A stretch of 64,000 nucleotides of DNA from Lytechinus pictus (Eukaryota). The notes beneath the pieces are model-generated. The model had not been told where the DNA came from. It saw only the letters and a list, made by a program, of their open reading frames with translations, and did no database searches. Position 1 is the first letter of the stretch, and the number at the start of each line of letters is the position of its first letter. Where the stretch lies: assembly GCF_037042905.1 (NCBI RefSeq), contig NC_087253.1, positions 9,424,001 to 9,488,000 on the forward strand, in the 5' to 3' direction. The translations under genes and the position numbers were made by a program. Positions 1-64,000 of the stretch are shown in pieces.

Positions 1-2228
1 ATGATAATAATAATGATAATAATAATGATAATGACAATGATGATGATGATAATAATAGTAATGATGATAATAATTATGATAATAATAATAATATTAACGT
101 GTCGACCACATGATTCATCATATTGGAATATTATAGTGTTCAACGATAAATTATTTAGGTGATGATAATGCAGGGCATCCCCCACCCGAAATATTGGGGG
201 GTATATCCTCCCATCATACCCCCCCCCCCGGATCGACACCCTCATGCACTGGATCCAGGGGGGAGGCACAGCCGGCCCGTGCCCCCCCCCCCCCCGGCCC
301 CCCCCCCCCGGCCTGTCAAATTCCTCTGGGACATCAAATGCCTCCCCCATTTGGAAATCCCGGATTCGCCCCTGCCCTCATGCATGATAATATGTCTCTT
401 TCATTTCTGATTCATTATTTTTCTTTGAATCAGGCTTCACGTCAGGAATAACGCCCTTAACGTCATAAAATTGAACGTTGATCTATCCTTCAAACGTATT
501 GTTCTTTATCACAACAACTGAGGCGGCTATATAATAACAATGTCCAACACCATTAAGCAAAAAAAAAACATTGTGAGAATGAATGCCTTTTCCCGATTGT
601 ATATATAATTAGCATTTCTTTTAAATAAAATGTCTGAATCTATTTTTTTTTTTTTTTGATTCAGTTTCAATCTGCAAAAAGCATGATGGAAATGGTTTCC
701 AAACGAATCACAGGGAATTATAGGCCTGCATGAACGGGACCGCTGAACGGTTTTAAGTAAAAGTCGGGGGGAGGGGGGGGGGGGGGTGGTGACTGTGCAA
801 AAAGTCACAATCAGACGGTCCACGGTGGATCCCTGCCCTCTAATGATGATTTTATGTTCTCCGTAACAAATTAAACTATAGCCATTTCATTAATGGAAGT
901 AAAAACGATAATTAAATAAAATCGTATAATTACAAAAAAATCTACTGCCTTATTAGCATAGTGATGCTTTTATGTGCAAAATCCTTGTAAATTAATTACT
1001 GCTGACGCATACTACGGTCATGGCATTAAAAAGTTATTGCTATAAGTCATTGAAAGGGGTATTACCACATTTTGCGTTTTATTTAAACGACATATAAAAA
1101 TAGACTCTTTAAACCCGTCTTTCTTCGCGTTTCCACCCCCTCTCTCTCTTCTCTTAGCTCCTCTACTCTTAAAATCATGAAGGACACTGGCCACCCTGCC
1201 CCTCGAACGCCACCAGTGCTATAATAACATCCCACAATAAACGTGACAATTATCACACAATGATGGATCCTAAACCAACACAAGAAGCTCAAGCCGCAAG
1301 AAAAAAAGTCAGAAGAAGGAGAAAACAAATAAAGCATTGTCACCATTATACTGGCAATTAACTGATGAATTTTGGCAAGAATATGGTTGTCAACTTGCTG
1401 ACGTGTTCGAAATGACTCCTCTACAATATTGAAATAATGACCGATAATTTATCAACTCAGTACGACAATCATGACAATTCTGGACTCAATGTGAGAAAGC
1501 ATCATTGATTATTGATAACATGGAACAGGCCGCAGATACGGGGGCAATGGCAACTGCAAATTTACAAACCTTTTGAGCTTTTTTTTTCTTCCTTACATTT
1601 TTTTCGTTTATTTTTTTTTTCGCGAACATAACGGTTTTCCTGTCAGTGCATCAAACTTTAAATGTGTTCACAGTATCTAATTTGATTTCACCGTAATCTT
1701 TGGATCGATGGGAACGTGAAATGGAATTCAGACTGGATTATTTATGTATTGTATGTATGTTTGACTTCATCTTTTCTATTTACGCGCTCCCGCTAAACAT
1801 TCGCATGTGGAATAATGGAAGGCCTTTAGATATGAAAGGTAAGTCAATGACAAATTTAAGGGCCTTTTCACACGAGAGCCTTGAATCATCATTGTAGTGA
1901 TAATTGCAATTTGTCTTTAGAATCATTGCACCGTTCACACGTTCACTCGAAAACTGTGATTTGAATTCGAATTTCTGAGAGAAGGCGGTATTGTGTCCTT
2001 GGTGACCTGTCAATCAAACCCAAACATAGCACTGCATCGCAAAAATAGAAACTACGATGAGTGCATGACAATTGTATTATATACGGAAGTGCTTGAAAGG
2101 TCACGTAAGCTCCGCCCCTCTACGTTTTGGAGGTCAATTAACCCTTTCAGACGTAACATTCTTACCGTAATTTGAGTGAAACTTAACTGGAATTCTTATT
2201 CGGAGTAGAATATGAATTCGTGATTGTG

Positions 2229-2504
2229 ATAATAACAATAATAATATAGGGTATTTATATTGCGCACATATCCACCTTGTTAGGTGCTCAAGGCGCTCCT
2301 ATATTACCCGGCTAAGCTAGGCGTTCATAGCGCACACAGCTTTTTAAGGAATTACTTCCTACCGGTACCCATTTACCTCACCTGGGTTGAGTGCAGCACC
2401 CCCTGGATCAGTTTCTTGCTGAAGGAAATTACGCCATGGCTGGGATTCGAACCCACGACCATCTGTTTCAAAGTCCGAAGACTAATCATCTGGGCCACAA
2501 CGCT
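2229..2504 (-). mobile_element. tRNA-derived SINE, near full length
   Basis: Minus strand has A-box/B-box-like head (GTTGTGGCCCAGATG...GGTTCGAATCCC), central CAACCCAGGTGAGGTAAATGGGTACC block, L2-like 3' end and (ATT)n tail; second copy at 54191-54360. Confidence 0.85.
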
Positions 2505-2825
2505 ACAACGCTGATTAGCGTTCGTGATTCTAGTTTGGTTTTCGTCATTAGGATTTGTTTTCACTGGAATCATCATTCAAATTACGATTTTGGTGCCGTG
2601 TGAAAGGGCGGAAAGTTGGTCAGTGTCACCGAGGGATAAGGAAGGACGATTAGTAAGTAAGGGAAATAGGGAAAATAGCAACAAATAGCAAGGGAGGTAT
2701 AGAGCAATCATTTGAATTATGACAGGGGTGGAACGGTTTTGAAAGAAGGGGCCCGGGGGGGGGGGGGGTAATCCGAAAGCGACCGACCACGCGCAAAATC
2801 ACAATCAGATGATACGTTTTACGTT

Positions 2826-3356
2826 AATGGAGGTTTTTACGGTAAACACCATGTATGTAGTCCTGAAAAGGACTTCTATTCTTTCTTGATTGTATGTTAG
2901 CTCTGAAAAAAACTGTAACACAGTTAACAGTTCTTTTCAGAGCTAACATACAATCAAGAAAGAATAACAAACAGTCCTTTCAGGACTACATACATGGGCC
3001 CGTATTCTGATAGCAGGTTCAACTTAAACTCAGGTTTAAAGTTGTGGTTTAAGTATGGATAGCCCATTGTTACATTAATCACTAACAGTAGAGATATCAT
3101 ATTTTAGCTCATTTGGCTCTCAAATCATTCATAATTGTCTAGGAAGTATAAATAGATTATTGTCTTCACCATCGATGAATCAGGAAATGGCACAGTAAAC
3201 ATAAGAAACGTTCAACTTATTACACAAATTTGATACTTTTGCAATTGGCTTCCCATACTTAAACCACAACTTTAAACCTGACTTCAGAATACGGGCCATG
3301 GTGTTTACCGTTACAACCTCCATTATTCTCTCAACCATGGAACCTTCAAAGATCAA
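2826..3356. mobile_element. Palindromic insertion with 10-bp TSD, interrupted by a MITE
   Basis: Arms AATGGAGG..GTAGTCCTGAAAAGGAC..GCTCTGAAAA and TTTTCAGAGC..GTCCTTTCAGGACTAC..CCTCCATT; GTTTTACGTT duplicated at 2816-2825 and 3357-3366. Confidence 0.65.
2997..3297. mobile_element. MITE family A (Harbinger-like), copy 1
   Basis: TIR GGCCCGTATTCTGA/TCAGAATACGGGCC, 3-bp TSD ATG; splits one arm of the host palindrome. Confidence 0.85.
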
Positions 3357-3780
3357 GTTTTACGTTTTAAATACACAGTTTTGAGAAAAGGTGTGTCGGG
3401 GGGGGGGGGGGGGGGGGGCTGAAGCCTGCAGCTTCTCGCCCTATTCCGCATGCAGACCCTAAATGAAGATTGCCTTTAAATAAACAAAACAAATCACTAC
3501 TGAAAGATGGTGCTAAATACCTAATGAATTATGAATTATAAAATTTAATAACGCTCAAAAAGATTGATTTTGTTCAACTGTCACAGGTATTTAAATGTTA
3601 CTCGATTATAGATAACACTCTTGACCATTTACCAAAGCTTATCATAGGCGGGCTTACAGCCAACAACGGAATCTATTTCATATGTATGTTTGATGTTATT
3701 TTCTTAATAAAGGACATATAAAGCTCGGGAATATTGGTAATTAGCATATTTATAGACGTAGGTATTCTTTTTAAAAACTA

Positions 3781-4036
3781 CACAGTAAAAATGCTGTTTA
3801 TTTATATATATTCATTTATTTTTTTTTTTTACAAAACGCTGTTTACTATCTAAACAATAGAGTAGGCGTTTAAACAGTTTCAACGAGAGTTTAAAATATT
3901 AAAAAACTGAGTTTTTATTTCAATGTTTAATTCTCAATCAATTTGATATGTTGTTTAAACTGTTAAACGACCTCTGCCTGCAGGATTCATGTAGTAAATA
4001 AGGTTGTATTAAGTTCTAAACAGCATTTTTACTGTG
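3781..4036. mobile_element. CAC-terminated MITE (EnSpm/CACTA-like)
   Basis: TIR CACAGTAAAAATGCTGTT/AACAGCATTTTTACTGTG flanked by TA on both sides. Confidence 0.7.
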
Positions 4037-4243
4037 TAATATTATGCATAATGGTTATACTGACGATAATAGTATGACGCGTATAAATACGTTAAGAATC
4101 CCAGGCTGTCTATAATAAAAAAGCACAATTACCCTTGCTCAGACGAAAGGCTGATATAGGCCTAATTGTGATTTGTCATTAAAAATAATTGGATCATGAT
4201 ATGACAATAATCGGGCAGGACAATTATTTTCATCTATCAATAG

Positions 4244-4420
4244 AGTTTGACTCTTCAAGTACTCTGTTTTTGTCACCTCCATCATCAACATCATTGTCAC
4301 CATCAATATCGTCATCTTCATTGCCATCACCTGTTCTATCGTCGTCGTCATCGGCTTCTTTCAACGGTGGTTTAACGGAAAGGCATTACGAGTTCTCGAC
4401 TACGGCGATTTTGACATCAG
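4244..4420 (+). CDS. Internal exon of a type I membrane protein (Ser/Pro/Thr-rich mucin-like stalk)
   Basis: Acceptor ctatcaatag, donor CAG|gtaggt, phase 1-1, 177 bp; encodes FDSSSTLFLSPPSSTSLSPSISSSSLPSPV...TTAILTS and joins the next exon in frame. Confidence 0.7.
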
Positions 4421-4550
4421 GTAGGTTTTTATTTTGATTTGTTTTGTTTTGGAGGGCAACATTTCCGCAATCATTAAATAATTGTTGGTTGGTTATGCAG
4501 TACGTGTACCATTAAACTCGTATTATTGCTTGATTTTATTCATATAAATG

Positions 4551-4600
<50 letters not shown>

Positions 4601-5685
4601 CATCATTTTCAAGATTACATAATATTCACATTAGTATAATCATTCATATTATATATATACATGAGTGGAGCATCAAAAGCCCTATGAGCTTGGGAACGAT
4701 GTTCCAAGAAAAATACAAAGATACATAATTATACATTGGCTATACAAGAATACATTCAATGATGCGAAGATCAAATAAAAGTTAAAAGGAGAGCAAGAGA
4801 GATAGAGTGAGTGGTGAAAAACAGAGTGGGAAAGAGAGAACTGGATAGGAGAGAAACATGAAGAGAGTACTAACAATATATAAAATACAAGACATCGTGT
4901 TTTGATAACGAAGACTCGTTGGTGAGGTATTTTGTTTGTATGATAATCACAAACAATAGCAAAAAAGGAATTACACATGTGTGGTGGTATATTACGTAAC
5001 CATTCGTTTACTTATTTATTTATCTATTTGGCTCATGTGATCTTTTCACATTCGTTTATGAATAGGTCAACGCAATGCATACCATGCGTAAATAAACAAA
5101 TCAGACTATATTTAAATAATTCACGTGTTGATTAATTGATTAAAATGTATCACTCAACTGATAAATCAATAAAGCGATCGGTCAATTAATTTACCACCTT
5201 ATCAATGAACAAATCATTATTATAAATCTTCATTTTAATCGATCACCAATCAATCAGTCAATCAGTCAACCTATCAACAAATCATTCCATCTATCATTTC
5301 ATATATCTATTAATTAATCAGTAATATTTATCGGCTGTCATCACTTTCCATACCAACAACAGTACCTGTATCATCATCTACACATTTCTTGAACACCATA
5401 CCATTATAACAATCATCATCATCATCATCAACATCATAATCATCATCATCATCAGTATCATAATCATCATCAACACCAATATTGTCATCATCATCATCAT
5501 ATTCATCGTAACCACCATCATCATCATCACCACCATTATCATCGCCATCATCCTCCTTTTCATCATCTTCTTCAATGTGTTAAAGTAATCAGCTTGTAAT
5601 ATACATCACCACCGCTCTGCCTATGTATATTGTATTTTCTCTCTCTCTCTCTCCCCCTCTCTCTCTTCTCTCTCTCTCTCTTTAG

Positions 5686-5800
5686 ACGCAAGTTCTCATG
5701 ACCTTGGTCGTCCTGGTATAATAGCACTCATAGTGCTCTACGTTCTTCTTGTCATCGCAGTGTCGTTAGGTGTTATAGCCGCTTGCTGTTTTAGACGGAG
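5686..5800 (+). CDS. Transmembrane exon of the same type I membrane protein
   Basis: (CT)n tract + tttag acceptor, donor GAG|gtaaga; encodes (D)ASSHDLGRPGIIALIVLYVLLVIAVSLGVIAACCFRR(R): TM helix, di-Cys, basic stop-transfer. Confidence 0.9.
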
Positions 5801-6048
5801 GTAAGAAAAAAAAAATCTTACTCGTATTTTATGTTACGGTTGTTATTCTTCTTTATCTAATCTTTGTGCTTCTTTTGACACATAAAATGCTATTCTAATG
5901 TTAATGATTTTGTTTGTAGACCTACACAAATGTATATTTTTGCGGAAATAAAGTTAAATCAAATCTTGTTGAATCAAAATTATTCAAAATTCATAAGCAT
6001 GACAACTCTATACTAAGTCTACAATATTTTTTTTCATTTGATTCAAAG

Positions 6049-6280
6049 GGTCTTCCGAGCTGAAGTACAATCCAGGCTTTCAAGGGCTTCCTCCACTCAA
6101 CGGTCAAGCATCTCACGTTTAAACAGCGTCATTTACGATGAGCAGGCGTCCAACTCTGGAGGGAAGAATAGCACGACGCCAAATAATCCATCGTCAAGGG
6201 GGAGCTTCCAAGGTGGAGTAAATGGAGACAGGGTTTACTCGGTTACTGAGGATGGTTTTCTGGCAGTTCCAAAGAACTAG
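6049..6280 (+). CDS. Terminal exon (Ser-rich cytoplasmic tail) of the type I membrane protein
   Basis: Acceptor ttcaaag|G matches phase 2 of the TM exon; continues in the frame of ORF 6038-6280 (RVFRAEVQSRLSRASS...FLAVPKN*). Confidence 0.8.
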
Positions 6281-7166
6281 AACAGGGCGATCCTGGGCAG
6301 TGTTTCATCATTAAGTTTTGTCCGACAAGTTGTCAGATCTGACATCGTTCCTAGATTATGATTGGCTGAGAGGCACTGTTACGATGGTAATTGTCGGATA
6401 AAAGAGGATTTGCCGGAAAATGAAAAATTGAAACGAAATGTCGGGCAGTGTCGCGCCGCATTCGGTGATAACCCCACCCTTTATCCAAAGCCCCCTCCCC
6501 CTCCATCTGTTTGCCGAATGGGTGCACTTGGAGTTTCGTTTTTAATACGCCATTCCGATTTGAAATTATTGTCCACCTTCAAACTGCAATTTCAGCAAAA
6601 ATGGATATCGCTCGAATCGGTTTTGTCATTAACATAGTTGACTCCTCAGACTCGCAAATCAAAAGGCAGCATAATTCGTCTGCATAAAGAAACGAAAACA
6701 AAAATAGGTCATCAGTCTATTAAAGATGAAGCTCGTTTGTCTTAAACGGGATCACACGCATATCAAATAAAACAGAATTTCGTCTGCAGAATAAAAACAG
6801 AAACAAAATATAGGTCGTCAGTCCAAAATGAAGGTCGTTTTGTCAGACACAAAAGGGGGAAAATAGGTAACCAGTCACTAGTCGCTTTGTCTTTGGAAAA
6901 AAATTGTCGAGCAAAAACAAGTCCATCAGTTAAAATCTGTTTGCCCCCCCCCCCTAAAAAATGAGAAAAAACACACACTATACACGTACCCACCCACCTC
7001 TTCCCGCATACCTAAAACCACCCGCCCTAATTAAACGCATTTTACATGCAGGATGCGCCATTTTTTCCTCAAACATTTTATATACGGGATGCGCCCGAAC
7101 ACCCCCCCCTATACTGGATCCGTACATGCCAGTTCTCACAATATACCATCTCATCATGGTACTTAA

Positions 7167-7544
7167 AGTGATTGGTTAACATTGGTTTGACTTTTTAAAA
7201 ATCTGAGCTAGAAGGTCACACTTGTCACCTGTGTCTGTGATATGTTACTAAAATGAAGCCCAGAAAAAATTGCGTTCGAAAATAATTATTTAGTGCTTCA
7301 AAAATTGAAACATAAAGTGACCGAAAACACCATCTTAATTTCATCCCATACACTTATGTGTACTATTTAGGCGTCTATAAGACGCCTATTTACAAAATCG
7401 GGGTTTGCCTTGTAGTTTTAGCTTTTCATTCTCAATAATGGTTGTTTTCAGGGTTTATTAGTTCGAATACATGCACTTGTACACATGTTTCATCTTGGTT
7501 TGAGAATTTTTTAAATCGGCTGCTCACAAAGTTAAACAATACCT
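7167..7544. mobile_element. Kolobok-like MITE (TTAA TSD)
   Basis: TTAA at 7163-7166 and 7545-7548, imperfect TIRs; one end related to 34100-34670 in opposite orientation. Confidence 0.7.
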
Positions 7545-7655
7545 TTAACCAGATTCATGTCACTTCAAAGATGTCAAGGAAGAAGACACTTGAGATGGTG
7601 GGGCACATGGTCGACTTAAAGTGATGTTGCCGTATGTGTGAACATTCCCCCCCCC

Positions 7656-8030
7656 CCCCACTCTTATGCACCAGTTTATTATGCCTTTCTTTGTAACCTG
7701 TTTGACCCACCTCTCACTAATTCTCTAGTTATTCATCCCTCTATCACTGTTTTGTTCCAGATCCTGTTTGATGTTGCCTGCCTCATTATCTTAATCCCTC
7801 TTGGCCTTACTTACACTAACTTCCCTTTGTGTCTGCCTACTCCTTTTCTTTCATCCCCTTCACTAACCTGATTGGTCTTCTCTACTCACTAATGCCCCTT
7901 TTGTCTCCTTGTTTCTAGCGTTGCTGTAGCTTGTTTGTGGTCTATATTATGGTTGTTCCACTTTATATGTTTGTCATTTTGCCTCCGACGAAGATTCTGC
8001 TAGGATCGAAAGCTTAGGCCCCTTTTTGAC
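7656..8030 (+). mobile_element. Penelope-like element 3' (pLTR) fragment
   Basis: Near-identical to reverse complement of ~39218-39500, which is attached to a GIY-YIG coding remnant; ends in a hammerhead-like motif. Confidence 0.8.
7981..8019 (+). ncRNA. Minimal type I hammerhead ribozyme motif (PLE-type) with variant core
   Basis: Stem I GCCT/AGGC; core CCGACGA (canonical CUGANGA); stem II GATTC-tgcta-GGATC; GAAA; palindromic AGCT stem III; cleavage triplet CTT. Confidence 0.65.
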
Positions 8031-8959
8031 TTTCTCATTTAAAAATCATTTACGATGATGGTGATTTTTTTGGGGGGGGGGGGTGGCGCTGTAGCTTTCT
8101 GGCGTTTTCAATATTTAATATCATTTCATTATTTTTCTAAGAATTCACGGAATTAGTACACACCAAAATCTTTATTCTTGACTTTGAAAAAGAGCGTAGG
8201 CAAAAATGTATACGTCTCTTCGCTCGTATTTTTTTCAGGGGGGGGGGGTAGACAAATGAGTGTATTCTTGATTTTCGAACATCCTTCGAAAATGATTGTG
8301 CGTTATTATTTGTTACCGAATCTAATAAATAATGATAATAATAATGAAAAGTCTGCTGTTTAAATACACATTGCATGAACAGTCGTGTCAAAATTGAATC
8401 GGTCATTACTATTAGCGTACCGACTTTCACAACGTAATTAGCTTCAGGAGTTAGCTCATCACCCAATGTTATTATTCCACAATATTTTGTGTTATTTTCA
8501 TATTCCATGGTGTAGCTATAGTAAACACCTCTTGTTCTTGCTTTCATATGATGACAATACATGTTTCGTTCGTAGTTTCGAGACACCATATTTTTTTTGG
8601 AAAATATTTCGAAACTGAAAAAACGAGCAAATATTTTTATTATCAATTTCAATGAATATAATAATTGAAATATAATTTTTATAACAACGCACTAAAAATC
8701 GTGGCCAAGTTTTGAAAAAAAAATCTTATAAACTCGTTCACATTTTCTCTCTTGGATTTTCTTGAAATAATCTTTCTCATTTCTTTTATTTGTAATTTGT
8801 TGATTTTGAAAAAAAAGGAAATAAATTGTGAACAAAGCAATCATATCTCCTGTATCGTTTGTCATAGCAGTTTCAGAAACAAATGGCTTACAGCCACAAG
8901 CTGTCTGTCCAATGAGACTAGTTGGTGTATTTTAATATCTACGGAAGATATCAATAGCT

Positions 8960-9610
8960 CTCCCTCGGACACCGGAGCAACTCACGCGGCCTCGTGCCCG
9001 AGCATTTCGTTCATCCGTTATCATTTTGTTTACACGCGGGGCTCCTTCCCGGTATCTCTTTATCCAGTCACCGTATAAGATAGCGCTGAGTAAACAACCA
9101 TGGCTAATCTCTCGGATCGCATTATCGTTTAAGCAAAAGCTTTAAGGGGATCTTCATACCCCTTTCATCACATTTATATGCTTCTAAAACAAGTACTTTG
9201 AATTTTCATTTTGTTTAGATTATATCGAATCTTTCGGGCATAATTTTCTTTTAACTAAGCAGAGCTGCGGCATTGTGAGTTGATCCGCCTACGATTTTTC
9301 GCGGGAAACTTTTCGTGGGGTTTGGAAAGAGTGAGGGCTCTGGAGCAGACGACAGGATTGCAGCAGGGCTTACGTAGATGAAGAGGAATGCAAAGCCTGG
9401 GCGAGATTAAGTCTTTGACTCCTGAAAGTCACTCGTTCGGTGACTGACTCCCACTCAGCCACCCTGGAATACTTCATTTTGGGATCACTTTCCAACTCGC
9501 GCTCGCGGGACTCTAAAGACAAAGAGCGGGGTCGTCGTTCCAAAGCCTCGGGCATCGGCCGGCGTCACAATTTCCCAGGAAGCGACGGTCGGAAGAAAAA
9601 GAAACGAAAG
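8960..9610 (+). promoter_or_regulatory. CpG-rich promoter/5' UTR region of the tetraspanin gene
   Basis: Local GC and CpG enrichment immediately upstream of the ATG at 9611; TSS not determined. Confidence 0.45.
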
Positions 9611-9679
9611 ATGGCGGTTAGAGGAGGCTGCATGCTTGTTGTAAAATGTTTACTTTTCTTCTTCAATTTTGTCCTTTGG
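9611..9679 (+). CDS. Tetraspanin (CD9/CD81/CD63-like), first coding exon
   Basis: AAG ATG G start context; MAVRGGCMLVVKCLLFFFNFVLW resembles the CD9/CD81 N-terminus (K-Y-LLF-x-FNF-x-FW); phase-0 donor TGG|gtaagt at the position typical of this family. Confidence 0.9.
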
Positions 9680-11209
9680 GTAAGTCTTTTGTTTGGTTTA
9701 TTTATATCTTTTACATATTTTCGCGTCAGACTCTTGACCATATTTGTGATTACATTCCACTTATAAATGACACAGAGTGGTCATATACGTTGGCTCCTTA
9801 AAATTCGTTCTGTAAACTAATAATTAAATGTTACACGGGGGCTCGGGGCTGATTTGGCCCCCAAAAGCTCCCCCCCAAGAAAAAAAGTCACGAAAACGTA
9901 ACCCCCAAGGGTCAATATAAACTGTAATGTAATGTAGCCCCGCCCAAAAGTTATTTATTTTTTCGCATGTATTGCGTAAAGATTGTTCATGAGCAGACGT
10001 TTTTTTTGGACGTGTTTTAGTAAAAAAATAAATTGTTATTGGAAAAAGAACGGCGAGGCGGTGCCACAGGGGTAGGCATGGTGGGACCAAAAGGGGGGGG
10101 GGGGTAAGGAGGCGCCCCAAAATGGGCCTACTACACGGGCCGAGGAACGGTTTTAAAACGGGGGGGGGGGGGCTGACCATGCCAAAAAATCACAATGATC
10201 AGATGATTATGGTCATTTTTACGTCTTTGTACACGGTTTTGGAAGAAAAGTGGGGGCTGAAGCCCCCCGCCGATTCCACGACTGTTACAAGTTAATTAGA
10301 GATGCCCTGGGGGAAATGGAAGAAAGAAAGAAGAAGTGTACAAAGAAAAGAAGGTCTGCGTTACGCAATAATATCAGATGCGTCTATTATCCAATTGAGA
10401 AAAAAAATACTAGTAATACAAAATGAAAAAAATATGACGTATCGTTATGTCTGTCCCCTCACGAAATAACCTTGACCCTGTGGAAAAAAGGACACGTTTA
10501 TGGGGTAATTAAATGAATAGACTTTCTAACTAATTTAAAAATAGAATTTCATTTTGAAGAAGGGCACATTTCATTTTGAAAATAAAAAACACCGGGGGTT
10601 CCGCCATGCGTGCCTGCAGATTTATTTATTTAGGCAAAGACCTTCTCGTGTGACTAAAAGTTAATCAAATCTTTACCTTTGTAATGTCTTCATCTTTTTT
10701 CCCCTATTATAATCCGTGTATCATATTAAGTACCCAATTATTTTATTTTGTCAAGGGGGTCCACACTTTACACGCATTGCTTTTAGTGCATAGACCCCGT
10801 CATTTTAATAACATAGGACCTACTTGTTTTTGTTCAAAAAGGCAATCCTTTTTAAGAATCCAATTTATGTTACTTTGTAGACCTATTGTGTATGAGCATG
10901 AAACAATTGATTGTTAGATTTGTACGGTGTGATATGAACAGCTCAGGGAATGGTCGTCTAGTTTTTACACGTTGGATAACCTGAAGAACAATGATATGAG
11001 AGAGAGGGCAGGGGGGGGGGCAGATAAGACAGGGGATGAGGAGGACGAAGGGGGGGGGTGACTTGTTATTTTCAAATTACTCGATCGAAACAAAAATAAA
11101 TATGATTCTAATCATATTTATGCACATTCACTGTACTTATCTTTAGAACAATGACCGATTCGGACGATATTCCCTATTCTTTTAATGATCAATTTTGCTT
11201 CGGGTCATT

Positions 11210-11519
11210 GGCCCGTATTCTGAAGTCGGGTTTAACATAAACTCAGGTTTAAAGTTGTGGTTTAAGTATGGATAACCAACTGTTACATAATCACTAACAG
11301 TAGATATATCATACTTCAGCTCATTCGGCTCTCAAATCATTCATAATTGTGTAGGAAGTATAAATAGATGATTGTCTTCACCATCGATGAATCAGGAAAG
11401 AGCACAGTAAACATAAGAAACATACAACTTAATAAAATTTTTGGTACTTTTGGCTTCCCATACTTAAACCACAACTTTAAACCTGAGTTTAAGTTAAACC
11501 TGACTTCAGAATACGGGCC
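11210..11519. mobile_element. MITE family A (Harbinger-like), copy 2
   Basis: Same TIRs and body as 2997-3297; 3-bp TSD ATT. Confidence 0.85.
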
Positions 11520-12682
11520 ATTATGTTTTACGATATTGATTATTTCTTCATGGCTGATATTGCGTGGAATCGACATTTAAAGAACCTAGGATGATATGAT
11601 AATGGTCTTTCATAAATCCTATTTGTGGGAGTATTCAGGGGCGTCGCTATGGCACTTTATTAGAAGGGGAATAAGCGTTTAAATGGTCGAAAGTATGACG
11701 TCATTTTTTAATTCAATTACTGGGGTACACGACATGACCGCTCTTGTGGATTCTCTCTCTCTCAGACACCAGAACTGACACTGGTGTCTAACACCAGTAA
11801 GTGTAAAACAGCACCGGTTTGATTCTAAATTAATTGTTCGACTTATTCCAACATTTTTTTTTGGAGGGGAGGGGGGGGGGGGTTCTGATATAAATACCGG
11901 GTTGGTTTGAATTTGTAACCGGTATTTAACAGTGTTTTGCATAAGCGTGGTTGATATCGCCTTTTTTTCTTACTGAAAAGAAAGGAAAAGTAAAATCTTT
12001 CAGTAAGAGCGCTCTTTAAGTGGATTATTAGTTGCTTTTGCATAAAGACATAAACTTGTCACTGGGTTATATCACTCAGTATATATTTATTACTATTACA
12101 TGGTTGATATTACCCGTTACTGCGACGGTGGGAAGGAATTGAAATGTTTATGGGTCATAAATCTTGGGGTCATAGTCATTGTATATCTACCCACCATGTG
12201 TCACTGACAATCATCTTGCCACGGCGGCTAGTAACAGGGTAACATGTGGGACTATATACAGTATGTCCCTGATCTTCATCTGCACGCCAGCCCCGAATAA
12301 ATAAATAAATGGATAAAGAAATGCATAACAGGCAAAAAAGCAACGCATAAATATATGCTTAATTCAGGAACTAAATATTCATTGGACATTAATAATAATT
12401 ACACAAACAAGAAAATTAAAGAATAAAAAATTAACAAATGAAAAATGATAATGATTTTTTTTCTTAATCAGGATTACAAGGGATTGATTACCTTTGAAGT
12501 TATAACGATAATGATGATGATGATTATGATAGTAATAATACTTACAGTGATGTCATATTTTACCCAATATAGCCATTTCAATTCCGTAAACTGTTCGCCC
12601 AGTATAGGCCCTGCTAAACACGGTATTGTTATTATCATAAGCCATCTTTTTAAGTGAGGATTTATTGGTCGTCCTTTGAATA

Positions 12683-12765
<83 letters not shown>

Positions 12766-15288
12766 CATGTGTGTGTGCATACTTACATAATTTGCTCTAA
12801 AAATGTCTTCGAGAAGTGCTGGTCGGTAATTATTTCCCTGTGTCCCAGATCCTGGATACGCCCTAGTCCCTGGAGAAACACCGCCGCCATTTTACGGTAG
12901 ACTGCATATCCGTATCAGGTAATTGCACATGACCTCTCGTGTAATGGTACCTAGAGGCATGCGGCCCAACTGATGCCCGCTAATTAAAAAAATAAAGGTA
13001 TTATTCAAACTATTGTATATGGTGTATAATACCAAGGAGAGTTATGTTAAACTACACCAGTGCTTAGAAAGGATCACACGAAGTGTTTTACACCAATATC
13101 AAATTCTAAGTTCAACAATTATCGTGTGTTTTTGTGTGTTTTTTTAAACTCTAATTGGCGTTATACTAAAAATTAATCAATTACTATATAGTTAAACAGG
13201 AAAAAAAGGACATTGTTTGGTCAAATATCGCTTAATACTCAGTACATTTTACGCAATGTTTTGTAATTCTTTGATCAATTGAATATGTTTTTTTCTACGA
13301 AATATTTTACATGAATAATGTATCCCTTCCATTTGAATGGATAACAATTGCCCGGACTGTTCATCTGGAATCGTGAAATTGCTTTGGTATTTCCAGGTTC
13401 AGTTTTCAAATCGTGATCATTTTTTTTCCTCGAGAGCAACGGGTTTTTTAGATTAGCTCGTCGCAGCATACAATAACATTAACTTCTATCAAACCTTTTA
13501 GTTATTATTTGAATATTTTGTTATTCGATTCGATTCAAATCAAATCAACATTTCTTCTATTTCTTCCTCACAAATATCATTTTTCAATATGAAGTATGAA
13601 AACAAATAATTGACATAAAAATTTAAATATATAATATTTAGTTCCTAACAGGAAAAAGTTGTAGTTCCCTGATAGCAAAATCTTGTGACGGGGTAGACCT
13701 ATAACATAAATACAATACAAAATAATGTACGAAAAAGGGAGGGCTAGAAAATTACAAAAAAAAACTCATGGTGAAAGACATTCTGAATATAGGCCTACAT
13801 ACATTGATATGTACATAAATGTATTTATATTGTGTAATTTCCCCTTTTTGTTGGAAAAAAACACCGAGTCAAAATGGAATTTTAAATGTTTGAGAGAGTA
13901 TATTGTACCAAAAGAGGACAATGAAAAAGAGAATGAAAATATTATTTCCATTTTACAATTTCAATATTTCAATTGCAACATACAATTATGGTAAATTTTC
14001 ATTTTCGTTTCAAAATGTATTCAAAATTTTGAAATGATACTTCTTCATATTTAGAGCTACCAGCCAGGACGAGAAAAGGGCGTTCGATAGACATGTATTT
14101 GACTACAATTTCTTGACAGAGGGCCCCCTTCCCTTTAAATCAACCCTGCGAGGTTCATCGTATTAAGATAATATTACACCATGCTACTCAGCAGAGATGA
14201 ACATCTTGATTAGACCTTCACTTAAAATAATTCACATAACTGGATTATATGGTAACGAGGCACCGTGCAGGAGGGAAAAGATACACTGGCCTATTATTAG
14301 TCGGTTGTGAACCCTCGATGAAAGGCATTGGTCTTAGGTGATGAGTTACGGTCACACCGATGAAACCGATTTCAAATCGACCGATTGTACGCCATACGAT
14401 ATAACGTGAAAGCTTTGATCGGTCTTGAGTTTCTTTCGTTGTTGTAACTGTGCATCAGGCATTGTACACCGATGTGTTGTGTTTTGTCGTTGCCAGGGTT
14501 GGACGAGGGAAAAGGAGGGGGTTCTTCATAACTGTTATATTAGACGTATCCACAGTCGTGTGCAATTAGGGTAGACGAGCTATATGGGGCAAGGAAATTT
14601 TAAGAAGGGGTGTATTTCCCTGCCCTACGAATCGTGCAATATTTGCCATAACTCTTGAAATATTCCACTGTAATCATCAAGTACAACATAGATGTTTTAT
14701 TTATTTATTTCATTTATCTATTTTTTATTATTATAATTAATATAACTTTATTGGGATGGGGGCTGAAGTAAGGATATTCTTTGTCTCTAAAGAAATATAT
14801 ACACTTATAATTATTATTACATTATTGTTATGCCCACATGCTAGCTTTGTAAGACATTAGGTGGGCAAATGTAAAAGGTTTCAATGTAGGATGGATGTTT
14901 GCCATAATGTACCTGCAAGCCGATATGTGCAAACGCCGATACCTATGACTTACTCGTGCATAATTTTATGTTCATGCTGGGAAAATGTGTTTTCATCTCT
15001 CTAGACTCTAGCCTAGGGGTATAGCAATAGGTGATGTGATGATATCACGTATTATATTTCACATTTGCTGGCTCAATTCCTTTGGAGCATGATGCGCCAC
15101 CAAGGGTCCGTTGCAGAAAGAGTTGCGTTTAAACGCTAGTCGAAAAATCAATCACAAGTCCAAAATGCGCGCTGTTGATTGGTTGAAAATCAAGCTGCAA
15201 ATGATTTTTAGAGTTGCGTAAGTCACACCAACGAAACCGACGGATGGAATGTAATTGAATATAAGGTAATGTAAATTTGATCGGTCTG

Positions 15289-15442
15289 GGGCCCGTTTCA
15301 TTAGAAGTTACAACTGTTGTAACTTTACCATTATGGTAACTACCAAGGCAACAGGGCTCAGCAGCCAATCAAAATCAAGGTTACCATGGTAGTTATAATG
15401 GCAAGGTTATACAACAGTTGTAACTCTCTATGAAACGGGCCC
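15289..15442. mobile_element. Short Harbinger-like MITE
   Basis: TIR GGGCCCGTTTCAT/ATGAAACGGGCCC, TSD CTG; related degraded copies near 23130-23282, 37640-37763 and 44380-44502. Confidence 0.8.
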
Positions 15443-15928
15443 CTGGAGTTGGTTTCGTCCATGGGACTGCGGCATGCATGTCACAAGGGGAACGTTTCAT
15501 GAAAGGACTCGTCGGTTCTTTAATCCGACAGAGTCTGTTTTATCCGACAGTTACCAAGGTAACAGTAACAGTACATATGACAGAGCTGACATCACTGTCA
15601 GTCAACAAATTTTGATGAAAATTGCTTCCCTGAACCTGACTGTCACAAACTACATTCCTTTAACATGTTACTGTATATTCCAAAAATACAGTAAAAGTTT
15701 TGTATCACCGACTGGAATTCCTAGCTACATCCTGGAAGGGCCTAGTGCAATGAAATCAGTATCACCATTATTGAAACGATTGTTGGTCTGTTGTTCTTGC
15801 TGTTCTTTCACGTGTTGGCCACTGTTCTGTGTCGGTGATTGTGTTACGGAATCGTTTACCCTTTGCATAAAGTAACTAATAATATTAGTAACTTTATGAT
15901 TGACTTACCATCAAATCCCATGATTATG

Positions 15929-16146
15929 CACTGCAAAAACTCTGGTGTTGATTGAAAACAAGCCCGGAAGTGTTAAACAACACCAGTTTCGTTTTGGTCT
16001 AACACCAGATATGTGTTTATACAACACCAATTAGTATTAAAACAGCATTGGTTTGATTCCAAACTGGTGTTGTTTCAATACTTCTCTTGTGTGGACATAT
16101 ATAGATTCCGGGCTGGTGTTAAATCAACACCGGGGGTTTTCCAGTG
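15929..16146. mobile_element. CACTG-terminated palindromic MITE
   Basis: CACTGCAAAAACTCTGGTGTTG...CAACACCGGGGGTTTTCCAGTG; same family at 38274-38514 and 45012-45251. Confidence 0.75.
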
Positions 16147-17689
16147 AGGTAACGCTGCCACCCTGTGGAAACTTCCATTAACTTCGATTCGCTGCTGTCC
16201 GCTAAAATTGGATGGCAAAGTTACTGTAATGGTAACCTGAAAGCTGTATACTTTAACCAAAGTCCTTGAGCATTCTCCGAGTGTGACGGACGTCCGTCAA
16301 TGCTGACGTAAGATCCTCCTGTATAAGCCTACTTCGAGCGATTATCAGTTGTGTTATTAATTTATAAAGCTAGGCCTTGCTATAAAGATCGCGGCGCCCC
16401 TTTCTTTCTGACCATGTCCAGATGTCCAGACTATCTTTCACCGATGGCACAGAATGCCTCTAAATGCGGTCAGTTGACATCTTGCTACCTACAAGGTTGA
16501 CCTGATAATGGTTATCTAGGTTACATAAACAGAAGGTCACATTTGTGTACGATTCTTATGACGTTTAATTATTGTGTGGGTTACGTGGCTAATGATAGCA
16601 AAGATTCATCCTTTTAGCACGCCATGAAAAGATATTAATTATGAGTAATGATATTCAGATCATTTTTTATCAACAAGAAGAACGATTCTCTTAATTTTTA
16701 TTACCTCCTGAAGTATCCTTTAGAAAATACGTATAAATATTTTTGTATTCATTTTTTTGACGTTCCACAACCGACATCCACTTCGGAATGATACGTGAAC
16801 AAACAAATGTCTTGCTCTCTCGTTTCGCTCTCTCATAGATTGTTCAAGGTCATAAATTGCAAGAGAACCCAAGCCCAATTCAATTCAATTGCCTCATCGC
16901 GCAAGCAATTTATTAGGGATACTCTTACATTCAACTCTGGGATTTCTGAATTGAAATTTGGACATTAAATCATCTACTTTTATACTAGGAATAGCTTCAT
17001 ATCTAACGGAGACAGCAATGTCTTACATAAAAGGTATATGAATACACAAAAATGAAAAATATAAATTCAGTGCGTATTTTCTATATAAACATACCGATAT
17101 TATTACCCTACCTTTGAGGTAATTTCAAATCGCGATGGATAGCGTTACCAATAACCAGTGGTGATAGATTACACGCCAGAATGCTCGTTTTATCGCGAGT
17201 GGCGACTGACCGCGCATCGCGATCTATCATCACTCGGGACCACATCGGTACAGTGAAGAACAATAAGTCTTAAATGATGGCATACTAGCACTAGTCATTT
17301 TAATTATAGCTGGGTGGAATTAAAGGCAAATTCGTTAGGTTATTATAATATTCAATGAAGAGTAAATTCACATCTAACTTAGAGATCAAGGATGTATTGT
17401 AAAACAAAAACAACAACAACATGAACATGATCCTAGTTTTCTAGCCTATATAAAACATCATTGGTGTGTATTGCCCAACTCTCAGATAGGATCACCAATC
17501 CCTATGGATAGCGTTGTTATGCAACCAACATTGGTGATATATAGGTTGGAGAATGGTTCTTAACAGGGAGAGCTGACTGATCGCGCATCACGAGCCATCG
17601 TCACTCGTGACCACATTGGTGCGGTGAAAAACAAGTTGTGATAACCTATATTGACCTGCTAGCACTGGCAATCCTGTGGTTTTTTTTAT

Positions 17690-17890
17690 TTACCTTACCT
17701 TACCGCTGTTCCTTTTCTTTAAAGAGGTTGAATGTCACGGTTTTCCATCTTTCTCTGTCCAGTGCTATCTCACAGCATTCATATAAGTTTCTGCTGTCAT
17801 CTTCTCAATATTTTCAATATAGCTTTTCTGTTTTTCGTACCCTTCCTCTTCTTCCTTTATTTTTTCCCTCCATGATTTCCTTTGGCAAGG
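17690..17890 (-). mobile_element. 3' fragment of an RTE-type LINE
   Basis: Minus strand reads (with frameshifts) LPKEIMEGKNKGRRGR..SYIENI..ALDRERWK, then a (TAAGG)n tail. Confidence 0.65.
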
Positions 17891-20800
17891 ATTTATGTCT
17901 TCTGGTTTTTAACTGGCCGGGGTTAACGACACATCAAAGTCATATCGTCTGTCTTACATGTTGTCCTCTCACAGGCCATCTTGTCCAAATCTCTGCTCAA
18001 CCAAAGACGCATTTCTGCTTGCCATTCCAAAGACTCGTACAAATATGGTGATGGCATATCGCATTATAAGTGCATCTGAAGAATAGATCAACATTCTCTA
18101 TTACATATCAAATCATCAAACTCTATTTAAGAAACTCTTAAAACAAACCCTCTTTTCCGATTACTAATTACATTATTCCTTTGTCCTTAAATTCTTTCGC
18201 ATATATATTTGTATATGTATTTTAATTAGTATGTATTTTCCATAATTAGTATACATCTCTATGGTATTTTCATACTTATCGTTGGTTAATCATGTGATAT
18301 AGTGACATGTAGAGGGCGTCTTAAATGTTGTTTTTCAACCAAGTGAATTTCATTTGTTTTCTTCCGGCAATGCCCAAAGCAGGCAAATGAATTTGTGTGA
18401 GGGATGTGGGGATCCTTTTTACATCCCTTTCCCGTGGTCTTTACAAAGATTTCTACCCGTGAATTCTAATTTACCCGGAAGCATTTCATGCAAGCACGTG
18501 TCTGACGTTTTATTCGCAAGCTACCATAGCAACACTATTCTCAACCAATCAAAATCAAAGGAATATGTAAGATCTGACAACTTGTCAGCCAACAAGTGTT
18601 GATGAAACTCTCCCTTCCGATAAGAGCCCGGCGAGTAGGGTGCCTTTAAGATTGGGAACATGCCAAGAAACTGAGATCACCTTTCAACAGCTCGGGATAC
18701 CTGAAAGTCAATAGTCTCCTGCTTTCTAATGTGTGCTGACGACACTGCGAACATGGACATCCTCCTTCAAACAACTTCGGTCAACAAAGAGATAGGATTC
18801 TCCTCCGCTTGTAGAGCTTCCCTCCCCCCACTCTTCCCTATCTGTTTGTCTCATCTCCATTCCTTCCCCGTTGGTTATGTCTATACCCCCCCCCCCTCAC
18901 ACACCCCATCGATCTCTCTAGTTCTCTCTCCTGTTCACTTGTCTCTTCCTACATATTTTTTTTTTCAAATTGTAGATTTTGAAGCAAAAATGAATTAAGT
19001 AAAAACGGAAAATTAAAGTAAAAAATCGATAACCCGAATCCCTTGCCCCGCTCATCTCCTTTCCTTCTTCACCCCCTCCTATGTATCTTTGCCTTCTGCT
19101 CTTTCTCTCCACCTGTCTCTTCCGGATAAAAAAAAAACAACAAGAACAAAAATAGAAATATACAGATTACTAGTAATTTTAGTGATTGGTGCGGAGATGA
19201 ACTACATAAACCGACAGACAATACCCGATAACCGCGAAATAGCTCATAGCAATATTCGGTACTCTCCTCATTGAACCATCCTATTCATGCAATTCGCGTC
19301 TTGATTGTTTCGTGTTTATCAATTAGAACAATGATTTATCGTTTGTGAAAACCACCGAGGATAGTCATCAATCAGTCTATCCTGTGAAGGCAGATGTAAA
19401 CGAGAAGAAGTCATGGCGACGTAACAGTACATAATCAAGGCGTGTTCGTATATGATTGGGGGCAAGAGCGGTTACACAGTGGACGGGGGCAACTGCCCCT
19501 GTGATTTTTTAAGAAGTGAAAACAAAATACAAACGAGAAGCGAAGGGAGGGGGGGGGGGATAATAGCAAATAAAAGCATGAAAAGGAAAGTTATTGGCCA
19601 TCATGGCTATATAGTAGTTCCCCTGTGAAAGGTTTAATGTCCCTTTCATTAAGTTACCTCTTTCTGCCCATTGCATTCCAGTGGCTAAATTTATTTTATG
19701 TAATGATATACATGTGCTACTCCTTAGAACAATGATAATAATAGTAATTATCTATTTATTCATTTAATAAAGCATCTTTATACAGGATGACATGTTCAGA
19801 TTATATAAACTGTTTTGCTACATGGTTAACATAAAACGATTTTGTCAAACAACGTACACAAAATGCATAAGATAATGGTCACATGAAAAAAAAATAGTGA
19901 GTGATGTAGGTATTATCAACAAAACATCAAAGGCACGAAAATACTTGTACAATTGGTAATTCATACCAAATAGAAGATATAGACTGGCATAGAAATATAT
20001 GATGGAGAGCGGAAAGAATAACATTAATTCAATTACAAACGTCATGTTTATTAAAATATTCTTGCACCCGCCGCCTATCAAAACAATCCCGACGCCGCCC
20101 CTGGTAACGGGGTGGGGGACCTTTTGGATTATACTCCGTTGAAAAATATTGCCGTCTGATTTTGTGTAATTCTTACATGTTTTCATACATGATGAGAAAC
20201 TGGCTCGAGTATATACCTTTATGTGGGATTTTAGAGCAATGTAATTGATACAACACTTGGCTCATTATAGTCCGATGATAAAAATGACGCCATTTAATTG
20301 CGAAATAAAATTTGACCTGGAATTGATTCACTGATTAGTGTGAAAGGTTGTCTGCCTGTAAATTTCCCAATTACTCCTCCTCATCCACATGACCTATTTG
20401 GGTGAATTATAGATGAGCTTTGAAATTGACCACCATTAGTCGACCAATGAAGCGAATAGATTGTAACAAGACGGCAGAAATGCTACAGCCACATCCTTGA
20501 CTGCTTGAAGCTGACTCTAGAGTCTAGACCAAAGATCAAAGCGATATCGACATTATTTCAAATGGCATGTTATCGGTCGCTTCGGAATCGGTTTTGTTAG
20601 TGTAACTGTAGCATTTTTTTTCCGGACCAAAAATGTATACCTATAACTCTTTTTTATCTTCACGGCTTTAAACTTGGAAAACGCCGTTTTACTTCTTTCT
20701 TTCTTCTTCAACATTCAAGTCAGAACCATGCCAATAGCGTCTGCCCAAAACGCAATCCATTTGAATTCACATTTCAAATCTATTTTCACGGAATAAGAAA

Positions 20801-21369
20801 ACTGTCTTCAGGTTTTAAGCGGTTGAATATAGAGATAATACATTTCAAGTTGCTAATTTTGGCACCATGTTTAAATCATAAGTAATTAATAACCAGTAAA
20901 ATTTACTTATGTATAAGAGTTCAGGAAAATTGAAACGGAAATTTTTTTTTCTCATTTATTTATTGTTTATTTTTCATTTTTGGATGAAGCTATGATGTTT
21001 ATAATGATGTATTTGTTTACAGTTTATAATGTTGTATGAGGGATATTTTCATGTTGAATGTTTAATTGCAGGCGCCTTTGTAAAGCAGTTTTTCAAATTT
21101 GAACAGACCTAGCCAACAGTATTAAATACATTTAAATAAATGCGTTTTCGTTTTTCATGCCTTAACTACGGACCGTTGCAGGAATAGTTTCTTCTAAAGA
21201 AAAGAGAGTGTGGATGGAGGGGGGGGGGGGGGACTCAAGCACAAGTCTTGAACGTGCGCTTTCGACTGGTTGCATATACCGAGTTGTGTATGACATTTTG
21301 AACTGTGATTGATTGCATCCTTGTGTACAACGGGCGCCTAGGTCATGCGCTATCTCTGCCGGTCTGAAA

Positions 21370-21790
21370 CGTCTCAACCAACCTACCAGATCGGTTTACA
21401 TAAAAACCTCCCCACTGTTGGTTTAGAAAAAAAAAACATTCTCTTTACACGCAATTCAAAACATTCAGTATCCAATAAAAGGATATCCGTACACGGTTCC
21501 AAACTCTGGAATAATATTCCAACTGCAATAAGAAAGGCAGCAACTTTAACGTTTACTACAATCCTTCATTGTAATATATTGGAGTACCCTCAGACCCTAG
21601 CCCGAGATTTAACACACTTTTTTTCTTCTATTTGTTCTTTGTTATCCTTTTTTGTTGTTGTTGTTGTATGTGTTTACATGTAACAGGGCCCTTTGGGAGA
21701 ACAGTGTGTGTCATTGATGAGGCTGCTCTGTATTAACATGACTTGATATTAATAATAACGATAGTAATGATAATAATAATGATAATAATA
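21370..21790 (+). mobile_element. 3' fragment of a CR1/L2-group LINE
   Basis: ORF 21345 contains ISVHGSKLWNNIPTAIRKAATL (typical ORF2 C-terminal GxKLWNxLP motif), then UTR and (AAT)n tail. Confidence 0.55.
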
Positions 21791-22613
21791 ATGTAATACT
21801 TAATGTTAATAATACATATTATAATAATACAAGTATTCATAATGATAATATTAATAACAATAATAATAATAAGCATAATAATATGAATGATAATAATATA
21901 TAATATTAATTATTATTATTTTCTTTTAATCCAAAGTTAGAATGTTCATATACTGACCGACCTCATTGTGTTTTTCTGAACTGCAGGCCTACTCAGCTTA
22001 ACATTTAAGATATATACATGTATGATAATAGAGTTTGGTATCTCGCACGAATGCATTCACGGAGACACGCTTCGCTTGCTACTTAATGATGAAGTATTAA
22101 TTTCAAAACGATTAGCCATAGTCCCATGCATGGTTAATCACGTGATGACGAAGGGATAAGCGATGTCAGTTGTTATCAAGCTAATGTGACGTCATTGAAA
22201 GGCTGGTGCAAGCGTCGATGTAGGACCTACATTACTTTCCTGTCATTTGTTTAAAGTTTACATTTATTAAAGATAGTGTTGTAATGAACTGGGAATTTCA
22301 TGTTGCATGGGGTCAATTTTTTTAAACAAATGCTGCAAGGGAGTGAAGTAAACGAGCATAAAAATCAATCTGTTTGATGCAATTCCATAACAAATGTTGA
22401 GATAAATTGAGAAAATGATATCATAATTATATAAATGTATTTTCTTTCATGTTCATTTTACCCGTCTTGTTTATCTATTTAATTATTATGATCATATTTG
22501 CTTTTATCATTTTGCTATTATTACTATTTTTTTTGTTTATTTGTATTTTCCATTCATTTTTCATTTATCATTTATTTATTTATTCAATTCATTGATTGTT
22601 TTTTTTATTAATT

Positions 22614-22742
22614 NNNNNNNNNNNNNNNNNNNNNNNNNNNNNNNNNNNNNNNNNNNNNNNNNNNNNNNNNNNNNNNNNNNNNNNNNNNNNNNNNNNNNNN
22701 NNNNNNNNNNNNNNNNNNNNNNNNNNNNNNNNNNNNNNNNNN
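22614..22742. other. Assembly gap
   Basis: Run of N. Confidence 1.
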
Positions 22743-23646
22743 ACTACATGTAGTAGAAGACGTAGTAGTAGTATTTATATTTTTTTGTTGGAGGGGGGGG
22801 GGGTGTTCTCTTGGTTCCCCATTCTGTACGCAAATAATTGAAGGGTATTCATGTTTCCCGTTAAGTCTTCACGATAGAATGTATTTTCTTCAGTTACTGA
22901 ATTATGATGTCGCCTATACCCGCGGTAGGGCTACAAATTATTTTGTCAAAGGCGGTGGTATGTTCTCATAAGGGTGAGCAAGTTTCCAAACGCTATTTAT
23001 ACAGAATAAAACTAACCTCCGCCCCAAAAAGAAATTAATATGTAAATAGATAAAATAGATAAATTATTACGAAATCATATCGTTACGTATAAGAATGCAG
23101 GTCTTAGGTATAAGACGTTGTCATTTTCTTGGCCCCGTTGCATAAAAGTTACCATTATGCTAACTTTGCCATCCAATGGTAACTACTATGGTAACGCTGA
23201 TCAACAGCCCATCAGAATCAAGGATTCCATGCAAGTTATCATTGCATGGCAAAGTACTGGTAACTCTTATGCAACGGTGTCCTGATGAATTTGTCATAGC
23301 TTAAACTAAACAAAAAGTTAAACCATTTGTTTACATATGAACCTACCAACGTCTGGCTAAATCATAATTGAATGTAAAATGATATTAAAATAAACATTCA
23401 TTTGTTTCATAGGTTAACCAACGTTGGAGTGGGTTTAAACCATTTCTGTCATTTCTATGAGTGAAGATTCCGAATAATTAGGTCAATTTGAATAGAAGTG
23501 GGCCATGGAGTTGATGACAGAACCTAATCAGGATAATGGGAGATTACAATTATAGCCTATGATTTAATCATTGAAGAGTAGGGGTACAGAGGTTTGCTCG
23601 CAACTTGGTCTTATTTGTTCCCGCTGTATTAAAACATAGTGCCCAG

Positions 23647-24673
23647 GGGCCCGTTTCTCAACACCGTCATAAGTCTAACTTCTTGACTAAATCGGAGATA
23701 GTGAGCTACTTGTCCGCTAACCGTTTCACGAAGCCCTCTTTACCAAGATCGGGTACAACAACCTCACTAAATACTTATGACACCTCCGAACCTGTCTTAA
23801 CTTCTTTCTTAATGACGTAGTGGCATCACGTGGGTAGACTATGACATGCGAAAGTGCCTAGAAATTTTAAAATTATAATCTTACGTAATCAATCATAGTG
23901 GTTGAAATTACATCACAAAACAAGTGGGTTAATGCATTCAATGATAATTGTAATACAAAGAAACTATAAAAACTGTTGGTAAACGCCACAAAACCATTCA
24001 TTTTGAAATAGTAAAATGATTTAATCGATAAAGATTCTACCACGTCAGGCCATCCATAACTGAACTCGTATTTGTTGTTTTCAGACCCCTATTAACAGTT
24101 GGATGAATTCTTTCTCTAATTTATGCATATAATTTGTCCAATATCGTATCTTTCGGTATCAATGATTAAAAATATTTTGTTAAACTATAATTTGATGACG
24201 TTTGGAATCGTAAAAGTCCGTATAATTATCATCATTTTACAAAGAAAACCGTTATGGTTTACTTTCGTAAGCTATTAAAATTGGGTCTCCCGGGGGTACC
24301 CATCTCAACGTCCACAAGTGATTTTTTAGTCATGAAATGAATTATTCAGAATTTAATTTTCTCTGCAATTGAATGCTCCAGTCTTCATGGTCTAAGTATG
24401 TATGATGCATAATTCACCTGTGCTATTATTTTGAAAAGATTTATTTCCCAATTCATCATAATATTTGCAAGTTTGTCATAATTTTTCTTTTTGAAAATTA
24501 TGCTATTTTGTGACTAAGGCTACGTCTCGTCTGCTCTTTTTAACGATAGTATCGATATCAAGGTATTCTAGTTAGGAAGCCTTTCGAGAAACAGGTTTAG
24601 TAAGATTGGAACTAACTCCGTGGTTGGTGGATAAAGATATGACTAACTTGTCCATGTGTTGAGAAACGGGCCC
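23647..24673. mobile_element. 1-kb non-autonomous Harbinger-like DNA transposon
   Basis: TIR GGGCCCGTTTCTCAACAC/GTGTTGAGAAACGGGCCC, 3-bp TSD CAG, no transposase ORF. Confidence 0.8.
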
Positions 24674-26089
24674 CAGTTCACTTCTAAATGATAATGATTT
24701 TTTATAGCCGTTAAAATGTGTTGTCCCACCAAAAAAATGAAAAATTGTATTCACGATATATAGCAATCCATGTATGATATCAATTTATTGTGCATTTTCA
24801 CCGAAATCGCTATTTAGTGTGTTAATGTATGTGGATGTGACATATGTGAAATGACATGTGGGGGGGGGGGGGGATGTGTATAGAAGAGATGGGAGATGGC
24901 GGGGAGATCCATTTCGAACAAGGATCAGCTTCTTGGAACCAATGTTGATATCACAGAACAGGATAATGGACATCATATTGATATTCGACGAAATGAAGAC
25001 GGGGGGGGGGGGGGTGTTGGGAGAAAAAAATCGAAAGAGGGAGAGGGGATCGGATAAGAGAGAACAAGAAATCGAAACAGACGAGGATGAGAAGGAGAAT
25101 GAGAGAGAGAGAGATAGAGAAAAAAAAAGGACTATAGCCATCATGACCTAAAACGCTGCATAAACTGATGATTATTTGTTAGTGCATGGTGTGCCAATGT
25201 TGCATGGTAAAATTTGGAACAAGGTTAGCATAACACGTAAAAAAATGCTATACTGTTAAAAAAATGCAAACATTGTCTTGTCTTGTCTACGAAGTAAGGA
25301 ATAAAAACATCCCGCCAATCTTTGACAAGTTCCATTGTGCATTAGACCACACCTTACGCCACATCTATATAAACATCCTTCTTTGAAAGACAAATGTTAT
25401 TATGACGTCATCCCGAAACGGGGCACCAAAAACAATTTAAAATGTCGTGCGTCCTCTCGCCGGGTGTCCTCGTGATTGACAAGGCAAAATGACATTGCCA
25501 ATTTACGGAACAGTGGGGGATGTCTAGAAAACAAAATAATGTTGTCATGAGCGGAATATATAATGTTTAATGATGTATCATTTCGGATTTAATAGAATTT
25601 AGATGGCTGAATTTCAGTGGTGTTAGTTAATTACCCATGACCGATGCAATAACAACACCTGCATAGTGTTATGTCAACACTATTTGGTGTATGAGTTTTA
25701 GCACCTACTTTTTTGCAATGCTCTGACAACACCGAATTGTGTTTTTTACACGGGTACTTTTACGGAAATTGAGGAATGCAAAGCGACCATATCTGGAAAG
25801 CAGTACAGCCCGCTTATCGACTGGCACAAGTGTTGCAAAAGTTTCCCCTAAATTTTGTTTTATTTTTATTTATTTGTACGTTTTATTGAAAGCAGAAATG
25901 ATATTTAGCCCTGATATAGACTACATGGTCTGTGGTAAGTTCAGGGATGAATCCGGAGATTATGCATTTTAATTTCAAATTACCAGATTAAATCTAAGAG
26001 ACCACTAAGCGCCTAACCAAATGAATTATGATATTCATATTTTTTTATTGTATTTCATGTGCCAACCAATACAAGTACTGCTTTATACT

Positions 26090-26311
26090 CAGGGTCGGAT
26101 CAAGGATTTTCCAAGGGGGGGGGGGCACATTTTACCGATGAAAAATTTGACAAGCAAAAAAAACAAAAAAAAACAGATCTTCATTTTAAAGAACTCTTCT
26201 GTTTTAATGGCATTTTTACATTACAATTTTTAATTGTGACTCTCAAAGGGGGGGGGGGGGGGGGGCACGGGCCGGCTTTGCCCACCCCCCACCCCCTGTA
26301 TCCGCCAATAT
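26090..26311. mobile_element. Poly-G/poly-C hAT-like MITE
   Basis: CAGGGTCGGATC...GTATCCGCCAAT with 8-bp TSD TTTATACT; similar G/C-run elements near 171-374, 735-835, 2722-3450 and 10135-10285. Confidence 0.6.
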
Positions 26312-26700
26312 TTTATACTCATTTGTGTCTTTTAGTAGGTACGTCAAGTTAAAGGGGCAAACAGTTCACCGGGACCCTTTAGTAAATGCTCCTTTTTAAA
26401 AAAGTGGGTCTTCACCAATTTAAATTCTTATTTATAACCGGTAGAACGTAGTCTTCATGAAAGGACAACTACTTGGTAAGTCAACCGAACACCATCAGCG
26501 CTCGTTCGAGCACTATGACACCGAACGTAAAAACCCTCAAATACCAGTCACAGATTTGGGCAGTGAACGAGAAGGCTCGTCACAGATTACTTCGCGCATG
26601 CGCAGCGCTCCCAAAATTCCTTAATCTCGTACGTCTACATGGCTCGTCACAGAAAACGAAAAGTCTCTATTATCAGAAAGACGACGACACGGTCAACCTG

Positions 26701-26857
26701 GGGGGCGTTTCATGAAAGGACTTGTCGGACGTTTTATCCGACAAGTCCCATTTTATCCGACAGTTACCATAGTAACAGTACCTCTCAGCCAATCAACATC
26801 AGAGAAAGATGTCAGATCTGACAACTTGTCGGACGAAAATGTTGATGAAACGCCCCC
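26701..26857. mobile_element. Short Harbinger-like MITE
   Basis: TIR GGGGGCGTTTCAT/ATGAAACGCCCCC flanked by CWG; degraded relatives near 6295-6425, 15487-15630 and 18477-18615. Confidence 0.7.
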
Positions 26858-27086
26858 CAGGTCCCCAACCACCATTAAAACCTTTTTTTTTAATTATTAT
26901 TTGCACTTTCTCATCGAAAAAATATATATGCAATGCACACCAAACAACATTAATAAGAAAATGCATACAAAGAATTTCACAATAGAAAGAAAGAAACTTG
27001 GTTCATTGATTTGGTGCTTATATGTTTCGAGGATAAAAAAACCTAATTTATCTGGTGCTATGACGAAAATGAAGCCAGTACACATG

Positions 27087-27393
27087 GGCCCGTATGCTGA
27101 AGTCGGGTTTAATTTAAACTCAGGTTTAAAGTTGTGGTTTTAGTATGGATAGCCAATTGTTACATAAATCACTAATGGTAGATATATCTTATTTCAGCTC
27201 ATTTGGCTCTCAAATCATTCATAATTGTTTAGGAAGTATTAATAGATGATTGTCCTCACCATCGATGAATCAGGAAACAGCACAGTAAACAAGAAACATA
27301 CTACTTAATTTTTGTTCATACTTATGGCTTCCCATAATTTTAGCAAAGAGTTAGACCGTGGTCTAATTTAAACCTGACTTCAGAATACGGGCC
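27087..27393. mobile_element. MITE family A (Harbinger-like), copy 3
   Basis: Same TIRs and body; TSD ATG. Confidence 0.85.
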
Positions 27394-30300
27394 ATGGTAT
27401 TTAACCAAAACACGCCAGAAAGTCGTGTTATAGATAGCGCGATGTATATAGAAGGACAGAACATGAAAAAGATCTAATATCTCTTCACCCTCTAATAACA
27501 CCGAAGCCTTGAATTCCAAATTCAAATGAGGCTGACAGATAACGTAGGCGGTTCTTCAATTTACAGTTTAATTCAATTTCGGACTACTTTAATGCAGACA
27601 TGTTTATGACATAACCCGATTTCAATGTCCATGATTGATAGTAAGAAGTAGAAGGACGATCATATTAATTTTATTCCGGCAATTAATATCACTGGATTCA
27701 TTGTTTTGGTTTGGTATATTTCATTCCGTTTGTAATAAATGGCTGAATTGGAAGTTGTATCGATACACTACCATGTTAGAATGATTATTGATTATCCCCC
27801 TAAATATTCGATACGAATGCAGGTTTATGGTTTTACATTTGACATGTTTTAAGTGTTCTTATGCAGAACTAAGAGTTGATCGAAGCCGCTCATTTGTCAA
27901 CCATAATTATACAAAGCGCAATCCTACTGATTCTGATGACTGACTGACTCACCGGCGGAAGGAATAATTGAATAAATATATGAATGAATGAATCAATTAA
28001 TGGATAAAGGAATTAGTAAATACATCAAGGTAAACGAAATTGAGTGAACGAATTGATTACTTAATACTGGGTAAAGGGAGGAATGATTTACCGATTGAAA
28101 GAATTAATAAATAAATGGGAAAAAACAATCAATGATTTAACGACTGAATGTATGGACGCAATAATAAACACATTTATATAGAAAAAAATGATTAATGAGT
28201 ATATTTTACCCTGAATGAATAAAACTGCAATAAATAAATAAATGAATATGAAAAAAAATGAATAAATTAGAAAGTCATTACTAAATGAATGAATAAAATA
28301 TAAATAGTGCTATAATATGTGATAATCATAAAGGACAAAGGAAGAAATAATGTATTCGTCCGAGTCATTTGTTTTTAATTGCTTGTCATGCTTGACGACC
28401 CCCTTTAATCATCCACCAAGTGATGCTCTTGGATTGATGCAACGTGAATGTGTCATTATACTCCCAGCGAGGGAGGATGATTGCGACGATGATTAGCTCG
28501 ATGATGAGCCCAGCACTGATTGACATTTTACTGATAAACAATCCAGACGATCACAGAGAAGAACTCAACTAGTCTTGATCATAATTAATCACAAAATGCC
28601 ACCGTACCGTTTAGGCGACATATTTCTCCCAATTTTGACACTCGTATGGCGAAAATCAAAATAAGAGAACGTGAGGACAAGTTCCATTAACAAAATCTCT
28701 GACGGCGTCTCGGTCTAACGCGACAGTCAAGGCCCTGTGAATAGGGAGCGAAGGGGATGCTAAAACACCCCCAAAGATTTGTCTGGAGAGTGGCGTGCTA
28801 CCTATATGTTACACACCATCGGCCGCACCCCTGGTAATCAGGTTTTACAGAATATACTTCAAAGTAGAAAATTGACCGAAATCACTTTCATGTGGGATCC
28901 AGGATTTTTCTGAAGCAAATGACCTCCATTTCGGATGGATAATGATTTTTTTTTGTCATTTTTTAAACCAAAATCATTTATTTAGGAGCAAGAATTATCC
29001 TATTTCTTTGCTTGTTTTTTTTTTGTCTCAACAAAATCATCTTCATTTCGAGCGAGACCTTTTTCTTGCTTGTCAATTATTTTCTAAACCAACATTACCC
29101 TGTTACAAAATCTTTCCCAGGGCCCTGGTTACAGTCACACAAATTAAACCGGGTCTTCAGACCGATCATAAATATTACGTTATTTTGAATGGCATACCAA
29201 CTGGCGGTCTGTTTTTTTTTTGTGGTGGGAGTGCTACCGGCTTGTGGTGAATGGTCAATAATATGAATTATATTCGAGTATCATGTTATATTTAAGACAA
29301 TGAACAGTGTATTGCCAACTGATTTACTTTTTTGTTAATGTTGATTCTTAGTAAAAAAAAAATGAATAGCGCCCTCTTCCGTCGTCATATATTCTGTTTG
29401 TACAAGATAAATGCAATACTTCAAATGCAATTAATACGGTATTCATTAAAGTGGACTTTGATATAATACGATGCAATGGCAATTGGTTGCCTTACTTTTT
29501 CGTGTCATTGAGAATGGTAATAGGGCATTTTCGCAAATACTACGCAGACGTTTTCTATAACGCAAAAAATCTTTTGTCAAAAACCCTTCATAATAATGCA
29601 GTCTTTGTCGGAATGAGGTGAATCAAAGCAGCAGTGTCGTCCTCCACTCTGTACAAACGACAGATTTGCATTTCTTTCGTCCTGCCCGATTTTTAAACCG
29701 ATGTGCTGTCCCGATCAATCAACTGCCGACAATCAGTGGCGGACCGTGACCGGGAGGAGCCAAAGCATTCGGTGGGGGGGGGGGGGGGGGGACAGCATTG
29801 TTCACAAACAATACAGTGTCCCTCCAATGCTTTGTCTCCTCCTGGTCACGGTCCGCTACTGCCGACAATTACATCTAATCTCTCTATTGTGAGTTGACGG
29901 GCATTTTCAATAGGTTCTCCACGTTCCATAAAGCGTCTGCGTAGTGGCCGCAAAAATACCCTAATATCATTTACTTTGCCACAGTGCATTCTTTATACCA
30001 TGATGAAAGTATGCAATTCCTGGAATTCTAATAATTAGATATTAGGAGGTAACTTGAATGTTTACACTCCTTGGGCTACAAGCTCTCTTCAACGAAAAGC
30101 TGCTGCATTGACACAAGCATGCCAAATACGCATTCTAGGTTTGGCTTAGAAATACACCTGAAGCAAGTGTCCAATCTCTGAAAATAAGCCGATAGCTTTT
30201 TGTATGAAACTCCACGTCGGAAGGAATTTTCCTCTAGTGAGGAGATATTTTGCGGGAAAGGTCGAATAGTATATTATATAAACCCCCTTAGGGATTGTTA

Positions 30301-31328
30301 CTGCTCAGTCGTGATCGTGTGTGGACATGAAAGTGCAGTTACCCTCGCAACACATTGGTACCATTGTCTGTGTAATGAGTCAGGAATATTTTTAAAAAGT
30401 AAATGATTGGTAAAATGCAAACACATTTATTAATCAGGTATGCCCATCTACAATACCAGATCATGGTAAAATTTAAGTGGATTATGGCCGTGAATTTGAT
30501 GATATGTTTTGCTAATTTTTATCATTATTTTGGCAGGAGAGAGAGATTTCATTCACCTACAGACTTTGACTATTCTTTTTTTTTAGATTGTAATAAAGTA
30601 CTGTAATACTATAATATTTCCATGAATTTTAGGAATGAATTAATATACTTAGTAGGTCGACGTATCCAATAAAGAACCATTTGTGTAGGGTTAGAGCAAC
30701 GATAATTTGACGCAGTTGAAGAGCACCGAGACCTCCTGAAATGCAACACATATCTCCTGATCAGCCCCCATCCTTTTTTTTACCAGGCTAACACACACGT
30801 CCAGTGTCTAGTTTATTAAATGAAGTGACATTTAAATGTATGTTCTCTTCGTATGTTTACATCATGTTCACGCCGTTGTATGCATGCACTTGTAGCTAAG
30901 GGTCCGTTATTCGCTTAATAATATTTCCAAACGAACAGTACGCCCCATTTATATATTTAACGCCACAAGAACGATTCAATCAAATATCATATATTGCGTT
31001 ACGATCATGGAACACTTATCATGATAATTGCAAATTATAGCATTGTATATCAGTTGTACAAAGTTTTACGAATATCTTGGCATTTTGTGGTTTTGACTTT
31101 ATAGATGATTTTGTCTGACATGCTGAGTGCTTAACATGACTGCTTTTAATATATAAATAACCATAGATATTCGGATACTTAAAGTTATTTTAAAAATCTG
31201 ATCAGTTTCTTTTCGTTTTTCATGCCCTATCGTCACGGAGTGTAATAAGTCTTCATGATATTTTCTGGTAAAATAAACGAAGAATTATAAAATTTATTCA
31301 AAGCTAACCATTTCTCATTGGTATCAAT

Positions 31329-31361
<33 letters not shown>

Positions 31362-31503
31362 GCCACCACCACCATCTACTTAAAATCATATTACCAACGT
31401 GGGATGTAATATGATTTATATTTAAAAAATACATGACTAGATCTGTGGAAAGAATAGCCTAAGGATTTATAACATTCCAAAGAGAATATAAAATTTTCTA
31501 TAT

Positions 31504-31910
31504 GAAGAGCTTAGAGCTCACTTGCAAAAGGGGTTAGGTCAATTTTTCATCAAATTTGATTTTTTTTTTGTCTCAATGTATAGATTTTTAGTAGCTCTAT
31601 AAGATGATACTCAAAAAATTGAAATTCCCATTAAAAAAGTGATCTAAAAAGGCAAAGAAAAATTACTTTTTTCAAAAGGGGTTAGGTCCATTTCAGTTTG
31701 GTTCCAAAAGGGGTTAGGTCCACACATAATTTTTTTGGAAAAGAATATTTTAAAAGATATGAAGATAGATAGATTTCTTTTACACCCAATTGTATGTGTT
31801 CATGGTAGGGTATCATGAACATTTCGCATATTAAAGAATATTGCAATGTGGGAGAATAAAAAAATGATTTTCTTGGAATGGACCTAACCCCTTTTGCAAC
31901 TAAACTCTTC
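31504..31910. mobile_element. TIR element with internal AAAAGGGGTTAGGTC repeats (superfamily uncertain, possibly Sola)
   Basis: GAAGAG..CTCTTC ends flanked by ATAT; three direct copies and one inverted copy of the 14-15-mer. Confidence 0.6.
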
Positions 31911-32574
31911 ATATATAGAAAGTATGATAAGTGTATTACCCCCTATATTATTTTAAAGGTTAGTCATGGTACACGCAAGGCATTTAAGCAGAAATGAGTG
32001 TAATGCTTTCATAGGTTCAGACAAAAAAGTGCATGCGTGCAAATAGCAGAAACTTGCTGCAAATGTTATCTTCCTTTGCGCATGCATTTTCCCTATGGCA
32101 GATAGCAAGTGCTATCGCACAGAGTCACTGTGACGTCACAATACCAGAAGGGACTATTTCCCTAGGTATATTCAAGCGATTGGACGAGCTAATCTGTCAG
32201 GGGTCGGTGAATTGACTATGATAAGCTGATGATAGCTTGATGTATTTGATGTATGTGGCATGTCGTCCACGTGACATGAAAGTGCAGCCAACGGGCAAAG
32301 TTTAGGGAGAGAGAGAGAGAAAAGAAGAAGAAGAAGAAGAGAGAGAGAGAGAAAAGAAGAAGAAGAGAGGGAGAGAGAGAACGACAGGGAGAGAGAGAAG
32401 GGCGGAAGGGGAGGGGGTGGGTTTAAATATTACAACAGTGTTTGATACGTCACGTTGGCATTCATTTTCTTATAACTCAGCCTGGCAAGGAAACATAAAT
32501 TCATCTCACAATTTCGACATGTAACCTTGTAAAGAACGATTATAATATATATATCGATGCAATAAGGCTAATAA

Positions 32575-33160
32575 AGGGAAAGTTCACCTGACGTAGACTT
32601 TGTTGTATGAATAGCAGAAAAATAATAAAATATTGATGATGGTATTAAATAAATCCATTAAAGCTTAAGTTATTATAATTTCAAGTTGTTGATTTTTGAC
32701 GTCATGAACGAGCAGCTCACCCAAATGTAAAAATGCATGAATTTAATTTTTTTGATGGTCTGTGATGGCCCAATTTTATCTTTTTTTTTTGAGGAGAGGG
32801 TGTAAAATAACTTGGGTATTGATATACTGAATTAGGGTACCATAAAACCATTTTCATTTTTCTGAGAAGATGGCATTTCATTTTTTTTAACAATATGATA
32901 TGCAGGAAAGCTGCTCGCATATGACGTCACAAATGAAATGATCAAAATTCTGATAACTTTATTATTCTCTGAAGATTTTTCCTCAAAACTTTGCTATTTT
33001 TTTATATTATTATTTTTTGTTGTTATTATTCTTATTTTATTTTATTTATTTATTTTTTTATTTATTATTATTATTATTATTATAATTTTTTTTTTTTTTT
33101 TTTTTGGGGGGGGGGTTCTACTGCTCTTACAATAAACGTTTTGTCAGGGTGAACTTCTAA
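32575..33160. mobile_element. Degraded Kolobok-like MITE
   Basis: AGGGAAAGTTCACCTGAC...GTCAGGGTGAACTTC ends; body resembles 42731-43314 and 54595-55193. Confidence 0.6.
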
Positions 33161-34099
33161 TTGAATGGCAGGATAAAACATCTTGCCACCCCGTCAAAGT
33201 AGATGGCGCTTTAAAGTATCAATATAAAAAGACATCAGCTGCATGCCGCGTATTTCGAGATAAACAATGAAAACATTCGCCCAACGTGGATGATACATCA
33301 CTTGAATTAGCCATGTCACTATTGTTTATTTATTTCACCACCGAACGGTTTCCACATCTTGTCGTGTCATTCGTGTTGATATTCAAATTGTACAGTAGAT
33401 TAGACAGTAATGACGGATAATCTTCGTGTTGTCTGCATATTGGCATAAGAACTGTTACTCCCCACACCCCACCCTCCCCCATTTTGTGAAATGCCATTCA
33501 CATTTATAGATGTTAATCAATGACGAAATACATATTTTGCTGAATTGTTCGTCCAATCTTGAATAAACGATAATATATGATGAACGACCATTTGCACATG
33601 TTGCCCCAGTTTTACGGATAATTTATTTTCTTAATTTAAAAAAAGAAAAACAATTTGCCTATTTGACAGCTTAAAAAAGCTTTAACGAAAGTTAGTTATT
33701 TAAATTGTAATTCAATTGAACAAAGTGGACAAGGTAACAGTTTTTTGCTGTTTATTTTGTTTTGCTCCAGAGAGCATAGAGGCATAGATACATTATACAA
33801 ATAGCGAATAGGCATAAGTGCGATGGTGCGAGATTTCGCATTAAGGTGAAAGAAAGATGCTCTATTCAACGAGGCGTGAGCCGAGTTGAATAGAGCGTTC
33901 TTTCTTTCACCGAATGCGAAATCTCGCACCATTGCACGAATAAGAATATTCGCTATTTGTGTTGTACAACGCCTCGGAATTTAGCGAAAATATGAAAAAA
34001 CAAAGAGTTTATCCCTATAATAATCTATGAAAAGGGAGCAAAAATACCGAAAGCAGAAAGCGAAATCCCACATGACCTTGGGCAGCCTTGTGCATTTAA

Positions 34100-34670
34100 A
34101 GGGATCGTTTAACTTTGTGAGCAGCTGATTAAAAAAATTCTCAAACTGAGTTGAAATGTGCGTATGAGTGCCTGTATTTGTCCTCAAAAACCCTGAAACA
34201 GACCACAATATAGGATGAAAAACTCTAATTTAGATACAAGTAGCAATTTATTAGCCTGATTTTGAGAACCGTCTAGTAGCCGGGTTTAGCTTATGACCAG
34301 TTTTCTCCAATTCAAAAAGTCCGTTGGCTATTTTGACTGCCTTCTGTTGTGTGTATCTCCTATACACACACTATTAGCTGCACTGTACATTCAGTGTATA
34401 CCTTCTACACACTGTATGTAGGTCATGCTGTGTTCATCTATAATTAATGTGTTGTGGTGCACAGATTCCCTGTATACACATATTCATTGAAACCAACTCC
34501 CAATTATTCCAAACTTTGGTTTACATCTCCAAGGTTTTAAAATTGATCCTGTAAATATAATATTTTGAAACTTTTGGGATGGTATTTTTACACTATAAGC
34601 CTAATGATTAGCCCATTTTTAGGAACCAAAAGGAGAATTTTTTAAATCAGAACAAAGTGAAATGATCACT
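34100..34670. mobile_element. Kolobok-like MITE (TTAA TSD), nested
   Basis: TTAA at 34096-34099 and 34671-34674; TIRs match 15/18. Confidence 0.75.
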
Positions 34671-34811
34671 TTAACCAGCTGGCTTATACGCGTATTGTTC
34701 ATTTTTACCGAGCGCAATGAATTAAATCGTATTGTGACGTCACCTCCTAAAGCCGTGCAACGGTACATTTTGGACGGTACATTTTGGATGGTACGTCTGT
34801 TGTGCAACGGT

Positions 34812-36073
34812 TATGGTGCGCCATTTGTTTCATAAAGGCGATAAACTCAGTTTATCGCCGAAAAACCTAGTTTATCAATCGAAAAACCTAGTTTTTCAAT
34901 TGAAAAACTAAGTTTTTCGCCGATAAACTTAGTTTTTCGCCGATAAACTAAGTTTATCACTTGAAAAACTAAGATTATCAAGAAAAACTAAGTTTATCGC
35001 CGAAAAACTTAGTTTTTCGATTGAAAAACTAGGTTTTTCTTGATAAACTTAGTTTTTCAATTGAAAAACTAAGTTTATCGTCGAAAAACTAAGTTTTTCA
35101 ATGATAAACTAAGTTTTTCAATGAAAAACTAGGTTTTTCAATGAAAAACTAGGTTTTTCAAGTGAAAAACTTAGTTTTTCTCGATAAAGTTAGTTTTTCA
35201 AGCGATACACTCAGTTTTTCATTTGATAAATAGAGTTATATGATAAACTAAGTTTTTCAAGTGATAAACTAAGTTTTTCGAATTGAAAAACCTAGTTTAT
35301 CGAATTGAAAAACCTAGTTTATCGAAATTGAAAAACCTAGTTTATCACTTGAAAAACCTAGTTTATCGCCGATAAACTAAGTTTTTCAAATCTGATAAAC
35401 TAGGTTTTTCAATTTCGATAAACTAGGTTTTTCAATTCGAAAAACTTAGTTTATCGAAATCGATAAACTGAGTTTTTCGAATTGAAAAACTTAGTTTATC
35501 GAAATTGAAAAACCTAGTTTGTCGGCGAAAAACCTAGTTTATCGCCTTTATGGGACAAATGGCGTTCTTAGAAAAACTCAGTTTATCACTTGAAAAACCT
35601 AGTTTATCGCCTTTATGGGACAAATGGCGTTCTTAGAAAAACTCAGTTTATCAGATTCGAAAAACTTAGTTTATCAGAATTGAAAAACTAAGTTTATCAC
35701 TTGAAAAACCTAGTTTTTCGCCGATAAACTAAGTTTATCACTTGAAAAACTCAGTTTATCTTCATTGAAAAACTTAGTTTATCGGTGAAAAACTTAGTTT
35801 TTCGCCGATAAACTTAGTTTTTCAATTGATAAACTAGGTTTATCAAAAAAACCTAGTTTTTCAATTGAAAAACTAAGTTTTTCGGCGATAAACTTAGTTT
35901 TTCTTGATAAACTTAGTTTTTCAAGTGATAAACTTAGTTTATTGGCGAAAAACTAAGTTTATCGCCGAAAAACTTAGTTTTTCAATTGAAAAACTAGGTT
36001 TTTCGATTGATAAACTAGGTTTTTCGGCGATAAACTGAGTTTATCGCCTTTATGAAACAGATGGCGCGCCATA
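34812..36073. mobile_element. Foldback-type non-autonomous DNA transposon made of tandem palindromes (IS3EU-like termini)
   Basis: TATGGTGCGCCAT.../...ATGGCGCGCCATA termini, ~300-bp inverted arms, 6-bp TSD AACGGT (34806-34811, 36074-36079), ~55 units of GAWAAAC-NNN-GTTTWTC. Confidence 0.85.
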
Positions 36074-36434
36074 AACGGTACGAATGTTTGACATTCAGCC
36101 TCCCATTTGCTCGCGTACAGCTAAGTAGGCCTTGTACAATATGTAATATGTGCTATAACCATGCAAACTGACTAGCATAATGAGTATAATCATGAATATA
36201 CTCATCATTAGCATTTTCATTTCTTTTGAATATATATATATTTTTTTATACTTTCTCTTTTGTGTAATATCGATGTTTTACGTGTAAATTGAATTGTATT
36301 ACTTTGTATTTCTTAATTGTATGTACAATGTAATATGTGCTTATTATACATGGATGCTTTGAAGAACAGCTTTTGGCTGATGTACGTGTACCGTTATAAA
36401 TAAATATATCTATAAATATCTATATAGATAAATT

Positions 36435-36479
<45 letters not shown>

Positions 36480-36528
36480 GTGTGAAGTTATACATGTACT
36501 ACAGCTTTGGCAACTCTTTTATATTTAA

Positions 36529-36676
36529 ATATTGTGTGAAAGAAATGGATGAAGAGAACAATGGTAGGCGTAGCTTAAATCAAGGTTCCCCAGAGCTAAG
36601 GGTAGATAGCTCTGGGGAACCTTGATTTAAGCTACGCCTACCATTGTTCTCTTCATCCATTTCTTTCACACAATAT
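36529..36676. repeat. Perfect 70-bp inverted repeat with 8-nt loop
   Basis: 36529-36598 is the exact reverse complement of 36607-36676; loop AGGGTAGA; lies between (TA)n tracts. Confidence 0.95.
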
Positions 36677-36696
36677 ATATATATATATATATATAT

Positions 36697-37296
36697 ATGA
36701 AACAGGGAGTAAGGGGGGAAAAAATCGCGAAAGTTTTCTCCATTTTATTAAAGCCAAAACAAAAAAATATATAATTATGATTAATCATACACGATGAACA
36801 GGATTATAATTTAATAAATAAAACTGGAGTTTCGCCCTATTTTCAAGTGGTAGCTACAGACGACATTTCGTAGGCAAATAAACCATGTTCTACAGAAATC
36901 ATAGTTTGGGGATTTATTTATTTCTCATGGGATGTGCATCACGTTTAACCATGAAATTGTATTGATTGATCGAAATTCACGAAGACCAATATATATATAT
37001 ATATATGAAACAGGGAGTAAGGGGATAAAAAATCGCGAAAGTTTTCTCCATTTTATTAAAGCCAAAACTAAAAATATACAATTTATGATTAATCATACAT
37101 GATGAACAGGATTATAAGTTAATAAATAATGCTGGAGTTTCGCCCTGTTTTCAAGTGGTAGCTACATACGACATTTCGTAGGCAAATAAACCACGTTCTA
37201 CAGAAATCATAGTTTGGGGATTTATTTATTTCTCATGGGATGTGCATCACGTTTAACCATGGAATTGTATTGATTGATCGAAATTCACGAAGACCA
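36697..37296. repeat. ~308-bp tandem duplication, each unit preceded by (TA)n
   Basis: GAAACAGGGAGTAAGGGG...CACGAAGACCAA occurs twice with scattered substitutions. Confidence 0.9.
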
Positions 37297-38518
37297 AAAT
37301 ACGAGAGTTGGGGTGGGGGTATGCGAGGATGGGGCAAAGTGGGGCTGGGGGGGGGGGGGGTTGGGGTGAGATAAGTAACCCGGGGGGCCTCTGTTAGGAG
37401 ACACAAACAAAGTAGACGGGGGAGACAAATAAACAAATCGCGAAAGTTTAATGTTCTCTTTATTGATTAATAAAAAATATATATATGTCAATGATAAATT
37501 CTAAATTATTTGGAAATGGAGGTGATGTTTGCCCTGAGTGCTATTTTTCCTCTTTTTTTGCAGATACACCACTCGTCTAAATCATCAACAATCGTTTTGG
37601 GCGGCCGATAGGTCATAAAGCCTTAGCACTACATGACATAGTAACTCTGCAATGATTGTAACTATTATGGGAACCCTTAATGTGATTGGCTGCTAAACCT
37701 TGTTACCATGGAGTTATATTTACAAATTTACCACTGACAGTTGTAACTTCTGAAACGGACCCCTGGGCTACTTTGTATAAACATGGATTACTGTAGCTCT
37801 AAGAACTTTGCCAGATTAGATCAATAAGTATATATTTCACGAGATCGTCGATCCTAACCCTTTTCACATTCCTAAGCTAGTTGTGTATGTAGGGAATTAA
37901 TACATGTATATAATGCATGGCCATTCCACCCTATCTGTCTCCATTTCTCACCCCCCCCCCCTCCAGCCGCTCTCTCTCTCTCTCTCTCTCCCTCTAGCCC
38001 TCTCCTCTCTCTTTCCCTTTACCTCCCTCCATAAGACCAAGCCATCCCTTCTCCCACTATCTCTTTCTCTTATGTCATTCATAGATGGCAAATTATCCTA
38101 CGAAAATCGCTACCCGAGTGAGTCAAAAGAGTTATCAATTACACTTGTTTGAGCTGGATTTTTTTTGTAGAACATAAAGTAGCAACCATAAAACGTCTTT
38201 ATCACTGGAAGATGACATATGAAGAGCCAGATGTATTAAAATGGCTAGGTTTAATTAATTTAGCAGTACATATCACTGCAAAAACACCGGTGCTGATTTA
38301 ACACCAGCCCGGTATCTATATCGGTCCACATCAGAGAAGGGTTGAAACAACACCAGTTAATAATCAAACCGATATTGGTTTAACACTAATTGGTGTTGCT
38401 TTAATGCCAAATTGGTGTTAGCCTAACACAAATCCGGTGTTGTTTCAACACCTCTCTGGTGTGGACCGATATAGATACCAGGCTGGTGTTAAATTAACAC
38501 CTGCGTTTGCAGTGTATA

Positions 38519-38676
38519 CACTGTAAAAATTTAAGTGCTAATTTAGCACTGCACTACGAGTGCTGATTTTCTAGTTCAAATTTAAACTAGTTCAAATTTA
38601 AACTAGAAAATCAGCACTCGTAGTGCAGTCACTATGAAAGCACTGTAAGTCAATTAGCACTTCATTTTTTACAGTG
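38519..38676. mobile_element. CACTGTAAAAA-type palindromic MITE abutting a CACTG MITE
   Basis: CACTGTAAAAA..TTTTTACAGTG flanked by TA; internal palindrome; paralogous copy at ~45256-45418. Confidence 0.7.
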
Positions 38677-38876
38677 TAACTACGTACTATGCTCGAAACC
38701 GTGTCAAAGAAGTCGACCCCCAACCTCAAATTATGAAAACACAGGGGTTATTTCCACCTGGTCTACTTTTGAGACTAATACTGATTGAATAAAATGTACA
38801 GTTCATCTCGGTCCCCTCTTACAAAGAGGAAATTTCCACCACGTCCTTTGTCAAAAAAGAAGAAAAAAAACACCAC

Positions 38877-39049
38877 NNNNNNNNNNNNNNNNNNNNNNNN
38901 NNNNNNNNNNNNNNNNNNNNNNNNNNNNNNNNNNNNNNNNNNNNNNNNNNNNNNNNNNNNNNNNNNNNNNNNNNNNNNNNNNNNNNNNNNNNNNNNNNNN
39001 NNNNNNNNNNNNNNNNNNNNNNNNNNNNNNNNNNNNNNNNNNNNNNNNN
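38877..39049. other. Assembly gap
   Basis: Run of N; the equivalent stretch in copy B is ~870 bp of low-complexity sequence. Confidence 1.
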
Positions 39050-39207
39050 ATGTTGGCGTTGCTGGCTTTCCATAGTTGAGGTTAATGGGATCATTCGCAG
39101 CTCTCTGTGAGACAGGAATCTGGACTAACTCTCAATCAACACAATGTCCAGTAGATCTAGTTTCCTCTTCGCATTTTTTTTCTTTTATTTTTTCAAGTGA
39201 AAATTGT

Positions 39208-39739
39208 AAGGTCAATGAGGGGCCTAAGCTTTCGATCCTAGAAACAAGGAGACAAAAGGGGCATCAGTGAGTAGAGAAGACCAATCATGTTAGTGAAGGG
39301 GATGAAAGAAAAGGAGTAGGCAGACACAAAGGGAAGTTAGTGTAAGTAAGGCCAAGAGGGATTAAGATAATGAGGCAGGCAACATCAAACAGGATCTGGA
39401 ACAAAACAGTGATAGAGGGATGAATAACTAGAGAATTAGTGAGAGGTGGGTCAAACAGGTTACAAAGAAAGGCATAATAAACTGGTGCATAAGAGTGGGG
39501 GAAAAAAGGAAAAGAATGGGGAACAACTGATAATGTGCGAAAGACGTATAAGTATATATGATAAAGCATTAAACAAACTAAGAGAAGAAGGTAAGTGTAA
39601 ATATGTATCTATAAGTGATATGTTTATAAATATATCCAAAAAAGAAAAGTATATGAAAAAATATAAATACACATATGGTGTAACTGATATTGTAATCCGC
39701 TAGGTGTGACGGGAAAAAAACATAGGACTATACAGTAGG

Positions 39740-39786
<47 letters not shown>

Positions 39787-40266
39787 TATATGTGAGGAAG
39801 AGGAAGCAAATTGCCTAAAAAGGTAAAAGCAAATATAGATGAGAGGGGGTGTATTATATGAAGAAACCATAGTATACATGTAAATAAGCAAATGTGGTAA
39901 ATCTAAAAGAGGTGAGTGGAGAAAAAAAATATATATATAATAATTATTATATCGCCTGAATAAGGAAGGAAAAATTGGAGCCGAGCTTGTATGAGATATG
40001 GGAGGAAAGTAGAGGAAGAAACTATAATGTAACTATTCAAAAGAGCTGAGGGGAAAAATGATATGTATATATAAATTGAAAGTGGATAGGAAAGAATAAT
40101 CAGTCGTTTCCCTCTTGGATGTTCAAGCCATGAGGTTGGGTGGTGCGAAGTCGTCTCATCCAGAGCTTCTCTCTGCTAGTACGGACTGTGTCAGGACGGG
40201 TACCTAAAGATTCGATGCCCTGTAGCATCATGTCAGTGATGGAGTGGTTGGGGAGGTTAAAATGGC
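39208..40266 (-). mobile_element. 5'-truncated Penelope-like retroelement, specific to copy A
   Basis: 40266-40100 encodes HFNLPNHSITDMMLQGIE..REKLWMRRLRTTQPHGLNIQEGND* (GIY-YIG C-terminus); 11-bp TSD GTGAAAATTGT (39197-39207, 40267-40277); empty site at ~46689. Confidence 0.85.
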
Positions 40267-40603
40267 GTGAAAATTGTGTTAAGAAAAAAGTTCCTCAAAC
40301 TAAATGAACTTAAGTTGTTTCGAAATGGGGAGGCATATAATATAGCTTAACTTAGACCAAAAGGAGTATACTAGTCGGCAATTTACAAAAAAAAATACAA
40401 TCTTAACAATACTGTAAGAAATAGGACTTACAGAAGTGAATATTTACGACTAAGTATTGCTGAGCTATAATAGCTAGTTCGTTGTCAAAACGTCATACAC
40501 AGTCATATTCCAAGCAGCAACTGAGTTGAAATTATGAGTTGTAGTTATTATCTCCGCCTTTTGCATTTTATGCAGGATAGATTATGTTGGCCTAAGATCG
40601 GTC

Positions 40604-42058
40604 TTATGTTTGTGCTAATTTGAGCGTTGCGTATCTCTGGTATCCAAGATCCTCCATGACATCTCCACAATCATGTTCAACCTGTTTTATCTCAAGCTCT
40701 CTGAGATCCTTCATCCATTTCTGAGCGATCTTGCGCGAATTCTTATGCACTGAAAACGTTCCAGGATCGCTGCGTTTTGCTTGTGTATTATTGCGGACCC
40801 ATTCCCTGACGCTCTGTGGCAGGGGTAACCCTACAAATCGGTAAAGGTCCTCCGTTGTGTTGAGAGGCGCTGCCGCGAAGTCTTCGTATCTGAGAAGGTA
40901 GTATCTGCCCCGAAGCCAGTCTGGCATTGTTTTTGCTTCTTCTCGAGTCTCCCGCATCCATTTGCACATGGTATGAATGGAGACTCCAGTGCGTTCAGTA
41001 GAGTTTGTAAGCCCGAGGGGTGCAAGCCGGCCCTTCTTCTGGAACTCCGCCTCATGCGCTCGCACCAGGTTGCTCCACTCCTCAAAGTAATAGTGGATAC
41101 GCGAAGCAGCTGACCCCCTTGGATCTCGAACTAAGTGAATGACCTTGACATTGACCTTGTCCTCGACTACCAAGGGTTTTATATTCCCGAGATCAGCCCG
41201 GATGACCTTCGTAGCCATGATCCCATTGTATGTAGTACACAGGTTATTTACCATGTCAGAACTTCGAAATTTACATTGATTTATTTTTCCTGTTGCCTGA
41301 CATATCGCACGGTTCTTGATAAGACCGCCCCAAGGATTTGTCAAACGGACAAACTCCTGGGACACATTGCACGCCGCGATATCTCTAAGAGTTCTCGTCG
41401 AGTATTCATGAAGTTCCCGCGGGAATGGAGAAAACGGAAGCTGCCTCTTATTCCTAATTTTATCAACCAACCACAACGGCTCAAAGAGGAAAAAGATATT
41501 TGGATTTTGATTGAAAAGCTCTCCGGTGATTGAAGAGCCAAAACGCCACTGCGCCAGGATGACAACAAATGTCGATGACACCCTCGACGATGAGGATGTG
41601 GACGTTGTCGATCGGGACTCGACCACTCCCTGATCATCTGTGCGGACTCTAATTTTGCCCTCGTCTGAGACTCCTAGAAGTCCGGATTTCCGACTTGTGA
41701 TATTTTCCACTGATTCACGTTCTTCCAAAATATTTCGGAAATTTTCGTTGGAAATATTTCGGGAATTTCCTTCTGGCAGTTTTGAGTTATCTTCCTTAGA
41801 CAAATTTCGGGTAATATTATTTGGCGTACTGCTTGGTTTTTTGCGGTGAAAATGTTGAAAAATTATCTGGGAAATTTGCCGAGAGTTGACCTCGATGTCG
41901 TGCGACGCCCTCCTCGGATTGTCCTTGCCATTGCTGTAAAGAGTAAACTTGCCATAGGTCATTGTCATCAGGGAGATAGAAATAAAAGCAATGGATAATG
42001 CTACGCCGATACTCCACTTTGACAGAAATACACGTCTACAATGTAAAAGAACCCTCAT
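40604..42058 (-). CDS. Golgi carbohydrate (Gal/GalNAc/GlcNAc) 6-O-sulfotransferase, CHST1/3/5-like, copy A, 484 aa
   Basis: Type II TM (WSIGVALSIAFISISLMTM), stem, 5'-PSB AQWRFGSS..GELFNQNPNIFFLFEPLW, 3'-PB KVIHLVRDPRGSAASR, LRYEDF; first ATG at 42058 (track start 42082 is GTG); splice acceptor just upstream (exon starts 42122). Confidence 0.92.
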   Translation of the reverse strand: MRVLLHCRRVFLSKWSIGVALSIAFISISLMTMTYGKFTLYSNGKDNPRRASHDIEVNSRQISQIIFQHFHRKKPSSTPNNITRNLSKEDNSKLPEGNSRNISNENFRNILEERESVENITSRKSGLLGVSDEGKIRVRTDDQGVVESRSTTSTSSSSRVSSTFVVILAQWRFGSSITGELFNQNPNIFFLFEPLWLVDKIRNKRQLPFSPFPRELHEYSTRTLRDIAACNVSQEFVRLTNPWGGLIKNRAICQATGKINQCKFRSSDMVNNLCTTYNGIMATKVIRADLGNIKPLVVEDKVNVKVIHLVRDPRGSAASRIHYYFEEWSNLVRAHEAEFQKKGRLAPLGLTNSTERTGVSIHTMCKWMRETREEAKTMPDWLRGRYYLLRYEDFAAAPLNTTEDLYRFVGLPLPQSVREWVRNNTQAKRSDPGTFSVHKNSRKIAQKWMKDLRELEIKQVEHDCGDVMEDLGYQRYATLKLAQT

Positions 42059-42730
42059 ATCTTCGGTCACTTTTATTCCCACACCTCCATATAAATGATG
42101 TATGGAACGCTGCTCGGGAGGCCTGGATAATAAAAAAAACGAAATACAGAAAGAAATAATGAAATTGCGAGAACAAAAAGTAGTAAATCAGGAAATATAT
42201 CATCATGTTTCGCGAAAACCTACACATGTCATCCGTGAAACTGAATTGATCGAATCGTCCATTTATCAGAAAATATAGCATACAGATAAAATGAAATAAC
42301 ATTCTAAAGTGGGTACAATGAATAGCATGTTACTGAGTAGCGATAGGGTTTCTGAAATATATAACCAAACCTCCCCCGATGTGGATTTTTTTTAGAACAC
42401 AAAGACGAAACTTAATTTAATTGACAAACACACTCACACCGGTAGTAGGTACATTCCTAAAATATATCACTTTTTACAATTACTACGATTGATATTCCCT
42501 GCCTTCTTTTCGCTCTAATTGAGTAGTTCCGCAATTGCCGACCAGGAGACGATGAAAATCATCACTAATGTGAGGCATATGCCGTTATTTAGCAGAGTAG
42601 CCGAATTATATCGTAATCTATTTCCATCCACCCTTAGTCCAATTGAGTGTCAAAGGCTAATGCGTGATAAAACTCGTTTTGTGTTTGACTATTAATTATG
42701 CAAATAATGCGCAGGTGCTAGTTTGGTTAA

Positions 42731-43314
42731 AGGAGAATGAAACTCTTGGAGCAAGTTAGCTTTTGTGAAAGCAGAAAAATCAAAGAATAAGATCAACAAA
42801 AGTTTGAGTAAAATAGGACTAGCAATAGAAGAGTTATGAGCATTTGAATGTTGAGATCACTAATGCTGTGGAGATCCTCCCATTGGCAATGCGACTAAGA
42901 TCTATGATGTCACAGATGAACAACTCTCCCCTTTTGGACACTGAAAATATACCCCAAAACATCTCTTTTTGCTCATTCTAATCATATGACAAACAATTCA
43001 TCAATGATATAATGTTGTGAAACCTCTGTACTTGTCCTCTCATAAAGAGAACACCTCACCTTGTGATAGACTCTATAAAAGTGAGAATATAAGTGAAATA
43101 AGTACTAGAGTAATGAGGGAGTTGTACGTGTGTGACATCACAGATCTTGGTCGCATTGCCAATGGGAGGATCTACATGGCATTAGTGATCTCAATATTCA
43201 AATGCTCATAACTTTCTTATTATTCATTCCATCTTCCTCAAACTGTCAACAATATGTTTCTTTGATTTTTCTCTTTGATATGGATTCAGCTGGTTTCAAG
43301 GGTTTCATTCTCCT
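42731..43314. mobile_element. Kolobok-like MITE, specific to copy A
   Basis: TIR AGGAGAATGAAAC/GTTTCATTCTCCT, TTAA on both sides; single TTAA empty site in copy B (~54079). Confidence 0.9.
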
Positions 43315-45735
43315 TTAACCTCGCTGAGATATTGGTGCTAAGCATTTAAAGCTAAGCAAAATAATGCATAGACGACTAAAGTAATCATTGTGTAAATATT
43401 AAAAATGCATCTTGCTTAATGTTTTATCCAAAAATACCCTTCATCGAAAATGTGTATTTCATCGAAAAATAATCAAATGCAAACGCATGATCATGATATC
43501 ATTTGGCCATTATGGCTTTATAAATTCATGTCTTGCAATTAGTGTCAATATTCGATTTGCCTTTTTATCAAACGGATATCACAATTAATCTGTAGTGAAG
43601 TATAGTTCAAATCCCCCCAGATTTCCTCAGATCGCATGGCTAAGATGCCTCATCTGTTTAATGTATGACATCTGATGCGAATTATGCACCAGCAAATTAT
43701 CATCATTAATAGTGTCATTTTGATAATCAATATTATTAATAATATTATTATTGTATTGTTATTGTTGTTATCATTATTCTATATTTATTAGAATGATTAA
43801 TATCATCAATATTATCACCAGTATTACTGTGATTGTTTTTATCATAATTATTATTATTACCATTGTTATTATTACTACTACTACAAAAAACACTACTATT
43901 ACTACTACTACAACAACTAATACTACTACTACTACAATACTACTACTATTGCCTTTTTTTTTTTTTTTTTTTTAATGAGATGATGATAATGAAATGGTAT
44001 TGATTGATCAAAATTCACGAAGACCAAAATACGAGAGTTGGGGTGGGGGTATGCGAGGATGGGGCAAAGTGGGGGGGGGGGGGGGGGGGGGTTGGGTGAG
44101 ATAAGAAACCCGGGGCCTCTGTGAGGAGACGCAAACAAAGTAGACGGGGACAAATGAAACAGGGGGTAAGGGGACAAATCGTGAAGGTATGATGTTCTCC
44201 TTTTCTAAAACAAAAACCAAAATAAACATAAATAATCAAATTTAACTCCGTTGAAAATGGAGATGATGTTTGCCCTGAGTGCTATTTTCCCTCTTTTTGC
44301 AGATGCACCACTCGTCTAAATCAGTAACAATCGTTTGGGCGGCCGATATGTCATGAAGAATGAGCAGTACATGACATGGTAACTTTCCAATGATTGTAAC
44401 TGCTACAGGGACCCTTAATGTGATTGGCTGCTGAACCCTGTTACCATAGAAGTTACAATTACAAATTTACCACTGACAGTTGTAACTTCTGAAACGGACC
44501 CCTTGGCTACTTTGTATAAACTTGGATTACTGTAGCTCTAAGAACTTTGCCGGATTAGATCAAGAAGTATTTATTTCACGAGATCGTCGATCCTAACCCT
44601 TTTCCCATTCCTAAGCTAGTTGTGTATGTAGAGAATTGATACATGTATATAATGCATTGCCATTCCACCCTATCTGTCTCCCTTTCTCACCCCCCCCCCC
44701 CCCCCCGCCGCTCTCTCTCTCTCCCTCCCCCTCTAGCCCTCTCTTTCCCTTTATCTCCGTCAATAATGACCAAGCCATCCCTTCTCCCACTCTCTCTTTC
44801 TCTTATCTCATTCATAGATGGCCAATTATACTACAAAAATCACTACCCGAGTCAAAAGAGTTGTCAATTACACTTGTTTGAGCTGGATTTTTTTTTTTTT
44901 TTTTGTAGAACACAAAGTAGCAACAATAACACGTCTTTATCACTGGAAGATGACATATGAAGAGCCAGATGCATTACAATTGCTAGGTTTAATTAATTTA
45001 GCAGTACATATCACTGCAAAAACACCGGTGTTGATTTAACACCAGCCCGGTATCTATATCGGTCCACACCAGAGAAGCGTTGAAACAACACCAGTAAATC
45101 AAACCGATATTGGTTTAACACTAATTGGTGTTGCTTAAATGCCAAATTGGTGTTAGCCTAACACAAATCCGGTGTTGTTTCAACACCTCTCTGGTGTGGA
45201 CCGATATAGATACCAGGCTGGTGTTAAATTAACACCTGTGTTTTTGCAGTGTATACACTGTACAAATTTAAGTGCTAATTTAGCACTTACAGTGCTTGTA
45301 TAGTGACTGCACTACGAGTGCTGATTTTCTAGTTCAAATTTAAACTAGAAAATCAGCACTCGTTGTGCAGTCACTATGAAAGCACTGTAAGTGTTGAATT
45401 AGCACTTCATTTTTGTGTAACTACGTACTATGCTCGAAACCGTGTCAAAGAAGTCGACCCCCCGAAATCATGAAAACGCAGGGGTTATTTCCACCTGGTC
45501 TACTTTCGAGACTAATACTGATTGGATAAAAATGTAAGGTTCATCTCGGTCTCCTCTTACAAAGAGTTGTGATTGATCTGATCAACATTATCTTAATGGA
45601 AATCCATACTTGTCATGATACTCCATGCAGGAAATTTGCACCACGTCCTTCGTCAAAAAAGAAGAAAAAATACACCACACACTTAATTGTCGATACATGT
45701 ATATGAATATATACACATATAATTATAAGATAAAA

Positions 45736-45786
<51 letters not shown>

Positions 45787-47022
45787 ATGTGGATGTGTGT
45801 ATACATATACATTTTTTTTTTTTTTCAATATGTTTTTATTAAGGATTTCATTCAAATGAATTACATAAACTGCAGATGAATACAAAACAAAATACAAATC
45901 TTCATTTCATATCAACAAGGATATGCAAAAAAGTACATATATATTTACCAAGAACTGAAGCAAATAAGGACGGAATGAAACTCCTTAAAATTATACTTTT
46001 ATATCTGAAAAAAAAAAATAACTCAACTGAGTCCCCAACCCTCTATGTATTTCAATACTAATTAATGTTAAATGGCTATATAAATGATTTGCAGGAAAAC
46101 AGAAATCAACCTAAATGTATTATCATTGCATCCCATTTTAAATCAAGCTTCAACATAACTTTACATAATTATACACACATACACACCCACCTTAACACCC
46201 ATACACACATGCACATACCACGCATACGTAAAGAAACATAATATATACAAATCTGCATAATGAACGTTTAACATTTTGGCGCAATAGGATACAGAAAGAA
46301 AAAAAAAAAACCTGCAAATCATATTGATACAAGAGAAGGGGAAATTGAAAAAAACTAGTAAAAAGAAAAAAAAACATCAACATACACACCAGGATTCACA
46401 CTCGCACCACACTAGACAAATCCCACCTGTTCACATTCAAATCCCTTTTCACCTTCAGTTCATCCCATTTCTGCAAATGTAAACTTATACATACATATAC
46501 ACACACACACACCCTCACACACACCTCAGTGTGAATTTCAGATGTTGGCGTTGCTGGCTTTCCATAGTTGAGGTTAATGGGATCATTCGCAGCTCTCTGT
46601 GAGACAGGAATTTGGACTAACTCTCAATCAACACAATGTTCAGTAGATCTAGTTTCCTCTTTGCATCTTTTTTCTTTTATTTTTTCAAGTGAAAATTGCG
46701 TTAAGAAAAAAGTTCCTCAAACTAAATGAACTTAAGTTGTTTTGAAATGGGGAGGCATATAATATGGCTTAACTTAGACCAACAGGAGTACATTTTTCGG
46801 CAATTTACCAAAAATACAATCTTAACAATACTGTAAAAAAAAGGACTTACAGAAGTGAATATTTACGACTAAGTATTGCTGAGCTATAATAGCTAGCTCG
46901 TTGTCAAAATGTCATACACAGTCATATTCCAAGCAGCAACTGAGTTCAAATTATGAGTTGTAGTTACTATTTCCGCCTTTCGCATTTTATGCAGGATAGA
47001 TTATGTTGAACTAAGATCGGTC

Positions 47023-48477
47023 TTATGTTTGTGCTAATTTGAGCGTTGCGTATCTCTGGTATCCAAGATCCTCCATGACATCTCCACAATCATGTTCAAC
47101 CTGTTTAATCTCAAGCTCTCTGAGATCCTTCATCCATTTCTGAGCGGTCTTGCGCGAATTCTTATGCACTGAAAACGTTCCAGGATCGCTGTGTTTTGCC
47201 TGTGAATTATTGCGGACCCATTCCCTGACGCTCTGTGGCAGGGGTAACCCTACAAATTGGTAGAGGTCCTCCGTTGTGTTGAGAGGCGCTGCCGCGAAGT
47301 CTTCGTACCTGAGAAGGTAGTATCTACCCCGAAGCCAGTCTGGCATTGTTTTTGCTTCTTCTCGAGTCTCCCGCATCCATTTGCACATGGTAGGAATGGA
47401 GTCTTTGATGCGTTCAGTAGAGTTTGTAAGCCCGAGGGGTGCAAGCCGGCCCTTCTTCTGGAACTCCGCCTCATGCGCTCGCACCAGGTCGCTCCACTCC
47501 TCAAAGTAATAGTGGATACGCGAAGCAGCTGACCCCCTTGGATCTCGCACTAAGTGAATGACCTTGACATTGACCTTGTCCTCGACTACCAAGGGTTTTA
47601 TATTCCCGAGATCAGCCCGGATGACCTTCGTAGCCATGATACCATTGTATGTAGTACATAGGTTATTTACCATGTCAGAACTTCGAAATTTACATTGATT
47701 TATTTTTCCTGTTGCCTGACATATCGCACGGTTGTTGATAAGACCGCCCCAAGGATTTGTCAAACGGACAAACTCCTGGGACACATTGCACGCCGCGATA
47801 TCTCTAAGAGTTCTCGTCGAGTATTCATGAAGTTCTCGCGGGAATGGAGAAAACGGAAGCTCCCTTTTATTCCTAATTTTATCAACCAACCACAACGGCT
47901 CAAAGAGGAAAAAGATATTTGGACTTTGATTGAAAAGCTCTCCGATGATCGAAGAGCCAAAACGCCACTGCGCCAGGATGACAACAAATGTCGATGACAC
48001 CCTCAACGATGAGGATATGGACGTTGTCGATCGGGACTCGACCACTCCCTGGTCATCTGTGCGGACACTAATTTTGCCCTCGTCTGAGACTCCTGGAAGT
48101 CCGGATTTCCGACTTGTGATATTTTCCACTGATTCACGTTCTTCCAAAATATTTCGGAAATTTTCGTTGGAAATATTTTGGGATTTTCCTTCTGGCAGTT
48201 TTGAGTTATCTTCCTTAGACAAATTTCGGGCAATATTATTTGGCGTACTGCTTGGTTTTTTGCGGTGAAAATGTTGAAAAATTATCTGGGAAATTTGCCG
48301 AGAGTTGACCTCGGTGCCGTGTGACGCCCTCCTCGGATTGTCCTTGCCATTGCTGTAAAGAGTAAACTTGCCATAGTTCATTGTCATCAGGGAGATATAA
48401 ATAAAAGCAATGGATAATGCTACGCCGATACTCCACTTTGCCAGAAATACACGTCTACAATGTAAAAGAACCCTCAT
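47023..48477 (-). CDS. Carbohydrate 6-O-sulfotransferase, CHST1/3/5-like, copy B, 484 aa
   Basis: Same motifs and length as copy A, ~25 residue differences, intact ORF; first ATG at 48477. Confidence 0.92.
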   Translation of the reverse strand: MRVLLHCRRVFLAKWSIGVALSIAFIYISLMTMNYGKFTLYSNGKDNPRRASHGTEVNSRQISQIIFQHFHRKKPSSTPNNIARNLSKEDNSKLPEGKSQNISNENFRNILEERESVENITSRKSGLPGVSDEGKISVRTDDQGVVESRSTTSISSSLRVSSTFVVILAQWRFGSSIIGELFNQSPNIFFLFEPLWLVDKIRNKRELPFSPFPRELHEYSTRTLRDIAACNVSQEFVRLTNPWGGLINNRAICQATGKINQCKFRSSDMVNNLCTTYNGIMATKVIRADLGNIKPLVVEDKVNVKVIHLVRDPRGSAASRIHYYFEEWSDLVRAHEAEFQKKGRLAPLGLTNSTERIKDSIPTMCKWMRETREEAKTMPDWLRGRYYLLRYEDFAAAPLNTTEDLYQFVGLPLPQSVREWVRNNSQAKHSDPGTFSVHKNSRKTAQKWMKDLRELEIKQVEHDCGDVMEDLGYQRYATLKLAQT

Positions 48478-49127
48478 ATCTTCGGTCACCTTTATTCCCA
48501 CACCTCAATATAAATGATGTATGGATCGCTGCTCGGGAGGCCTGGATAATAAAATAACGAAATACAGAAAGAAATAATGAAAATTGCAAGAACAAAAAGT
48601 AGTAAATCAGCAAATATTTCATCATGTTTTGCGAAAACCTACACAGGTCATCCGTGAAACTGAATTGATCGAATCGTCCATTTATCAGAAAATTTTGATA
48701 CAAGGAGCAATTATCATAAGATCGAAGGACAATCTTCGCCGTGATCAAGGCTTGATTGGCGCCTAACAGGCAGCATCGCGCAAGTTTGAGCTCTCAATTA
48801 TGAGGAGAATATTGCTTTAGTTGAAGGACAATTTCCATCTTTAATAGTATCAACCATCTTGTTGCACTACATAGCAACTTTTGAAGACGTTTTGGAACAC
48901 TTTTTGTATGTTTTCATCGAGTTTCAATGTGATTTATATTTTGCACATATCCTGTAAATCTGTCTACATTGTCTCTACACAGTAGCCATTACATCATGTA
49001 CATTGACCATTGCAGGCTTGTCTGTTTACTCAACCTTGGCATCCAGCCTCAGAAATGGTAATGAAGCAGACAATTGATTGGAATTCCTCCACCTGAATAG
49101 CATGCCTGATGGTGCAATCCACCCATT

Positions 49128-52100
49128 ATGTTCACACTCGCCTTCTTCTTGGGTAGCTTGCTGTTAATACAGCAGCTACATGAAGTCAAGCACACTTGCA
49201 CAGCCAGCGTTGCATTGTACAACTACAAGGCTCATATTCCTTCTCCGAATGGAAAGAACTTTTATCATCTGAAGTATTTACAAGCCAGTATACATTACTA
49301 CAGCAACTGTGAATCAACATTTAACATTGAGCTCCTCAAATGCGGTGATATACACCCCAACCCTGGGCCGACAAACCAAAACCAAAGTCAACCCAGCACT
49401 CGTACTGTATTTAAATATTCAATTCAAGATTTATATAACCTACGTCAAAGAAATAGCTACAGGACCGTACCGCCAACGACATGGAAAGTGATAAAGGACC
49501 TCGGGATCACACCAAAACCACTACGCAAGCGAGGAAAACGAGCTGGTTCTAGGAAGCATCCTAAATCTTGTCCCAGACCGTACCAGGGGCAAGGCATACC
49601 TGTACTTATCCGACAACGCCTTTTACCTTCACAACGCAAACCTCGCCCAGCATGTTTTACTACAATCACGCCGATGCAACACGACAACGCTGCTCATCAG
49701 AGTCACCATGGCTACGACGTCCCAACCCTGCTACTACTGAACGCCAAATCACTGAGGAATAAGATCGACGAATTGTCAACAATCATTCAGGAATATAAGG
49801 TGGACATAGCAACGATTACCGAAACATGGTTTAGTCCAGAAGAACCCCTTGATATGTTCTCAATACCGGAGTTTTGCTTATATTCAAAACCCAGGGAAGA
49901 TCGATTAGGGGAAGGAGTCGCGCTCTACGCAAAACATCATCTTCAAGCGAGGATAATCGATGTACCTACACCTAAAGGAGTTGAAACTTTATGGATCTAC
50001 ATGAGACCCCAAAGACTTCCAAGGGAAATTAGCGGACTGATACTCTGCGTGATTTACTTCCCTCCAAGGAACCCCAACAAGCAGCAGTATGTTGATCACC
50101 TTCTCTCCACCCTGGACAGTCTTTTGCTTCGCTATCCAGAATCTGGGATCTCGGTAGTAGGTGATTTCAATGATTTAGATATTAATTTCTTACTTGAAAA
50201 TAACAAATTCAAACAAATTGTTACTCAACCAACCCGAGAGGGCAATATTATTGATATGATTGTAACCACTATAGACCCATTGTACCAAGAAACCAAAATA
50301 TTAGCCCCTATTGGCATGAGTGATCATAACTGTATCCTTTGGATACCCAAGGAAAAGGCTCATCGTATTAATCAAGTTAAGAAAAGAATTGGTCGCCCGA
50401 TTCTTGACAGTGGCAAAAGAGCTTTTGGTAGTTGGTTAACTAAGTTTACTTGGGAAGAAATGTATAAAGAAGATGATCCATCTTTGAAATGTCAAATGTT
50501 ATTAGATACTATGATGACTCACTTAGATATTCACATTCCGACAAAAGAGATTCGAATGCATTGTAGAGATAAGCCTTGGATCAATGCGGAAGTCAAAGAT
50601 GTTATACATCAAAGACAGCAAGCTTTCAGTAACAACTCCCAAAGTCTGTGGCGTTATTTAAGAAACAAAGTGATACGCTTAATCAGACAAAGAAAAGTTG
50701 CATATTATAATACCAGAGTTAGAAATTTGAAAACTAGTAATCCAGCAGCATGGTACAAACAGATTCGGATTTTAACCAACACTCACAAAAAACATAGCCC
50801 AATCCATATTCCGAATATTGACCCAAATGATCCTAATCATTATAAAAATATTGCTAATTATATTAATCAGCATTTCTTGAACGTGGCAAGTGATCTACAA
50901 AGTTTAAATAGAAATGAATTACCTGTTTATTTACCATCTCAGAAAACCTGCCCTATTGTACAACCTTACGAAGTATATAAACAATTGAAAACTTTGAACC
51001 AACAAAAATCCGTCCGAATTATTCGTGAGTTCGCCTTGGAATTGTGTTCACCACTAACTGATATCTTGAACAATTCCTTTTACCGGTCTGTTGTACCATG
51101 TCAGTGGAAACGCTCTGAGATTATACCCATTCCTAAATGTTTACCAGTAACAGTGCAGAACTTAAGACCAATAGCATTAACTAGCTATTTTGCAAAAATA
51201 GCAGAGTCGTTCATATGTAAATGGTTATTAGAAGATATATCAGATCACATTGATGTTAACCAATTGGAAATAGACAAGGGCTATCAACAAATCATTACCT
51301 AGTTCGATTGCTTCACCAATTGTATGAAAATGCAGAAAAATACCAATATATATCAACACTCATTTTTACAGACTATTCAAAAGCTTTCGACAGAATAAAT
51401 CACAATATCCTTGCAAAAAAATTACTTAACCTTGAAGTAAGACCGTGTCATATTTCCTGGATTTTGGACTTCCTCGAAAATCGACGACAACGAGTCAAAT
51501 ACCTTGGTCAGTGTCACATGCAGGTGTAGCTCAAGGTACAAAACTTGGGCCTATTCTCTTTCTAATAATGATTAATGATGCATGTATAAAATCTCAAATT
51601 CCATATTTTAAATATGTTGACGATCTCACACTGGTTGAAAGTCGCGTTCAATTACAACCATCCAAACTTCCAAATACGCTTACTGAATTTAACCAATGGT
51701 CTGTTAGCAATAACATGACACTTAATCCATCTAAATGTCAGTGCATGCATATAACTTTCTCTAAAAATATTGTTGATCAAAGTCGTATTTTCATTGGAAA
51801 TGAATGCTTGAGAACAGTGCAAGAAGCTAAAATATTAGGTATAATTGTTCAGTCTAACTTAAAATGGGATAGTCATATTTCACACCTATTACGTCGTAGT
51901 AATAAAAAACTATATATGCTTCGTTGTCTCAAAACGTATAAATTACCACTTTGCGATTTAATAACTGTATATAAGGGTTACATTAGGCCAATTTTGGATT
52001 TTGGAGTACCAGTTTTTAATGGAAACCTAACACAAAACCAAATTTCCTGTTTAGAACGTATTCAGTCAAGAGCATGCAGAATTATGCTAGGTGAAGAATA

Positions 52101-52353
52101 CACTAATTATACTGATGCTTTAGAAGTGTGTTCTTTACAATCTTTATCTGAAAGACGAAAACAATTGTGCATGAACTTTGCTGTATCCCTTGCCAACAGT
52201 CCACTTTGTAACCATTGGCTACCTCTCAACAACGATGTTGATTACTCATTGAGGAGAAGACCTAAATATCGTCAGTTTCGTTGTAAAACCAAACGTTTTC
52301 TAAACAGTCCATTGCCTTACTTTATAAATTTACTAAACGGTAATTTGAAATAA
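49128..52353 (+). pseudogene. LINE polyprotein (leader, 2A-like motif, APE endonuclease, reverse transcriptase) with two frameshifts
   Basis: APE motifs LNAKSL, ITETW, GDFN, PTREGNIID, SDH; RT motifs LRPIAL, DYSKAFD, GVAQGTKLGP, YVDD; frameshifts near 51265 and 51510 link ORFs 49128, 51308 and 51445. Confidence 0.92.
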
Positions 52354-52368
52354 GCTTGTATTGTTCCT

Positions 52369-52584
52369 TAGTCAGGATCTGAATGTTGGTTGCTGGGCGT
52401 TGGGGAGACCCACGGTCGCCGGTCCCACGTGGTACGTTCACAGGAGCCTCGCCCTCCTACTTTTCGCTCTTGTGACAGAGAGCGAGGGGTAGGAGGATTG
52501 GGCGGGTCTGGTGCACGCGCCGTATGGGACGGGTGGCCGTGGGGTTCCGCCGAGGAACGCCTGCCGGCGTTCAGATCTTGACTA
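52369..52584 (+). ncRNA. GC-rich rod-like RNA hairpin in LINE 3' UTR (predicted)
   Basis: Near-continuous pairing over 216 nt; basal 21 bp has 17 Watson-Crick + 4 G-U pairs, apical 16 bp has 13 + 3 G-U. Confidence 0.75.
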
Positions 52585-52950
52585 GTTATTTAGTTACCCG
52601 GTTGATATACACACAAACCTCTGCTGTGCAAGTCGTGTTATGCTAATACATCGCGCCTGATACCAATTTGTTTATTATTATTATTAGTTTATGTGCTTGT
52701 GATGAAAATTTTACAATTTTACCATTTTTAGAACTTTTTAAACTCAAACATATAATTGAATAGGTTTACAGGTGTTATTGTAATGCTTTTAATGCATGTA
52801 TTTCACATTGTAACAACTAAAAGGAAACGATGTTTGGATTTTTATACCAATATTTCACTCATTTTTATCAAAATTTATGTATGTGGTGGAAGACATTTAT
52901 ATCATTTTACAAAACTACGTCATCTTTTATATTTTAAGTAAATGTCTTCA

Positions 52951-53362
52951 GGTTTGAGCAGGACGGATTCCTGGGACGAGCGATCACTCACCCCCGCATA
53001 CTTTTTTTTTTATCCGTATGTTTAATGAGTTCAAGGTGCCAGGGGTGACTGTTGGGTGGGTGAGTTCAGTTGTTTGACTTAGTGTCTTTATGGTTGTTGG
53101 ATGAATGAGGAGCGTGGTATGAATGTGAGTGCGTTTTGTTTTGAAAGTGATTGTTTGTCGGCCCTATTAATGCATAGCTCCGGTGAAGTTAGCTGACCCT
53201 ACAAAGTTCCACCTGACCGATGGATTTGAATAACCAATTTCATTGCTCAGGTTGAATGGTGTTGTGGGATTAGCAATCCTTGGCTGGAGCTGTGCATTGG
53301 ACTTGACTGCTCGCTCGTCCCCAGACACCCTCCTGTCTTTCGTTTTTGTTCCTGCTTAAAAC
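52951..53362 (+). ncRNA. Second structured RNA domain in LINE 3' UTR (closing stems plus two long hairpins, predicted)
   Basis: TTTGAGCAGGA/TCCTGCTTAAA and GGGACGAGCGA/TCGCTCGTCCC close the domain; hairpin 53167-53300 has an 18-bp WC/G-U base and symmetric mismatches; weaker hairpin 52985-53131. Confidence 0.7.
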
Positions 53363-54190
53363 TAAGTTTTTTTATTGTTTGAATTAAGACGTTTATCAAT
53401 AAGCATCCTTCCACCACCACATGTGTTTGTATTTTTTTATTACTTCATCTTTTCCTTTTACTATACATATATTAAGTTGCATTATATTTTCGTCATCATT
53501 TCAAGTTTGATGTTTTTAAATCTGTACACTCTATGTATATATGCCTGTAAATTGTACGCAATTCAGCCTTTTGGCTGCAAAGTGCAATAATTTCAATAAA
53601 ACCTTTTCAATTCAATTCAATTCAAATAGCATACAGATAAAATGAAATAACATTCTAAAGTGGGTACAATGAATAGCATGTTACTGAGTAGCGATAGGGT
53701 TTCTGAAATATATAACCAAACCTCCCCCGATGTGGATTCTTTTTAAGAACACAATGAAACTTAATTTAATTGACAACACACTCACACCGGTAGTAGGCAA
53801 ATTCCTAAAATATATCACTTTTTTTTGCATTTACTACGATTGATATTACCTGCCTTCTTTTCGCTTTAATTGAGTAGTTCTGCAATTGCCGACCAGAAGA
53901 CGATGAAAATCATCACTAATGTGAGGCATATGCCGTTATTTAGCAGAGTAGCCGAAATTATATCGTAATCTATTTCCATCCACCCTGAGTCCAATTGAGT
54001 TTCGAAGGCTAATGCGTGATAAAACTCGTTTTGTGTTTGACTATTAATTATGCAAATAATGCGCAGGTGCTAGTTTGGTTAACTTCGCTGAGATATTGGT
54101 GCTAAGCATTTAAAGCTAAGCAAAATAATGCATAGACGACTAAAGTAATCATTGTGTAAATATTGAAAATGCATCTTGCTAAATGTCTTA

Positions 54191-54360
54191 TCTCAACCCA
54201 GGTGTGGTAAATGGGTACCGGTAGGAAGTAATTCCTTAAAAAGCTGTGTGCGCTATGAACGCCTAGCTTAGCCGGGTAATATAGGAGCGCCTTGAGCACC
54301 TAACAAGGTGGATATGTGCGCAATATAGATATCCTATATTATTATTATTATTATTATTAT
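54191..54360 (+). mobile_element. 5'-truncated SINE, specific to copy B
   Basis: Reverse-complement match to ~2240-2392; (ATT)n tail; absent at the paralogous site (~43425). Confidence 0.85.
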
Positions 54361-54594
54361 CCAAAAATACCCTTCATCGAAAATGTGTATTTTATCGAAA
54401 AATAATCAAATGCAAACGCATGATCATGATATCATTTGGCCATTATGGCTTTATAAATTCATGTCTTGGAATTAGTGTCAATATTCGATTTGCCTTTTTA
54501 TCAAACGGATATCACAATTAATCTGTAGTGAAGTATAGTTCAAATTCCCCCAGATTTCCTCAGATCGCATGGCTAAGATGCCTCATCTGTTTAA

Positions 54595-55193
54595 AGGACA
54601 AGTCCACCCCAACAAGAAATTGATTTGAATAAAAAGAGAAAAATCCAACAAGCATAACACTGAAAATTTTATCAAAATCGAATGTAAAATAAGAAAGTTG
54701 TGACATTTTAAAGTTTCGCTTAATTTCACAAATCAGTTATATGCACACCCTGTTCGGCATGCAAATGAGGAGACTGATGACGTCATCCACTCACTATTTT
54801 GTATTTTATTATATGAAATATTAAATATTCTAAATTTCCCCTCATTGTCAAGTGAAACAACGATTAATTCCTCCCTGAACATGTGGAATCACCATTGTTT
54901 AATACTATATGGTTAAGTCAAGTTGGTCCTTATTGTCAAATCTGTAAAAAATGAAATATTGTATAATTCAAACAATAAAAAACAAAAAAAATAGTGAGTG
55001 ATGGACATCATCGACGGACTGATCTGCATGTCACTGAGTTGTGGATATCACAGTTTTGTGAAAAATAAGGGAAACTTGAAAATGCCATAACTTTCTTATT
55101 TTACAGCCGATTTTGATGAAATTTTCAGCATTCTGCTAGTTTGATTTTTCTCTATTCATTCTAATCAACATTTTTCTGGGGTGGACTTGACCT
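54595..55193. mobile_element. Kolobok-like MITE, specific to copy B
   Basis: TIR AGGACAAGTCCACCCC/GGGGTGGACTTGACCT, TTAA on both sides; single TTAA empty site at 43658-43661. Confidence 0.9.
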
Positions 55194-55409
55194 TTAATGT
55201 ATGACATCTGATGCGAATTATGCACTAGCAAATTATCATCATTATTAGTGTCATTTTGATAATCAATATTATTAATAATTATTGTATTGTTATTGTTGTT
55301 ATCATTAGTTTATATTCATTAGAATGATTGATATTATCAATATTATTACCAGTATTACTATGATTATTTTTATCATAATTATTATTATTACCATTGTAAG
55401 TATTACTAC

Positions 55410-55565
55410 NNNNNNNNNNNNNNNNNNNNNNNNNNNNNNNNNNNNNNNNNNNNNNNNNNNNNNNNNNNNNNNNNNNNNNNNNNNNNNNNNNNNNNNNNNN
55501 NNNNNNNNNNNNNNNNNNNNNNNNNNNNNNNNNNNNNNNNNNNNNNNNNNNNNNNNNNNNNNNNN
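55410..55565. other. Assembly gap
   Basis: Run of N within a (TAC)n microsatellite. Confidence 1.
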
Positions 55566-56200
55566 TACTACTACTATATTGCCTTTTATTTTTTAATGAG
55601 ATGATAATCCTGAATAATAATCTAAACTAAGGTTTTGAAAATTAATCAGAAGTAGCTATACAGATGATATATGCCTATTTATACAATCAAAGGTCGAAAT
55701 GTTTAAAGCGAATGAAAGCTAGCACAAAGGTCGTTTCTCAAACTAGGTCTTATTTTCAATGAGAAGCTGAAGTCCATCAGAACCGTGGCACAGTGACTGT
55801 CTCATTGCTGCAACCGACACCAAGGTTCCGTAACACAAAGCTGAGCAATGATCGAAGAACACTTTTCTGCGATTGAATACAATGTACAATCAATCGTAAG
55901 GATCAAGCGTACGTTTAATCGCTAACCTTTGTGTCACGGGACACAAGACAGCCAATTTGTTTTAACGTCATTTTCAATGCCATACCATCGAGTGTTTGGT
56001 TTGGCGTCGGTTTCATTAGTACGTGTGAGAATAGCATACGATTAATGTCCTACTATAAATCACTGCATGAATACATGATGTAAGAGGATGTACGTGGCGT
56101 CATTTTATCCTTACCTTAATCTTTGATAGCAGTTTGTAGGGAATGTAATATCTCTATCTCTCAATGTACTTCCAGCATGTACAGCAAACACAAACGCAAA

Positions 56201-56662
56201 TCACTGCAAGGCATCATAATATAATAATTTACCATGAGTTTTACCAATCCATTTCTTCGGCTCGCGGTCGACAGTATCGAGAGGTAAAACCATGGACCTA
56301 CCATGGTAAAACATATATGATGTTATTGGTATATCCTGTGTGAGTGGCTTAGTATATGCCCCAGTGGCCAGTACCGATGCGGAAGACGTCATTCTCATCC
56401 GAAGCCGTCGATGGTTTATTGTCTGCTTGCTTTGTGAAACGTGATTGCATAACGGATTGTGGTGAAGAAGAGAGTCAAATAATGAGTATATTGTTACGTC
56501 ATACATCACAACTTCAGCTTTCACTGCTGTAGGTATTCTTTTTTTCAAAGACTCTAAATTGGCAAATGGGCCTTCCTTTCTGAATCTCGTGTCACCAATG
56601 CCCGGCTTTAGAAGAACATAACATAAAAAAACAAGAAGCCCCATGCCGGCTTGTGTAACCAT
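56201..56662 (-). CDS. Candidate exon/ORF of unknown function with signal-peptide-like start
   Basis: 153-codon ATG-initiated non-repetitive ORF, hydrophobic N-terminus (MGLLVFLCYVLL), possible donor CATG|gtaaat near 56232; no recognised domain. Confidence 0.3.
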   Translation of the reverse strand: MVTQAGMGLLVFLCYVLLKPGIGDTRFRKEGPFANLESLKKRIPTAVKAEVVMYDVTIYSLFDSLLHHNPLCNHVSQSKQTINHRRLRMRMTSSASVLATGAYTKPLTQDIPITSYMFYHGRSMVLPLDTVDREPKKWIGKTHGKLLYYDALQ

Positions 56663-57600
56663 GGATCCTACTAGTAGGACACATGGTGTAACTTATATCC
56701 TAATTATTGTTTAAGTGTAAAACGAACGGCGTAAGAAGTATTTAAAGATGTTCTCCATGCATAACATTAGTGAGAATAAATATGTTAATATACCTGCATT
56801 TTGATGCAGGCAATGCGATGACCTCCTTTTGAATAAAATGATCATCATAACATAATTTGTGTTCCCAATTGAAAAAAAGGTAACAACACGGCCTTTCCTC
56901 ATTATTTCCTTCTCATTAATGTTTAAATGTCCCCATTTTCATCCATTTATTTATTTATTAATTGGCTGAAGTCTGAGTTCAGCATATATTTCGAACTTAT
57001 AGGATTCCTTTCAAGTCCGTTTCGGATGAAATGTGGTTACTGAAATAACCCCCTTACAATTTTATTTGATGAAACGTACCACTCATATCTCATTTGGTCA
57101 CGCCAAAGGATTATTGGCTTCAATACGTTAAATGTATATTGTCAACTGTTCTAAAGATATGCATTAGCATTAGATGAATATATATAATGAACATTATTTT
57201 TACATATACATTTATATCTTTACTTAATGAATTAACACGTCAGATATTGCGGGTTTATATGACTTGCATCCACCGATATACATTTACTAATTTGGAACCC
57301 AATGTGTGAGTTATGGGAACAGATTATGTTGAAAATATACCAAGGATTACACCTTTTTTTTTTCGTTAGCAATGAGAAATCAAATTTAGTAAGGTCTCTT
57401 AATTCCAGGCAGATTCCATAAATCTTGTTTAATTTGACAATAAAAAAAAATAATTGATCATTTCAATTTCTAGAAAATAAGATAAACGTGAAAAAAAATA
57501 TATATAACTCATGATAAACGTTTAATTATTTGAACTTGTATTCTCTGTAGTTTATTCATTCATTTACAAGTATTTCTGATCGGATAATTATAAAGGGTGG

Positions 57601-58454
57601 TGTCGTGTACAGGATAAGGTTTTTAGTAATTTCTAATTTGCTTTGATACTGTTTTCTTTTACATTGTAAATCGATTTTTATTTAGATTCGAACTCACCGA
57701 CTGAGGGCGCATTGTTTTTTTGGTACAGTCATGGAAAGCGTGTCGCTTGTCAGTTTAGTTGTTAATTTCTATAATTTCGTGATACGAGCCCAATGACGTA
57801 AGTTCTATTTTGTTCATTTTGAAGTTAAGTAGTTATATTCTCAGATAAGCCGAGTGGCATGCTGAAATACGGTTTAAGTTATTACGAATTAATATGGCAA
57901 AGTTATGTAGGCTCAGTGAATTTGTTCTAATGAAAACACCGTATACGTGTACATGCATGCATTATGTAATAGAAAGCGTACGCAGCGGTATACGTAGTTG
58001 TGTATGTAACTTGAATTTGGCGCCTTCGGGCATGTGAGGTTTGCATTGTCATAACCTATGTAAACATAAATAAGTAAACAGATACGCATTTAAAGTAGTA
58101 GTTGATTTCTTTTATTATGAAAACTGTTTTACAGAAAAGGTGAATTTAGGGCGCATTAATCAATACATGATATTTACAGTATGCTTATACTTGATATGAC
58201 CTTGAAACATGTCAAGGTCATTCTTGGTTATTGAATAATTTAAGTTGTAATGCGAGTCAACGTTATTTGCCTGTTTGGAAATCTGTGTACATTATTTATA
58301 TGTGTCATGACTTGTTGTCATTTCAGCTTAAACAAGTATTGTTTATTCTGTTATTAAATTGCAGATTGAACCAGTCTCATTGTGCACACATCAACACACT
58401 ATAGACTCGGTCTGATTCTTGGGTTTGTTTGGTTTCGACGTATCACACGCCACA
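57601..58454 (+). repeat. 5' LTR (854 bp)
   Basis: TGTCGTGTAC...CACGCCACA; no difference from the 3' LTR seen by eye. Confidence 0.95.
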
Positions 58455-58516
58455 TCTACAGTTCAATGTCAGCTTGAGTGTCTTGAGTGTCATCCTCCTT
58501 TAAGTACGTCACTGCA

Positions 58517-61099
58517 ATGGAAGGCAGCACAGATGAAGAAGTCACCTTTAAGGTCAATAGTAAGTCGGAGGATTGTGTAAAGATGGACAGTGCCAAGATG
58601 CAGAGTGACTTTATGAACAGAGATGACATCAGGCCCGAAGACTCTGTGAGTCAGAGGGGTAGTAGCAGTACCACGTCAGCTAGTTGGAGGCTTCGAGCTA
58701 GGGCTAGGAGAGCTGCCTTACAAGCGGAAGTTATGGCTCTGCAAGAGCAACAAGAGCTTGAGCTTGAGGAAATCAAGTTGAAACAAAGGAAAGCTGAACT
58801 TCTTCTTAAAATGAAATTGAAGGTAGCAGAGGCAGAAGAAGCTGTTTATAAAGGTACACAGTCAGATGTCAAGGTCAAAGGAAAGACTGATCCTTTAGAA
58901 CAGGACAAGACTGAAGAATCTTGTAAGCTTGAACCTTCCAGGGACAATTCGACAATGCCGGCTAAGACAAAACTGACACCAACTTGTGACAATTCTTCAA
59001 CCAGTGAAAGTGATAAGATGATGGGTAAGATGCATTCTGACATTTTCCATCACCTACAGCAAGGACAGAAACAACATCAGCAGCTGTTGGAAGCTATCAC
59101 CATTTCCACTGCCAACATTATGTCATTTGATGGTAACCCTCTGAATTTTTATGAATTCATGCAGTCGTTTGACAGCGTCATTGGTAGATCTTCATTGGAC
59201 AATAACACCAAGCTACTCAAGTTATATCATCTGTGTAGTGGAGCTGCCAAAGACATCATCCATTGCTGTCTAATGATGCATCCAGATGATGGATACTTAC
59301 ATGCAAGGACGCTACTGACTGATCGATTTGGAAATGCCTTCAAGATCTGTGATGCCTGGATCAAGAAGATCACAGAAGGACCTATCATACAAAATGATCC
59401 AAAGCAGCTGAGGGACTTCGCTGATCAGCTTAAGACCTGTGGAGAAACATTGATGGCAATAGGAATGCTCCGAGAGTTAAGCTCTAGGAGTGAACTGGTG
59501 AAGATCATTGACCGTTTGCCATTTCACCTGAAGAGCCGCTGGGTACGTCATGTGAAATCCATCAGAGATGTTGGAAGACAGCCTACCATTCAAGATGCAG
59601 TTGACTTTATCACTGATGCAGCTGATGAGCTTAATGATCCTGTATTTGGTGCACTTCTTACTGGAGGATCAAAGAGCGGAAGTACTGACAAAGTGAGAAC
59701 CATGTTAGGTAGAGGTCAGGTGAGCGTATTTACCACTTCAGCCAATCCATCAACTCAGAACTGCCTTATGTGTAATGCCAGCCATGATCTTTTTGGCTGT
59801 CAGGAGTTCAAGAACATGAATCCTGATGAACGCTTTGATTTTGCCTTCAAGAACAGATTATGCTTCAATTGCCTCTTACCTGGCCACATTTCTTCTAGAT
59901 GCAACATCAACAGAACCTGCTCTGTTAGAGGATGCGATCAAAGACACACAAAGTTCCTACATACTGGGAGAAGGATGATGACATCATCTCCACAGCGCCA
60001 TACGCTTCTCAGTGCAAGTGACGCGTCTACTCAAACTGACAGCGATGTATCATCCCATGCCAGCTGTGGCGCCATGGGGGCCGGAGTTAGCAGAATCGCT
60101 CTTCCGATAGTACCGGTCACTGTTAGTGTCCCAGGTGAAGTAGGAGGAACTATTGAGACCTATGCTTTGCTGGATTCTGGTTCCACAAACTCATTTTGTC
60201 TACAGGAAATAGCAGAGAAGATCCAGACAAAGGGACGAAAGAAGATCGTATCAGTATCTACACTAGAAGCTCCTAACCACACTATGGAATGCGAAGAAGT
60301 GAAGCTGAGTGTAAAAGGGTCTTCTGGTACATCAAGCAAGAAGATAGATGCTGAGTTCCTTACACGTCCAAGCTTGAATATCAATGCAGTGAACATGGCC
60401 ACTGAAGAAGATATCTCCAGATATCAACATCTTTTTGGTATTGATCTCCAAGTGACAACAGGAAAGGAGGTATCTTTACTTATCGGACAGGATATGCCCG
60501 AGGCTCTGATGCCACTGGAAATCAGAGCAGGTGCTCCAGGTGAAGTCTATGCCATCAGGACAGCACTTGGGTGGACGTTAAATGGACCGCTAGGAAATGA
60601 AAGTAATCTACTGATTCATCAAGCTTCATCTAACTTCGTTTCTACTGCAGGAAACATACCTCTGGGAGTCGAACCTCATCAAACTTGTAAGCTAGAAAGA
60701 GTTGACAGATATGATAATAGTTGGCAACTTCCATCTCACACCCTAACTCAGGATCTGCCAAATAATCCTCAAGTGACAAGCAGACAAGACTCCCTGAAGA
60801 CTCGTCTGAATAAGGATGATTGTCTACACGCTAACTACAGGGAGGAGATGAAGTCCTTGCTGGAAGAATCATATGCTAAAGAGGTTCTTGATGCAGCTCC
60901 TGAGAAAGATGAAGGTCTGGTAGGGCTTTTCTCCAAGATCACAGGCATCGTCAGCAGCAGGCCACCAACAAGAGGATCACCAAAGGTCTATGATGAGGAA
61001 GATTTGAATTCGAAGCTCTTACTTCTGTTAGACAGGAAGCTACAGCTACTTCCAGAAGTAACAGTCAGACCAGATGTCTCGAAGATGACTCAGAGTTAG
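58517..61099 (+). CDS. BEL/Pao Gag-aspartic protease polyprotein fused to an integrase C-terminal remnant; lacks RT, RNase H and IN core
   Basis: Coiled coil, capsid-like FDGNPLNFYEF..F region, three Zn knuckles (CLMCNASHDLFGC, CFNCLLPGHISSRC, CSVRGCDQRHTKFLH), protease ALLDSGS and LLIGQD, RTALGWTLNGP; first ATG at 58517 (860 aa). Confidence 0.93.
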   Translation: MEGSTDEEVTFKVNSKSEDCVKMDSAKMQSDFMNRDDIRPEDSVSQRGSSSTTSASWRLRARARRAALQAEVMALQEQQELELEEIKLKQRKAELLLKMKLKVAEAEEAVYKGTQSDVKVKGKTDPLEQDKTEESCKLEPSRDNSTMPAKTKLTPTCDNSSTSESDKMMGKMHSDIFHHLQQGQKQHQQLLEAITISTANIMSFDGNPLNFYEFMQSFDSVIGRSSLDNNTKLLKLYHLCSGAAKDIIHCCLMMHPDDGYLHARTLLTDRFGNAFKICDAWIKKITEGPIIQNDPKQLRDFADQLKTCGETLMAIGMLRELSSRSELVKIIDRLPFHLKSRWVRHVKSIRDVGRQPTIQDAVDFITDAADELNDPVFGALLTGGSKSGSTDKVRTMLGRGQVSVFTTSANPSTQNCLMCNASHDLFGCQEFKNMNPDERFDFAFKNRLCFNCLLPGHISSRCNINRTCSVRGCDQRHTKFLHTGRRMMTSSPQRHTLLSASDASTQTDSDVSSHASCGAMGAGVSRIALPIVPVTVSVPGEVGGTIETYALLDSGSTNSFCLQEIAEKIQTKGRKKIVSVSTLEAPNHTMECEEVKLSVKGSSGTSSKKIDAEFLTRPSLNINAVNMATEEDISRYQHLFGIDLQVTTGKEVSLLIGQDMPEALMPLEIRAGAPGEVYAIRTALGWTLNGPLGNESNLLIHQASSNFVSTAGNIPLGVEPHQTCKLERVDRYDNSWQLPSHTLTQDLPNNPQVTSRQDSLKTRLNKDDCLHANYREEMKSLLEESYAKEVLDAAPEKDEGLVGLFSKITGIVSSRPPTRGSPKVYDEEDLNSKLLLLLDRKLQLLPEVTVRPDVSKMTQS

Positions 61100-61370
61100 G
61101 TACAATCTTTAGCAGACACCTTTAAATACTAGTCAAGAGAATACTTACCTCATGTGTAAATTTGAAACGTTGAAACCTTCGCATTGCAATCTACAAATTA
61201 GTTGCCTTGTGCTTGAAGCCAATGGAAACTCTTCACTTATTTTGTGACTGCTTGGAAGATTTCTCCAGAATTTCCAGGCAAGAAAGGGGTCAACCGCGGA
61301 AAATCCAAACTAAGACTAGCATAATTATATTCTACCTACCTCAGGGTTATACATTTTTCTGAAAGGACAT
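61100..61370 (+). pseudogene. Decayed BEL integrase C-terminal tail (DUF5641-like)
   Basis: In frame after the stop: VQSLADTFKY*SREYLP (cf. VQYLADLFWKRWxREYLP); frameshifted NLQISCLVL..LGR..FPGKKG..QTKTS follows. Confidence 0.75.
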
Positions 61371-63090
61371 TATTGATTATAATGCTGATGTAGAACTTAA
61401 AGTCAGAACCTATTTATCAGAAGAAAGAGAAACTTGTGAAATATATGCAATTTATGATAATTGAATCAACAATTGTCTTTGCAAGGATAGGATCAGTTTA
61501 GATAATCTTGTGCAGTGATCTTTGAACTTATCGCGATATGAACATTTTGAAGTCATTAATAATCGTCAAAATATGAAATCATGTGGATTCTGCTTCGTGA
61601 AAGCATTACTATATATTCATCAAAATGTAATATCATAATGTCGACAGTGATTACATCAAGCGTCAAACTGATTTGTATCATCGCGGGAAGTTTATAGCGT
61701 GATTGATAATCTTGTAAGCTGGATTTAACAAGTGACTTTAACGCGGACAGTGTATCAACAGTAGTCTTACCAGTACTGATATCTGAAAACTGAAATGGGA
61801 CAAGAACTAAGAAGCTAATATAAACAATTTACAAAAAATGGACTTGAAATTGTAAACTGATTAAGAAGACTGTATATACACATGTGGACTGATTTCTCAG
61901 AATATTCATGTTTATTCATGCATATGTAAAAAAAAATGCATGTTGTCATTTTCAAGACATTTGCTCGATTGACATAAAACATTTGACAAAGTTTACAATG
62001 TGTTATGTAATTTAGAAAATTGATGATTTCCAGTGTGAATTGTAAATCTGATTTAACAGGATTTAAGCTACAGTGAAAACGTGAATACTTTTGTATTTGT
62101 TTTAGGTCACCATACTTAAGTTGAATGTGATGGAAGAAGAAATAACCATAAAAAGGATTGTTTTAGAAATTCAGGATTTTTTGTTAGTACAGAAAATCGA
62201 CATGTCATGCTAAGCAAATTTTGTGCAGATTAGACAAAAGACAATACTAGAAAGTTATTATATGGTGATATGGTATTCAAATGATGGTTTAGAAACATCA
62301 GTACTGTCAATTTGATATGATAAATGAAAGATATGCAAATTTATTTTGAAGCAGAACTTCAAAAATGTATTGAATGTTATATGAACTTGTCAATGCATTC
62401 TTAGAGCGGTTTGTATTGAGTCAGACAGGAAGAGTTAAACTCTTAGTGAGAAGTTAAAGTCAGAGTTTATATATTGTATTTTGCAAAATGAACGTGTTGA
62501 GAAACGGCAAGTTTTTATGATTGCTTGTTTAACATAGTAATTTTCTCCTAGTGTCACAGATGTCCTTTTTCTTAGCCAGAAGGAAGATGTCGTTTTGATT
62601 AAACATTTTCCAGTGTCATTCCTGGTGTATGGAATTGTAGTTACAAATCAGTTTCCTTTTGTGTCAAATGTTTTACCAAAACGATGCTCCTTCAGGCACG
62701 GAAAGTTGGAAGCTCTGAACTTGGTTGTTGTCATGGTGACGTTAGAAGAATGTTCATTGCAATATACTTAATGCTATTTTGGATTTGGTATTTTCCATCT
62801 GTTCTTAGGAATGCTAAAAATTATTGGCTAGTGAATGCAGTTGGTTAAAAGGTATTCTTCATTATGAAAGGATTTTTTATAGGTTAAGGCCTAGTTAATC
62901 AACTGAAGTTGTGAATTTTGGGTTTTGATATAAACAAATATTTCAAAGGTGAAAGTTGTTAAAAAAAAAAAAAAACAGTTGTTGATATAGGAATTCATGA
63001 TGAATATAGTGAGTTTTTATGTAATTTTGATTTCGTAAAAGAATGAATTGTTAAATGTTCAGAAAGGCTTCTCATTTAAGGGGGCCGGGA

Positions 63091-63944
63091 TGTCGTGTAC
63101 AGGATAAGGTTTTTAGTAATTTCTAATTTGCTTTGATACTGTTTTCTTTTACATTGTAAATCGATTTTTATTTAGATTCGAACTCACCGACTGAGGGCGC
63201 ATTGTTTTTTTGGTACAGTCATGGAAAGCGTGTCGCTTGTCAGTTTAGTTGTTAATTTCTATAATTTCGTGATACGAGCCCAATGACGTAAGTTCTATTT
63301 TGTTCATTTTGAAGTTAAGTAGTTATATTCTCAGATAAGCCGAGTGGCATGCTGAAATACGGTTTAAGTTATTACGAATTAATATGGCAAAGTTATGTAG
63401 GCTCAGTGAATTTGTTCTAATGAAAACACCGTATACGTGTACATGCATGCATTATGTAATAGAAAGCGTACGCAGCGGTATACGTAGTTGTGTATGTAAC
63501 TTGAATTTGGCGCCTTCGGGCATGTGAGGTTTGCATTGTCATAACCTATGTAAACATAAATAAGTAAACAGATACGCATTTAAAGTAGTAGTTGATTTCT
63601 TTTATTATGAAAACTGTTTTACAGAAAAGGTGAATTTAGGGCGCATTAATCAATACATGATATTTACAGTATGCTTATACTTGATATGACCTTGAAACAT
63701 GTCAAGGTCATTCTTGGTTATTGAATAATTTAAGTTGTAATGCGAGTCAACGTTATTTGCCTGTTTGGAAATCTGTGTACATTATTTATATGTGTCATGA
63801 CTTGTTGTCATTTCAGCTTAAACAAGTATTGTTTATTCTGTTATTAAATTGCAGATTGAACCAGTCTCATTGTGCACACATCAACACACTATAGACTCGG
63901 TCTGATTCTTGGGTTTGTTTGGTTTCGACGTATCACACGCCACA
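63091..63944 (+). repeat. 3' LTR (854 bp)
   Basis: Direct repeat of 57601-58454 at constant offset 5490; preceded by PPT, followed by TSD. Confidence 0.95.
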
Positions 63945-64000
63945 GGTGGCACATATCACCAACTTCGTGATCTTTTCATGTGGCCCTGTTAACACAAAGA

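Follow-up and report, generated by a model that had tools for sequence, protein, structure and literature searches.

Features of the locus

The stretch of DNA analysed here (the window) comprises 64,000 nt of the Lytechinus pictus genome (GCF_037042905.1 NC_087253.1:9424001-9488000), and all positions are counted within it. It contains a LINE of the CR1/L2 type, the ORF2 frame of which is broken between an N-terminal piece and a C-terminal piece (Table 1). Genome-wide, 8544 first-look candidates for related reverse transcriptases (RTs) were found. APE-type non-LTR elements, including CR1-type elements of sea urchins, encode active 2A peptides (PMC3708506). A GC-rich hairpin begins shortly after the ORF2 stop codon, at the 5' end of the 3'UTR, and the next in-frame codon past the intervening spacer is a TAG made up of hairpin positions 1-3. 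This TAG, five codons on, led to the rejection of hairpin-stimulated readthrough of the stop codon.

Copies of the LINE terminate at 53612-53628. The original prediction placed a separate short stem-loop near the 3' end, and this structure is indeed present beside the (CAATT)n tail; from what is known of CR1/L2-type LINEs, it is presumably the RT recognition site. The long hairpin is not the RT recognition site, the candidate for which lies approximately 1 kb further 3'.

Table 1. Coordinates of the LINE, its 3'UTR structures and a control foldback in another copy
Feature	Position	Strand	Basis
ORF2 N-terminal piece (apurinic-type endonuclease, RT start)	49128..51302	+	ORF list; Pfam Exo_endo_phos E 9e-8
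ORF2 C-terminal piece (RT), TAA stop at 52351-52353	51445..52353	+	ORF list; Pfam RVT_1 E 4e-11
Spacer from stop codon to hairpin base, 15 nt	52354..52368	+	Sequence; conserved in other copies
Hairpin rod, 216 nt	52369-52584	+	RNAfold MFE structure
Left (5') arm, pyrimidine- and U-rich	52369..52470	+	MFE structure; fold of majority sequence
Apical loop TGTGAC	52471..52476	+	MFE structure
Right (3') arm, G-rich, source of 12/15 wobble G's	52477..52584	+	Fold
G-quadruplex motif	52486-52506 (hairpin positions 118-138)	+	Regex scan of copies
Rest of 3'UTR, AT-rich, 35% GC, common to ~40 copies	52585..53625	+	Genome search
Second long UTR hairpin	53169..53298	+	UTR fold; comparison with L054
Short terminal stem-loop CAGCC-TTTT-GGCTG, 5-bp stem, UUUU loop	53564..53577	+	Sequence; folded in UTR MFE
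(CAATT)n microsatellite-like 3' tail	53608..53625	+	Sequence; copy ends
Foldback element in copy L020	L020:1619-2281, in UTR at 52598-52606	reverse strand of locus	9-bp target duplication CCGGTTGAT

Structure and composition of the hairpin

For the sense strand of the hairpin, RNAfold predicts one rod of 88 pairs without branches, and the GC-rich rod of about 90 bp that the original prediction had placed 15 nt past the RT stop is thereby borne out; the helices and G-U counts quoted there are also present and correct in the fold. Read 5' to 3', the pairs comprise 29 C-G, 21 G-C, 12 U-A, 11 A-U, 12 U-G and three G-U, or 50 G-C, 23 A-U and 15 G.U in total. Folding of both strands against dinucleotide shuffles, the check proposed with the original prediction, came out in its favour: the minimum free energy (MFE) of the sense strand is -145.4 kcal/mol, compared with -89.3 +/- 5.1 for the shuffles (z -11; none of 200 as good). 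At -105.6 kcal/mol (z -8.3), the antisense strand too forms a strong hairpin, and the strand asymmetry of the rod is thus a matter of degree. For the majority sequence of the family, the two values are -152 (sense) and -99 kcal/mol (antisense), and when the window copy is folded as DNA, its two strands reach -64.7 and -51.2. The rod is unchanged in a fold of the entire 1275-nt UTR.

Much of the pairing depends on wobbles: the longest stack is 8 bp if only Watson-Crick pairs are counted and 22 bp if G.U is allowed, and the outer 21-22 positions are fully paired if G.U is counted. An inverted-repeat search detected terminal arms of 15 nt that are 93% complementary. The hairpin has a G+C content of 63%, compared with 35% in the remaining UTR, and consists of 38% G and 14% A. 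The foldback has TA at both ends, which, being self-palindromic, may just as well belong to the stem.

The right arm carries on the sense strand a canonical G-quadruplex motif of four tracts of at least three G's with loops of 1, 6 and 1 nt. Fourteen of 17 copies retain the motif; the window copy lost it through a G-to-A change at hairpin position 123. Judged from the motif, such a G-quadruplex would compete with hairpin folding. G-quadruplex motifs are also known in the 3'UTRs of L1 elements.

The geometry of the rod, which is long and imperfect in the manner of a pri-miRNA or hpRNA, raises the question of a small-RNA precursor processed by Drosha or Dicer to miRNA-like or siRNA products, or of a decoy for dsRNA pathways, to the benefit of either the LINE or its host. 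Both were proposed in the original prediction, which named an export or localisation element as a further option. The same UTR contains a second multi-hairpin domain, and palindromes of retroelements are known sources of siRNAs, as in the LTRs of maize Sirevirus elements (PMC4728375). However, an Rfam search at permissive thresholds returned just two sub-threshold matches to miRNA families, the better of which (mir-3173) reached 24 bits (E 0.26), whereas the gathering score is 84, so that this search, also proposed with the original prediction, yielded only noise. Cleavage of the rod would detach the ORF from the 3' end required by the RT, to the detriment of the LINE. In three RNA-seq runs, very little transcription was seen, and this from both strands: samples of about 6% of these rRNA-depleted runs contained 21 reads in total, too few for the detection of RNA-DNA differences. 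A role as a precursor or decoy of this kind is quite improbable.

Copies of the hairpin in the genome

The 216-nt hairpin was searched against the 812-Mb assembly, and split matches were merged before copies were counted. Every one of the 23 matches lies in the same LINE context, with the RT frame upstream and the UTR downstream to about 53622. Merging left 20 copies with all or part of the hairpin (the full rod in 17), which represent 19 independent insertions if L007 and L008 are counted once. The rod is present in 19 of 19 independent copies that reach the site, with homologous ORF upstream, homologous UTR downstream and identical junctions. A search with the downstream UTR found about 40 copies, the additional ones being ordinary 5'-truncated copies. 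Neither a site-spanning copy that precisely lacks the rod nor a stand-alone or LINE-independent rod was found in the whole assembly, and a search for the terminal 21-mer with up to three mismatches matched only the known copies and near-chance sequences. The rod therefore belongs to the LINE itself, and insertion of a MITE into the window copy alone does not account for it.

The copies are 85-98% identical to each other. L007 (C25:212451-215664) and L008 (C2:54680130-54683343) have in common their 5' truncation point (51516), their end and private variants, and look like one insertion present twice, either by segmental duplication or as an unplaced haplotig of C2. Two copies, L020 and L057, are 5'-truncated within the rod, and a deletion in L018 begins at its apex. 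The truncated copy L057 (L057:1483-1510, in the region of C2:40831720) begins at hairpin position 199, inside the right arm, with a 13-nt direct duplication (GCGTTCAGATCTT) at its junction, which suggests that the RT may have stalled where the rod has its base, or changed templates there.

Six independent transposable element insertions were found in or at the edge of the 216-bp hairpin (in copies L004, L010/L023, L011, L015/L021, L016/L019 and L017/L022), consisting of MITEs of 161 and 165 bp, a SINE-like element of 558 bp, a 1.1-kb element, and elements with terminal inverted repeats of approximately 2.8 and 3.3 kb. The other ~23 kb of aligned LINE sequence has seven such breaks, a 5.4-fold enrichment in the hairpin (binomial p = 0.005), which is thus a hotspot for later insertions. 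Logan contigs of the species' own sequencing (run X1) stop at 52300 and resume at 52709; as they are broken on both sides of the hairpin, rods of this kind are likely to be under-represented in short-read assemblies.

Strand bias of the arm mismatches

Alignment of the left arm to the reverse complement of the right arm gave 71 Watson-Crick positions, 17 G:T (17-18 across counts), two A:C, 12 transversion mismatches and seven gap positions. The excess of G:T over A:C on the sense strand is significant (binomial p = 0.0007). Two DNA foldbacks served as controls: a DNA-transposon foldback of 1.26 kb elsewhere in the window has 21 G:T and 20 A:C, and the near-perfect 662-bp foldback inserted in L020, with 307 Watson-Crick positions, has four of each. 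When the foldbacks are pooled, 25:24 compares with 18:2 in the rod (Fisher p = 0.0025). The original prediction held that the mismatches are mostly G-T on the sense strand, unlike those of a decaying palindrome, and it is upheld by 17:2 against 21:20 and 4:4.

Mutations private to single copies, most of which arose after insertion, are also symmetric: at Watson-Crick pairs, 14 create G.U and 12 create A.C. Variants shared by at least two copies create G.U in eight cases and A.C in two (p = 0.11 alone), an asymmetry inflated by the presence of 18 Watson-Crick-paired CpG cytosines as opposed to eight CpG guanines. By the time of the family's common ancestor, all 17 wobbles had become fixed. Substitutions were directed by majority-rule bases over 51500-53625, and outside the hairpin, in ORF and UTR, the shared transitions comprise 20 C>T plus A>G and 34 G>A plus T>C. 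A general mutation pressure on the sense strand of the element was rejected because this tendency is opposite to that of the hairpin.

Because both the DNA foldbacks and the private mutations are symmetric, the bias must have arisen during copying through the sense RNA. It is probable, with good though incomplete confidence, that the rod formed as a duplex in the sense transcript of those lineages that kept transposing. By its sense-specific excess of G.U, the rod is not a decaying DNA palindrome. A palindrome of this sort, or a MITE inserted independently and unrelated to RNA, might be suspected from the TA that flanks the foldback on both sides and from the abundance of MITEs and foldbacks in this genome, several of which inserted into copies of the rod itself; but the lack of LINE-independent copies, the occurrence of the rod with the same junctions in every member of the family, and the 17:2 ratio as against the symmetry of DNA foldbacks and post-insertion mutations largely refute it, and it is very improbable.

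Relatives of the LINE and origin of the hairpin

A protein search identified closer relatives at 61-80% amino acid identity, and DNA was compared for two of them, L054 and L055. The closest relative compared at the DNA level is L054, a metagenome contig that is 80% identical in the ORF and partly alignable in the UTR. It has in common with the rod-bearing family the two anchors TTCCTTA and TTATTTAGTTA, between which lies a 42-nt filler without a rod and without structure (z +0.6). Local alignment of this filler to the hairpin scored 13, below the shuffle mean of 14.6. The slot in L054 holds other sequence and is not an empty site. L055 diverges upstream of the stop codon and is therefore uninformative about the rod. 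Within the same genome, no post-stop hairpin was found in 25 loci of related families (52-59% amino acid identity in the RT C-terminus), which have short AT-rich sequence with no strong fold in this position. No L054-like, hairpin-less family was found in this genome, the one match to L054 being the end of the ORF in the family that carries the hairpin.

Since it is absent from L054 and from about 25 more distant LINE families, the rod is lineage-specific, and judged from these sequences it is a recent acquisition and not an ancestral module of the LINE. The original prediction had weighed the possibility of a separate MITE missing from the family consensus: the family-wide presence of the rod speaks for the prediction, and its absence from L054 and other related families speaks against it. 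The flanking TA would fit insertion at a TA in the manner of a MITE. Relatives of the LINE UTR at 70-81% identity exist in the genome (for example, C2:53478944). A repeat family present in 13 places (for example, C2:32559219 and C3:65736175) carries TATTCAGGACCTAAATGTTGG, which matches the first 21 nt of the hairpin at 18 of 21 positions and may be either a chance resemblance or a distant donor of the hairpin terminus.

One way to acquire a rod abruptly is capture of a pre-existing structured RNA, by template switching of the RT or by insertion at the DNA level, with the G.U bias inherited from the source, which could be a host non-coding RNA or spacer helix, the UTR of another retroelement, or a viral or viroid-like rod. 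The island of 63% GC in a UTR of 35% GC, gained abruptly with respect to the sister family, is consistent with such an event, as is the fixation of all 17 wobbles by the time of the common ancestor. However, all 23 matches in the 812-Mb assembly are LINE-linked, with no other copy or source locus, and the rod belongs to no Rfam family. Comparison with the rest of the window and with 27 other LINE loci revealed no similarity beyond chance words of 11-14 nt. The 31-mers of the hairpin were found only in sequencing runs of the same species, and a pattern scan of JGI metagenomes gave a single chance match (L086) in unrelated sequence. Capture is accordingly considered improbable.

The second long hairpin of the UTR has an MFE of -71.0 kcal/mol (antisense, -50.8), and its counterpart in L054 (L054:1340-1520) has an MFE of -88.1 (antisense, -63.0). 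Its arm mismatches comprise eight G:T and two A:C, and it is kept as a hairpin in L054 at 26% sequence divergence. Between the window and L054, 22 of its pairs are identical, 15 were kept by one-sided change, one by compensatory change, and 17 were broken; the one-sided switches between Watson-Crick and G.U are of the C/U type in nine of 15 cases. Because a second hairpin with the same bias is kept in L054, RNA structure appears to matter in this UTR.

Possible contributions of selection for pairing and of RNA editing

On a tree built from flanking sequence, changes that keep or make pairs outnumber those that do not by 11:3 on internal branches, compared with 31:38 on terminal branches (p = 0.038); if L007 and L008 are treated as one insertion, the ratios become 9:1 and 33:40 (p = 0.015). 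CpG homoplasy and an imbalance in the number of target sites confound this test, and the branch-wise evidence of a pairing constraint is modest. Covariation among copies, to which the original prediction had looked, did not materialize: RNAalifold returned a covariation term of 0.04, and in none of the 88 pairs had both partners changed, a result of low power in a family so young (85-98% identity). Thus the claim that the rod is carried by a retrotransposon stands on 19 of 19 copies, and the accompanying claim of selection at the RNA level is weakened by the lack of compensatory pairs and the modest branch evidence. The rod tolerates 12 transversion mismatches and several bulges, and any selection against unpaired positions is therefore not strict. 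The density of shared variants in the hairpin (21/216) is not below that in the rest of the UTR (60/1041). With about 40 copies in the family, the rod gave no obvious advantage in amplification.

The depletion of A.C holds even in comparison with transversion mismatches, and G.U stands at about twice its neutral expectation. This depletion is more directly explained by editing by ADAR than by selection. As a near-perfect foldback in the LINE transcript, the rod would offer ADAR a dsRNA substrate, and it could be a functionless passenger that bears ADAR footprints, A-to-I edits having been read as G by the LINE RT and fixed in daughter copies; over many cycles, the conversion of A-U to G.U and of A.C to G-C would yield a G-rich, A-poor, wobble-rich rod in the absence of selection for pairing. 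ADAR prefers A opposite C or U. The combination of G.U excess and A.C depletion with the persistence of 12 transversion mismatches agrees with such a history, and so does the base content of the hairpin, which is rich in G and poor in A. If the G's of the wobbles are read as former A's, a 5' G precedes two of 17 of them, as opposed to nine of 22 retained paired A's, a trend (p = 0.07) whose direction is not set by an outgroup; avoidance of a 5' G is part of the ADAR motif (PMC2873906). The U's of the wobbles are not enriched in CpG context (7/17 versus 18/49; p = 0.78), which is also in keeping with editing; decay of CpG is therefore not the main source of the wobbles and was set aside as unsupported. 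Hyper-editing of palindromic repeats is widespread in Metazoa and abundant in the purple sea urchin (PMC5625713).

Several observations run counter to editing. Polymorphisms within the hairpin have no excess of A>G (seven A>G and six T>C at Watson-Crick pairs), A>G accounts for only four of 71 singletons, and no copy contains a cluster of A>G changes. Six of the eight shared changes that preserve pairs are between C and T, which is impossible for ADAR, and the C/U-type switches of the second hairpin with respect to L054 point the same way. The neighbour trend falls short of significance. A passenger shaped by editing is possible but rather unlikely; selection and ADAR editing can act together.

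A proposed pairing filter on the sense RNA

The best explanation of these data, which is favoured tentatively, is that of a lineage-specific foldback subject to a pairing filter on the sense RNA and serving as a cis-acting structural module. A 216-nt foldback would have entered a master copy of this LINE, which is of the CR1/L2 type and low in copy number, at a TA in the 3'UTR just past the stop codon, and would since have been propagated by retrotransposition only. The sense transcript is predicted to fold into a stable rod of about 88 bp, and since ribosomes would stop 15 nt short of it, translation would never melt it. In lineages that were still transposing, a filter acting on the sense RNA would have passed changes to G.U and not the mirror-image changes to A.C; we infer that this filter was selection for pairing. 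Because wobbles cap the Watson-Crick stretches at 8 bp, the structure would be far more stable as an RNA rod than as a palindrome in DNA or a hairpin in antisense cDNA, which might lessen both palindrome instability and snap-back during reverse transcription.

The role most likely to be played by the rod, as we infer it, is that of a cis-acting structural module of the LINE RNA, for example one that stabilises the RNA or gives RNP or dsRNA-binding proteins a place to dock; that of a dedicated small-RNA precursor is less likely. A stronger proposal, that the rod is actively maintained as a functional module which shields from or recruits Dicer, ADAR or Microprocessor, or nucleates RNP assembly, its wobbles confining the structure to the sense RNA, is improbable.

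Palindromes copied as DNA decay symmetrically, whereas asymmetric decay is to be expected of those copied via a single RNA strand, provided that this RNA is folded in vivo. This family is a clean and internally controlled example, with 17:2 among fixed differences, 14:12 after insertion, and 21:20 in DNA foldbacks, and the contrast can be used as a test, based only on sequence, of whether the hairpin of a repeat exists as RNA. If the rod was selected, large RNA structures can be newly gained and then retained in the 3'UTR of LINEs over a brief span of evolution; if it was edited, the genome preserves in it a trace of ADAR activity on the retrotransposition intermediates of an invertebrate. With about 20 dated copies and a sister family that lacks the rod, it is a tractable object of study.

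Comparison with known systems

The RTs of stringent-type LINEs of the L2/CR1 group, such as UnaL2 of eel and ZfL2 of zebrafish, recognise a stem-loop at the 3' terminus (reviewed in PMC3747384). Like that stem-loop, the rod is a sense-strand RNA structure in a LINE 3'UTR, and this LINE also resembles the stringent type in having a terminal stem-loop beside a microsatellite-like tail. However, the recognised stem-loops are 10-30 nt long, as opposed to 216 nt, and are located at the extreme 3' end, whereas the rod occupies the 5' end of the UTR and ends at 52584, 1.0 kb from the tail (53608). They are also conserved across related LINE families and partner SINEs, unlike the rod, which is absent from L054 and the 25 related-family loci.

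The rod resembles palindromic MITEs in its terminal inverted repeats, its size, its TA flanks and the nearly full-length extent of its foldback, and in spreading via RNA as the passenger of a retroelement it resembles 'retro-DNAs', which are DNA-transposon sequences mobilised by retrotransposition (PMC11195612). It differs from both in having no stand-alone genomic copies, and from MITEs in that its mismatches are strand-biased, 17:2 as opposed to 21:20 and 4:4 in the foldbacks examined here. No strand-specific RNA cargo of a non-LTR retrotransposon was found described in the literature searched.

Palindromic repeats that are hyper-edited by ADAR, such as the Harbinger palindromes of frog and those of a metazoan survey in which the purple sea urchin was included (PMC5625713), are self-complementary and form intramolecular dsRNA, as would the rod, the G.U richness, A poverty and 5'-neighbour trend of which fit editing; however, every copy of the rod has the changes in its genomic DNA, where only reverse transcription could have fixed such edits. 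The LTR palindromes of maize Sirevirus elements fold into hairpins and attract siRNAs (PMC4728375); like the rod, they are family-specific and are retained in a non-coding region by a retroelement lineage. The Sirevirus palindromes belong to the DNA or cis-regulatory region of a plant LTR element and have been shown to be mapped by siRNAs, whereas the rod belongs to the 3'UTR of a LINE and is known here from its sequence. In terms of these systems, the rod is a structured or captured LINE 3'UTR sequence.

Follow-up and report, generated by a model that had tools for sequence, protein, structure and literature searches.

A nested hairpin domain in the 3' UTR of a Lytechinus pictus LINE and evidence that its pairing has been kept

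The 3' untranslated region (UTR) of a non-LTR retrotransposon (LINE) inserted in a 64-kb stretch of Lytechinus pictus DNA (64,000 nucleotides, hereafter the window) contains a nested hairpin domain at 52951-53362. Alignment of the inner hairpin with its counterpart in a related element shows that the pairing persisted as the sequence changed, and the structure of this hairpin fits sense-strand RNA only, not DNA or cDNA. We consider the chances about even that the domain is a selected accessory structure of the LINE's sense-strand RNA that serves the element, and we rate any single mechanism for it lower than the selected-structure reading itself.

Results

The domain belongs to a LINE insertion

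Within the window, 40267-42284 matches 46689-48702 at 96%, and 42275-42730 matches 53626-54082 at 95%, as parts of a tandem segmental duplication. The first duplicate therefore represents the empty site, which identifies about 48694-53625 as a single insertion ending in (TTCAA)4 (Table 1). Since this empty site brackets the insertion, the entire tail, which measures 1272 nt from the stop codon (52353) to the end of (TTCAA)4 (53625), is part of the LINE. Both results agree with the earlier note on this DNA, which had given the 3' UTR as 1.27 kb and had placed the domain within the 3' UTR of a LINE. No clear target-site duplication was found at the LINE insertion when both junctions were aligned (empty site near 42275-42284), and no further copy of the LINE or of the domain was found elsewhere in the 64-kb window.

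The tandem segmental duplication as a whole spans 37259-43878 versus 43989-55409, with 88-99% identity, and the LINE is present in the second copy only. Directly upstream of the LINE, the minus strand carries an open reading frame (ORF) with sulfotransferase domains (PF00685 and PF13469, 47023-48501); this ORF lies inside the duplicated segment and thus has a second copy near 40600-42080.

The closest named proteins to the LINE ORF come from Branchiostoma, Amphiura and Lytechinus, with 34-39% identity. Three-frame translation showed that the ORF is broken by two frameshifts within the reverse transcriptase (RT), at about 51290 and about 51500, so the window's copy of the LINE is dead. The start of the ORF (49128-49370) encodes a hydrophobic segment and, after it, a 2A-like (NPGP) motif, GDIHPNPGP, near the N-terminus; 2A-like sequences are known from sea-urchin and amphioxus LINEs (PMC3708506).

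Table 1. Features of the LINE and of its 3' UTR in the window
Feature	Position	Strand	Basis or detail
Inserted non-LTR retrotransposon (LINE), ~4.93 kb	about 48694..53625	+	Empty-site comparison and aligned junctions
LINE ORF, APE endonuclease and reverse transcriptase	49128..52353	+	Pfam PF03372, PF00078; three-frame translation
Outer long-range stem, 5' arm	52951..52992	+	Inverted repeats, fold; conserved core GGGACGAGCGA at 52973-52983
C-poor, G/U-rich filler	52993..53166	+	Without significant fold of its own
Inner rod (rod 2): 5' arm 53168-53228, loop 53229-53234, 3' arm 53235-53299	53167..53300	+	Folding
Outer long-range stem, 3' arm	53301..53362	+	Inverted repeats, fold; conserved core UCGCUCGUCCC at 53311-53321
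Terminal stem-loop, CAGCC-N4-GGCUG (53564-53577) inside AUUGUAC/GUGCAAU	53551..53588	+	Fold, conservation
AAUAAA (53595-53600) and (TTCAA)4 tail (53606-53625), LINE 3' end	53595..53625	+	Sequence, junctions

The domain folds as a rod beside a long-range stem

The 134-nt rod 2 folds as one hairpin of 51 pairs, eight of which are G·U, with the 6-nt loop AAUAAC. Its minimum free energy (MFE) is -68.0 kcal/mol, compared with -33.7 +/- 3.4 kcal/mol for 200 dinucleotide-preserving shuffles (z -10.1). The arms of the outer stem consist of the inverted repeats I1 (52959-52990 / 53304-53335) and I10 (52950-52963 / 53350-53363), and their duplex reaches -42.2 kcal/mol compared with -21.8 +/- 3.8 kcal/mol for shuffled arms (z -5.3), with none of 500 shuffles as good. 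Folding of the full 412-nt domain gave a z of -4.84. The outer stem, of ~35 bp, closes the C-poor, G/U-rich tract, and the rod, of ~55 bp, adjoins the outer stem's 3' arm. An Rfam search at a permissive E-value assigned no family and returned two sub-threshold miRNA matches, at 23-24 bits versus gathering thresholds of 84-130.

Much of this architecture had been proposed in the earlier note from the letters of the DNA. The 134-nt rod, the helices listed for it (each of which occurs in the MFE or the centroid structure) and the enclosing long-range stems were all recovered, and the rod, the domain and the outer arms lie far beyond the shuffled controls that the note had named as a check. The helix at the base of the rod is likewise present, although it comprises 17 bp rather than 18. 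The note had also reported no similarity between the domain and the first rod of the same UTR (rod 1, 52369-52584), and indeed the two share 7-mers only. In contrast, a weaker GU-rich hairpin proposed at 52985-53131 folds no better than shuffled sequence (z 0.05, with 107 of 200 shuffles equally good), and the counterpart filler of the related element L001 has a z of +1.28. Rather than about three independent long stems, as the note had it, the UTR carries two strong rods and one long-range stem.

The tail of the LINE is layered

Relatives of the LINE were found by a protein search with the C-terminal part of the RT and by contig look-ups in metagenome assemblies (Table 2). The presence and absence of tail parts among them indicate that the tail is layered, the terminal module being the deepest, followed by the outer stem, then rod 2 and finally rod 1, the youngest. 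The terminal stem-loop, AAUAAA and pentamer tail are common to relatives down to 54% protein identity: the stem-loop is conserved in L002 and L004, and L049 has CAGCC-GCU-GGCUG with a 3-nt loop, while the unit of the short-repeat tail is TTCAA in the window, TCTCAA in L002 and L004, and ATTGA in L049. The stem-loop and pentamer tail lie 250-325 nt downstream of the domain, separate from the rod, and by analogy with UnaL2 and ZfL2 (PMC1636434, PMC4176376) this stem-loop is probably the hairpin recognized by the RT.

Homologous G/U-rich fillers are found in L001, L002 and L004. Among the relatives compared, rod 2 is common only to the window and L001, where it folds at -84.3 kcal/mol (z -7.1 for L001 1300-1540), and rod 1, absent from L001, L002 and L004, is found in the window's subfamily only. 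Neither L049 nor L003 has the domain, and L002 and L004 lack the rod, so the domain is not essential for such LINEs. We infer that it is an add-on rather than core machinery, distant relatives keeping the terminal module without it.

Table 2. Tail parts in relatives of the LINE
Element	Relation to the window's LINE	Terminal module	Outer stem and filler	Rod 2	Rod 1
L001	79.5% DNA identity (ORF)	Outside the contig, which ends ~70 nt before the LINE end	Yes	Yes, at 1354-1497	No
L002, L004	~75% DNA similarity to the ORF	Yes	Yes (filler ~140 nt)	No	No
L049 (Tara Oceans marine metagenome contig)	54% protein identity	Yes	No	No	No

The tails of three further relatives found by protein (L003, L005 and L006) are unrelated to the window's tail. 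When JGI metagenome contigs were scanned for the pattern of the conserved 3' arm, 42 loci came up, all of them chance matches and none homologous by BLAST. Gene callers called no ORF across the rod in L001. The idea that the rod arose as an inverted duplication of the G/U-rich filler found no support, neither arm resembling the filler of relatives without the rod more than shuffled sequence does.

Several other features of these tails were observed. A conserved block at 52738-52871 in the AT-rich linker (motif ATTGAATAGG..TTT) is recognizable in L001, L002 and L004 and coincides with a depth peak in organism B, a related species. Rod 1 is optional, in that a high-depth contig of organism B skips 52359-52591 and has 15 other letters in place. 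The contig L049 contains, at 1204-2300, a LINE of the same wider family with a long (CA)n tract within its tail and an (ATTGA)n end.

Evidence that pairing was kept as the sequence diverged

The comparison covers two rod-bearing sequences, those of the window and L001. Their identity is 79.5% in the ORF, ~62% in the rod, 59% in the linker and 47% in the filler; the rod has changed at nearly the rate of its surroundings, yet the fold is strong in both sequences. In the helix 53211-53216 / 53247-53252, the 3' arm aligns gap-free and has a conserved block on either side. The six pairs of this helix include three in which both letters differ and pairing is retained (A-U/G-C, C-G/G-C and U-A/A-U) and two in which one side has changed via G·U. 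An additional C-G to G-C swap is found at 53180/53287.

When the alignment was guided by structure, 33 of 48 pairs were unchanged, 7 had changed on one side and 8 on both sides, and RNAalifold found 6 two-sided changes among 42 pairs. A sequence-only alignment gave 1-4 two-sided changes, with 35 of 50 and 40 of 51 pairs staying canonical compared with 14-26 when the partner was slid by 1-3 columns. The two-sided count depends on the alignment, from 1 to 8, and four were taken as robust. For two lineages that diverged neutrally by 12-19% each, 0.6-1.2 kept two-sided changes are expected per 50 pairs, and the probability of four or more is 0.002-0.03. Neutrality would also have broken 14-21 pairs, whereas almost none is broken in either lineage.

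The 1x1 loops are identical in the window and L001 lineages, which indicates that the ancestral rod was already imperfect. Conservation is uneven along the rod: the apex (53218-53245) hardly varies across the window, L001 and the organism A and B copies, whereas in the mid-stem only the pairing is kept. The 14-bp core of the outer stem, GGGAYGAGCGAGC / GCUCGCUCRUCCC, is found in the window, L001, L002 and L004, and compensatory changes occur among these four elements, one pair going from C-G to U-A and another forming the series G-C, G-U, A-U.

Folding energy was less discriminating. A perfect palindrome mutated by 15% per lineage reached about -66 and -83 kcal/mol, matching the observed energies, so energy alone does not reject neutral decay. 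A simulation that started from one rod at the pairwise distance never kept the stability, and it was set aside as unfair because it treated a descendant as the ancestor. Taken together, the compensatory changes, the few broken pairs, the ancestral imperfection and the kind of imperfections speak against neutral decay, as far as the aligned sequences can tell.

The rod fits sense-strand RNA

The plus strand of the rod folds at -68.0 kcal/mol in the window and -84.3 kcal/mol in L001, compared with -44.1 and -55.7 kcal/mol for the minus strand, so that the plus strand is better by 24-29 kcal/mol. The rod contains eight G·U pairs in the window and nine in L001, with no A·C 1x1 loop; in simulated neutral decay of a perfect palindrome, at least eight G·U with no A·C appeared in only 0-3 of 150 runs. 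This combination of strand energies, G·U pairs without A·C and rarity under neutral decay fits the sense RNA. The structured-RNA module proposed in the earlier note is borne out to the extent that a sense-strand structure exists and is kept in related elements.

A-to-G RNA editing on double-stranded RNA (dsRNA), once copied into DNA, could produce some of the G·U pairs in the absence of selection. Between the window and L001, the one-sided differences comprise ~3 of the A/G type and ~5 of the C/U type, and position 53240, which is U in the window and C in all other copies read, points to a change from C to U. Editing may contribute, but it is unlikely to explain the pattern. A nested MITE or foldback element was also considered and fits poorly: G·T and A·C appositions should then be equally likely, in contrast with the 8-9 G·U and no A·C that were seen. 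No duplication, of TA or otherwise, was found at the rod ends in the window or L001, and there is no further copy of the rod within the 64-kb window.

Rod-bearing copies in reads of two organisms

Every other copy read in organisms A and B carries G at 53217 and C at 53240, letters that convert the window's C·C mismatch and one of its G·U pairs into G-C pairs, which indicates that the window's rod is slightly decayed. Of six listed substitutions within the rod, four preserve or form a pair, one falls in a loop and one disrupts a pair; three of the six are A>G.

Read depth in organism A climbs steadily in the 3' direction, the trend expected from 5' truncation. In organism B, with 85% likeness, the rod and the terminal module at the 3' end are the best covered parts of the tail, which fits their being its most conserved parts. 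An independent, abundant palindromic repeat behind the depth on the organism B rod was judged unlikely, since contigs tie the rod to its LINE flanks: those from organisms A and B join it to the LINE filler and the outer arm.

In rRNA-depleted RNA, 13 read pairs were found in ~6% of one run, in both directions and with thin coverage of the rod, and none of the 13 came from the exact window copy. These reads indicate that rod-bearing members of the family are transcribed at a low level.

Two kinds of rearranged contig were also seen. Low-depth contigs of organism B join 53322 to 53499 and 53326 to 53544, placing the outer 3' arm almost directly before the terminal module; such compact tails may be short-tail variants or non-autonomous derivatives. 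In organism A, contigs lose similarity at 53301, the 3' base of the rod, and at 53173, 6 nt inside its 5' base. These are single cases, and they may be 5'-truncated copies in which reverse transcription halted at the rod.

Discussion

If the domain is an accessory structure under selection, it would be kept for helping the LINE RNA, most probably as a protein-binding or RNP-organising scaffold. A scaffold role is suggested by the conservation of the rod apex and the outer stem core as sequence and of the mid-stem as pairing only. The outer stem would hold out the G/U-rich strand, and the binder could be the element's own protein or a host dsRNA- or GU-binding protein, with binding affecting the stability, transport or cis-preference of the RNA. 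The domain would act alongside the terminal stem-loop and pentamer tail, the likely recognition site of the RT.

Simple descent from a palindrome would account for part of what we observed. The rod could be a neutral relic, that is, a perfect inverted duplication or captured palindromic repeat of an ancestral master copy that is now decaying, with some of its G·U pairs being scars of A-to-G editing. The match of the energies to perfect-palindrome decay at ~15% per lineage points this way, as do the coming and going of rods among sub-lineages (rod 1 being confined to the window's subfamily and rod 2 to the window and L001) and the three A>G changes among the six listed rod substitutions. However, decay would have to produce four or more two-sided changes where 0.6-1.2 are expected, leave almost no broken pair where 14-21 are expected, and yield 8-9 G·U with no A·C, and it would have to begin from an ancestor that, given the 1x1 loops common to both lineages, was already imperfect. 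The one-sided differences are mixed (~3 A/G and ~5 C/U) rather than A-to-G en masse. A duplicated or captured origin also finds no trace in a flanking duplication or a second copy in the window; in contigs from organisms A and B the rod is connected to LINE filler and outer arm, and the rod arms show no similarity to the filler of rod-less relatives. We therefore regard a neutral relic as unlikely. Recognition by the element's own RT protein, with the rod as a second and long version of the 3' hairpin of stringent-type LINEs, would explain why the apex (53218-53245) is near-invariant and the mid-stem keeps its pairing only, since this matches the two-part recognition of stem and loop in ZfL2 (PMC4176376). 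The position of the rod argues against such a role, as it ends (53300) 325 nt before the LINE 3' end (53625), while a separate short stem-loop (53551-53588) adjoins the tail and is conserved much more deeply; moreover, L002, L004 and L049 carry the terminal module without the rod. A second recognition hairpin is accordingly, in our estimate, distinctly improbable.

The earlier note had suggested that the module may yield small RNAs acting on host or element transcripts; on this reading, Drosha and/or Dicer would cut the rod into miRNA-like or endo-siRNA duplexes. The long, near-continuous sense-strand duplex with its single symmetric mismatches would suit such a precursor, and the weak, sub-threshold Rfam miRNA matches lean in the same direction. 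A canonical animal pri-miRNA, however, has a stem of ~35 bp (about three helical turns), a larger apical loop and single-stranded flanks, whereas the stem here has 51-59 bp and a loop of 4-6 nt, and its 3' flank runs straight into the outer stem. The Rfam match scored 23 bits against a gathering threshold of 130. The note had suggested a search for complementarity between the arms and transcripts, and none of at least 16 nt to the domain was found elsewhere in the 64-kb window. Cleavage would also part the ORF from its 3' recognition tail, and a lineage subject to it should lose the hairpin. Human miRNAs from the L2 3' end provide a precedent, but many of the hairpins in that precedent consist of two neighbouring inverted copies rather than being built into the element (PMC6433296). 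On balance, a small-RNA precursor seems very unlikely. The bolder proposal that an active LINE lineage keeps, under selection, a dsRNA module that engages host Dicer, Drosha, ADAR or Staufen to its own benefit, either as a small-RNA precursor or as a decoy or transport signal, with the rods added successively (outer stem, rod 2, rod 1), is one to which we attach very little probability.

Compared with these alternatives, a selected accessory structure of the LINE RNA is the reading that we prefer. Most LINEs are known to recognize their own RNA through short 3' hairpins, and other roles of LINE tails are little known. The domain would offer a concrete case of an accessory RNA structure evolving in a mobile element, with its pairing apparently kept as RNA. 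The elements form a natural series of no domain, stem only, stem plus one rod, and stem plus two rods, which bears on RNA stability, transport, cis-preference and small-RNA production. Even if the rods are neutral or editing scars, they still show how hairpins arise and persist in retrotransposon RNA.

Three known systems provide points of comparison. R2 is a site-specific element with a different endonuclease, whose structured 3' UTR binds the R2 protein, the whole 3' UTR being the recognition unit. The domain resembles it as a multi-helix 3' UTR domain of a non-LTR element in which structure is conserved more than sequence, and differs in being optional among relatives. The nearest precedent for the small-RNA idea is found in the mammalian L2-derived miRNAs, whose precursors correspond to the 3' end of a CR1/L2-group LINE (PMC6433296); those miRNAs come from old, dead copies in host transcripts, whereas the hairpin here is kept in a recently mobile element. 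The eel UnaL2 and zebrafish ZfL2-1/2 are stringent-type LINEs with short 3' stem-loops beside their tail repeats (PMC1636434, PMC4176376). In common with them, the window's element has a sense-strand 3' UTR hairpin, APE and RT, and an end of short tandem repeats, and its stem is conserved as paired structure and its loop-proximal part as sequence. Its rod differs in being ~55 bp long, lying 325 nt upstream, sitting inside a long-range stem that also encloses a G/U-rich tract and being absent from close relatives, and the position beside the tail repeats is taken here by the separate stem-loop at 53551-53588. Hairpins in LINE 3' tails are thus already known, and what is new here is a nested domain of ~55 + 35 bp, added stepwise and carrying compensatory changes.
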